Origin: a virus
Taxonomy: Duplodnaviria; Caudoviricetes
Reading direction: 5' to 3' (one strand)
Virus record (IMG/VR): IMGVR_UViG_3300014208_000014
Location: 1-41,498 of that record
Length of the DNA: 41,498 nucleotides
A model generated the notes under the pieces. The model worked only from the letters and a program-made list of their open reading frames with translations. It was not told the DNA's origin and did not search any database. Shown here piece by piece: positions 1 to 41,498 of this stretch. How positions within the stretch are numbered: position 1 is the first letter of the stretch; each line of letters starts with the position of its first letter. A program made the translations under genes and the position numbers.

Positions 1-123
1 ATCTGCTGATACAGATTGGCACCTTACGTCGTTAGCGGCGATGTTACCGACGGCTACAGGGGTGATAGAAGTGGAGTTCTGGGGATATTACGTCACCGGA
101 AATAGCAATGTTTATATTGAGGG
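1..123. repeat. Direct terminal repeat, left copy (circular assembly overlap)
   Basis: 1-123 (ATCTGCTGATACAG...TATATTGAGGG) is identical to 41376-41498. Confidence 0.97.
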
Positions 124-145
124 TTTTGTTATCACACAGGCATAA
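2..145 (+). CDS. C-terminal end of the junction-spanning 746-aa virion protein that starts at 39280
   Basis: Frame continues from 39280 across the overlap: ...SADTDWHLTSLAAMLPTATGVIEVEFWGYYVTGNSNVYIEGFVITQA*; TAA at 143-145 abuts the next ATG at 146. Confidence 0.85.
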   Translation, partial: SADTDWHLTSLAAMLPTATGVIEVEFWGYYVTGNSNVYIEGFVITQA

Positions 146-331
146 ATGGCGTTACCGACAGATTTAAAATCAATGGATTACGGGTATCAGGGAGAGCCGT
201 TTGTAGAGACGCCTGCCAATGGTAATATTAATTTGTTCACAATGGATTGGGCTTATCAAGGTCAGCCTTTTGTGAGAAACAACAGCGGCGGGGGGACTCC
301 GAAGAGGTGTCTTTTGGGTTGTGGAATTTAA
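146..331 (+). CDS. Small putative virion protein with an internal duplicated motif
   Basis: ATG abuts previous stop; MDYGYQGEPFV / MDWAYQGQPFV repeat. Confidence 0.7.
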   Translation: MALPTDLKSMDYGYQGEPFVETPANGNINLFTMDWAYQGQPFVRNNSGGGTPKRCLLGCGI

Positions 332-400
332 GAAGAAAAAGTTTGTGTTCTGATTGGCGGTAGTTCATAATATATTGAGACAGATTTTAATTAAATTGAC

Positions 401-886
401 ATGCCAGATTTACAATTTTTAGACGAGGCGAATACTCCGATTGAGGTTTCTATGACTAATCCAATGCCTGTTCAAACAACGGGGTTGGGGAGAATTACGA
501 TAAAGGCAGTGGTTTTTGCCGCTGCTACTACAGGTTCTGTGGCAGTCCATAATCTCTTCACTGTAACTGGATTGGTAAAGTTGAAGATATTCGGAGTGTG
601 TTCCGAGGATTTGGCTTCTGGGGGAGCTTCGACAGTTGAGGTGGGGACGACTCTAAATACCGCTGGATTGATTGCTTTGACGACATCAACGACTATTGAC
701 AGCGGGGATATTTGGAATGCAGCTGCGCCTGCCTCTGATTATGTCTCTTCTACTTTGTCAGAGTTTCTCGTCAACGCCACCACGATTAAATATGAAATTA
801 AGGTAGATACCGTTACAGACGGAACTATCACTTTCTATTGCATCTGGACTCCTTTGGATTCGACTGGCAGCGTCGTAGCTATTTAA
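401..886 (+). CDS. Putative beta-rich virion/decoration protein
   Basis: 161 aa, T/G/A/V-rich, within the late module. Confidence 0.6.
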   Translation: MPDLQFLDEANTPIEVSMTNPMPVQTTGLGRITIKAVVFAAATTGSVAVHNLFTVTGLVKLKIFGVCSEDLASGGASTVEVGTTLNTAGLIALTTSTTIDSGDIWNAAAPASDYVSSTLSEFLVNATTIKYEIKVDTVTDGTITFYCIWTPLDSTGSVVAI

Positions 887-895
887 AAATTTAGA

Positions 896-1126
896 ATGGA
901 TACAGATACTATAAAGGCTATTACGGACGCGGGGTTAGGCTTCGGAGCTCTGATAGCCCTGGTGCTAATTGTTTTCAAGCAATTGGACATCTTAAAGACG
1001 GTAAATGAGAATATTAATGCTAATACGGTCGTCACTAAAGGGCTTATAGAACAGATTAAACAGTTCGCTGATATAGACAGACAGGTGGTTGATACTATAA
1101 AAAATTGTCCAAATGCCAAAGGTTAA
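896..1126 (+). CDS. Single-TM membrane protein (holin-like)
   Basis: N-terminal hydrophobic helix GLGFGALIALVLIVF followed by a helical tail. Confidence 0.5.
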   Translation: MDTDTIKAITDAGLGFGALIALVLIVFKQLDILKTVNENINANTVVTKGLIEQIKQFADIDRQVVDTIKNCPNAKG

Positions 1127-1235
1127 ACCAAAAGTCGCATTAAAAGTAATCAGGGCAGAACATAAACTTCTGAAAAAAGGGATTTCGGAAAAAAGAGTTC
1201 ATCAGATTTTAACCAAGAAAAAACATGCCGTTTAA
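1113..1235 (+). CDS. Small basic protein (40 aa, not in ORF track)
   Basis: MPKVKPKVALKVIRAEHKLLKKGISEKRVHQILTKKKHAV*; overlaps both neighbours as a coupled gene. Confidence 0.55.
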   Translation: MPKVKPKVALKVIRAEHKLLKKGISEKRVHQILTKKKHAV

Positions 1236-1368
1236 ATCTAAAAAGCAGGCGAAGTACATGTTCGCTAATCTACCTAAATTGGCTAAGGAGTTTGCTCAGA
1301 AGACTAAAAGTATAAAAAAGTTACCGGTGCAGGTAAAGTCCCGGAAACTCGTGTCTAAGAAAAAGTAA
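1225..1368 (+). CDS. Small basic phage protein of the MPFKS..Q type (47 aa, not in ORF track)
   Basis: MPFKSKKQAKYMFANLPKLAKEFAQKTKSIKKLPVQVKSRKLVSKKK*. Confidence 0.65.
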   Translation: MPFKSKKQAKYMFANLPKLAKEFAQKTKSIKKLPVQVKSRKLVSKKK

Positions 1369-1386
1369 TTTTTAATTTTAAAAATA

Positions 1387-1605
1387 ATGGATTCTATCTT
1401 TTCAAGGAAGGTGTTCGATGATTTGGTGAAGACTTACGGGCAGATGTTCGATATCAAGATTGATAAAATCGGCAAAATTGAGATGACTCCGATGGGGACG
1501 GACTCTGATGAGCCGGAAGAGGAAATCCGAATTATGACGACTCCTCAGAATATCGCTCCAATGCAGTCTGAAGTAGCGCCTGCTTTAAAGAAATTAATGA
1601 AATAA
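1387..1605 (+). CDS. Hypothetical protein
   Basis: 72-aa ORF with AU-rich leader, fills the gap before the adaptor gene. Confidence 0.65.
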   Translation: MDSIFSRKVFDDLVKTYGQMFDIKIDKIGKIEMTPMGTDSDEPEEEIRIMTTPQNIAPMQSEVAPALKKLMK

Positions 1606-1608
1606 TCA

Positions 1609-2487
1609 ATGACGGTTCAATTTTCAACTGACATAACTTATGAGGCGATCCAGCAGTATGTCCTGAGAGAGCTGAAAGAGCCGACTACGGGGTCAGAGGC
1701 AATTCCTCTGGACTGGGTGAAAGATGCAATAAATGATGTTTATTCATCTGCTTTCAACGACCAGAGAATGAAACAGTCTGCTAGAGAAAACGACGTGTCA
1801 TTTACTTTGGCTAATGACACGACTTTGGTGTCGGATACTGCTAGTGGCGCAGTCACTCTGGTTCTCGCCGATACGACCACTTTCCTGGCCGCAGGGAAGG
1901 TTCTGATGGCGAGTGACATAATCAGTTACACAGGAAACGTCATAGCGACTGGAACTTTGACTGGGGTAACGGGTCTTTCTACTAACCAGGTAGCGGGGAC
2001 GGTAGTCAGACAGATGTATCCTTTGGCTACGATTGCGGCGACGATTCAGGAGGAACAGATTCAGTATTTGGATATAAATGGCTTGCCGCAGCAATATCTG
2101 ACCTATGACAATCTGATTACTCAGATTAATTTCACTCCTAATACTTACACGGTTTATAAAGGTCATCTTTTGTTTTCAAAACAGGCAACTTTGGCTTCTA
2201 GTACACCAGCTAAGGTTTTGATGGTTTATACGGAAAAGGTGGTTCCTCTTTCCTCTGGGACTGATAAACCGACCCTGATTCCAAACAGCTGGAGGATTCC
2301 TCTTTTGGCTTATGGTACCTGTATGAAGTTGGCGGCAGCGGATTCTTTTAGAACAAGTTGGGATTTTTGGAAATCTGAATATGACAAGGCGTTAAGCCAA
2401 TACATTGCCTTCAAGAACAATCGCGTAAAAGATGTTCAGAATAGGAGAAGGCCATCGGTCTGGAACTCATATTCTATGTACAAATAA
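1609..2487 (+). CDS. Putative head-tail adaptor / tail tubular protein A-like
   Basis: Position before the nozzle gene; helical N-terminus (WVKDAIND) and C-terminal P.LIP..W...LAYG pattern typical of podovirus adaptors. Confidence 0.6.
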   Translation: MTVQFSTDITYEAIQQYVLRELKEPTTGSEAIPLDWVKDAINDVYSSAFNDQRMKQSARENDVSFTLANDTTLVSDTASGAVTLVLADTTTFLAAGKVLMASDIISYTGNVIATGTLTGVTGLSTNQVAGTVVRQMYPLATIAATIQEEQIQYLDINGLPQQYLTYDNLITQINFTPNTYTVYKGHLLFSKQATLASSTPAKVLMVYTEKVVPLSSGTDKPTLIPNSWRIPLLAYGTCMKLAAADSFRTSWDFWKSEYDKALSQYIAFKNNRVKDVQNRRRPSVWNSYSMYK

Positions 2488-4329
2488 ATGCAGCGTGATT
2501 TACGGTTACTAAAAAATTGGAAATTATGGACGGGAACAGAAAATTATGAAGAGGATAATTCTATTCCTGAAGATAAAGTTTACGCGTCGAAAAACGCTAG
2601 ATTTACCAATAAAGTAATCACATCTAAACCAGGCTATCAGGGTGTGGGCTATTCTCTCGCTGGTGGAACTAAAATGCAGGGGATATGGGAGTACCCTTAT
2701 GACAATGGGACAGACACGGAGAGACTCCTGATTGGTTGTTATAATCACACTCTCTACGAATTTAATTTTACAACTTTATTTTGGGATGGAATAGCGGGAA
2801 CCTGGCCTAATCTTGAGGATAAACCTATGGATGCTACTGTTTATGGGAATACCCTTTATTTGGTAGGACGAACTGGAAAAACTGGAAATGGGATTGGGAA
2901 GATAAGTCGTGGTCATAATTTTACTTTCACGGTTGCGGGCGTAGTGACGACTCCTGATGTGAATGCGGTTTACCAGATTTCTGGAGCTCAGTATGTGGTT
3001 ATCTCCACGAACATAGTCGCTGGAGCAGGAACGATTGTGATGAAGCGTTCGCTGTTACTAGCAGACCCTGCCGCCGCTGGAACTCTGGACAAATTTGATA
3101 CTTTGTACGCGGGGGATTTAATCTTGACTTATTCTTCTTGGGTGAAAACCGCGAATCCGGTGACTAATTTCACTGTAATTCCCAACTCGCCGGAGGGGAC
3201 GGCAATTGACTCTTTCTGTGAGAGGTTAGTCACAATCGGAGACCCTTCTTTCCCTGGACAGTTACTTTACTCAGAGCCAGCAGCAGATATAAATACAATT
3301 TTCTTGGTAGAGAATTGGGACACGACAGCAGGCGCTTCCACCTTCTTAGTCGCAAAAAACACGATTTTAGTGGCTATAGAAACTATCAATACGAGTCTTT
3401 ACATTTGGAATAGTTCTTCGGTGTTCGAACATACTAATACCAACTTGGCTTCCGGGTTTAATCCTGTAGAATTAAGCAGGACGACGGGGACAATTAACGC
3501 AAAATCAGTAGCGATAGTAGAAAACGACGCGTGGTTTTTTAATAATCAGAATCAGGTCAGGTCATTAGGAAATGAGAAAAATCTGGGAGAGGAGCCTAGG
3601 ACAAAATCTATTTCTGAAATTATCCAGAGGACGATGGGTTTACTTGACCCTGTTCAGGATAATCCGGCTATGAGCTATTATGATAGAGTTTTAAAAATTG
3701 CTTTAAAAACGAAGGGAAGTCCTACTAATAATATTATTTTGGTTTTTGATTATAATACCGGTGGTTTTGGAGTTGATTTCGGCCAAGCGGTGAACTGTTA
3801 TGTTGTTTATAATGGGAACAGATATTATGGAGAGGATGCCACTTCTAACGTATTTCAAGATGATGTCGGATACACAGCGAATGGGGCAGGTTTTCCTTTC
3901 CAAGTTGATTTCCCGTTTGAAGATTCTGGCAGGCCAGACACTTTTAAGCAGGTCAGATATATTTATGTAAGGGGAAAACAGAGTTATTATCAGCCCCTCA
4001 CTGTCCGTCTTTATCGGGGAAATTATCAAACTTATTCGGATTATATAATTCCATCTCCGTACACCCGTGGGATAAGTTTAACGGCTGGAGAAAGCGACGC
4101 GAGTTGGGGAAGTACGAGTGCAGGTTCAGCTCCTTGGGGTGGAAGCGGAACGGGTTCAGGAGAGGATCTTCTTGTTTATAGATTCGAACAATTAATATCG
4201 GTTTCCAGAATTGCAAATATGTTTTCAATTGGTTTACTTGCCGATATTAATGGTGGTAAAATTCAAGTAGACCAGGTTCTTTTGAAGGTGATAGACGAAA
4301 ACGAAAATTATAAGCCATCAGATAGATAA
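2488..4329 (+). CDS. Putative tail nozzle / packaged-DNA stabilization protein (P22 gp10-like position)
   Basis: 613 aa beta-rich protein directly after the adaptor; synteny with podoviruses. Confidence 0.6.
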   Translation: MQRDLRLLKNWKLWTGTENYEEDNSIPEDKVYASKNARFTNKVITSKPGYQGVGYSLAGGTKMQGIWEYPYDNGTDTERLLIGCYNHTLYEFNFTTLFWDGIAGTWPNLEDKPMDATVYGNTLYLVGRTGKTGNGIGKISRGHNFTFTVAGVVTTPDVNAVYQISGAQYVVISTNIVAGAGTIVMKRSLLLADPAAAGTLDKFDTLYAGDLILTYSSWVKTANPVTNFTVIPNSPEGTAIDSFCERLVTIGDPSFPGQLLYSEPAADINTIFLVENWDTTAGASTFLVAKNTILVAIETINTSLYIWNSSSVFEHTNTNLASGFNPVELSRTTGTINAKSVAIVENDAWFFNNQNQVRSLGNEKNLGEEPRTKSISEIIQRTMGLLDPVQDNPAMSYYDRVLKIALKTKGSPTNNIILVFDYNTGGFGVDFGQAVNCYVVYNGNRYYGEDATSNVFQDDVGYTANGAGFPFQVDFPFEDSGRPDTFKQVRYIYVRGKQSYYQPLTVRLYRGNYQTYSDYIIPSPYTRGISLTAGESDASWGSTSAGSAPWGGSGTGSGEDLLVYRFEQLISVSRIANMFSIGLLADINGGKIQVDQVLLKVIDENENYKPSDR

Positions 4330-4332
4330 ATT

Positions 4333-6051
4333 ATGCAATATCCACAAACACGTTATGTAGATACGATTAGCCCTGGTATTTCAGATATAGCCCTAAGTTT
4401 GGTTGTAGGAACGACTCCGCCTACCAGGACACAGGGAATCTTGACTATTGGAAGAAGTCAAAGCAATACAGAAGATGTATATTATACTAATGTTGCAGGA
4501 AACACTGTCACGATTTCACTTCGTGGTCTTTCCCAGACGGCGCTCACCCTGACTACCGTCGCAGGTAATCGGAAGGTGCACAATGCTAATGAGAGCCTGG
4601 AGATGACTACTCATCATGGTTATGACCTGGATAAGGCTCGGCTGTCTGAAGACAATACTTATACCGGCAAGAATTACTTTTCTATTGGTATCCACGATGC
4701 TAATGGGAACAAGTCCCTTTCCACTCCTGCCACAGCCGCAGCAGTAAACAATTTAGAGATAAAAAATTCTATTGCAGGTAGCCCCGTGGTTTTGGTTCCG
4801 GAGGGAACAGATGTAGACATTTCTTGTGAAATACAGGGAAAAGGAACTGGGGTAGTAATCATTCCTGATAAGTCAACCACAAAGACAAGTGGGGCTCCTA
4901 CTGCTGACGCTCAGATAGCAAATAAAAAATATGTTGATGATAGATTCGCAAACGTCGTCAATGCTAGCGAGACTGTGAATGGGACAATCCAGTTATCTAC
5001 AGTTGCTCAACAGGCGACAGCAACTTCAGCGGGAACAACGGGTGCAAGACTCGTTCCTGCAAATAGCAATTTAATTACTACTCCCGTAACCTATGCTCCG
5101 GCCTATCTTACCGGTGACACGGGGGCTCAGGGAGGTTTCGGTTTTTGGGGAGCCGTAGCAGACGGGTCATTTAGGTTAACTCTTGAGGGAGTTGCTAGAA
5201 ACATAGATGGAATTTCTTTTCTTGGCGTTACTTCTATGGCAGATGTAGCGGCAAAAATTCAGTTGGCAATAAGGGCCGTGACTGCGGGGTTAGAGACCTG
5301 TAGCTGGAGCACGGATCATTTTATAATTAGGTCTGGCAACACTACTTCCAGTTCTTCTATTACTGTACTTTCTACTTCTACTGGTACCGTAGGAACAGAT
5401 ATTTCTGGGGCTGGTGCTTCCGACTGGATGGACGCTGATGTTGGAAATGGGGTCGTTACAATCACCGCTTTGAGTCCTGCTGCCGACGTCGGGAAGATTC
5501 CGTTAATTGATTCGTTGGGGAGAATAGACAATTATACAACGCTGACAGGTGAAATCCGTATGTTTGGAGGAGCGACAGCGCCTACAAATTGGTTGTTTTG
5601 TGATGGTACCTCTTATTTAAGGTCAGATTATCCGCTTTTGTTCCTTGTTTTGGGGACGACCTATGGTTCAGCTGATGGTACGCATTTTAATGTACCTGAT
5701 ATGCGGGGAAGAGTCCCGATTGGTGCGGGAACTGGTGCGGGAGGGGGGGCGTCGGGTTCGGGCTTACCCACTGGTGGTACTGCGCTTACTGCTGTGGCAA
5801 GAGGAGGTTGGAGGGGGGCTCAGGATGTGGATGTTACGACCCTTTATGCAAAGATTGGAGCAGTAACCAATGATACCAATAAGATAGGTGCTATAGCGCA
5901 TGCTGCGACTTTGGCAGGGGTAACGGGCGTAAATTCAGGGGTAGGTAATTTCGGAGCGCAGGCGGGGATGAATATGAATACTACGGCAATCGCAGGTACT
6001 ACCAGTAATTTTCAGCCCGTGATGTGTGTAAACTTTATAATTAAGGCTTAA
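4333..6051 (+). CDS. Tail fibre protein with C-terminal phage tail collar domain
   Basis: GEIRMFGGATAPTNWLFCDG...YPLLF..LGTTYG..DG.HFNVPDMRGRVPIGAG collar motif; KKYVDD and ASETVNGTIQLST fibre motifs. Confidence 0.85.
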   Translation: MQYPQTRYVDTISPGISDIALSLVVGTTPPTRTQGILTIGRSQSNTEDVYYTNVAGNTVTISLRGLSQTALTLTTVAGNRKVHNANESLEMTTHHGYDLDKARLSEDNTYTGKNYFSIGIHDANGNKSLSTPATAAAVNNLEIKNSIAGSPVVLVPEGTDVDISCEIQGKGTGVVIIPDKSTTKTSGAPTADAQIANKKYVDDRFANVVNASETVNGTIQLSTVAQQATATSAGTTGARLVPANSNLITTPVTYAPAYLTGDTGAQGGFGFWGAVADGSFRLTLEGVARNIDGISFLGVTSMADVAAKIQLAIRAVTAGLETCSWSTDHFIIRSGNTTSSSSITVLSTSTGTVGTDISGAGASDWMDADVGNGVVTITALSPAADVGKIPLIDSLGRIDNYTTLTGEIRMFGGATAPTNWLFCDGTSYLRSDYPLLFLVLGTTYGSADGTHFNVPDMRGRVPIGAGTGAGGGASGSGLPTGGTALTAVARGGWRGAQDVDVTTLYAKIGAVTNDTNKIGAIAHAATLAGVTGVNSGVGNFGAQAGMNMNTTAIAGTTSNFQPVMCVNFIIKA

Positions 6052-6052
6052 A

Positions 6053-9000
6053 ATGGCATTAAGTTTTTTGAAACAGGCTACATCTGGGGGGACTTCGATT
6101 CCGAAGGTGACTACGACTTCCACTAAATTGACTAGTGCTACGCCTTCTGTTCCCCGGACTAGTTCCGCTAATTCTTCTATGACGGGAGTGAAGGATACGT
6201 CGGCCAATAAATCAACGGCAACGAGTTTAAAAAATACGGTTTCTGGGACTTCCAGTACACCAAAATCGAATGTAGATAAATGGGGAGGAACGGTTGCGAA
6301 GACGGGTGCTGAAAAGCCTGCTTCGAAACCTCCCACTCCTTCTTCAAGTACAGCAAGCAAGTCTGCATTTACTGATTCTTCTGGGGCTGAGATGACTAGG
6401 CAGAAAATGACCGACCTTGGACTTGACCCCACTACTGGAAAAGTAAAGGCCAGTGTGGTAGCAAAAGTGGATAAGAAGGAGGGGACTACTGTAGAAGAGG
6501 ATAACGCTGATAGTATTGTAAACGATGCGGATACTATCATGGCTGATGCTGCGGATAAGGATAGTGAGCTCCAGGATTTGGGGGATGCGGAAATAGACGC
6601 TGAAGGAGATTTAAAAGAAAGTCTGGAGGAAATTGCGTCGGCGAAGAATGAACAGCAGCAGAAGTATTTAGATGAGCTTAAAGCCGCCTCTGACCGTGCA
6701 CTTGACCAGAAGAACCTGGCCATCACTCAAGGGGCTGAAACGCAAAAGAGAGACGCGGAGATAGCCTTTGAATATGCACAGACTCAGGAGGAGCTCCAAA
6801 GAAAGAGAACTGAGAAATCTTTTAATGACCAGCTCTATGAGCAGAAGGCCACTGCGCTTAAAGCGAAACTGAGTGAAGAGTCTAGAGTTGCGGCTCTTGG
6901 TGGATTCGGAAACTCGATTCGGCATAAAGAGATGGTGGCAACGCAGATAGAAAATGACCGGCTTATTAACGATTTGGTTTTTGATAAGAATGAGGCAGAT
7001 GCCCAGGTTACAGCCGATATAGTCAAGATTTCCGATACCTATAAAAATGATTTACAGGAAATTGAGATTGCCAAACAATCGGCAATTTTGAATAATTACA
7101 ATGATTATTTGGCTGCTGTAGAGGCAATACAGAATGACCGGGAAATAAGTGAGAATGCGAAAGCGGAGGCTTTAGCTGCCGCTGCAACTAACTACAAGAC
7201 TAATGTGGCCCAGATTACTTCTGATTCTTTTGATAAAAGATATGAGGTTAGCACGGCATTGGCCGCTACTGCTAGAGAAGTTTCTGCTACCCAGGAGGCC
7301 AGGGCCAAGACTTTACTTTCTGAAACTATTACGAGTTTTATTTCTGATGATGTCGAGCTGACACCTGCCGAGTTGAAGTCGGTTAATGAATTGGCTTATA
7401 AGGCCGGATATCCGATTGGTATAAGCTTAAAGAGGATTCAGGAGATTAAAGACCAGGCTAAGGCGGAAAAACTGCAAATTAATACTGAAACTAACGATAA
7501 TGGCGACTTAACTGTTTATTCAATTGATACTACAACTGGAAAAATAGTTAGCCAAGAAACTCTGAAGGGAATTGGAAAATTAAGTACGACTACCAGTAAC
7601 TCGTGGAAGGTAATTTCTGATGGCTATGGGGGGTTTTTACAATACAATGATACTACTGGCGAATGGACTAAAATTAGAGGAGGCGCGGGGGGGCCTGGAA
7701 CGGGTGATTATGACCCTAATGCCGTATCTCCTGATGCAGAGGGGATTGTATCAGCTGCTAAAGATTATATAAATAACGGTGACTGGAAACAAGACTTTAA
7801 GACGGTGGATGTCCTGGAAGGTGGAACGCTGGGGTGTGCGTGGGTGGTCTCCGGGGCACTAGAAGCAGCAGGAATTTTAGATAAAAATATTGCTAACATT
7901 TCTAGTACAGTTGCAGCTCTGGAGTCAAAGGGATGGACTAAGACAAGCGCTGATTCTAAACCCAAACAAGGGGACATAGTAGTGTGGGCTGCCACGGCGC
8001 AGACTGATGGCCATAAACATATTGGGATTGTGACGGGAGACAATAAAGCCATGAACAACCAAGGTGTTTCCGGGCCTGCGATTACCTCTATTTCTGGTAG
8101 ACCGGTGGAAGGATATTGGACTCCGCCTTCAGATTTAGGGGCAAGTCAAGGGAACATGGCCAATATTTCATCTTCAGGAGATATAGAGGTCTCCGGTTCT
8201 TCTGAAGGAGTCCCAACTTCGGGAAGCGAGGGGTATTCTAATTATGCTCCTAAGGATTATGGTTCAATTTATTCTAGCTGTATGGCCTCTAAACAAGGTT
8301 CCATGTCAGGTTCTCAGGCTGAATCCATTTGTACTAAAGAAGTTCAGACTGCCATTGATGCAGACAAGGAATCATTAAAGGAAGCTAAGGCTTTGCCTCA
8401 AGGTTTACCAGATGAAACGCATAACCCAGATGGCTGGAGTAAAGAGCAGGCGCTGAAAGCTGTAGCAGCTAATCCGGCTTTAGCAACTACTGCTGCTTAT
8501 GCAGCAAGGATGGAACGAGCAGAAAGGGGATTAACAAAATTTGAGGAGGAGGGGGTAGACATAGGGAAATTTAACAATGCGGTGGCGAATGTTTTACCTG
8601 ATGCTTCTCAGATGGGGAATTTATGGCAGACATTTGTTCTGGGGAAACTGAAAACGGCTCAAGAGAGAGAATACTTTGCGAGGAGATTGGATTTTATCTC
8701 TGCTTTACTTCGTAGAGAATCTGGCGCGGCAATCACAGCTTCAGAGTATACGCAGGAAGCTTACAAATATTTCCCAGGAGAACTGGGGACAACAGCAGCT
8801 AGTCAGAATGCGGCTAGAATTGAGGCAAGGAACAGAAAGAGGGATAGGGCTTATGCCACTACTTTGACTTGGCAGCAAGCAGGGCCAGCAGCAGGAAATT
8901 GGTCAACTTACATAAACAGTATTCCAGAAGTGGAGTTTGTCCCTTATGCTCCTTCAGAAGCTGAGGGGGTAGGCGGAGGGATAAATTCGGTTGTTAATAC

Positions 9001-9121
9001 CGTAACAAACGCGGTAAATACAGGGGTAAATAATTTTAAACAAAACACTAATGGGTCTAAGACGGAAACTTATCCTAGTAATATTGACAGCTCTGATGTA
9101 TCAGACATAGAAAACGCTTAA
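6053..9121 (+). CDS. Putative internal virion/ejection protein with a CHAP/NlpC-P60-like peptidoglycan hydrolase domain
   Basis: 1022 aa; S/T-rich N-terminus, long coiled coil, then GCAWVVS...PKQGDIVVW...HKHIGIV papain-like Cys/His motifs. Confidence 0.65.
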   Translation: MALSFLKQATSGGTSIPKVTTTSTKLTSATPSVPRTSSANSSMTGVKDTSANKSTATSLKNTVSGTSSTPKSNVDKWGGTVAKTGAEKPASKPPTPSSSTASKSAFTDSSGAEMTRQKMTDLGLDPTTGKVKASVVAKVDKKEGTTVEEDNADSIVNDADTIMADAADKDSELQDLGDAEIDAEGDLKESLEEIASAKNEQQQKYLDELKAASDRALDQKNLAITQGAETQKRDAEIAFEYAQTQEELQRKRTEKSFNDQLYEQKATALKAKLSEESRVAALGGFGNSIRHKEMVATQIENDRLINDLVFDKNEADAQVTADIVKISDTYKNDLQEIEIAKQSAILNNYNDYLAAVEAIQNDREISENAKAEALAAAATNYKTNVAQITSDSFDKRYEVSTALAATAREVSATQEARAKTLLSETITSFISDDVELTPAELKSVNELAYKAGYPIGISLKRIQEIKDQAKAEKLQINTETNDNGDLTVYSIDTTTGKIVSQETLKGIGKLSTTTSNSWKVISDGYGGFLQYNDTTGEWTKIRGGAGGPGTGDYDPNAVSPDAEGIVSAAKDYINNGDWKQDFKTVDVLEGGTLGCAWVVSGALEAAGILDKNIANISSTVAALESKGWTKTSADSKPKQGDIVVWAATAQTDGHKHIGIVTGDNKAMNNQGVSGPAITSISGRPVEGYWTPPSDLGASQGNMANISSSGDIEVSGSSEGVPTSGSEGYSNYAPKDYGSIYSSCMASKQGSMSGSQAESICTKEVQTAIDADKESLKEAKALPQGLPDETHNPDGWSKEQALKAVAANPALATTAAYAARMERAERGLTKFEEEGVDIGKFNNAVANVLPDASQMGNLWQTFVLGKLKTAQEREYFARRLDFISALLRRESGAAITASEYTQEAYKYFPGELGTTAASQNAARIEARNRKRDRAYATTLTWQQAGPAAGNWSTYINSIPEVEFVPYAPSEAEGVGGGINSVVNTVTNAVNTGVNNFKQNTNGSKTETYPSNIDSSDVSDIENA

Positions 9122-9131
9122 TTTAAAAAAC

Positions 9132-11306
9132 ATGGCACTCACTCCTGCTGAAACAAATTATGTAAAAGGGCTAAAGACTGCTGGGAAAAGTACCCAGGAG
9201 ATAACTAAGCTTTTAAGTGCTTATAGAACAGCCAAAAAAAATGAACAGGGGCAGGTTGGAAAGCCGGGTTTTATTGGGGCTACAATGTCTTCTGCTATGG
9301 AAAATCAGGCCAGCATTCAGGCGAAAAGCAAGTTAATTCGTCCTACTGCTACGGAAGAAGGAGTGAATTGGCTTACTAGTGCACCAGGACAGGTGGTAAA
9401 CATAGCGAAAAATTTAGGGGGTGCGGCTATGGGTGTGGCTACTAAAACGGCCGAATTAGCAACAACTGCTGATTATAGCCATTTTGTAGATAAATTGAAC
9501 TGGGCTGGGCCGGAGGGTCTACCAGCGACCGTGGCGAAACAAACTTATGACGTTTTTTCGACGGATAAAATAGGACAATTTAGTAAAAATGTAATTGGCG
9601 GTTCGGTCGCTGAAGCTCCTAAGTTTGTCGGAGGAGTGATGAAAGCGGGAAGCGATGCAATTGCTTGGAACACAGATTTACTAACAGAAATAGCTACTCC
9701 TTTCTTTTTAAATTATAGAAACAATGTACAAGAGAGGGTTCAGAGAGGAGAAAGTGTTTCTGATACCGAGATGCGTATAGCTAACACTAAAGTTGGTGAT
9801 ATTTTTAGATTAACCGGAAATCTTTCTAAGGGGGCGGGTGATGCTGTTGATAAGGCCGTTACAGAGTTTGGAAGGTCGTCAGGAGCAAAAAAGGCTGGAC
9901 TAGGATTCGAAACTGAAAAATCTGTTGGTGGATGGGTAGGGAGAATGGCTACAGATATAGTTATGACCTGGGGGTTAATGTCGGCTTTAAAAATTGGTAA
10001 TGCTGGAATTAAAACGATTCCCCCTAAAGAAGTTAGTATGTTAGAAAAACTGGGGTTGGGAACCAAATCTTTAGGCGAAAACAAGCTACCGATTATTAGA
10101 GGGCTTTTAAACTGGGGTACACAGCGGGCCCCTGACTTAATTGAGCCTCTAAAAGATGCTGTAATTCAGACCTCAGTTATGGAGGCGGGAAGAACGGGAA
10201 AAATAACTCCTGGTTCTTTATTTGTAGGGGCGGTCTATAATCTTGCGATGAATGGAGTGGTTAATAGCATAAAGAATGCCGCATACAAAGCTTATGCTGG
10301 AAACAAAGGTATACCTGCTGAGATTTCTATAGAGAGAACTGGCAATACTACAAAAAATATGATACTTGAGTACGAGGGGGCCGTAAAAAGGGCTATAGAC
10401 AGAGGTTGGGTTGGAGATAACTCAAGAATAATGACCTCAAAAATGAGTAACGTCATTGATGATGCTGCTACAAAAAACAATACAATTTTACAGGTAAGAA
10501 ATGATTTACCAGCGGCACAGATACCCCAGAACGATATACGAGATGGTATTTTTACCGCTTCTGCCATCGCTGTGAAAGATGGGAAACCTACAGACGGGCT
10601 TTATTATTTGAACAATTATCTAAAGATTGCGGCGCCGAAAGCTGATGGGGCAAAGCTGATTCCTGTAAGTAAATTAATAACTAGCTATTCGGCAGCGGGA
10701 AGAGAGGATTTGGCAGTGTTTTTACAGGGTTTGGTGGAGAGTAAGATAGTGAAGCTTACGACAAAACTTCCAGATGGAGGAACCTTCCAGCCTACTATCT
10801 TGGTTGACTTGAAACAGGGGGCAAATGTAACAATAAAAACTCAGTTAGGTTCTCAAAGAGAGGTTTCCTTTCGCTCTCCTGCTGAAATCCAGTATGACGT
10901 TTTGTTCAACACTACTCTTTCTCCAGTTCTCGAAAAGTATCTAGGGCCAGTTTGGGCGGCTAACAACAGGATGATGCATGACGCCTATCTTCTTGGGTCT
11001 TTGTCTTGGGCAAAAGAGGGGAGGTACTTAAATGCTCTAGCTTCAAATGATCCGACGAAACAGGGGGTTAGATATACTGGAGGGACAGAAACTGCTTATT
11101 TGAAAAATGAGTTAGCTAAAGGTCTGGCTTCTCCTGTGACAACATTGGCGGCAAAGCGAGTTGGCTTGCAAGATTTATTTATTGGATGGAGTAAAGATCC
11201 AGATGTGAAAGGTGATACCTGGGAATCAAAGTATCCATCTTACATTAACCAGGGCGAAGGTTCAGGCCAGGCGTTACCTTTTTATGGTTCAGAAACTAAA
11301 AAATAA
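9132..11306 (+). CDS. Putative second ejection/DNA-transfer protein
   Basis: 724 aa, G/A-rich helical, follows the first ejection-like gene. Confidence 0.5.
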   Translation: MALTPAETNYVKGLKTAGKSTQEITKLLSAYRTAKKNEQGQVGKPGFIGATMSSAMENQASIQAKSKLIRPTATEEGVNWLTSAPGQVVNIAKNLGGAAMGVATKTAELATTADYSHFVDKLNWAGPEGLPATVAKQTYDVFSTDKIGQFSKNVIGGSVAEAPKFVGGVMKAGSDAIAWNTDLLTEIATPFFLNYRNNVQERVQRGESVSDTEMRIANTKVGDIFRLTGNLSKGAGDAVDKAVTEFGRSSGAKKAGLGFETEKSVGGWVGRMATDIVMTWGLMSALKIGNAGIKTIPPKEVSMLEKLGLGTKSLGENKLPIIRGLLNWGTQRAPDLIEPLKDAVIQTSVMEAGRTGKITPGSLFVGAVYNLAMNGVVNSIKNAAYKAYAGNKGIPAEISIERTGNTTKNMILEYEGAVKRAIDRGWVGDNSRIMTSKMSNVIDDAATKNNTILQVRNDLPAAQIPQNDIRDGIFTASAIAVKDGKPTDGLYYLNNYLKIAAPKADGAKLIPVSKLITSYSAAGREDLAVFLQGLVESKIVKLTTKLPDGGTFQPTILVDLKQGANVTIKTQLGSQREVSFRSPAEIQYDVLFNTTLSPVLEKYLGPVWAANNRMMHDAYLLGSLSWAKEGRYLNALASNDPTKQGVRYTGGTETAYLKNELAKGLASPVTTLAAKRVGLQDLFIGWSKDPDVKGDTWESKYPSYINQGEGSGQALPFYGSETKK

Positions 11307-11392
11307 TTGTAGAATATCTGTACAAAAAAGGAAAGGAGGATTACAATTAAAATGTTTAAAAAATAGTTATTAATTTTTAATTTCAAAATACT

Positions 11393-11887
11393 ATGGCTAA
11401 GTCAGTAGCAAGGGATATCGGAAAGACATTGGGAGGGGCTGCGGGGATGGTAGTGGAGGGTGGAGGCAGAATGATAAAGGAGGCTGGACAAGGGGTTGTA
11501 GGTGCAGCAAAAGGGGTTTACGATGCAGGAGTGAGAACTGCTGTGGGGGCACAATATGGTTATCAAGAAGGGGTCAGAAAAGAGAGGGTGAAGGAAGGAC
11601 TCCAGAATGTTGGGAAAGGGGTTAAGAGAATGGGAAATTATGTAAAAAACGAGTTTCCGGTAAATAAAAATGTTGGAGCCGCTTTGGAAAATGCTTATTT
11701 GGCTGCTAGAGCAAAAAGTCCCACTGTTGACCAGGCCATCATGAACGGAGTAAAGGCATATGGCAGGGAGTGGGTAAAGGGAGCTAAGATTGTTAACAAT
11801 GCGGTTGGTTCGGCTGGAAAAGCTGTCTATGCTCAATCTTTGAAAGAAGGGGAAAAACTGAGGAAGAGAATTAGCAGAGAACAATAA
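11393..11887 (+). CDS. Hypothetical G/A/K-rich protein
   Basis: 164-aa ORF with AU-rich leader. Confidence 0.7.
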   Translation: MAKSVARDIGKTLGGAAGMVVEGGGRMIKEAGQGVVGAAKGVYDAGVRTAVGAQYGYQEGVRKERVKEGLQNVGKGVKRMGNYVKNEFPVNKNVGAALENAYLAARAKSPTVDQAIMNGVKAYGREWVKGAKIVNNAVGSAGKAVYAQSLKEGEKLRKRISREQ

Positions 11888-11895
11888 AAAATCTT

Positions 11896-12504
11896 ATGTA
11901 TCAAGCCGTCTTCGTAGAAGCAGGGCATGGAAAGTCTTATCTGGGGCCAAAAGATCCGGGGGCTGTAGCTCGCTTTGGATTACGGGTGTTTAAAGAGAGG
12001 GCGGTAGTCTTGGAGATAGCTAGAAGAGTCAAGCTCATCCTGACTGCCAAACTTCCAGGGATATTAGTACAAGGGGTAGGTATCGAATCAGATGCCACCC
12101 CTTTAAAAAAGATGCAGTTTGTTAATACCGTAATTAGAGAGAACAGATTTTCTCCAGGTAACTGCGTGGGCTTGGCTATCCATCTTAATTCATCTATATC
12201 TGGCAAGCCAAGAGGTTTTGAGTGTTGGTATCAGAAAAAAATGATAGGGGCGGAGAGGTTGGGGAATGCAGTATTGACCGAGTGGGAAAATTACAATATC
12301 TTGCCGTTACGAGCCAGACCACTTAATAACACGAAAGACCATAGTCTATATCACAGACTCTACATAGACGACGCTCTATGTCCATATCTATTAGTAGAGG
12401 TCGGTTTCATTTCTAATTTTGAGGATTTGGATATAATTTTAAAAAATTTGGATAGGGTAGCAGAGTGCTTTGCTCACTCATTACTAGAATTTGACAAAAA
12501 ATGA
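11896..12504 (+). CDS. Endolysin, N-acetylmuramoyl-L-alanine amidase (Amidase_3)
   Basis: EAGHG...DPGA...KE, LAIHLNS, GFECWY and LVEVGFISN Zn-binding/catalytic motifs. Confidence 0.88.
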   Translation: MYQAVFVEAGHGKSYLGPKDPGAVARFGLRVFKERAVVLEIARRVKLILTAKLPGILVQGVGIESDATPLKKMQFVNTVIRENRFSPGNCVGLAIHLNSSISGKPRGFECWYQKKMIGAERLGNAVLTEWENYNILPLRARPLNNTKDHSLYHRLYIDDALCPYLLVEVGFISNFEDLDIILKNLDRVAECFAHSLLEFDKK

Positions 12505-12507
12505 AAT

Positions 12508-12771
12508 ATGCAATATAAATGGCCGTCAAAACAAGCGATTAAAGAAGAGATTCTGTACATAGTGGGCACTACCATCGTTTTCGTAGGAATTGACGGTTTT
12601 AGCCAAGTTCTGAGGCTTCACCAGGGGGATATCAGTCGTGACGCCCTACTCTCCTTCGGAACAATTATTTTACGCTCTGTTGTTAAAAGTTTATTAATAC
12701 AAGTGTTTCCAAAACTTGGAGCCAAGGGAGGTTCGGATATAAGTTCTCCCGCTGAGGAAAAAACTCCTTAA
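12508..12771 (+). CDS. Putative holin
   Basis: Small protein with two hydrophobic segments directly after the endolysin. Confidence 0.5.
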   Translation: MQYKWPSKQAIKEEILYIVGTTIVFVGIDGFSQVLRLHQGDISRDALLSFGTIILRSVVKSLLIQVFPKLGAKGGSDISSPAEEKTP

Positions 12772-12817
12772 TATACATTAGGAGCTTTTTTTTCCTTCCC
12801 CGCCTGATAGTCACGGA

Positions 12818-13267
12818 CTACATCTGGGTCTTTCCTTGTTGTAGTTGTTTCCAAGCTTTAGCTAGAATAGTAGCGTCAATTTGGTCTTCCCCATAGCCGG
12901 AAGGAAAATGTCTTTTCATAAGTTCTTTTCTTCTCCCCTCTCCAGGAAAAAGAGTGGCCCTGGCAGTCATATCATTAATTTCAATTTCTGGTATACCAGC
13001 TTTTTCACACAGTAGTCTGACTACACCTATATAAGAGTAGTGGGAGCAAATAAGCTGATAGTACATATTAACCTTGCCTACTACCACTATGTCTGGTTTA
13101 TATAGTGCCATTATAGCCGCAAGGCGTTTATAGAAGGACTGATAGGAAACGGTAGGGCATTGGTTTGATTCTTCTGTAGTATCGGCGAGGAAGCACCATC
13201 CCCATTTCTCTTTTCCAACGTCTATACCCAGGATTTTCTTAAAAATTTTTTGAGGTAGCTCAGCCAT
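12818..13267 (-). CDS. RuvC-like (RNase H fold) Holliday junction resolvase-like protein
   Basis: ILGIDVG, PDIVVV and DQIDATILA motifs. Confidence 0.7.
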   Translation of the reverse strand: MAELPQKIFKKILGIDVGKEKWGWCFLADTTEESNQCPTVSYQSFYKRLAAIMALYKPDIVVVGKVNMYYQLICSHYSYIGVVRLLCEKAGIPEIEINDMTARATLFPGEGRRKELMKRHFPSGYGEDQIDATILAKAWKQLQQGKTQM

Positions 13268-13272
13268 GTTTA

Positions 13273-13500
13273 TTAGTTTAATAGTTTTTTTACAAATTCA
13301 AATTCAGCATAGGGACTATCTGTCCCCATTTTAAATTCTATTATATCTTCCAATTTAAGTCCAAATTCGTTATCAAAGGGGGTATTCCAAAGTCTTCCCG
13401 TGGTTTCAGTCAGCCTTTCTACCCACATTCGCTCTCCCATACAGCCCATCACCGCATCTTTATAAGGGAAATGAACTTTGATTAGTTTAGAGTAAGGCAT
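13273..13500 (-). CDS. Hypothetical protein (DUF2314-like ERMWV...G.L.N.P motif)
   Basis: GERMWVE...GRLWNTPF...LKLEDIIEF. Confidence 0.55.
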   Translation of the reverse strand: MPYSKLIKVHFPYKDAVMGCMGERMWVERLTETTGRLWNTPFDNEFGLKLEDIIEFKMGTDSPYAEFEFVKKLLN

Positions 13501-13510
13501 CTTTTTTTGG

Positions 13511-13774
13511 TTAAAAATTTAAATGAGGAGACTCGTCGTCCGCACAGTCTGAACAGTGGTCAATTATTGTCCCCGTTACCAAGGTATCTTTAATGAACTC
13601 ACAGGCACCCAGTCTAGCCCTGTATAGCGCTGGTACTCCTCCTACGACGTCCCGGTCAGTGGCCTCATCGGTCAGTACCCATAATATTACGACATCCTTA
13701 CCTCCCATCTTTTCAATGGCAGCTTTAAAAGCCTGAGCCGCTTCCTCTATCTGGTCATTTTGTTCTTCGGTCAT
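13511..13774 (-). CDS. Hypothetical protein with C-terminal CxxC
   Basis: 87-aa ORF in the - strand operon. Confidence 0.65.
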   Translation of the reverse strand: MTEEQNDQIEEAAQAFKAAIEKMGGKDVVILWVLTDEATDRDVVGGVPALYRARLGACEFIKDTLVTGTIIDHCSDCADDESPHLNF

Positions 13775-13916
13775 CTTTTTTTGGTTTAGTTATATTATCA
13801 TAGCCATTACATTTGTGAGGCTGGGCTTCTTCGCAGCCGTGTTTACAAACAAGTGGGCTTTCGTGTTTCATACAGACATCATAAGTTGGCTTACAGCCGT
13901 GTTTATTGGTTTTCAT
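13755..13916 (-). CDS. Cys/His-rich micro-protein (53 aa, not in ORF track)
   Basis: MKTNKHGCKPTYDVCMKHESPLVCKHGCEEAQPHKCNGYDNITKPKKDDRRTK*. Confidence 0.5.
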   Translation of the reverse strand: MKTNKHGCKPTYDVCMKHESPLVCKHGCEEAQPHKCNGYDNITKPKKDDRRTK

Positions 13917-14132
13917 CTTCGGATTGGTTAGGGGATAAAAGCTCTTTCTGTGCTCTTTCTAGATTATCCATAACAAGTATGTTGTCAGTCTTCATTATCA
14001 GTCGGTGCAGAATGTCGCTTGCCCTAAGCCGTTCTTTTACTGTTGCCTCCTCCTGGGTGGTCGGCCATATAGGCCATAAAGGAGTGGAATTTTTCTGCTC
14101 TGGTCATTGTTGATTGGGTTATTGATTTAATT

Positions 14133-14398
14133 TGGTGGGTGCGGCAGGACTCGCACCTGCTTGATGAGATTTTATCAGCGAGCGACGCTGTTTATTTCCT
14201 CATACCACTTATCGGTGGCTCCACTCTCTTTCGGTTCACACCCATAGGTGAGCCTTTATACTCTGCTCGTGAGTGGAGGGGAGAGGCCAGATTGGTTACT
14301 GGCATTGAAGGTTATTTAGGGTCGCTTATTGTGCCGTCGCACAGCCTGGCGATTACACTACCTTCCTAGCACCCGTTCCGCCCTGCACATCTCTCCCC
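14133..14398 (-). ncRNA. Expanded tRNA-like structured RNA with encoded CCA end
   Basis: - strand 3' end GCAGG-TGCGAGT-CCTGC-CGCACCC-A-CCA (14160-14133); complementary GGGTGC at 14374-14369; multiple internal stems. Confidence 0.7.
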
Positions 14399-14406
14399 AT
14401 AATTTT

Positions 14407-14484
14407 CCAGTTCCAGACTCGGAAGGGCTAGATGATTCAGCAAGCTTTCGCTTGAAATGTTCCCCTCCGAAATCTGGTTACTGG
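14407..14484 (-). ncRNA. Long imperfect hairpin RNA capped by a GAAA tetraloop
   Basis: CCAGT/ACTGG, CCAGA/TCTGG and TTCGGAGGGG/CCCTTCCGAG stems plus CAAGC-GAAA-GCTTG. Confidence 0.55.
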
Positions 14485-14486
14485 TT

Positions 14487-14695
14487 TGCTGGGGCAGGGA
14501 TTAGAGCAAAAGGTGGGTGTCAGTACCCATAGGCAGCATTTTTCATCTGCTTTATTTTACTTCATTACCTGCACGAGGTTTTCTGATTTATGACCTCGAC
14601 CTATCCGTTGTATGTGACAGTGCCTTATAGAAACGGTTGTCATAAGGACGGAACCTTATTCATCGCCATTATAAGCTATATTCGTGCCACCCAGC
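14487..14695 (-). ncRNA. Expanded tRNA-like RNA with an enlarged T-loop
   Basis: GCTGGG-TGGC... 5' end; GCAGG T[...]AATC CCTGC-CCCAGC-A 3' end. Confidence 0.6.
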
Positions 14696-14714
14696 CCCTG
14701 ATTGTTAATTAACA

Positions 14715-14894
14715 CTATGTAACATGAGGAGAGGTGTCCACCCCTCCGTTTCTCCCACAGTGGGGGCATCGGCCACAGTGAGGACAAACCCCCGCCATAT
14801 CCATAGAAATATAAGTTTTTGAAGGTTGGACTGTTATCTTTCTTGCAAATTCAAACATCTCTTCTCGCTCTTTTTCCATCTCTTCTTTAGTCAT
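14715..14894 (-). CDS. Micro-protein with tandem CPHCGR zinc-knuckle motif (59 aa, not in ORF track)
   Basis: MTKEEMEKEREEMFEFARKITVQPSKTYISMDMAGVCPHCGRCPHCGRNGGVDTSPHVT*. Confidence 0.6.
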   Translation of the reverse strand: MTKEEMEKEREEMFEFARKITVQPSKTYISMDMAGVCPHCGRCPHCGRNGGVDTSPHVT

Positions 14895-14912
14895 GTTTTT
14901 CGGGTTAATGAT

Positions 14913-15614
14913 TCAATTTCTACCTCTACTTTCGGGATATAATTCAGAGACCAAGTCCGATTGCCAGTATTTCATTGTGTTCACGTTCATGATTGTTAGA
15001 ACCCCTTCCCAGCCTGCCCCAGTGTCCAGCAGAGTTACATTCCCCCCTGTGTAAGGTTTGTTCTTAGGTAGTTTCTTATAGTTGTTGACTGAGGTATGTC
15101 CCAGAAAAACATGTCCATATTCGTGAACCAGGAATTTGTCCCCTTCTTTGGCTCCGGCTGTTTTATCTGCCAGAGTCCTGTCCCACATTAGCATCTCTCT
15201 CAACTGAGACGCTATGGCTATCCCGCGACAGAATCCCCCGTGGACATATATCCTATTTTTGTCGTCCAGAGCATAGCCTACCGCCTTTTTGAAGAAATCC
15301 CTGTGTTTGACCATCAGCTCTGGTTCTTTCAAATAAGCTTCTATCGTAGCTTGTCCGCCTTGTTCCGTCCAGATGACAGGTCTGGCTCCGAATTGCAACC
15401 ACCCTTCCAGCCAAAAATCATGATTGCCTTGCACCAGAATTAGGTTTTTCAATTCCAATAACTTCTCTATCACCTGGGGCGTCTCTGGCCACCCATCGGC
15501 GACATCTCCCAAGCAAACCAGGATATCTTTGAGAAAATCAAAGTTAGCTCTGACCAAGCACTGGTCTAAAGCTTTGGCTGCTCCGTGGATGTCTCCGATT
15601 ACAAAAGTTTTCAT
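14913..15614 (-). CDS. Calcineurin-like metallophosphoesterase (lambda NinI/PrpA-like Ser/Thr phosphatase family)
   Basis: GDIHG, GDVADGW, GNHD, VHGG, GHT and DTGAG motifs in order. Confidence 0.9.
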   Translation of the reverse strand: MKTFVIGDIHGAAKALDQCLVRANFDFLKDILVCLGDVADGWPETPQVIEKLLELKNLILVQGNHDFWLEGWLQFGARPVIWTEQGGQATIEAYLKEPELMVKHRDFFKKAVGYALDDKNRIYVHGGFCRGIAIASQLREMLMWDRTLADKTAGAKEGDKFLVHEYGHVFLGHTSVNNYKKLPKNKPYTGGNVTLLDTGAGWEGVLTIMNVNTMKYWQSDLVSELYPESRGRN

Positions 15615-16063
15615 TTCTTAATTATTTTTACTGTTCTTCCCAACTCTTTACAGACCTGTTCCATAGTGAGTTCTTCGGTAGTTTCAGGGGCGTCTGCAAA
15701 CCTATAATGAAAGTCTGTTAGTTCTTGGATTGTGAATTGGTTTAAGCACCCACATTTTCCATCCGGCTCCTTGTTGTGATTTGCAAGAAAGACAATTCTC
15801 CCCGCCCGTCCCAATACTAGCTTTGCTAGGTCGTCTCCGTCTATCAACAAGTCTCCCTCCTGTATGGCCTCCAGGGTAAATAATTCATGGAGTTCCTCCT
15901 CTTCGAAACAATTACAGGTAGACCTCATGTTGTTCAGGTTCTTATCTAGTAACTCATAATTATTCTTATTGTAATATCTCACATATGTCGCGCCTTTTTC
16001 CGCTGCAAAAGTTCCGCATTTAGTTGGATCCTTAGGAGCATAAATTCTTCCAATTTTAATCAT
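15611..16063 (-). CDS. Hypothetical phage protein (likely start MIKIGR at 16063)
   Basis: C-terminal ELTMEQVCKELGRTVKII-type motif; the upstream extension in the ORF track overlaps the next gene. Confidence 0.6.
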   Translation of the reverse strand: MIKIGRIYAPKDPTKCGTFAAEKGATYVRYYNKNNYELLDKNLNNMRSTCNCFEEEELHELFTLEAIQEGDLLIDGDDLAKLVLGRAGRIVFLANHNKEPDGKCGCLNQFTIQELTDFHYRFADAPETTEELTMEQVCKELGRTVKIIKK

Positions 16064-16076
16064 TTTGATTAGGTTT

Positions 16077-16391
16077 TTAAGATTTAAAACATTTTTTACA
16101 GACAGGGGGTGAAACCTTAGTAGTGTTCCACCAGTACAGTTCTGTTCTACATTTCCGGCACCACATAGAGTCTTCCGCAAACCAGCCTCTCTTTTTTCCG
16201 CATTTACTACACCTCTCATCATACCAATCCCAATCTTTTCTCTTCTGCACCCACATCCAATCGTGTTCACCCTTGGTTTTAATGCAATACCCTTTCTTCG
16301 GTGGAAGTTTTTTAACCTCGTCAGGGGGCAGGTTGACTACTTTTTTTACTCGGTGGGGTTGGTGCCAGATGTCGCGGTCAGACTTTTTCAT
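16077..16391 (-). CDS. Cys-rich zinc-finger protein
   Basis: C...H, CSKC, CRKC and CKKC motifs. Confidence 0.6.
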   Translation of the reverse strand: MKKSDRDIWHQPHRVKKVVNLPPDEVKKLPPKKGYCIKTKGEHDWMWVQKRKDWDWYDERCSKCGKKRGWFAEDSMWCRKCRTELYWWNTTKVSPPVCKKCFKS

Positions 16392-16723
16392 TTTCTTGCG
16401 TAAAAATAAGCGATTATACTTTGTAGATCTCGAGGTGGTTTTGCTAGGTGGACTGTGCCTTCTGACATCGTAATAGTCCCTTTATTAGAGCCGTCCTGAT
16501 AAAAGGCGGTAGGGACAGAAGCGGCACTCATAAGAGGGGGGTAAGATGCCGTGGTAGCAGCCGAAGAACAAATCCCTACCCCAAAGTCCGCGTTGACGTA
16601 CCGAACAAAGTCCTTTTCTCTTGCCCCTGTTTTACTATTATCCTGCCTCTCCCTAAGGGAACCCTCAGGATAGGGAGCATAATGGAAAGGCCCAGGAGAA
16701 TAAGAAAATAAAGGATAAGCCAT
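16388..16723 (-). CDS. Hypothetical protein
   Basis: Coupled start/stop overlaps with both neighbours. Confidence 0.55.
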   Translation of the reverse strand: MAYPLFSYSPGPFHYAPYPEGSLRERQDNSKTGAREKDFVRYVNADFGVGICSSAATTASYPPLMSAASVPTAFYQDGSNKGTITMSEGTVHLAKPPRDLQSIIAYFYARK

Positions 16724-17070
16724 TAGGATGATTTGATTACATTAATACCATTTTTTGCCACGATTCCATCAACCAGTTTTTCCAGGATGCTCTTCATATC
16801 CTTAACGTCAAAGCCCATATTTCCGAAAGCTTTGTTTAATATCTGTACCTCTTTGGCCAGGATACCTTTTTCAAGTTCGAGCCGTGCAATATCACGGGTC
16901 TTTTCCTCTGTAGCCTGGATAATCCGGGTGTTGATTTCTGCTTCCCGTATTCTTTCTTCACTTTCGTGAGTAGCTCTACGGAGAGAGTTTTCCTGCTCCA
17001 TCCGTTTGATTAGTCCGCGAAGGTCTTCATTTTTCTCCTGTAATTCTTTCATTTTCTTGCTGTTAAACAT
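16723..17070 (-). CDS. Coiled-coil hypothetical protein
   Basis: E/K/R-rich heptads. Confidence 0.7.
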   Translation of the reverse strand: MFNSKKMKELQEKNEDLRGLIKRMEQENSLRRATHESEERIREAEINTRIIQATEEKTRDIARLELEKGILAKEVQILNKAFGNMGFDVKDMKSILEKLVDGIVAKNGINVIKSS

Positions 17071-17096
17071 AGTGATAATGTGTTAAAGTTATATTT

Positions 17097-17252
17097 TTAA
17101 ATGTCATCTAATTCTTCTAGGTCGTCTATCTCTTCTGTATACCTACAGCTAGGGTAGCCGGTGCAGGCAAGGAAAAGTTCATCAGTTGTCCTATTTTTCC
17201 TAACCGTTAGCGGTTCTCCACACTCTGGGCAGTCCTTTTCTTCAGTTTTCAT
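17097..17252 (-). CDS. Stand-alone topoisomerase I-type C4 zinc-ribbon protein (51 aa, not in ORF track)
   Basis: MKTEEKDCPECGEPLTVRKNRTTDELFLACTGYPSCRYTEEIDDLEELDDI* matches the CPxCGxxLxxR...FLxCxxYPxCxYT pattern. Confidence 0.75.
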   Translation of the reverse strand: MKTEEKDCPECGEPLTVRKNRTTDELFLACTGYPSCRYTEEIDDLEELDDI

Positions 17253-17335
17253 AGATAGTTTCTAATTATAGTTGCTAGTAATATCGCGATTGCGAATAAG
17301 GAACAATACAGCATGAACCAGATAATATACTCCAT
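17249..17335 (-). CDS. 28-aa transmembrane peptide (not in ORF track)
   Basis: MEYIIWFMLYCSLFAIAILLATIIRNYL*; start and stop overlap the neighbouring genes. Confidence 0.45.
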   Translation of the reverse strand: MEYIIWFMLYCSLFAIAILLATIIRNYL

Positions 17336-17571
17336 CAAATTAGTTTTTTAAGTAAGGTAATTAGCTTAAATCTTTCCATGAAATTATAGGTCTTTTCATA
17401 ACCCCGTAATCTCTCTACGACTTCCCATTCATCTGCCACATCACCTTCTCCGAAAGCTAAGAACATTAGGGTGGATTGCACGAAGTCTTGGTCAGCTTCC
17501 GACATAATTATTTTTACTTTTTCGAAAAGCTTGATAATTTCTTGCCGACTTGGTAAAGTATTTTTGGTCAT
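17335..17571 (-). CDS. Hypothetical protein
   Basis: 78-aa ORF in operon. Confidence 0.6.
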   Translation of the reverse strand: MTKNTLPSRQEIIKLFEKVKIIMSEADQDFVQSTLMFLAFGEGDVADEWEVVERLRGYEKTYNFMERFKLITLLKKLI

Positions 17572-17629
17572 AGTGTTGGGTTAAGTTAATGGATGGGAAG
17601 AGAGGGCGGAAAACGCTCTCTTTTTCTTT

Positions 17630-17971
17630 TTATTCTTTGTTGTTATAAGCCTGCTGAAGCAGATATGACAACTCCGGTTCTTCATCGAAGGTTCCATCCA
17701 ATAATTCCATAAGAATTTTCCTGGTCACCTCTTCACCTGCTGATGCTTTTAAGGCTTCAATCAAGGTACTGATGGACAAAATTATCTCTTCTGGGGCTCC
17801 CTTTATGCTGCACCTATCCTTGCTGAGCTGGATTGTCCATTGGGGTTGTGACGATGGCTTCCGGTTGGGGAGGGAGGGGTTCGGAGTTGGTGATGACGAC
17901 TCCTTCTCCAGCGAGAACTTCAACGGGTTCTGCTGTTCCTGCGACGGGTTGTTCTGTTCTTGTTTGGTCAT
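17630..17971 (-). CDS. Hypothetical protein
   Basis: 113-aa ORF, overlaps the HTH gene tail. Confidence 0.55.
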   Translation of the reverse strand: MTKQEQNNPSQEQQNPLKFSLEKESSSPTPNPSLPNRKPSSQPQWTIQLSKDRCSIKGAPEEIILSISTLIEALKASAGEEVTRKILMELLDGTFDEEPELSYLLQQAYNNKE

Positions 17972-18164
17972 CTGTTTCGTAGATTAAATCTGTAAAATCA
18001 CACTTGAAATATTTGAGCATAGCGAGGACATTTTTCAGGTTTGGCTGCCCTTTCTGGCTTTCCCAATGGCTAATTGTCAGGGGGGAACGGCCAAGCGCTT
18101 TACCTACTTCTTTCTGAGAGACCCCCAGCGCGGTACGGAAATCTTTTACTTTATTCTTTATCAT
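17814..18164 (-). CDS. XRE/Cro-like helix-turn-helix transcriptional regulator
   Basis: KDFRTALGVSQKEVGKALGRSPLTISHWESQKGQP HTH_3 signature. Confidence 0.85.
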   Translation of the reverse strand: MIKNKVKDFRTALGVSQKEVGKALGRSPLTISHWESQKGQPNLKNVLAMLKYFKCDFTDLIYETDDQTRTEQPVAGTAEPVEVLAGEGVVITNSEPLPPQPEAIVTTPMDNPAQQG

Positions 18165-18175
18165 TTTTTAATTGG

Positions 18176-18661
18176 TTACTTTATTTCTAATCTTTTACTT
18201 TGTACTAACTCTGCGCCATGTACAATTCGACCTGATTGGATGGCCTTCTTAATAGCAGTCTTATCAACTTTGGTAGTAATAATTTGGGTCTTAAATTCAG
18301 AGCCCAGCACGTCTTCATTGAACACCTGGACAGAGGGAGGATTCTTTTTAATCTTGATAGTATGTACTCCAAAATTAATTTCGGAAATCTCATTCGTTTC
18401 CATAGACTGTTGGAGGTACATCTTCAGCCAGTCTACCCGCCTCTCTGCGCTTTGTTTAATGGCCTTTAAACGAACGATTTCATTGTCTATGGCCTCTAAG
18501 CCCATTTCTGAGCTTTTAATGTATAAGGCCACGTGCTGCTGCTTCAAATCCCTTTCCATTTCTAGTCTTTCCAATTCCACACCGTCTATTTCACCGGTCA
18601 GCGGGTCAGAGGTGGAGACCAAAGCAAGTAGCTTATTGTCTATCTTGTATAATTGTTCCAT
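18176..18661 (-). CDS. Siphovirus Gp157-family protein
   Basis: DPLTGEI, IDNEIVRLK, IKKNPPSV, DKTAIKKAIQSG..VHGAELV motifs. Confidence 0.85.
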   Translation of the reverse strand: MEQLYKIDNKLLALVSTSDPLTGEIDGVELERLEMERDLKQQHVALYIKSSEMGLEAIDNEIVRLKAIKQSAERRVDWLKMYLQQSMETNEISEINFGVHTIKIKKNPPSVQVFNEDVLGSEFKTQIITTKVDKTAIKKAIQSGRIVHGAELVQSKRLEIK

Positions 18662-18667
18662 AGTGTT

Positions 18668-18856
18668 TTATGACTTAAATTCTGGGGGATTTTCCCAAGG
18701 CATGTCATTGTGTTCCGGGAGGCTAACCAGTTCTTCTAGAAGATTAGACTGCTCTCCCCTGTAGTTTAGATATTTGATTTGGGCTTTAGTAACGGCCTTT
18801 GGTTGTCGCATAATCTGTTTATCCTCTGGCCGGATTGCTCCGAACTTTTTTAACAT
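18668..18856 (-). CDS. Hypothetical protein
   Basis: 62-aa ORF abutting its neighbours. Confidence 0.55.
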   Translation of the reverse strand: MLKKFGAIRPEDKQIMRQPKAVTKAQIKYLNYRGEQSNLLEELVSLPEHNDMPWENPPEFKS

Positions 18857-19342
18857 TTATTTAATTGGCTTGAATTTCGTCATTTTATTCCCCTTATCCC
18901 CATTCTGTTTAGTATATAGTTCGATGAAACACTTTGCCTGTTTGCCAATAAAGGTCTGTTCGTCGAACTCCAGCTCATCATCTGGGTCTAGACCAGTGAG
19001 AGCACAGACCATAAGCCTACCGTCTCTATGACACTGCTCTTTTTTATTATATCCCAGGTCTTTTTCTACTATAAACATCTTCATCTTAGGGTTTACCATC
19101 TCCTCTCCATCAATTCGCTTGATTGCTGAACCGTCAACTGCTGACCTAACTAGGAACGTAACTATAAGCTGGTCTTCCTCTTCATCTGTTTCTATAGCTT
19201 GTCTACCCTGCCAAATTTTGACTTTCGTTTTTCCCCACTCCGCGCTTTCCACCTCTACTACATAGAGGTTTTCTTCTAATGGGATAAAGACATCTTTCTT
19301 TTTATCTACTTCTGAGAGAGCTTTCATCGTGAACTTAGGCAT
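18857..19342 (-). CDS. Putative single-stranded DNA-binding protein (DUF669-like)
   Basis: F.PL....Y.VEVESAE, FIGK.AKC.IE...NG...NK pattern; next to Gp157 and primase. Confidence 0.55.
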   Translation of the reverse strand: MPKFTMKALSEVDKKKDVFIPLEENLYVVEVESAEWGKTKVKIWQGRQAIETDEEEDQLIVTFLVRSAVDGSAIKRIDGEEMVNPKMKMFIVEKDLGYNKKEQCHRDGRLMVCALTGLDPDDELEFDEQTFIGKQAKCFIELYTKQNGDKGNKMTKFKPIK

Positions 19343-19400
19343 GGATTTATGCTGTTATGTTGTAATTGGCGTAAAGAAACTTTTCTTTTGTGCCACCCTT

Positions 19401-19429
19401 CTTATATAGCATACAAAGAGGGGGGTCAA
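19401..19429 (-). promoter_or_regulatory. Sigma70-like promoter for the SSB/Gp157/HTH operon
   Basis: - strand TTGACC (19429-19424), 17-bp spacer, TATAAG (19406-19401). Confidence 0.5.
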
Positions 19430-19444
19430 CTAGATATAGATGAC

Positions 19445-20503
19445 TTATAGTTTGAACAGTGTTTTAATATATTCTTTAGTTTCTCCGGGGGTTAAACCAT
19501 ACCATTTTAGGAAATGGAAGATGTTACAAAACCGGGGCTGGTTATTACTAAAAATCATATTTTTTTCCAGGTCTAACCAATTTGGAGTAGTGGCTCCGTT
19601 GGCTATGATATTGAGTTTATCGGGGGAAGTCCTTTTTAGGGTGAACACATCTCCCCTGACTGCATCTGTGCCAGAAAGTTTTTCTATTACCTGGTCTACT
19701 GGCAAGTCAGTTACCTTCTGCCACATAGACTTGTTTGTTTTATAAGTAGGTACAGAAATGAATACTCTCTCTCTCTCTACCTCTACTGGCTGTATATCCA
19801 GGTGCTCTAATATCTCTGCCTGTGTATACATGCACATTGAACAAAAAAGTTGAACAGGCTTGATAATTCCAGTCTCCCCTTTCTTATAATATTTGAAGTA
19901 GGGGACTCTAAGCATAGAAGTAAGTTTGCTACAGGCGGGGTCGGCCTTATACTCTTTCACTAGTGCCCTTTGTATCATATTAAAGTCTTCCTCTGTGACT
20001 ATGCCTTTAATTACCCAATATAGTTGAAACCCATTTCTAGTTTCTATAGTAAGCGTAGGTAAGGGTACCTTTTTAATAAAAATATCAGACAGTATATCAT
20101 TTTTTAATTCTGCTCTGACTACCAAGTCCGCCTCTGACTTTACGTCATTAGTCATAGGTATATCTATGTCCACAAAGAAAGCATTAACATTGGCGAAGTT
20201 TAAGAGTTTATTTTTATCTTCTTTTACTTTTACACCATTAGGAGTAAAATGTATGTTCCAGCCGCCTTGATTCATCTGTACATATTTTTGCATAAACTCG
20301 AAAGCCTGCTCTTCGGTACAGCCCGCTGGAAGTTCATCAGAAGGAATACACCCCTCTGCCTGTCCTTCTTTCGGAAGCATGGCACAAAGATAGCTACCGG
20401 GGAACATTGCCCACCAGTCGGCGAAGCTCAGCTCCTCAATCGTTTTGTCTGATTTCAACATAAGCTTCTGGCAGTAAATAGTTTTGGAAATCGTCCTGGG
20501 CAA
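19445..20503 (-). CDS. RepB-like/AEP superfamily DNA primase
   Basis: HFTPN, FFVDID, IETRNGFQLYW and ADPAC...SMLRVP motifs; true start may be the internal MLKSDK. Confidence 0.75.
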   Translation of the reverse strand: MPRTISKTIYCQKLMLKSDKTIEELSFADWWAMFPGSYLCAMLPKEGQAEGCIPSDELPAGCTEEQAFEFMQKYVQMNQGGWNIHFTPNGVKVKEDKNKLLNFANVNAFFVDIDIPMTNDVKSEADLVVRAELKNDILSDIFIKKVPLPTLTIETRNGFQLYWVIKGIVTEEDFNMIQRALVKEYKADPACSKLTSMLRVPYFKYYKKGETGIIKPVQLFCSMCMYTQAEILEHLDIQPVEVERERVFISVPTYKTNKSMWQKVTDLPVDQVIEKLSGTDAVRGDVFTLKRTSPDKLNIIANGATTPNWLDLEKNMIFSNNQPRFCNIFHFLKWYGLTPGETKEYIKTLFKL

Positions 20504-22172
20504 TCTTGATATTCTTTACTAAAGTTTTATAAACTTCTGGCGTTTCCTCTTTATCATACTCGGAAAGGGGTACTTCTACTCCCCGGATTTGTCGCCTTCC
20601 CATTCTGAGTACTTTTTTCTCTCCCCCCAGACTTTTTGCTAAAAGACTTTTTGCCATTGGTACTGAAATAGTAGTCTGTCTGTAAAACCCTAAATTATAA
20701 GCTACGTCTACAAGTGCTCCCACATTCCATCGCACCACCTCATTTTTTACTTCTACATATTTAGAAGCAGCACAAGGGGCATTCCCCTGAAAGGCGTTTC
20801 TGTCGAACCAATCTCTGCTGATACAGACATTAAAGAAAAAATCTATTAACTGCTCAGTAAAACACGTTTTCTTTACGGTAGAAAAGAAAGATCCTTCTGT
20901 TTCTTGTTTTTCCCAAAAAGTTTTGACTATCTTCAGAATATTTTCACCCGCCTCAAGCCCAAAAACTGCGCCCAGTGCGGAATACAAAACTTTTTCCTCG
21001 TCACCATTAGGAGAAAAAAAGTCTCTCTCCATCAACATTTTGAATACTTTTTTGTCGAACCCTTTTACCAAGATTTTCCAAAAGAGTTCGTGTACCACCC
21101 CATTCGCCTGACAGGTCGCCATGTCAAAATCCATAGGAGGCAATTTCCAATCATCATCTAGCTCGAACAAAACAATTCTTCTCCGTACCGCCGGGTCTAT
21201 TGGCACGTCCTCTCCTGAAAGTAACAGCGTAGACTTAGGCACATAACTTTTTAGTTCCTGGTCTTTTGTACCTTTGTTTATAGCCGCCCTAGTATATAGT
21301 GACCTGATTATTGTTTCTTTACTCAATGCGTGGCCCATCATTCTCATCTCATCTCGCCAAATTGCAAAACAGGATGCCTGACATAGCTGCTTAGTTTCTA
21401 CAAACGGTGAAGTCTGCGTATAATCACAGCCTACCATATTCAACCCCCAGAATCTGTAAAAGTTCGACAACAAAGAGGTTTTACCCGACTTGGTCGTCCC
21501 AGAAATAGCAAATAAAGGAAAAAATCTTTTCCCCCGGCAATCCAACACCTCAGGCATAAACATACAGGCAACAAAGTAACCTAACACCGCCCAGCTCAAA
21601 GGCTTCAATCCATACTGACTTTGCCAGATATCCAATAAACAGGGGAAATCTAGTTCTTTATTTTCTTCCATTGGCAAAACTCCGCCGAATTTAAGTTCGT
21701 CATCTACACTCCTGATATCAATAAAAAAAACTTTTTCACCTCGCTCGAACAAACAAAACCCTCGGTGTGGCTGGAGTTTCAGCTCACCCTGCTCAATCCA
21801 AGCTATATGTTCTTTTAAAACCCAAAAATCTTGACCCTGCTCGTAATATCTACCGACATGATCCTTAAGATTTACCAAAATCTTCTTTTTGTGTTCCTTT
21901 TTATATCGCTCCATCAACGCCGCAACCAGACATTGTAAATCACGGTCACTACCCAGAAAAACAAACGGGGCAAGTAAAGATGAGAATTTATGTTTATTAG
22001 TTAAGGTGTCAGTCGTAACTGCATACAGGCCCCGGTTTCTTATTTCTATTAATACTTCAGTTTTGTCTTCAGTTACCCCTTTTATTACTACATCAGTATT
22101 AATTAGGAGAACTTTTCCATCTTTTATTATGCGATAAATTTCACCGTCCTCAATTACGATTTCAAATGCCAT
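20436..22172 (-). CDS. P-loop NTPase, putative replicative helicase (DUF927/Cch-like)
   Basis: Walker A GTTKSGKTS, Walker B IWRDE, LLSGE...DPAVRRR motif; adjacent to primase. Confidence 0.7.
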   Translation of the reverse strand: MAFEIVIEDGEIYRIIKDGKVLLINTDVVIKGVTEDKTEVLIEIRNRGLYAVTTDTLTNKHKFSSLLAPFVFLGSDRDLQCLVAALMERYKKEHKKKILVNLKDHVGRYYEQGQDFWVLKEHIAWIEQGELKLQPHRGFCLFERGEKVFFIDIRSVDDELKFGGVLPMEENKELDFPCLLDIWQSQYGLKPLSWAVLGYFVACMFMPEVLDCRGKRFFPLFAISGTTKSGKTSLLSNFYRFWGLNMVGCDYTQTSPFVETKQLCQASCFAIWRDEMRMMGHALSKETIIRSLYTRAAINKGTKDQELKSYVPKSTLLLSGEDVPIDPAVRRRIVLFELDDDWKLPPMDFDMATCQANGVVHELFWKILVKGFDKKVFKMLMERDFFSPNGDEEKVLYSALGAVFGLEAGENILKIVKTFWEKQETEGSFFSTVKKTCFTEQLIDFFFNVCISRDWFDRNAFQGNAPCAASKYVEVKNEVVRWNVGALVDVAYNLGFYRQTTISVPMAKSLLAKSLGGEKKVLRMGRRQIRGVEVPLSEYDKEETPEVYKTLVKNIKIAQDDFQNYLLPEAYVEIRQND

Positions 22173-22184
22173 AGTGCAAAATGA

Positions 22185-22487
22185 TTAGCTTTCTAGTTTA
22201 AATTTTTTCTCCCCTTCTGCTTTTTTTGGTTCTTCTGGAGCCGAATTACTTAGCCACTCTTGCACAGCATCAAGGAGAATATAGGCCAGCTCTTTACGAG
22301 TATTATAGTCCATAATTTTACCAGGACTAAATCTAAATAGATATTTCCCATCAGGGTGTTTGCCAAGCGTGAGTACAGCGAAAATAGGAATTTTTTTACC
22401 CAGCTCGCTTATATATTTGGCATAACTTTTTTCTACTTTACCAGCCCAAAAATTTTGCCCCCCTTCACTTCCGGTAGTTTTTTCCAT
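22185..22487 (-). CDS. Hypothetical protein (likely start MEKTTG)
   Basis: The upstream extension in the ORF track is AT-rich leader-like sequence. Confidence 0.6.
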   Translation of the reverse strand: MEKTTGSEGGQNFWAGKVEKSYAKYISELGKKIPIFAVLTLGKHPDGKYLFRFSPGKIMDYNTRKELAYILLDAVQEWLSNSAPEEPKKAEGEKKFKLES

Positions 22488-22797
22488 TTTAAACTTTATT
22501 AAAAAATAAAAATAAAAAATTTTTACCCCTCTCGCTTGCAATCTTCTATTACCATTATAATTAGACCTATAACTAGAGCAATAGAGTAAATGAACCATAT
22601 AACTGCAATTACGTCTATAAGTCTAAGCATAAGTATAGTTAAAAAATAAACACAATTAAGACGGCAGGGAAATTAGCCCCTGTTTTGTTATTGTTAATGC
22701 TGTGTTAAAAAGTTTTGTAATTCCAAGATAAGATAACTGATTTAAATTTTGCGGCAAATTTTTGGAATTGCTAGTACCATGATTTTTGTTTTGCCGT

Positions 22798-22821
22798 GGT
22801 ATAGGCCAGGGTATAGGCCAG
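22798..22821. repeat. Tandem 12-bp direct repeat GGTATAGGCCAG x2
   Basis: Exact copies at 22798-22809 and 22810-22821 in the divergent intergenic region. Confidence 0.85.
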
Positions 22822-22858
22822 TTTGAAGATGGCTCTATTAAGCGACTTGTGTGTGGTA

Positions 22859-22887
22859 TTGACATATGCATATATCCAATATATATA
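22859..22887 (+). promoter_or_regulatory. Possible sigma70-like promoter for the rightward early cluster
   Basis: TTGACA, 17 bp, TATATA. Confidence 0.4.
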
Positions 22888-22911
22888 TGGTGGTGTTCAT
22901 AACTTAACAAC

Positions 22912-23592
22912 ATGCCAAGTCGCAAAGACCCGAAAAGTCGCAAAGACCCGAAAAACAAAAAACAAAAAGATATGAATCAAACCTCTATACCTATTCCAGA
23001 AGAGGGAGCGGAAATAGTAGCAGAGGAAGGGGAAGAAATACAGACAACCAATGTCGTCGGTAAAGACGGGAAAGTTAAGAAGATGGCCACTTTCACGCCG
23101 GATAGAAGAAAGCTAACTAAGGTAGTCATCACTAACCTAGAGGGTAAAGGAGATGTTATAAGAGAAGGACACTATAGCAATGGTGAGGTAGATGTAAGCC
23201 ACCATCAATCGGTATTACTAAGTTTTCCACCGCACAGCGAAGATCTAATAGCGGGCAAGGAGGTGTGCGGATATAGGACTGTAAGAGGTACTTTCTCCGA
23301 GCTTATGACTGGCATTGTAACACTAATTGCAGCAATGGCCGAAGGTGAAGACGAAAAGACAAAACAACTTATAGCTCAATCTCTTATTTCTGTTTCAAAA
23401 GGTGTTAGAGCCGAAAACTGTGAGGAAGCTATAATCAGACAGTTAGTAGATGATAACTTCATCACACTAGCCAGAAGTAAAAGGGGAAGGCAAGTAGCGA
23501 AAGAATTCGGCTCTAAGCCAAGTAGCAAGTCAACTATTGATGATGTTAATGCCTTCCTTGACAAGATGAACAAAGCAAAGGGGAAAACCTAA
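22912..23592 (+). CDS. Hypothetical protein (alternative start MNQTSI at 22972)
   Basis: Long ORF, first gene of the rightward cluster. Confidence 0.7.
   Translation: MPSRKDPKSRKDPKNKKQKDMNQTSIPIPEEGAEIVAEEGEEIQTTNVVGKDGKVKKMATFTPDRRKLTKVVITNLEGKGDVIREGHYSNGEVDVSHHQSVLLSFPPHSEDLIAGKEVCGYRTVRGTFSELMTGIVTLIAAMAEGEDEKTKQLIAQSLISVSKGVRAENCEEAIIRQLVDDNFITLARSKRGRQVAKEFGSKPSSKSTIDDVNAFLDKMNKAKGKT
22917..22952. repeat. Tandem 18-bp direct repeat AAGTCGCAAAGACCCGAA x2
   Basis: Exact copies at 22917-22934 and 22935-22952. Confidence 0.85.
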
Positions 23593-23614
23593 TTACAATT
23601 AATAATCCAATAAT

Positions 23615-24256
23615 ATGGTGAAAAAGACTAACGACAAGAAAAGGGAAAAAGCAATAAAAGCAGCTATTCAAGGTCTGTGTTCCCTTCACCCTGATAAACT
23701 AGACCAAAGGTGTCGTGCTTGCCAATATATACTTGCCAATTATTATGATGTGGCGATTAGGGCCCAGATTGATTCCGACCCTGATGTTTTAATGCCAAGC
23801 CGAAAAACAAAGAAGGGTAAGAAGGAGGATAGCGGCGGGAACAAGTGGCTTTACTTTAAGGACGGTGATGGAGAAGGTGCAAAAGATATATTAGAGAATT
23901 GGCAAAAAAGATGGCGCAGCACTTGGAACGCAACACCGACTGAAAGTAAAACAGGTGACTTCGCGCTTGAATCCTTTATCGCTTGTACCGAACAATTACT
24001 AGAGGCGAAAGAAATACTTGCAGAAGCAAAGAGCCAAAAAACCTTTGTGCTATACACAAAGATTACCAATGCCTACGAAAACTTTGCATTAGACACTTTT
24101 AGGTCTTGCCGGCTGGCCGCCAGAAATAATCCGGATATAGACCGAACGCTTGTCCCCAAACTCCTAAAGCACAAGACAGACCTATTAAACACTATAAAAG
24201 AAGAGCTAGAGACAGACGCCACTACTAATGATACCGATAATACAACTAATAACTAA
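23615..24256 (+). CDS. Hypothetical protein with a possible CxxH...CxxC zinc site
   Basis: CSLH...CRAC. Confidence 0.7.
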   Translation: MVKKTNDKKREKAIKAAIQGLCSLHPDKLDQRCRACQYILANYYDVAIRAQIDSDPDVLMPSRKTKKGKKEDSGGNKWLYFKDGDGEGAKDILENWQKRWRSTWNATPTESKTGDFALESFIACTEQLLEAKEILAEAKSQKTFVLYTKITNAYENFALDTFRSCRLAARNNPDIDRTLVPKLLKHKTDLLNTIKEELETDATTNDTDNTTNN

Positions 24257-24274
24257 CTATTAACAACTAACATT

Positions 24275-25606
24275 ATGACTGTTGACAATTTAAATAATAT
24301 AATTATGGGTACAACTACTAAGCCAAGAAAAAAAAGAACAAAAAAGAAAGCAACTGTACCGACAGCGTCAGTACCTGTAACTGGAAAAGTACTCACAGAA
24401 ACAGAAGCAAAAGAAGCTATAAAAGCAATCGAAGATGAAGTTCTGGCTATCAAGCTGTTATCAGAATGGGGTGATTTCTGCAAAAAATATGCAGACAGAA
24501 TCAAAGCCGCTAACTGGCGCATGTCCATCAAAGAACGTGAAGAGGTTGAAGCAGCGACTGAAAAATATTGGGGGTGGGGTGACGACAAAAAAAGAGAGTT
24601 AGACGATGGCTTTGAAAAAAGCGTATCGCTGTATAACGACCAAACAAACGACTATAACCGGACGACAACCAAAAACTATTGCATACAACAGGGGATTCTA
24701 AGAACAAATAGTTTATGTATGCAGGATTGTAGAGCAGGAGAATGGTATTTAATCCCCGTTAAAATCTTTGCAAGAATTATTTTAGGAATACCTGTCGCTA
24801 AGACTGTAATAGATTTAGGTGATATAATTTTAGACGAGGCTACCAAAGAGGATATTATATCCGCTGTAAAACAGATTGAAAATCAACACAAGCTTTTCGT
24901 GGAGTGGGGGCTTGGAGAGGTGATTGAATATGGTAAGGGGATTACCCTGCTATTTCATGGTGTTGCGGGTACAGGTAAGACCCTAATTGCCCGTAGACTT
25001 GCTAAGGTACTTAAGTTTAAGATGTTAGAGCTAGATACAGCACAGCTTGAGTCTAGCGAGCCAGGCCAATACGAAAGGAACCTAACAGCTTTCTTTCAAA
25101 AAGCAGAAAAAGAGAAAAGTACAATTCTATTTCTTGATGAGTGTGATGGCTTAATCCAAAGTCGGACAGGTATGGGGCAAATTATGTCAGCTCAGAATAA
25201 TTGTTTACTAAAATGTATAGAAAATTATTCAGGAATCCTGATTATGGCCACTAACAGGATTGATAGTCTTGATGAGGCACTAGAGAGGAGGATTAGCCTA
25301 ATAATAGAGTTTAAAAGGCCAAGCAAAGAAACAAGAATTGAATTGTGGAAAAGACACTTACCAAAGAAGTTACCGATTGACCCTGTTATTACACCTACTG
25401 ACCTAGCGGAGTTTGACTTGACTGGCGGGCAAATAAAGAATGTCGTCTTAAACGCCGCCCGCTTTGCTATAGCCGCCGACGCTAAACAACTTTCACCTGA
25501 ACACTTCGCTCGAGCCGTAAGACATGTCAACAAGGGGAGCGAAGCATTCACTTCCCGTCGCTTAACTGGCCATCAACAACAGGATTATGTCGTCAAGGGG
25601 GGCTAA
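24275..25606 (+). CDS. Classic-clade AAA+ ATPase
   Basis: Walker A GVAGTGKT, Walker B LFLDECD, SRH MATNRIDSLDEALERR, LTGGQIKNVV lid. Confidence 0.9.
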   Translation: MTVDNLNNIIMGTTTKPRKKRTKKKATVPTASVPVTGKVLTETEAKEAIKAIEDEVLAIKLLSEWGDFCKKYADRIKAANWRMSIKEREEVEAATEKYWGWGDDKKRELDDGFEKSVSLYNDQTNDYNRTTTKNYCIQQGILRTNSLCMQDCRAGEWYLIPVKIFARIILGIPVAKTVIDLGDIILDEATKEDIISAVKQIENQHKLFVEWGLGEVIEYGKGITLLFHGVAGTGKTLIARRLAKVLKFKMLELDTAQLESSEPGQYERNLTAFFQKAEKEKSTILFLDECDGLIQSRTGMGQIMSAQNNCLLKCIENYSGILIMATNRIDSLDEALERRISLIIEFKRPSKETRIELWKRHLPKKLPIDPVITPTDLAEFDLTGGQIKNVVLNAARFAIAADAKQLSPEHFARAVRHVNKGSEAFTSRRLTGHQQQDYVVKGG

Positions 25607-25658
25607 ACTTTCGCCTTCACTTATACTTATAATTATCAATTAATCAACATTTACAATT

Positions 25659-25988
25659 ATGGGAATCTACATGAACCAACTTAAAAGAAAATACACAAAC
25701 ATACAGACAGTTAAACTGTTAGCAGAACTAGAAAAAAGAGGGATTGACCCTGCTGAATTTCTTGGAACTGTTAAGCAGCGAAGTACATGGGCGACCGCTA
25801 GCCTACCACTAACGACAGAGGAAAAGACGGCGCTCAAAGCGGCGTTGGGTAAACCAGAGCGCAAAGAGATTTTAAGCTTATTTGCAGACCTTAATCCCTC
25901 TCACAAGTACAGCGGCACTGGCCTGATATATCACGCTGGCCACCTGCTTATACGGGGCTTAATCAACAGACAGATTAAAATTCTCTAG
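25659..25988 (+). CDS. Hypothetical protein
   Basis: 109-aa ORF after the AAA ATPase. Confidence 0.65.
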   Translation: MGIYMNQLKRKYTNIQTVKLLAELEKRGIDPAEFLGTVKQRSTWATASLPLTTEEKTALKAALGKPERKEILSLFADLNPSHKYSGTGLIYHAGHLLIRGLINRQIKIL

Positions 25989-26066
25989 TCCCTGAAAGAA
26001 AGAAAAATTTTTTTCCTTTCCCCCTCTCACTGCACTTATAATCATACTTATAATTACACTAACCTT

Positions 26067-26246
26067 ATGTCTAAGCCTAAATGTCCTAATCATCATTGTG
26101 AGTTCATCAACATTGACCTTGCTCACGGTTCCGCTCAATGTCCTGTGTCTCTGTGTCTGTTTACCGTTTCAGCTAGAGGCGATGGCGTAAAGCTGGACAA
26201 AGCAGGAAACAAAGTAGTTGACTACGAAATAACCGGCTGGGATTGA
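26067..26246 (+). CDS. Cys-rich micro-protein (59 aa, not in ORF track)
   Basis: MSKPKCPNHHCEFINIDLAHGSAQCPVSLCLFTVSARGDGVKLDKAGNKVVDYEITGWD*; directly before a terminator. Confidence 0.6.
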   Translation: MSKPKCPNHHCEFINIDLAHGSAQCPVSLCLFTVSARGDGVKLDKAGNKVVDYEITGWD

Positions 26247-26266
26247 CGCCGGATCTCCGGACACTT

Positions 26267-26303
26267 AAAAAGCCCCTATTTTCATTCGATTATAGGGGCT
26301 TTT
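26267..26303. terminator. Bidirectional intrinsic terminator
   Basis: AAAAAGCCCCTAT...ATAGGGGCTTTT between convergent clusters. Confidence 0.75.
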
Positions 26304-26381
26304 GTTGTGGGGTAATACCTGAACACCACTTTTAACTTTGCGGGGCTTAAAACGCAAGTGAAGGGGATAATTTTAGGCAAC

Positions 26382-26413
26382 AAAAAAGCCAGTGATTGTT
26401 ATTTCACTGGCTT
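26382..26413 (-). terminator. Intrinsic terminator of the leftward cluster
   Basis: AAGCCAGTGA/TCACTGGCTT stem with an A6 tract (U-tract on - strand). Confidence 0.75.
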
Positions 26414-26434
26414 ATCTTGTTTGTCCTGTCTGTT

Positions 26435-26644
26435 TCAATGTTCTCCTAGATGGCCACCTAACCAACAAGCATCGCTGAACCTTTGGGGGTCAAAGGCCGG
26501 ATGGTTGTTTTTTAGGGTTGTACCCATAAGGTCAATTAACTTGGTGGGGTCAATGTACAGGACACCAAAGTCATCAAGTCCTTTTTCGATTGATCGGTTG
26601 ATAACATCGGCAATCAGTTGATAATCTTTTTTAGTCATGTTCAA
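26435..26644 (-). CDS. Hypothetical phage protein
   Basis: MTKKDYQLIADVI...P.FD..RF..AC pattern common in small phage early proteins. Confidence 0.7.
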   Translation of the reverse strand: MNMTKKDYQLIADVINRSIEKGLDDFGVLYIDPTKLIDLMGTTLKNNHPAFDPQRFSDACWLGGHLGEH

Positions 26645-26843
26645 GAATGTGATGAAGCTCTAAAGCTTGTTCAGCGGTAAGGTCAAGTTGAAAGCTGATA
26701 ATCTTGTCCAGCAGTTTAGCGGTTTTTACTAGCTCTTGGCAGCAGGTTAGCTTGATATGCTCTGGCACTTTGGGGTTGACTAGCAAGTCCGCGCTTATTC
26801 GCGCCTCCGTTTCCCACGAGGGGGGGGTCAGTAAGATTTTCAT
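26631..26843 (-). CDS. Hypothetical protein
   Basis: Coupled ORF in the leftward cluster. Confidence 0.6.
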   Translation of the reverse strand: MKILLTPPSWETEARISADLLVNPKVPEHIKLTCCQELVKTAKLLDKIISFQLDLTAEQALELHHILEHD

Positions 26844-26852
26844 AGTATATTA

Positions 26853-27059
26853 TTAATTAATGGGGTAATGGCGACAGAATCGGTCATAATCGCGGCAAGC
26901 GAAAACGAAAAGCAGCAAAGACAGAAGGGTAATACAGGCCGTAACTATCCAGATAAACGCGTCATCTATTAACAGCCCTATCACCGCCCAAATCCCCGTG
27001 TTACTTCCGGCTATCCCTGCATACAACAGAAATTTAATTGTCTCAAGTTTTTTATTCAT
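26853..27059 (-). CDS. Two-TM membrane protein
   Basis: Two hydrophobic segments. Confidence 0.6.
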   Translation of the reverse strand: MNKKLETIKFLLYAGIAGSNTGIWAVIGLLIDDAFIWIVTACITLLSLLLFVFACRDYDRFCRHYPIN

Positions 27060-27346
27060 AATTCAATTTTGGTTAAACCTGGGGGCAAAACTTCCTCTAT
27101 TTCAAGCCCTAATGCCTGCAATGCCCTAATGTCGCCAATGTTGATGCTAGGCTTGCCTACTAACGCCTCTACCGCTTTAGCCTGTGCGCCTGTAAGTTTT
27201 AAATCCTCTCTTCCGTACGCCAGCCGCCGATAGAATTGCACCGTACAATTTTTTTGCTTTGAGGCAATAGATTTTACTGCGCTTTTCCCCGATTCTACTA
27301 TTGAAGTTGGTAAGGTTTTTACTAACTCCATTACTTTTTTAGTCAT
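27056..27346 (-). CDS. Hypothetical protein
   Basis: First gene of the leftward cluster. Confidence 0.65.
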   Translation of the reverse strand: MTKKVMELVKTLPTSIVESGKSAVKSIASKQKNCTVQFYRRLAYGREDLKLTGAQAKAVEALVGKPSINIGDIRALQALGLEIEEVLPPGLTKIEL

Positions 27347-28184
27347 AGTTGATTAATAGCTGATGGTATAATTAAGTTTGGGTATGTAACTAGCTAGTGT
27401 GTTACTAGACTAGCTATTAATCTGATTGTCAATGATCAAGGTATAGAGTGTGCAGGTGTTCCTTGTCTATAACTCCGTCAGGAGTGAAGCATAGAGTTGT
27501 ATAGGAAGTCAAGGGCAAAATATTATAAGAGTATGGGGCAAGGGACGGACAATGTAATATATTTTTTACAACTGTAACACCCTGTTACCACTGTTGTTAC
27601 CACTTTTCTGGCTTGTTCAAGCCTTTTCTCAATTGTGACAGTGTGTGACAGTTTTTTTTATATATATATAAGAATCAAGAGAATTTAATTACTCTTTTTT
27701 TTTATATATATATATAAAAAATAAAAAAACTATTGATTCATATATATATTTTTTTTTTGTTTTATTTAAGCCTAAATTCCTTGTCGTGTTATGGTAACAA
27801 GGGCGGTGTCTAGTGGTACTATGCCCTATTGATAAGCCGTTTTTTTTGAGCGCAAAGAAGTGTATGGGTCAAGAGAGCTTTTTTTGAAGATCTAATTTAG
27901 GGCTAAAGAAAGCGAAAAAATGCACTTTCTTCTCCCGTCTTTTGTCTATCTGCTGAGCTTTGCGGCTCATCTATGCTTTATAGTTATAAGGCTAAGATAG
28001 CTATAGTTGACTCTGGAATGGCTTATACAAGCCAATAGATAAAGTAAACCGATTGCGCGTGGTGGTATGAGTATAACTATCCCCCACCCTCTATATGAAA
28101 GTTTTAAGAGTAAAGTATATTTTTCTCAAAATTCCAAATTTTGTAAAGTGGAAAAAATGGATAGAAATTTTTTGAGGAGTAAAG
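27347..28184. other. Large non-coding region, candidate replication origin/packaging-initiation and divergent promoter region
   Basis: TGT(T/G/A)AC iteron-like repeats, (TA)n and poly-T tracts, a perfect 22-bp palindrome at 27699-27720; lies just upstream of terS. Confidence 0.55.
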
Positions 28185-28223
28185 TTGACAGGTGAGAAGC
28201 GGGGGGAGGATAAATTAACAAAC

Positions 28224-28775
28224 ATGGAAGAACAAGAGTTTTTGATAGAAGGGAAGAAGGGAATGGAGTGGGCGCCTGAGATAGGGGATAAGAGGGTAGC
28301 GCAGGATGGGCAGAGGAGGCAGGTGTTGGAAAATTATTTAAACCCGGATAGTGAAAGTTACGGAGATTTGGAAAAGAGCATGGTAAGGGCGGGATATGCA
28401 AGAGGCATAGCAGCGGGATTGAGTGAAGAGCCGCCGAAGTGGTTAAAACAGGTGGTGAGGAGGGTGCAGATAGTGGAGCAAAGTGAGGAGGTATTGGCGC
28501 AGTTCACGAGTGCGGAGTATCAGATGAACGACAGGATAAAAGCGGATATGGCGAGGTTTGCGTTAGAGAGATTGGGTAGGGACACATATGGAGTAAAGAG
28601 TAAAGAAGAGAGGGAAGAGGAGAAGAGGATAGGGCTAGGGGAAGAGGGGAAAGCCTTAGTAGAAATAATGTTAAAAGAATATGCAAATAAGCGGTTGGTA
28701 TCAAGGGGAGAGAGCCATAGAGGGGGAGAAGAAGATATGGGAGGTAAAGAAGGAGGGGGTCAAGGAGTATCTTGA
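28224..28775 (+). CDS. Putative terminase small subunit
   Basis: YLNPDSESYGD...S..RAGYA HTH-like motif; directly upstream of and overlapping terL; ATG at 28224 preferred. Confidence 0.7.
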   Translation: MEEQEFLIEGKKGMEWAPEIGDKRVAQDGQRRQVLENYLNPDSESYGDLEKSMVRAGYARGIAAGLSEEPPKWLKQVVRRVQIVEQSEEVLAQFTSAEYQMNDRIKADMARFALERLGRDTYGVKSKEEREEEKRIGLGEEGKALVEIMLKEYANKRLVSRGESHRGGEEDMGGKEGGGQGVS

Positions 28776-30150
28776 GCTAGATATTGAGAAATTCGGGGCA
28801 TATTGCTTACCGGAGCACATTAAGGAGGAGGTACCGGAGTTTCACCGAGAGATTTACAGATTGATACAAGACAGCGGGGAGAAGAGGGTGGCGGTAGCGG
28901 CGCCGAGAGGACACGCGAAGAGTACGGTTGTATCCTTAGTTGGTGTATTACATACTGCTTTAACGAAGAAGAGCCGGTTTATCATTATCACGAGCAACAC
29001 CTACAATCAGGCTAAACTGTTTCTAGAAACGATAAAGAGGGAACTGAGTACGAATGAGATGATAAAGTTTGTATATGGGGAGCAAGAGACGGATAAGTGG
29101 GCGGAGGGGGAGATAGAGTTAAAATGTGGGGTAAAGATCATGGCGAAGGGGTGTGGGCAGCAGATGAGAGGATTAAAATACATGAATACGAGGCCGGACT
29201 TTGTAGTGTTAGATGATTTGGAAAACGATGAGTTGGTGCAGAGTAAAGAGAGGAGGGAGAAGTTAGAGCGTTGGTTCAATGCTGAGGTATTGCCATCTCT
29301 TGCTCCAAAAGGGCGGGTGGTATACGTTGGGACAATCATTCATGAAGATGCGCTTTTGTTGAAGGTTCTGACGAAATATCCGGGTTGGACGACCAGGATT
29401 TACAAAGCGATAAAAGAAGATGGAACGACGTTGTGGCCAGCGTTGTATACGATTGAGAAATTGTGGCAGATAAAGGAGAACTACGAGAAGGTAGGGGAAG
29501 GGCATTTGTTCTGGAGTGAGTACATGAACACGCCGATGGATGACAGTATTCGGGAGTTTAAGCGGGAGTTTTTCAAATATTACAAACCATGGGAATTGCC
29601 GCAGAATCTAAGGATAATCACGAGTGTAGACTTGGCAATAAGCAAGAAAGACGGGGCGGATGATACGGTGGTAATGACGATAGGGATAGGGGCAGATAAC
29701 ACAAAATACGTGATTGAGTATTCTGCTGAGAAGATGGATTTGTTTGAAACAGTGGAGGAGATTTTCAAACATATCAACAGGCACAAAAGCCAGATTCTGG
29801 TGATTGAGAATGTGGCATATCAGGAGGCGATGGTGCAGCTGATGAAGAAGGAGATGCAGTTAAGGAACCAGTATGTAAAGATCGAGCCGGTAGCGACGCG
29901 GATGGACAAATACCAGAGGATTAGGGGGCTACTGCCGCATTACCGGATGGGTAAAGTCTTTCATAGAGCGTTAGAGAGTGAGAAACTAGAGGGGGAGTTG
30001 TTAAGCTTTCCGAGGGGAAAACATGATGATATACCCGATGCTTTATCTCTTGGTTTAAATTTTTGGAATACGCCATTGTTAAAGATACCGATGGGGATAG
30101 TGGCAAAAGGGACGAGCATAAAGGAGTTAATGAAAAAAGAGTTTGCGTAA
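28681..30150 (+). CDS. terL: Terminase large subunit
   Basis: APRGHAKST Walker A, RPDFVVLDDLEND Walker B, VYVGT, SVDLA, and FPRGKHDDIPDAL nuclease motifs. Confidence 0.95.
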   Translation: MQISGWYQGERAIEGEKKIWEVKKEGVKEYLELDIEKFGAYCLPEHIKEEVPEFHREIYRLIQDSGEKRVAVAAPRGHAKSTVVSLVGVLHTALTKKSRFIIITSNTYNQAKLFLETIKRELSTNEMIKFVYGEQETDKWAEGEIELKCGVKIMAKGCGQQMRGLKYMNTRPDFVVLDDLENDELVQSKERREKLERWFNAEVLPSLAPKGRVVYVGTIIHEDALLLKVLTKYPGWTTRIYKAIKEDGTTLWPALYTIEKLWQIKENYEKVGEGHLFWSEYMNTPMDDSIREFKREFFKYYKPWELPQNLRIITSVDLAISKKDGADDTVVMTIGIGADNTKYVIEYSAEKMDLFETVEEIFKHINRHKSQILVIENVAYQEAMVQLMKKEMQLRNQYVKIEPVATRMDKYQRIRGLLPHYRMGKVFHRALESEKLEGELLSFPRGKHDDIPDALSLGLNFWNTPLLKIPMGIVAKGTSIKELMKKEFA

Positions 30151-30199
30151 AGTAAAATTGTCAAGTAGAATTTAAGTATGAACAATTTAAAAAACATTT

Positions 30200-30412
30200 A
30201 TGGCTAAGACAAATGGGGGCAAACTGGCGAAATTAGCTATGCAGGTAGCTAGGGCAACTACAAGACCAGATAGACTGGTTAGAAATGCGTTATACATGGG
30301 GGGAATGTGGTCAAACAACACAGATAATGCGGATTTTAGTCGTCCAGTTGTGTGGACAAGGGCCAAGAACCAGCAGATGTTCATAAACGCGTTTAAACAA
30401 GACAATCGTTAG
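30200..30412 (+). CDS. Small hypothetical protein
   Basis: 70 aa, between terL and portal. Confidence 0.55.
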   Translation: MAKTNGGKLAKLAMQVARATTRPDRLVRNALYMGGMWSNNTDNADFSRPVVWTRAKNQQMFINAFKQDNR

Positions 30413-30414
30413 CT

Positions 30415-30594
30415 ATGGACAAAATAGATTTCAGGAAACCGGTAGACCATACGAGAGACGACGTGGTGAATGCAGCGCCGCCGGAGAAGAGTATCTACAG
30501 CAACCCGGTAACCATGATGAACGAGGTAAGAAACCCAACCAGTAAACAGGTGGGGGCCAAGCCGGACATGACATACCCACGAAAAAACATTTAA
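30415..30594 (+). CDS. Small hypothetical protein (59 aa, not in ORF track)
   Basis: MDKIDFRKPVDHTRDDVVNAAPPEKSIYSNPVTMMNEVRNPTSKQVGAKPDMTYPRKNI*. Confidence 0.5.
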   Translation: MDKIDFRKPVDHTRDDVVNAAPPEKSIYSNPVTMMNEVRNPTSKQVGAKPDMTYPRKNI

Positions 30595-30624
30595 GTAAAA
30601 AGTCAAAATTTAACTTTATAGGCG

Positions 30625-30777
30625 ATGAAAAAGTCGAAAGGCTCCGTAGGTGGTACTCTAGGTAAAGCGCTCCTAAAACAGGCCGTTAAATCATCAGGAG
30701 AGGCCGTCAAGAAAGGGGCGAGGAAGTTAGGAAGGCGAGTTGGGAGAGGAGTAAATAAAATTTTGGGCAATAAATAA
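30625..30777 (+). CDS. Small cationic G/K/R-rich protein (50 aa, not in ORF track)
   Basis: MKKSKGSVGGTLGKALLKQAVKSSGEAVKKGARKLGRRVGRGVNKILGNK*. Confidence 0.5.
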   Translation: MKKSKGSVGGTLGKALLKQAVKSSGEAVKKGARKLGRRVGRGVNKILGNK

Positions 30778-30787
30778 TTTAAAAGGC

Positions 30788-31075
30788 ATGGAAGAAGTAC
30801 AGGCACAGGTAGAGATATGGGGGATACCGGGAGCTATACTGACACAGCGGGCATGGGAGAAGATGGGGTATAACAGTCTGGTTGAGTATGTAGAAGACCT
30901 GGTAAAAGAAGGAGATCCGGCGATAATTAGGAGGTTTCAGCATCTTCCCCTTGTTTCCTTTGGTTTACTCAATGTGGAGACGGGAGAGAAGAGTATTTTA
31001 AAGTTGTGTGATACGGTAAAGGATCTGCCCACGGAAGACCTCCCTGGGGTATTAGAGTTTAAGAAAGAACAATAA
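30788..31075 (+). CDS. Hypothetical protein
   Basis: TAATG stop/start overlap with the portal gene. Confidence 0.65.
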   Translation: MEEVQAQVEIWGIPGAILTQRAWEKMGYNSLVEYVEDLVKEGDPAIIRRFQHLPLVSFGLLNVETGEKSILKLCDTVKDLPTEDLPGVLEFKKEQ

Positions 31076-33057
31076 TGACAAACGAAGATTTAACCAAGTC
31101 GAATATCCAGGTAACTGAAGTAGAGGGGATATGGGCGAGGAGGAGAAATCGTATGCAGCAGAGAAGGGCGTATTTTGAACCGCTGTGGCGGGCGGGTATA
31201 AGCAGGTTTTTTGAAGGTATAATCTCGCAGGCGAATAATGGGTCTAGGCCTTTATACAATTCACTTTACGAGCAGTATGATATCTCTATGTTTAGCCGTG
31301 ATGGGCTTCGATTTAATCAGCTTCGGTATCCCTTTGTACATGCTCTTACGATGAGGGGATTAGCGGCGGAGTTACCGAATAAACCCAAGGTGAATTTTGT
31401 TGCTGTTGGTAGTAATGATCCTACTAAGGCGACAGCATTTAGGCACCTGTTTAATCAGGTTTTGTATGAAATGGATGCAGATGAAGAAGATTTTGAAGTA
31501 TTTTTAGATAAACGTATTTTTGGGTCAGCGATTTGTCTGGTGACGACGGAACAGTATGATTTAACTGTCCAAGACCCTGAGTATGTACCAAGTACAGGGA
31601 GTTATAAGTATGTAAAAAAGACGAAGAAGGTTCGGCAGTGCTTGTACAAAAAATTAGATCTAAGACACGTTCTTTTGGATGAGCATTGCGTAAAAAGCAG
31701 TCTGAAGGATTGTAGATATGCAGAGATTACTGAGTATTTTTCTCCTGGAGAGGCAGAGATAAGATTTGCTGGGAAGGAGTACGACCAGAATCAGGTCAAG
31801 AAAGCGCTTGCTTGTCCTGTTCAGAAGGATGAGGCGATGATTTATGAACAACTTTATGATACAAAGGACATAGACTTCATCCGGGTGTCGCATTGTATGG
31901 ATGTGGATGCCGACAGATATCATGTTTTGTTGAATGGAAACCTGGTTAATGGGGCTGGTACGCCGCTTCCCAGAATAGCTGGGAGGAGGGGGAAAGAGTT
32001 ACCTTTGGCTTTAGCAGTACAGTACAAGATGCCAGGGGCTCCCTATGGTTATGCAGATGCTCATATAACAACGAGTTTCAATCATATCAAGAACTTGGTC
32101 AGGTTAATGGTTTTGGAGATAACGCAGAAGAGTGCCAAGCCATTAATGGCTATTGATCCGATGAGTGCCTTTGATGAACAGGGATTTGAGTGGGGACAGG
32201 ATTTTATCAGAGTGAGTCCAAATGAGTTAAAGGAGGTGAAGATGACTCCTGATTTGGGTATGCTCTACAAACTGGATGAGACGACTGACAATGATGTTAT
32301 CCGGGCTTCTGGACTCAATATTAACGATACGACTAATCAGGACGCGTCTGAGACGGCTAGGAAAACGATTATCAGAAGAGAGAGTCAGAATGCTCTGATT
32401 GAAATGGGTATGAATTACATGGCATCCTCTTTCTTTTCCAGATTGTATAGACTTTTGAAGGATGATGTGAAGTTGCATTATGGGGCTATGTTAAAGGCAG
32501 GAATGCCGATTCAGGTGAAGACTGAGGGAGAATATTTGAGACGAAAAAATGGTGGATTTGATACTGAAACGGTAGATGGTTTTAGGTATTTTGATTTACA
32601 GCCTGAGGACATAGATTTCGATTTGGAATTGGATTTGGAGCTTGGTAACCTGGCTAGTAGCAGGGAATTGGATAAGGCAATTCAAAAAGAAGGGATTGAG
32701 GCTATGCTTCAGGTTCCACCGGATGGTTTCTCGCCAGAAGGATTAGCTAGGTGGATTGCAGAGATTAATGCTATGCCTGATTATGTCTTGGCTAAGGCTG
32801 AACAGTCTATGCAAGGAACGCCAGAAGAGATAGCTAGGGGTGCCATCAGTGATCCAGGTCTTTTGCCAGAGAGTATGCAACCTCAAAATTTACAACCAAA
32901 GCCAGAACAACAAATAGCCCAAGCACAAAATGTTCAAGAAAATGAAACAGGCATACCGCCTGCTGCGAATCCTGGAGCGAGTATCTTATCAAAAGTCCCT
33001 CTTAACCCAGCTGGAAAAGGAGCAGCTAGCCCACCTAGCAGTCCTGCCCGAATATAA
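31075..33057 (+). CDS. Portal protein (P22-like)
   Basis: 660 aa after terL; PYGY and ETA...IRRE motifs, Q/P-rich C-terminal tail. Confidence 0.8.
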   Translation: MTNEDLTKSNIQVTEVEGIWARRRNRMQQRRAYFEPLWRAGISRFFEGIISQANNGSRPLYNSLYEQYDISMFSRDGLRFNQLRYPFVHALTMRGLAAELPNKPKVNFVAVGSNDPTKATAFRHLFNQVLYEMDADEEDFEVFLDKRIFGSAICLVTTEQYDLTVQDPEYVPSTGSYKYVKKTKKVRQCLYKKLDLRHVLLDEHCVKSSLKDCRYAEITEYFSPGEAEIRFAGKEYDQNQVKKALACPVQKDEAMIYEQLYDTKDIDFIRVSHCMDVDADRYHVLLNGNLVNGAGTPLPRIAGRRGKELPLALAVQYKMPGAPYGYADAHITTSFNHIKNLVRLMVLEITQKSAKPLMAIDPMSAFDEQGFEWGQDFIRVSPNELKEVKMTPDLGMLYKLDETTDNDVIRASGLNINDTTNQDASETARKTIIRRESQNALIEMGMNYMASSFFSRLYRLLKDDVKLHYGAMLKAGMPIQVKTEGEYLRRKNGGFDTETVDGFRYFDLQPEDIDFDLELDLELGNLASSRELDKAIQKEGIEAMLQVPPDGFSPEGLARWIAEINAMPDYVLAKAEQSMQGTPEEIARGAISDPGLLPESMQPQNLQPKPEQQIAQAQNVQENETGIPPAANPGASILSKVPLNPAGKGAASPPSSPARI

Positions 33058-33295
33058 GGTGTTTGAGCGTCTTTTGGGTAATATCATAACAGATTTGGAA
33101 AACAGGACTTTTAAGGACGCACAGACCTTGGACGAGTTCCTGGGAGTGAAGTGGGCTAGGATGATAGTTAAACTAGTTGTAATGCAAGTAAGGAGAGAGT
33201 ATGATGTAGTCATAACGAAGGCAATGAAGAAAGAAACAGCTGAGGCTAGAATGGTAGAGGAATTTGAAAAGTTACCTGATAATGTAAGCTTATAA
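32930..33295 (+). CDS. Hypothetical helical protein (post-portal position)
   Basis: LAVLPEYKVFE...G helical pattern typical of small post-portal genes; overlaps the portal 3' end. Confidence 0.6.
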   Translation: MFKKMKQAYRLLRILERVSYQKSLLTQLEKEQLAHLAVLPEYKVFERLLGNIITDLENRTFKDAQTLDEFLGVKWARMIVKLVVMQVRREYDVVITKAMKKETAEARMVEEFEKLPDNVSL

Positions 33296-33310
33296 GTAAA
33301 CATAATTACT

Positions 33311-33490
33311 ATGGCAAAAGAAGAACAGAAGGTATTGGAAATTTTGGAAGAAGGAGAGGGGAGAACTGGCAATACTAAGGTTGGCCCAGGACATATGCGA
33401 GTGAGTAGAGCTAGTCGGGTTACAAATGTTAGTTATAATGCTGGTCAGATTTTAAGACCTGGTGCTTCTCCTGGGGCAACCGGCCTTTGA
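33311..33490 (+). CDS. Small hypothetical protein (59 aa, not in ORF track)
   Basis: MAKEEQKVLEILEEGEGRTGNTKVGPGHMRVSRASRVTNVSYNAGQILRPGASPGATGL*. Confidence 0.5.
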   Translation: MAKEEQKVLEILEEGEGRTGNTKVGPGHMRVSRASRVTNVSYNAGQILRPGASPGATGL

Positions 33491-33508
33491 ACATTAAAAA
33501 CTAGAAAC

Positions 33509-33571
33509 TTTTTAGCAGACTGCTGGAGGGGTTTAGCCATCACTGGCACCCCGCCAAGAGTCTGTTAAAAA
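33509..33571 (+). promoter_or_regulatory. Long structured leader hairpin upstream of the scaffold gene
   Basis: TTTTTAGCAGACT...AGTCTGTTAAAAA outer stem enclosing GGGGT/ACCCC or GCCA-TCAC-TGGC. Confidence 0.6.
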
Positions 33572-33604
33572 CAGGCTAAATTAATTCGTATCAAAAAAAA
33601 GAAT

Positions 33605-34420
33605 ATGACAGAAGAAATCACCCCTGCCAATCCTTCTCAGACTGAGAAGAAAGTGGTAAGTGAAGTAGAGGTTCCCGAATTTGCTCCTGCTGCTAAAAAG
33701 GAAGAGGTAGTCGAAGAGAAGAAAGAAGAAGTAGCCCCTGTAGAGGTTCCCCCACAAGAGGAAGATGAACAAGCTATTTTACAAAAACGACTAAAGGGAG
33801 CAATAACAGAGGTAGAGAAGAAAAACGATGAAGTCCGAAGAGTGGTAGAACTACAGGTTGATTTAGTGAAAGATAATCCTGAGTTAATCCATAAGATTGC
33901 GACTTCTGACCCGGTTCTCGCCAATAAAGTTATCTTAAAAGTTTGGGGAGCAGAAGGAATAAGGTCATATAAACAGTTGATGGAAAGGGCTAAGATTGAG
34001 GAGTTAAAGGCTACTGACCCGACGTTATATGAGACGAAGAGCGAGATGATGCGAATTAAAGCACAGCTTGAAGCTCAAAGAATCAAGGAGCAGGAGAAGG
34101 CAAAGAAGGCGTTTCTTGCATCTAAGAAGATTTTGGAAAATGAGTACGACCCAAAGTATAAAAAGCTTCAAGAGGCTATGGATAATCTTAATCCAGCCTT
34201 GGTTACTGAGGACTACGAGAAAGCGCTAGGAATGGCGCATACAATCGCCTTTGGCGGAAAAGTAGTAGAAGGTACCGAGGTAGAGCTGCCTAGATTAGCT
34301 CCGATAGGAACGGGAACGCGACCTGCCCCACTTCCTAAAGAAAAAGGTGGTTATAGCGAGCAGACAACTTGGCTTGCTAAAGCGCTGGAAGAGAAAAGAG
34401 GTTACAAAAATATTTTATAA
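33605..34420 (+). CDS. Putative capsid scaffolding protein
   Basis: Acidic disordered N-terminus, coiled coil, position between portal and capsid. Confidence 0.7.
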   Translation: MTEEITPANPSQTEKKVVSEVEVPEFAPAAKKEEVVEEKKEEVAPVEVPPQEEDEQAILQKRLKGAITEVEKKNDEVRRVVELQVDLVKDNPELIHKIATSDPVLANKVILKVWGAEGIRSYKQLMERAKIEELKATDPTLYETKSEMMRIKAQLEAQRIKEQEKAKKAFLASKKILENEYDPKYKKLQEAMDNLNPALVTEDYEKALGMAHTIAFGGKVVEGTEVELPRLAPIGTGTRPAPLPKEKGGYSEQTTWLAKALEEKRGYKNIL

Positions 34421-34437
34421 TTTTATAATAATTTATC

Positions 34438-34887
34438 ATGAGTGGAGTACGATTAGTGTCTGGCATGAAGACCTCCAATACCCAGGGAAGAATCCTGGCT
34501 AATAGCACATATTTGGACAATAAAGATTTTGTGACTATTGACGCAAATGGCTTCCTTGCGAGGACGGCTGCTGCCGAAAAGATTACTGGTATCTACATTG
34601 GTACTAGTGTCACTGCTACCATTGACAATCAGACGGTGGCAAAGGTTGTTGGTTACTACGAACCAATTCAGGAAGACATGGAGTTTGAATTGACCTCTGA
34701 CCAAGCTTGTACGGATACCGACGTTGGTGCATATGCTGATATCAAGTTATCAACCAATGCTTTCCAACTGGATTTGGCCGCTGGAGCTTCTGGTCAGATG
34801 TATGTAATTGATTACGATGTGAACGCGACTACGACTGTGAGATGTAAGGTTGCTGAGCCCGCAGGACTTGCTTTTGCGCTGGCTTAA
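34438..34887 (+). CDS. Putative capsid decoration/cement protein
   Basis: 149 aa beta-rich protein immediately before the MCP. Confidence 0.6.
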   Translation: MSGVRLVSGMKTSNTQGRILANSTYLDNKDFVTIDANGFLARTAAAEKITGIYIGTSVTATIDNQTVAKVVGYYEPIQEDMEFELTSDQACTDTDVGAYADIKLSTNAFQLDLAAGASGQMYVIDYDVNATTTVRCKVAEPAGLAFALA

Positions 34888-34925
34888 AGGATAGGGAAAC
34901 TAATTTTTAATTTATTTAATTTAAT

Positions 34926-35921
34926 ATGGCTAATAACTCTACACTGAGTATTCCGCAAATAGTAGATCCCGCAATCGTCTCGGCGTTTGACCAGGTGAAA
35001 TACCAAATTGCGAATGAGTCTCAGTTCAAAAAATTTCCTTTTAAGGAATATGAAATCGAAACTACAGCCGACAAGATGTCATCTTTGTCTGGCTATGGTG
35101 CTGGTGGTCTGACAATTGAAGGTCAGTCCTATGCACTGGATTACAAGTACAATGGCTATGCCAAGACGCTGGTAGTCCGAAAATATACCAAGAGAGTTCC
35201 TTACACTGAAGAACTGGATTATTTCTTGAAAAAGAGATCCAGCATGGGTGTATACGAAGTGGATTCTATGGTAAGAGGTCTGGTAAATGGCTTGATGCTC
35301 AACTGGGAACAGGATTTTGCTAAGATTTTCTATCTTGGCCAAGGTACGACTTTCATCACTGGTGGTGATTCCGTTGCTTTGATTTCTGCTTCTCATCCAT
35401 CGGCAAAACCTGGTCTGGCGGTACAGTCCAACATCATCACTGTTGGTGTAACAACCAACGTGGTTTTGGCGGCTACCTCTTTACAGGCTGCTTCTATCCA
35501 GTTGGATAGATTCAAAGATGATGCAGGCGTACTGGTACGTCCTGTCACCAACCTTTGTCTTATCGCTTCTAGGCAGGGCTTGGAGACTGCTTTCAGATTG
35601 AAGATGAGTGAATACGGCCCGGATTCTGCGAATCTTGGCTTTGGCGTGGTGTCTCCGACAATTTCTGCTGCACTTGGTAAGTCCTTCCAGGTCTTGCCTA
35701 TGCATCACATGCCTGATGCCTATGCCAACTACTGGTTCTTGGTAGATATGGATAAGATGAGAGAGATGCTTGTTATGGCGAAAGCATGGGAACCTCGTAT
35801 CCATAATAGAATGAAGGATATTGATGGTGTCGAAAATATCCTGGCCTCTACTCTGTTTGGCCCAAATCCGATTGACTGGAGATGGATTGTCGGTTCGACA
35901 GGTGCTAACCCCTTACCGTAA
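34926..35921 (+). CDS. Major capsid protein (HK97 fold, Mu gpT-like)
   Basis: GGDSVALISASHP, YWFLVD and DWRWIVGSTG motifs; followed by a terminator. Confidence 0.85.
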   Translation: MANNSTLSIPQIVDPAIVSAFDQVKYQIANESQFKKFPFKEYEIETTADKMSSLSGYGAGGLTIEGQSYALDYKYNGYAKTLVVRKYTKRVPYTEELDYFLKKRSSMGVYEVDSMVRGLVNGLMLNWEQDFAKIFYLGQGTTFITGGDSVALISASHPSAKPGLAVQSNIITVGVTTNVVLAATSLQAASIQLDRFKDDAGVLVRPVTNLCLIASRQGLETAFRLKMSEYGPDSANLGFGVVSPTISAALGKSFQVLPMHHMPDAYANYWFLVDMDKMREMLVMAKAWEPRIHNRMKDIDGVENILASTLFGPNPIDWRWIVGSTGANPLP

Positions 35922-35930
35922 ACGAAAACT

Positions 35931-35952
35931 GGGGGGAGAAATCCCCCCTCTT
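35931..35952 (+). terminator. Intrinsic terminator/stabilising hairpin after the MCP
   Basis: GGGGGGA-GAAA-TCCCCCC. Confidence 0.7.
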
Positions 35953-35975
35953 AATACTTAATAACAACCTTTAAA

Positions 35976-37523
35976 ATGAGTGGTATAACGGATGATAAAG
36001 GTGTAACCAGTTTCAATATAATTGGTTTAGACACAGAATTACATAAAATTGGGACTCCCAGTGTATATGTAGCTGCTGTAAACAGGGCAAAAGAGGTTTC
36101 TATCTGCTCTGGAGCAACAAAACCGACTGATAATGATAATGGTTATGCTAAGGGTTGCCTTTTCATTAAGACAAATGGGGGTCTTGGTACCACTTTGTAC
36201 ATTAATGAGGGTGATTCTACTGATTGTGATTTTAACGCAATCGGTTCGGGTGGTTCTTCCACCTTTATTGGTTTGACTGACGTCCCAGCAGCTTTTGCGG
36301 GGTCTTCTTTGAAACCAGTAAGAGTAAATGTAGGTGAAACGGCTTTGGAATTTTATACTCCAAGCCTGGTAAACGCAGATATTGATGCTGCTGCCGCTAT
36401 CGCGTGGTCAAAACTGGCGGTCTCTACTGATATCTCAACGGCAGGAAAGGTTACAGATTTAACTTTAACTGGTGAGGTTATTGGGGATGTGGCGTATTTT
36501 GATGGAACCAACTGGGTTCATCTTGCCGCCACAGCACTCCCAGCGGGGACGGCTTCTACGATTGCACAATCTTGTGCTCTTGAGGCCGGAGCTTTCGACC
36601 TTACTTTGGCTACGACTACCCAAACAGCTGGAATTGCCAATTTGACAATCCCAGATTTCGCGGGTGTAAGTCAGGTGATGGCCTTCATTGGCCTCCAACA
36701 GACTCTGACGAATAAGATTCTGACAGATTCTACGGTTTACTTTGGTGCAAATGGTGCTTTGACCAAAATGGCCAAATTGAGTCTGGGTGGGGCTACAGCA
36801 GGGAAAGCAACAACTCTGACTTTTGTTCATACCGATGATAGGGCAATTACTTTTCCTGATGCTACTGATACCTTAGTAGGTCTGGCGACTACCGATACCT
36901 TAACCAATAAGACTCTGACGGATACGACCTGTATCTTTGGAGCCAATGGCGCGTTAACAAAGACAATCGGCTTCGACGCTTCGGCATTAACCGCTGGTAA
37001 TAAGCTCACGCTTGCTGCTGCGGCTGGTACTGCTCAGACGCTGACTTTGCCAAATGCTACAGATACCTTAGTCGGTAAAGCTACGGCTGACGTATTTACC
37101 AACAAGACGTTTGATTGTGATGGTGCAGGAAACGTGTTGAGTAATGTGAGTGGGTCTGAGACTGACCCTATCGCAGTACCTGCTACTGAGGCTGCGGTAC
37201 AGACTTTACCGGTGCTCTTCGTAGGCCATGTGGATAACGAAATCGGCCCAGTGAAGTTGCTTGACTCGGTTCCTTTCAAGATGATGGTGGTGAGGGCCTG
37301 GTCACAGAATACTTCTGCTGATGGCGGGACTTGGAAACTTCAGGACAATGGTTCTAATGACATTACTGATGTCGTTACTGCCGCTGCTTCTGATAACGAC
37401 ATAGATAACGCAACTCAGATTGATGATTCCTTTTCCACGCTTACAGCTGGTCAGGATTTATATGTAAGCGCTTCTGGAACCCTGGATGCTTATATCTTTG
37501 TCGAGGTAATTAGAGTAGATTAA
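35976..37523 (+). CDS. Putative head/tail fibre with three ~65-aa repeats
   Basis: TLTNK.LT / FGANGALTK / P.ATDTLVG repeats with a 195-nt period. Confidence 0.65.
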   Translation: MSGITDDKGVTSFNIIGLDTELHKIGTPSVYVAAVNRAKEVSICSGATKPTDNDNGYAKGCLFIKTNGGLGTTLYINEGDSTDCDFNAIGSGGSSTFIGLTDVPAAFAGSSLKPVRVNVGETALEFYTPSLVNADIDAAAAIAWSKLAVSTDISTAGKVTDLTLTGEVIGDVAYFDGTNWVHLAATALPAGTASTIAQSCALEAGAFDLTLATTTQTAGIANLTIPDFAGVSQVMAFIGLQQTLTNKILTDSTVYFGANGALTKMAKLSLGGATAGKATTLTFVHTDDRAITFPDATDTLVGLATTDTLTNKTLTDTTCIFGANGALTKTIGFDASALTAGNKLTLAAAAGTAQTLTLPNATDTLVGKATADVFTNKTFDCDGAGNVLSNVSGSETDPIAVPATEAAVQTLPVLFVGHVDNEIGPVKLLDSVPFKMMVVRAWSQNTSADGGTWKLQDNGSNDITDVVTAAASDNDIDNATQIDDSFSTLTAGQDLYVSASGTLDAYIFVEVIRVD

Positions 37524-37549
37524 ACCATTATTCTTTAATCAAAAACGTA

Positions 37550-37741
37550 ATGGATAAAAAATTGGAAGAACGCAAAAAGGAACTGGAAAGCCGTTTTATT
37601 GAGGTGCAAGACCTTTTGAAAAAGGCGAGCCAGGAAGTAAGCGGCTACCAGACGGAAATGATTTCTCTGAAAGGGGCATACATTGAGGTCTGTAATCTAA
37701 TGGATTCCGAACCGAAACCCTTGGAAGAGGAAAAGAAATGA
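37550..37741 (+). CDS. Small coiled-coil protein (possible fibre chaperone)
   Basis: 63-aa heptad-rich ORF after the fibre gene. Confidence 0.6.
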   Translation: MDKKLEERKKELESRFIEVQDLLKKASQEVSGYQTEMISLKGAYIEVCNLMDSEPKPLEEEKK

Positions 37742-37750
37742 TGATAGCTA

Positions 37751-37773
37751 TAGGGGGCCTTCGGGCCTCCCTA
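37751..37773 (+). terminator. Hairpin with cUUCGg tetraloop (terminator or stabiliser)
   Basis: GGGGGCC-TTCG-GGCCTCC. Confidence 0.65.
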
Positions 37774-37796
37774 GCTGTTATTATCTTTAAAAAATT

Positions 37797-38342
37797 ATGT
37801 CAATTTTAGAAACATTGGGGGTGAAGACTTCTCTTTTTGTAGATTCAGAAATTGAATTGATGGAGAAGGCTATAAACGATGGTCAGTATGAGCATCTGTC
37901 TGCTATTATTACTCAGTTGAGCCCGGAGAAAGTAGCTGAAATAGAAAAAATTCAAAATCAACTGAGGCCCAGAACTTTCACCTTTGATTCAGAAGAACAG
38001 AAGAATTTCGAAATTTGGTTGAGCAAACATGGTGTTCAAGAATTGACTCCTGAGATTGAGGCAGACTGGCAGGCGAAGATTGAAAAAGAGAGGGTAGAGA
38101 AATTGGAGCAGCTGACAGGGGGAAAACAAGAGGTTAAGGCGCAGACTGTAGACGGAACTTCTGCTACTTCCGCAGTTTTGGAAAATACCTTACTTTCAGT
38201 TAAAGGTTTAGGGCCAAAGTCAATAGAAAAATTAAGAGAGACGGGAATAAATACGGTAGAAGAATTTAAAAAACTGCCTTATACTGATAAGGAGAAAGTG
38301 TTAGGGCCGATAGTGGCTGCGAAGTTTGAAACCTTTAATTAG
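37797..38342 (+). CDS. Protein with a C-terminal helix-hairpin-helix domain
   Basis: LLSVKGLGPKSIEKLRETGINTVEEF. Confidence 0.75.
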   Translation: MSILETLGVKTSLFVDSEIELMEKAINDGQYEHLSAIITQLSPEKVAEIEKIQNQLRPRTFTFDSEEQKNFEIWLSKHGVQELTPEIEADWQAKIEKERVEKLEQLTGGKQEVKAQTVDGTSATSAVLENTLLSVKGLGPKSIEKLRETGINTVEEFKKLPYTDKEKVLGPIVAAKFETFN

Positions 38343-38347
38343 AGAAA

Positions 38348-39283
38348 ATGACGACGATTTCTAGAGAATCTTTTCCTCTAAGAGGAGCAACAAGTACGGC
38401 GTCTCCTTCTTATGCCCTTCCTGTTTTAGATCAGGTCTCTAGTAAGTTTACTGGCAAGACCTTAACTGCTGGGGTAGATTTTGTAATTCCGGCAGGGGCA
38501 GTTGGGACGGTAGTTGAAATTCAATTGCCTTATGGTCAAATTTTAGGAAATTATGGCAGAGTGGGGGCTTTAAACGACTCTAGTTTTGCCTTTGGTGGTG
38601 CGGCGGCTACAACTTTTACTACACAGGTTCAGTTTGTCCCTAATTTTTCTGGAAATGGGGGGAATGCGAGTGGACTGGTCGCTGGTCAGTTTTTTATAGA
38701 TTATGAGACTGGGACGATTTACGGGAAAAAAGCAGATGCCGGAGTGACTGGAACCATTACGGCGGATTTTTGGCTGCCGATTTTTCCTGATAGTCTAATT
38801 GATGGAACACAGAAAGTTCAGATTGTGGACGCCTTAGGAAATGTGGTTTCCGTTACAGGAAACAAACTGGACGTGAATACTACTCTTGGAGCTGGTACAG
38901 CTCTTCTTGGTCAGATTATTTCAGCATTGCAGACTGGGGTTATTTATTTAGGAACTACTGCTCTCACGCCTAAGTTCGCTTTTGCTAATGTGCCTGTCAG
39001 CCAGACGGACTATAATCTTGTAACAGCAGTGGCTGGGAAAAAAATTAGAATAGTTTCTTGGGACGTAGTTACGGGAGGCGTGGCCACTAATTTAACTTTT
39101 AATTCGAAGGGTGGGGGTGCTGGGACAGCAATTAGTCCTATTTATCAAAACGCTGCGAACGGTGGCGAGGTAATCAACTTTTCTCCTGTTGGTCATATGG
39201 AAACCAGCAGCGGAGAAGCGCTTACTTGTACCACTGGAGCAGGTTCAACTTCAGGGGTTCAATTGACATATATTGAGGTATGA
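38348..39283 (+). CDS. Putative virion structural protein
   Basis: 311 aa G/T/A-rich; GQFFIDYETGTIYG motif. Confidence 0.6.
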   Translation: MTTISRESFPLRGATSTASPSYALPVLDQVSSKFTGKTLTAGVDFVIPAGAVGTVVEIQLPYGQILGNYGRVGALNDSSFAFGGAAATTFTTQVQFVPNFSGNGGNASGLVAGQFFIDYETGTIYGKKADAGVTGTITADFWLPIFPDSLIDGTQKVQIVDALGNVVSVTGNKLDVNTTLGAGTALLGQIISALQTGVIYLGTTALTPKFAFANVPVSQTDYNLVTAVAGKKIRIVSWDVVTGGVATNLTFNSKGGGAGTAISPIYQNAANGGEVINFSPVGHMETSSGEALTCTTGAGSTSGVQLTYIEV

Positions 39284-41498
39284 GTTATACTAATGCTATT
39301 TTTTTCATGGATTATGAGCTTGGCTCAGACACAGCCCGTGCTGGTTTTGCTGGTGTAGCTTCAAATCCTTCAGGGACAACGGTTAATATTCATGCTGTTG
39401 GACATGGGTTAGTGACGGGTGCAGTCGTAGACTTAACGGCTTTTACGGCGTGGTTAAATGCTGCATTTAAAATTACGGTTACGGGGCTGGATGATTTTAC
39501 TTTGGATAATACTGTCTGGCAGGCCGCAGCCGACCCCAATGGAACGGTTACTCCTAGAGGGGGAATGAACTGGACTGACGCTTGGAAAACGATGACTACT
39601 GGTGCTACGGCGGCAAGATTAGCAGCAGGGGATACAATTAAAATTGCGAAAAGTCCGAACCCGGTTTCGGTTGGTAATGCAGCGTGGACGTATTTGGACA
39701 AAACAGTGACATTGGAGACAGCACAGAATCTGACTATCACAGACTGTGAAGCTGATTGGACTGCGGTTAACGCGACCTCTTCAGCAAAATTAGCTGTGGC
39801 CACTGACGCTAAGGAGGGTAGTTTTTGTTTGAAGTTAGTGGAGGATGCTACCCCTGGTGCAAATCAAATGCAGGCTTATTATGCCACGGGGGAATTGGTA
39901 CTTTCTGGTTATCAGAAGATTTCTTTTTGGATAAAAAATGAGGTGGCTATTACCGACGGTTCAACCTTTATAATCAATTTATATTCCAGTGTTGACGCTT
40001 CTGGAGCTGCTGTTGATTCTTTCGCTCTCCCCGCAATTCCTTCTACTGGCCGTTGGCTTCCTCTGACGATTGTTAAAACGGGTGGGGGAGATATGGGCGC
40101 CTCGATTAAGTCTGTTGCTGTACTTAATGGCACAACCACCTATACGGCTAGTAAATATATTTATCTCGACAACATTATCGCCTGTACTACTGATGGCCTG
40201 AATTTACAAAGTTTGATTTCTAAAAATAGTGCGGTATATGGTGGTGCTGAGCCGTGGTTGGGAATACAAAGTATAAACGGAGCGACGATTTTATTGGACA
40301 CCGAAACCAATACCAAGGCTAATGCGGGAAAAGGGTATTCTGGTGCGACGGCGGCGTCAGTTACAACTTACAAACGGGAGACCATCAAAACCATATTGGC
40401 CGCATCAGCGAGTACACTTGTTCAGGAATGTAAAAAAGCGGGGACGGCTACTTCCATGATAGCTTATGAGGGGGGGTATAATACTGGCGACTCTTCTCAG
40501 GATGGAGAAACTTATTTCGATGGTTTAAATGGGAATGGGTATGGAGTTCATTCAGCGGTTACTTATAATTCAATTAATAGGGTTTCTGGAGCGAGATACG
40601 ATATCGGAATGGGGAACAACAATGGTACGGCTGATAATTCTGTCTTCTATTTGAAAAATATTCAGGGTTTAAATAATATGACAGAATACGGTATTCGAAG
40701 TCCTCTGTACCTGACTGTTGATTGGCTTGGGAATGCCTGTAATTGTGGAGCGAGTGGCATTTTTTCACTTGCTCGTAGAGTGCAGATTGAGGAGGTAGGG
40801 AATCTTTCTGGGAATGTCCGCGGCATAAATGGCGCTAGCAGTATCGTCAGAATTACTAAAGTCGGAAATATCAAGAATAATACGGCTGGGGTGTATATCA
40901 ACACGCTTGGAGCATCTATATATGTCGGGGGAGCTTCATTGGCTGATAACACCGCCGATATTACCAATGGCGCAGACTATTCACCTGTAGATGTAGAATT
41001 GAATAATTGTAGCCTGACTTCTGCTGTGGAATTGAATAACACTTCGGGAAATAATTATAATATGCCGATTAAAATAACTAATGACCAGAATGGACTGTCT
41101 AGGTCTTTATATAAACAGGGGACAGCCTCGAATCTGGCTACGGACAGGGTAGGAGGGACAGGAAAAATGTGGAAAATTGCGATTGCCGATAGCAAGGCTT
41201 GTCTTGTGGATTCTCCAATTAAATTAAAGGCCGCTGTCCTTGCGGTAGAGGCGAACAAGACCTTGAATGTCTCGGCGTATATTAAGAAGGATAACACCTC
41301 AACCGTAGGAGCAAGATTGGTGGTAAGGGGCGCTCAGATTGCTGGTATTCCTGATACGATATTTGTAGAGGCTTCATCTGCTGATACAGATTGGCACCTT
41401 ACGTCGTTAGCGGCGATGTTACCGACGGCTACAGGGGTGATAGAAGTGGAGTTCTGGGGATATTACGTCACCGGAAATAGCAATGTTTATATTGAGGG
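39280..41498 (+). CDS. Large virion protein (spike/adhesin-like, 746 aa), continues across the circular junction to position 145; missing from ORF track
   Basis: ATG at 39280 overlaps the previous TGA; I translated the frame with no stop through 41498 (MSYTNAIFFMDYELGSD...GMNWTDAWKT...AGDTIKIAKSP...). Confidence 0.85.
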   Translation, partial: MSYTNAIFFMDYELGSDTARAGFAGVASNPSGTTVNIHAVGHGLVTGAVVDLTAFTAWLNAAFKITVTGLDDFTLDNTVWQAAADPNGTVTPRGGMNWTDAWKTMTTGATAARLAAGDTIKIAKSPNPVSVGNAAWTYLDKTVTLETAQNLTITDCEADWTAVNATSSAKLAVATDAKEGSFCLKLVEDATPGANQMQAYYATGELVLSGYQKISFWIKNEVAITDGSTFIINLYSSVDASGAAVDSFALPAIPSTGRWLPLTIVKTGGGDMGASIKSVAVLNGTTTYTASKYIYLDNIIACTTDGLNLQSLISKNSAVYGGAEPWLGIQSINGATILLDTETNTKANAGKGYSGATAASVTTYKRETIKTILAASASTLVQECKKAGTATSMIAYEGGYNTGDSSQDGETYFDGLNGNGYGVHSAVTYNSINRVSGARYDIGMGNNNGTADNSVFYLKNIQGLNNMTEYGIRSPLYLTVDWLGNACNCGASGIFSLARRVQIEEVGNLSGNVRGINGASSIVRITKVGNIKNNTAGVYINTLGASIYVGGASLADNTADITNGADYSPVDVELNNCSLTSAVELNNTSGNNYNMPIKITNDQNGLSRSLYKQGTASNLATDRVGGTGKMWKIAIADSKACLVDSPIKLKAAVLAVEANKTLNVSAYIKKDNTSTVGARLVVRGAQIAGIPDTIFVEASSADTDWHLTSLAAMLPTATGVIEVEFWGYYVTGNSNVYIE
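41376..41498. repeat. Direct terminal repeat, right copy
   Basis: Identical to 1-123. Confidence 0.97.

What the first reader, a model, noticed from the sequence alone, without database searches (positions are those of the whole stretch)
14133..14398. CCA-ending tRNA-like RNA with a ~200-nt multi-stem body and a non-canonical UGCGAGU T-loop
Seen on the - strand: the 3' end GCAGG-UGCGAGU-CCUGC-CGCACCC-A-CCA has exact tRNA geometry (5-bp T stem, 7-nt loop, 7-nt acceptor strand, discriminator A, CCA). Its partner GGGUGC lies ~230 nt upstream (14374-14369), preceded by a D-loop-like GGCGGAA. The interior stems are GAAGGU/ACCUUC, UGUGC-GACG-GCACA, GCCAG/CUGGC, CUCCACUC/GAGUGGAG, CCAC/GUGG, AUGAG/CUCAU and CAGCG/CGCUG, plus an alternative 8-bp GGGGAGAG/CUCUCCCC. 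I see no anticodon arm. Established: GUGC in place of GT-psi-C is a hallmark of non-proteinogenic staphylococcal tRNA-Gly, and G3:C70, U4:A69 and A73 are E. coli valine identity elements, which this stem would contain. Inference: a possibly chargeable tRNA mimic that does not decode mRNA.
Basis: partly seen in the sequence, partly recalled or inferred. Interest (0 to 1): 0.85.

Follow-up and report, generated by a model that had tools for sequence, protein, structure and literature searches.

The report
Tandem tRNA-shaped phage RNAs, uncatalogued family
This stretch of a small phage genome holds two back-to-back tRNA-shaped genes that end in CCA but have no codon-reading loop, one carrying a bacterial tyrosine-tRNA end and the other an unusual loop shared with look-alikes in five other phages; they are likely cut out as stable RNAs that would act as decoys for host proteins that attack tRNA ends.

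Summary
The 3' tRNA geometry and all listed stems are real, but the stretch reads best as two tandem CCA-ending RNAs, not one: X (14398-14274, 125 nt; 8-bp acceptor, U73, CCA, T-position loop UAACCAAU) and Y (14243-14133, 111 nt; 7-bp acceptor, A73, CCA). They are the only two such modules in the genome. Y's last 28 nt match Patescibacteria tRNA-Tyr(GUA) at 27 of 28, so the UGCGAGU loop is ordinary and the valine and staphylococcal-glycine arguments fail. Y has a 6-nt loop in the anticodon position and a 40-nt variable arm. X belongs to a family found in four uncultured phages and the cultured Brevundimonas phage Papperlapapp, with covarying acceptor pairs, a nearly fixed loop and free interiors; no Rfam match. 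Closest known: T4 rnaC/rnaD and T5 tRNA-like stable RNAs. tmRNA and intron readings did no better than shuffles; the phage has no integrase. Decoy function is inferred. The scan noted this general kind on other DNA, but not these sequences.

The parts
14274..14398 (-). Module X: 125-nt tRNA-shaped RNA gene, 8-bp acceptor + 5-bp stacked arm (8/5), U73, encoded CCA
   Evidence: Geometry scan, 0 of 5000 and 3 of 5000 shuffles; top hit, exact ends, of a model built without it (27.5 bits, E 0.0012)
14391..14398 (-). X acceptor 5' strand, preceded by an AU-rich spacer with U at -1
14369..14388 (-).
   Evidence: in the MFE fold, absent from the centroid
14307..14365 (-). X 59-nt rod in the anticodon-arm position, capped by a GACG tetraloop hairpin; no anticodon loop
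   Evidence: MFE, centroid and MEA folds agree
14286..14303 (-). X T-position arm, 5 bp with the 8-nt family loop UAACCAAU (14298-14291)
   Evidence: same loop in L240, L259, L280, L281a, L290; a 7-nt variant in L281b
14274..14285 (-). X acceptor 3' strand, U73 (14277) and CCA (14276-14274)
14244..14273 (-). 30-nt spacer between X and Y, ending in U at -1 of Y
   Evidence: unstructured by centroid, z -0.8
14133..14243 (-). Module Y: 111-nt class-II-like cloverleaf, 7-bp acceptor, A73, encoded CCA
   Evidence: folds unforced, -38.5 kcal/mol, z -3.3 to -3.5; tRNA arm spacing in 1 of 2000 interior shuffles
14204..14219 (-). Y arm in the anticodon position: 5 bp, 6-nt loop CGAUAA, no U33
14164..14203 (-). 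Y 40-nt variable arm with an A-rich internal loop
14133..14160 (-). Y T arm, acceptor 3' strand and ACCA: 27 of 28 identical to Patescibacteria tRNA-Tyr(GUA) ends; identity starts exactly at G49
14407..14484 (-). 78-nt upstream hairpin that begins with the same 10 nt as X's T-position arm; role unexplained
   Evidence: z -5.25, 0 of 200 shuffles; direct repeat D5
14108..14714 (-). 607-nt gap without a likely minus-strand gene, near the end of the early operon, between a 59-aa ORF (14894-14715) and a 27-aa ORF (14107-14024)
   Evidence: operon content

Best explanation
The stretch encodes two tandem tRNA-shaped, CCA-ending RNAs without an anticodon loop (X, 125 nt; Y, 111 nt), which are likely cut from the phage's early transcript like tRNAs and would then act as decoys for host proteins that recognise the acceptor end of tRNA. 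Shown by sequence and comparison: the two modules, Y's tRNA-Tyr-type top half, and X's membership of a recurring phage family that keeps only the acceptor helix, the stacked arm with its UAACCAAU loop and the CCA, while interior length (96-150 nt) and discriminator (U, A, G, C) vary. Inferred: transcription on the early strand; 5' cutting by RNase P at the U-1/G+1 junctions and 3' trimming to the encoded CCA; accumulation as stable RNAs, as T4 and T5 do with theirs. Inferred with least support: the target. A free discriminator argues against one shared amino-acid identity and for proteins that read the top half; tRNA-attacking defence effectors are my first guess (CCA-end modifiers for X; tRNA-Tyr variable-arm nucleases or TyrRS for Y). 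Step odds: two modules 0.8; expressed and processed 0.65; decoy role 0.35.
For: Only two acceptor + stacked arm + NCCA modules on both strands of the 41.5-kb genome, 30 nt apart; 0 of 5000 shuffles of 14405-14244 and 3 of 5000 of 14714-14244 give one. Of 46 viral loci with X's loop pattern, 4 have a 7-bp or longer acceptor partner against 0.81 expected; a fifth module turned up in L281 by geometry alone and a sixth in a cultured phage. Over 7 members, acceptor pairs 1-7 are paired in 49 of 49 cells, with four pair types at pair 5 and two at pairs 2, 4, 6 and 7. G422 carries three copies among real tRNA-Asn, -Pro and -Met genes. U at -1 in 7 of 8 modules. Y's end: 24 of 25 nt identical in 12 of 18 distinct tRNA-Tyr genes of this type; GGGUGUG is the natural 5' strand in 5 of them. 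G1-C72 and A73 are bacterial Tyr identity elements (PMC9976931, passages). Septu and retron-Eco7 cut the tRNA-Tyr variable loop (PMC13096335, passages); toxSAS modify the 3' CCA and are tied to phage defence (10.1101/2024.07.05.602228, abstract start).
Against: No expression data. No full-length homolog of Y. The three closest near-complete relatives (capsid 81, 61 and 59% identical) have neither module, and phage Marchewka has lost about 100 nt of the Papperlapapp element, T-position arm included, so these elements are dispensable. In the uncut 266-mer the lowest-energy fold (-91.8) buries X's CCA in an 8-bp helix with Y's D arm and does not form Y's acceptor. X's folding z is modest (-2.5 and -1.9). 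Four family members were picked for acceptor pairing, and four share one acceptor sequence, so there are only four independent acceptor types. The model's score is not decisive: an ordinary tRNA-Tyr scores 23.8 bits and a match inside an ORF 26.1 bits (L242). No defence system of the host was identified, and the host is inferred only from the tRNA end.
Confidence: 0.4

Rival explanations
1. Same two modules, but they are processing handles: RNase P and 3' nucleases cut at them to divide or stabilise the early transcript, and the released RNAs have no job of their own.
For: All well-mapped members lie on the early strand between short genes; only the top half is conserved.
Against: A canonical T loop would serve RNase P better than a fixed 8-nt variant (recalled); G422 keeps three copies among tRNAs that already give cut sites.
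Confidence: 0.2
2. Y is a decaying tRNA-Tyr or an attachment-site relic whose 28-nt end was copied from a host tRNA; only X is a maintained RNA.
For: Identity to tRNA-Tyr begins exactly at the first T-stem base, as expected for T-loop-type att sites (recalled, not from a call); relative G001 has a tyrosine integrase; Y has no homolog.
Against: No tyrosine or serine recombinase in this genome; no exact 23-nt match among the genome contigs; Y keeps a perfect 12-bp top half, tRNA spacing (1 of 2000) and two intact extra arms.
Confidence: 0.15
3. The first reader's single 242-nt RNA, or a precursor that switches between that fold and the tandem fold.
For: Starting at 14374 the long-range acceptor forms with probability 1.0; energy beats 399 of 400 interior shuffles; the 5' part resembles a tRNA-Tyr 5' half.
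Against: U7-C66 mismatch; it needs a 5' end inside module X and leaves X's 8-bp helix, its CCA and the family match unexplained; most of its stems are shared with the tandem fold, so its energy is not specific support.
Confidence: 0.12
4. The RNAs are aminoacylated and hand amino acids to a non-ribosomal process, or tie up synthetases (TyrRS for Y; a U73-reading enzyme for X).
For: Free NCCA ends; Y has G1-C72, A73 and a long variable arm; U73 with a long arm is SerRS-compatible in allo-tRNAs (PMC5389517, passages).
Against: Discriminator and acceptor sequence vary across the family; no GUA anticodon in Y; no synthetase or transferase among 50 ORFs scanned.
Confidence: 0.1
5. An intron-split tRNA or a small tmRNA.
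For: At relaxed thresholds ARAGORN calls a tRNA-Ile with a 164-nt intron and a tmRNA with a five-residue tag over 14374-14133.
Against: Shuffled interiors get the same calls at those thresholds (23 of 300 and 53 of 300); the spliced anticodon stem has mismatches; no RF00028, RF00005 or RF00023 match at E 10; no G3-U70.
Confidence: 0.03

Closest known systems
Phage T5 RNA2 and RNA1 ('tRNA-like stable RNA with unknown functions', AY543070)
   Same: RNA2 is 125 nt with acceptor helix, D arm, a long rod in the anticodon position and a stacked T arm, the layout of X; both lie among short genes and tRNAs.
   Different: T5 RNAs keep a canonical UUC T loop; none matches the X-family model at E 5; X and Y encode full CCA ends; function unknown in both.
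Phage T4 rnaD and rnaC (species 2 and 1 RNA, AF158101)
   Same: Two tandem 119- and 139-nt stable RNAs of unknown function at a tRNA cluster (PMC12685909, passages); rnaC has a T arm near its 3' end.
   Different: No match to the model; no UAACCAAU loop; the window's phage has no true tRNA genes.
Patescibacteria tRNA-Tyr(GUA) with UGCAAGU T loop (L219-L235)
   Same: Y's T arm, acceptor strands, A73 and CCA.
   Different: Y has a 6-nt loop without U33 or GUA, G57 for A57, a 40-nt variable arm and AA at 8-9. This end is a minority variant: 1 of 401 sampled genomes of the phylum.
tRNA-Sec (8/5), allo-tRNAs and irregular tRNA polycistrons (PMC5389517, PMC7609411; passages)
   Same: X has a 13-bp 8/5 top half and U73; irregular tRNA-like sequences in polycistrons are described.
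   Different: Those have anticodon loops; X has none, and most of its homologs are 7/5. Supplementary figure S6 of PMC5389517 was not seen.
YrlA-type bacterial and phage Y RNAs (RF02553; PMC4201824, passages)
   Same: Non-decoding tRNA mimics with D- and T-like arms.
   Different: YrlA is permuted, with a loop-closed acceptor, and lies beside Ro60; X and Y have free ends and 5 of 6 carrier records have no TROVE gene.

Membership tests
Canonical tRNA (RF00005) | 7-nt anticodon loop with U33 on a 5-bp stem | tested here: not met
   Y: 6-nt loop; X: rod with a tetraloop
Canonical tRNA (RF00005) | Match to the tRNA model or a default ARAGORN call | tested here: not met
Canonical tRNA (RF00005) | 7/5 top half, discriminator and CCA | tested here: met
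   Y met; X is 8/5
Bacterial tRNA-Tyr | G1-C72 and A73 | tested here: met
   Y sequence; elements from PMC9976931
Bacterial tRNA-Tyr | GUA anticodon | tested here: not met
tmRNA (RF00023) | G3-U70 alanine pair | tested here: not met
   G3-C70 in X and Y
tmRNA (RF00023) | Model match and a tag frame better than chance | tested here: not met
Group I intron-containing tRNA | Intron core (RF00028) and a canonical spliced product | tested here: not met
YrlA / Y RNA | Permuted tRNA domain with closed acceptor | tested here: not met
   free 5' and NCCA ends; no RF02553 hit at E 10
YrlA / Y RNA | Adjacent Ro60 (TROVE) gene | tested here: not met
   none in the window's genome; only the 357-kb phage has one, about 280 kb away by record coordinates
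attP of a tRNA-integrating phage | Identity block covering a host tRNA 3' end | tested here: inconclusive
   27 of 28 to tRNA-Tyr ends, one mismatch inside the T loop; true host unknown
attP of a tRNA-integrating phage | Integrase gene | tested here: not met
T4/T5-type tRNA-like stable RNAs | tRNA-like ends without a decoding loop, in or like a tRNA array | tested here: met
T4/T5-type tRNA-like stable RNAs | Accumulates as a stable processed RNA in infection | not testable with these tools
   no RNA holder listed
T4/T5-type tRNA-like stable RNAs | Sequence homology to rnaC, rnaD or T5 RNAs | tested here: not met
Non-proteinogenic staphylococcal tRNA-Gly | Gly anticodon and loss of EF-Tu determinants at T-stem pairs 49-65 and 51-63 | tested here: not met
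   no Gly anticodon; Y's T stem equals that of tRNA-Tyr genes; definition from PMC9976931

The most novel reading that the evidence does not exclude
The UAACCAAU family is a widespread class of RNA anti-defence factors: uncharged tRNA top-half decoys that soak up CCA-end toxins, here paired with a tRNA-Tyr decoy whose 40-nt variable arm baits Septu-type nucleases, with both ends held shut in the precursor by an 8-bp helix until processing releases them.
Probability: 0.15. Interest if true: 0.85.

Novelty: new variant of a known kind. Interest (0 to 1): 0.52.

Why it matters
T4 and T5 have carried annotated tRNA-like stable RNAs of unknown function for decades. This finding adds a family with a recognisable signature (acceptor helix, 8-nt UAACCAAU loop, NCCA) that tRNA finders and Rfam miss, shows which surface is conserved, and includes a copy in a cultured phage with a known host (Brevundimonas phage Papperlapapp), where expression, processing and deletion can be tested. 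If these RNAs are decoys they would be an RNA-only counter-defence. The finding also corrects a tempting rule: a UGC T loop marks many ordinary phage and Patescibacteria tRNAs, not non-proteinogenic ones.

Tried and rejected
Rfam at gathering and at E 10: nothing relevant for the window or for the homolog modules. blastn of the region against cultured phages hit only tRNA 3' ends; X against plasmids gave nothing useful. A profile of 52 tRNA-Tyr 5' halves found neither candidate 5' half, although the anchored pairwise test did pick 14374. The two short matches to G001 lay inside a coding gene. Neighbouring proteins found no relatives in viral contigs. The interior had no match in 401 sampled Patescibacteria genomes (incomplete genomes, not proof of absence). 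L242 was dropped from the family because it lies inside an ORF; 41 other loci lack an acceptor partner. The model found no further member in 187 other loci. The 14698-14488 stretch is no better folded than shuffles (z -0.6), so a single 570-nt ornate RNA was dropped. An ARAGORN tRNA-Leu in G003 lies inside a long ORF. Promoter scan: 3 sites against 2.0 expected. No RNA holder listed. Alignment A2 was misaligned at the 5' end and A4 contains an antisense hit; neither was used for pair counts. Literature: no description of the family in searches; a recalled paper on group I introns in Patescibacteria tRNAs was not found. Cluster look-up gave no host names.

Full report
Setting. The window is a complete 41,498-bp phage record with direct terminal repeats, with terminase, portal, amidase and an early minus-strand operon (primase-like protein, Gam-like protein, phosphoesterase, RuvC-like resolvase). 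It has no tRNA, tmRNA or Rfam match at default settings. The two runs that hold it are groundwater metagenomes and may be its source; their contigs show no differing letters. The finding lies in a 607-nt gap, 14714-14108, near the end of the early operon.

Observation. The 3' end is as described, and a strict T-arm + CCA pattern that occurs once here occurred once in all of 300 shuffled windows. The listed stems appear in the folds. From 14243 the 111 nt fold unforced into a four-arm cloverleaf (z -3.5) with tRNA arm spacing reached by 1 of 2000 interior shuffles, though 3.8% of those shuffles match its energy. A scan of both strands for acceptor helix + stacked arm + NCCA finds exactly two modules, X (14398-14274) and Y (14243-14133); 0 of 5000 shuffles of 14405-14244 and 3 of 5000 of 14714-14244 contain one.

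What Y is. A pattern with its T loop and a CCCACCA end gave 58 viral loci, of which 39 are ARAGORN tRNAs (29 Tyr, 4 Lys, 3 Phe, 2 Leu, 1 Val) and 19 uncalled, several of these visibly Tyr genes. In metagenome contigs 10 of 25 loci were tRNA-Tyr and 9 tRNA-Lys; one (L201) is this genome's own record; in genome contigs 13 of 20 were tRNA-Tyr, mostly from Patescibacteria bins. Of 18 distinct genes of this type, 12 match 24 of Y's last 25 nt up to A73, and identity stops at G49; three genomes match 27 of 28. Ten of the 13 genome loci have tRNA-Thr(GGU) next door, often with tRNA-Trp, which I take as the housekeeping operon (order recalled). So the loop is ordinary and the identity is Tyr-type (G1-C72, A73; PMC9976931, passages), not Val. 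No exact 23-nt match exists in the genome contigs, and only 1 of 401 sampled phylum genomes has this end within one mismatch. Y cannot decode: 6-nt loop, no U33, no GUA. No full-length homolog was found; L158 (115 nt) has a similar layout with another sequence.

What X is. A pattern built on X's loop and end gave 46 viral loci; 4 have a 7-bp or longer acceptor partner against 0.81 expected: L240 (96 nt), L280 (121), L281a (104), L259 (145, 9/4 or 8/5). L281 holds a second module (113 nt, 7-nt loop) found by geometry, and its contig has three copies, two of them identical, among tRNA-Asn, -Pro and -Met. A model built from four of these, without X, ranks X first in the window with exact ends (27.5 bits, E 0.0012) and Y third (13.5 bits, E 0.61), and finds an unannotated 150-nt member upstream of two tRNA-Pro genes in Brevundimonas phage Papperlapapp (28.7 bits); its end reads as 7 bp + C + CAA or as 7 bp followed directly by CCA. 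The loop pattern came from X, so that part of the score is circular, and an ordinary tRNA-Tyr reaches 23.8 bits; the case rests on loop, geometry and pairing together. Across the 7 members acceptor pairs 1-7 are all paired, with compensatory changes at five positions among four independent acceptor types; the stacked arm has one mismatch in 35 cells; discriminators are U, U, A, A, A, G and C. The carrier contigs share almost nothing with this phage: two weak protein hits in G420, none in the other three. Rfam has no match.

Relatives. Capsid searches gave 43 proteins and 39 loci. The three closest near-complete genomes lack both modules; G004 has other, non-canonical tRNA-like pieces at the matching place; G001 is 81% complete and lacks this region. 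No integrase or resolvase is in the window's genome; G001 has a tyrosine integrase.

Rejected readings. ARAGORN's intron and tmRNA calls appear only at relaxed thresholds and as often in shuffled interiors; group I, tRNA and tmRNA models give nothing at E 10. YrlA fails on topology and Ro60. One reading that fits both is that X was inserted into, or recombined with, a tRNA-Tyr gene; I could not test this.

Mechanism. Shown: two modules, a Tyr-type end, a recurring family that conserves only the top half. Inferred: co-transcription, RNase P cutting at U-1/G+1 (U at -1 in 7 of 8 modules; the enzyme's preference is recalled; a 7-bp acceptor as RNase P determinant is stated in PMC4201824, passages), trimming to CCA, and stable accumulation as for T4 rnaC/rnaD and T5 RNA1/RNA2 (record annotations). 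Least supported: a decoy role against effectors that read acceptor ends (toxSAS; search listing and abstract starts) or the tRNA-Tyr variable arm (PMC13096335, passages, which itself suggests phage tRNA-Tyr may act as decoy or supplement). Processing handle, relic, single RNA and charged donor are the rivals.

Novelty. The kind is known; this family is not in Rfam 15 and I found no description in searches of a library that lacks most subscription papers. No supplements were read; figure S6 of PMC5389517 (irregular tRNA polycistrons) could bear on novelty. The scan's index has no look-alike of these sequences but many notes on other anticodon-less phage tRNA mimics. Verdict: real feature, reinterpreted; new variant of a known kind; interest 0.52.

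Noticed in passing
window 14407-14484 (-): Very stable 78-nt hairpin (z -5.25) starting with the same 10 nt as X's T-position arm; may be a third module or a protein-binding site.
   Followed up: partly
window 14133-14374 (-): AUAA occurs 6 times against 1.4 expected (1 of 2000 shuffles; chosen after seeing the sequence), mostly in loops.
   Followed up: partly
window 14240-14248 and 14525-14533: 9-nt direct repeat that includes the junction ahead of Y's 5' end; the upstream copy opens a small hairpin.
   Followed up: no
L117 3238-3685 (-), G004: 448-nt gap at the matching place in a related phage with two other tRNA-derived, non-canonical pieces, one with a T arm and 10-bp closing stem but no CCA.
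   Followed up: partly
L036 735-801, L143 and L189 617-683: 67-nt CCA-ending mini tRNA-like RNA without a D arm, recurring with small changes in several viral contigs.
   Followed up: no
L049 (54 nt ending at 825): 54-nt acceptor + one hairpin + T arm + ACCA minihelix-like gene.
   Followed up: no
L158 (115 nt ending at 712): Cloverleaf with Tyr-like acceptor, short anticodon-position loop and long variable arm; same layout as Y, different sequence.
   Followed up: partly
L292 about 508-546, phage Marchewka: The Papperlapapp element is reduced to acceptor strands, one hairpin and ACCA; about 100 nt are deleted.
   Followed up: partly
L218 250-430 (-): Saccharibacteria bin with two adjacent odd tRNA-like elements that share a T arm of this type and are not called by ARAGORN.
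   Followed up: no
L016, L021, L028, L030, L032, L033, L035, L040, L051, L065, L233: Apparently intact tRNA-Tyr genes with GAGAG-type D loops and UGC T loops that ARAGORN misses at default settings.
   Followed up: partly
L237 about 2075-2092, G001: Right after the integrase stop codon lies a 17-nt stretch resembling the D arm of some Patescibacteria tRNA-Tyr genes (seen by eye; may be chance).
   Followed up: no
window 27350-28120: AT-rich non-coding stretch with short repeats between divergent genes, a likely origin or promoter region.
   Followed up: no
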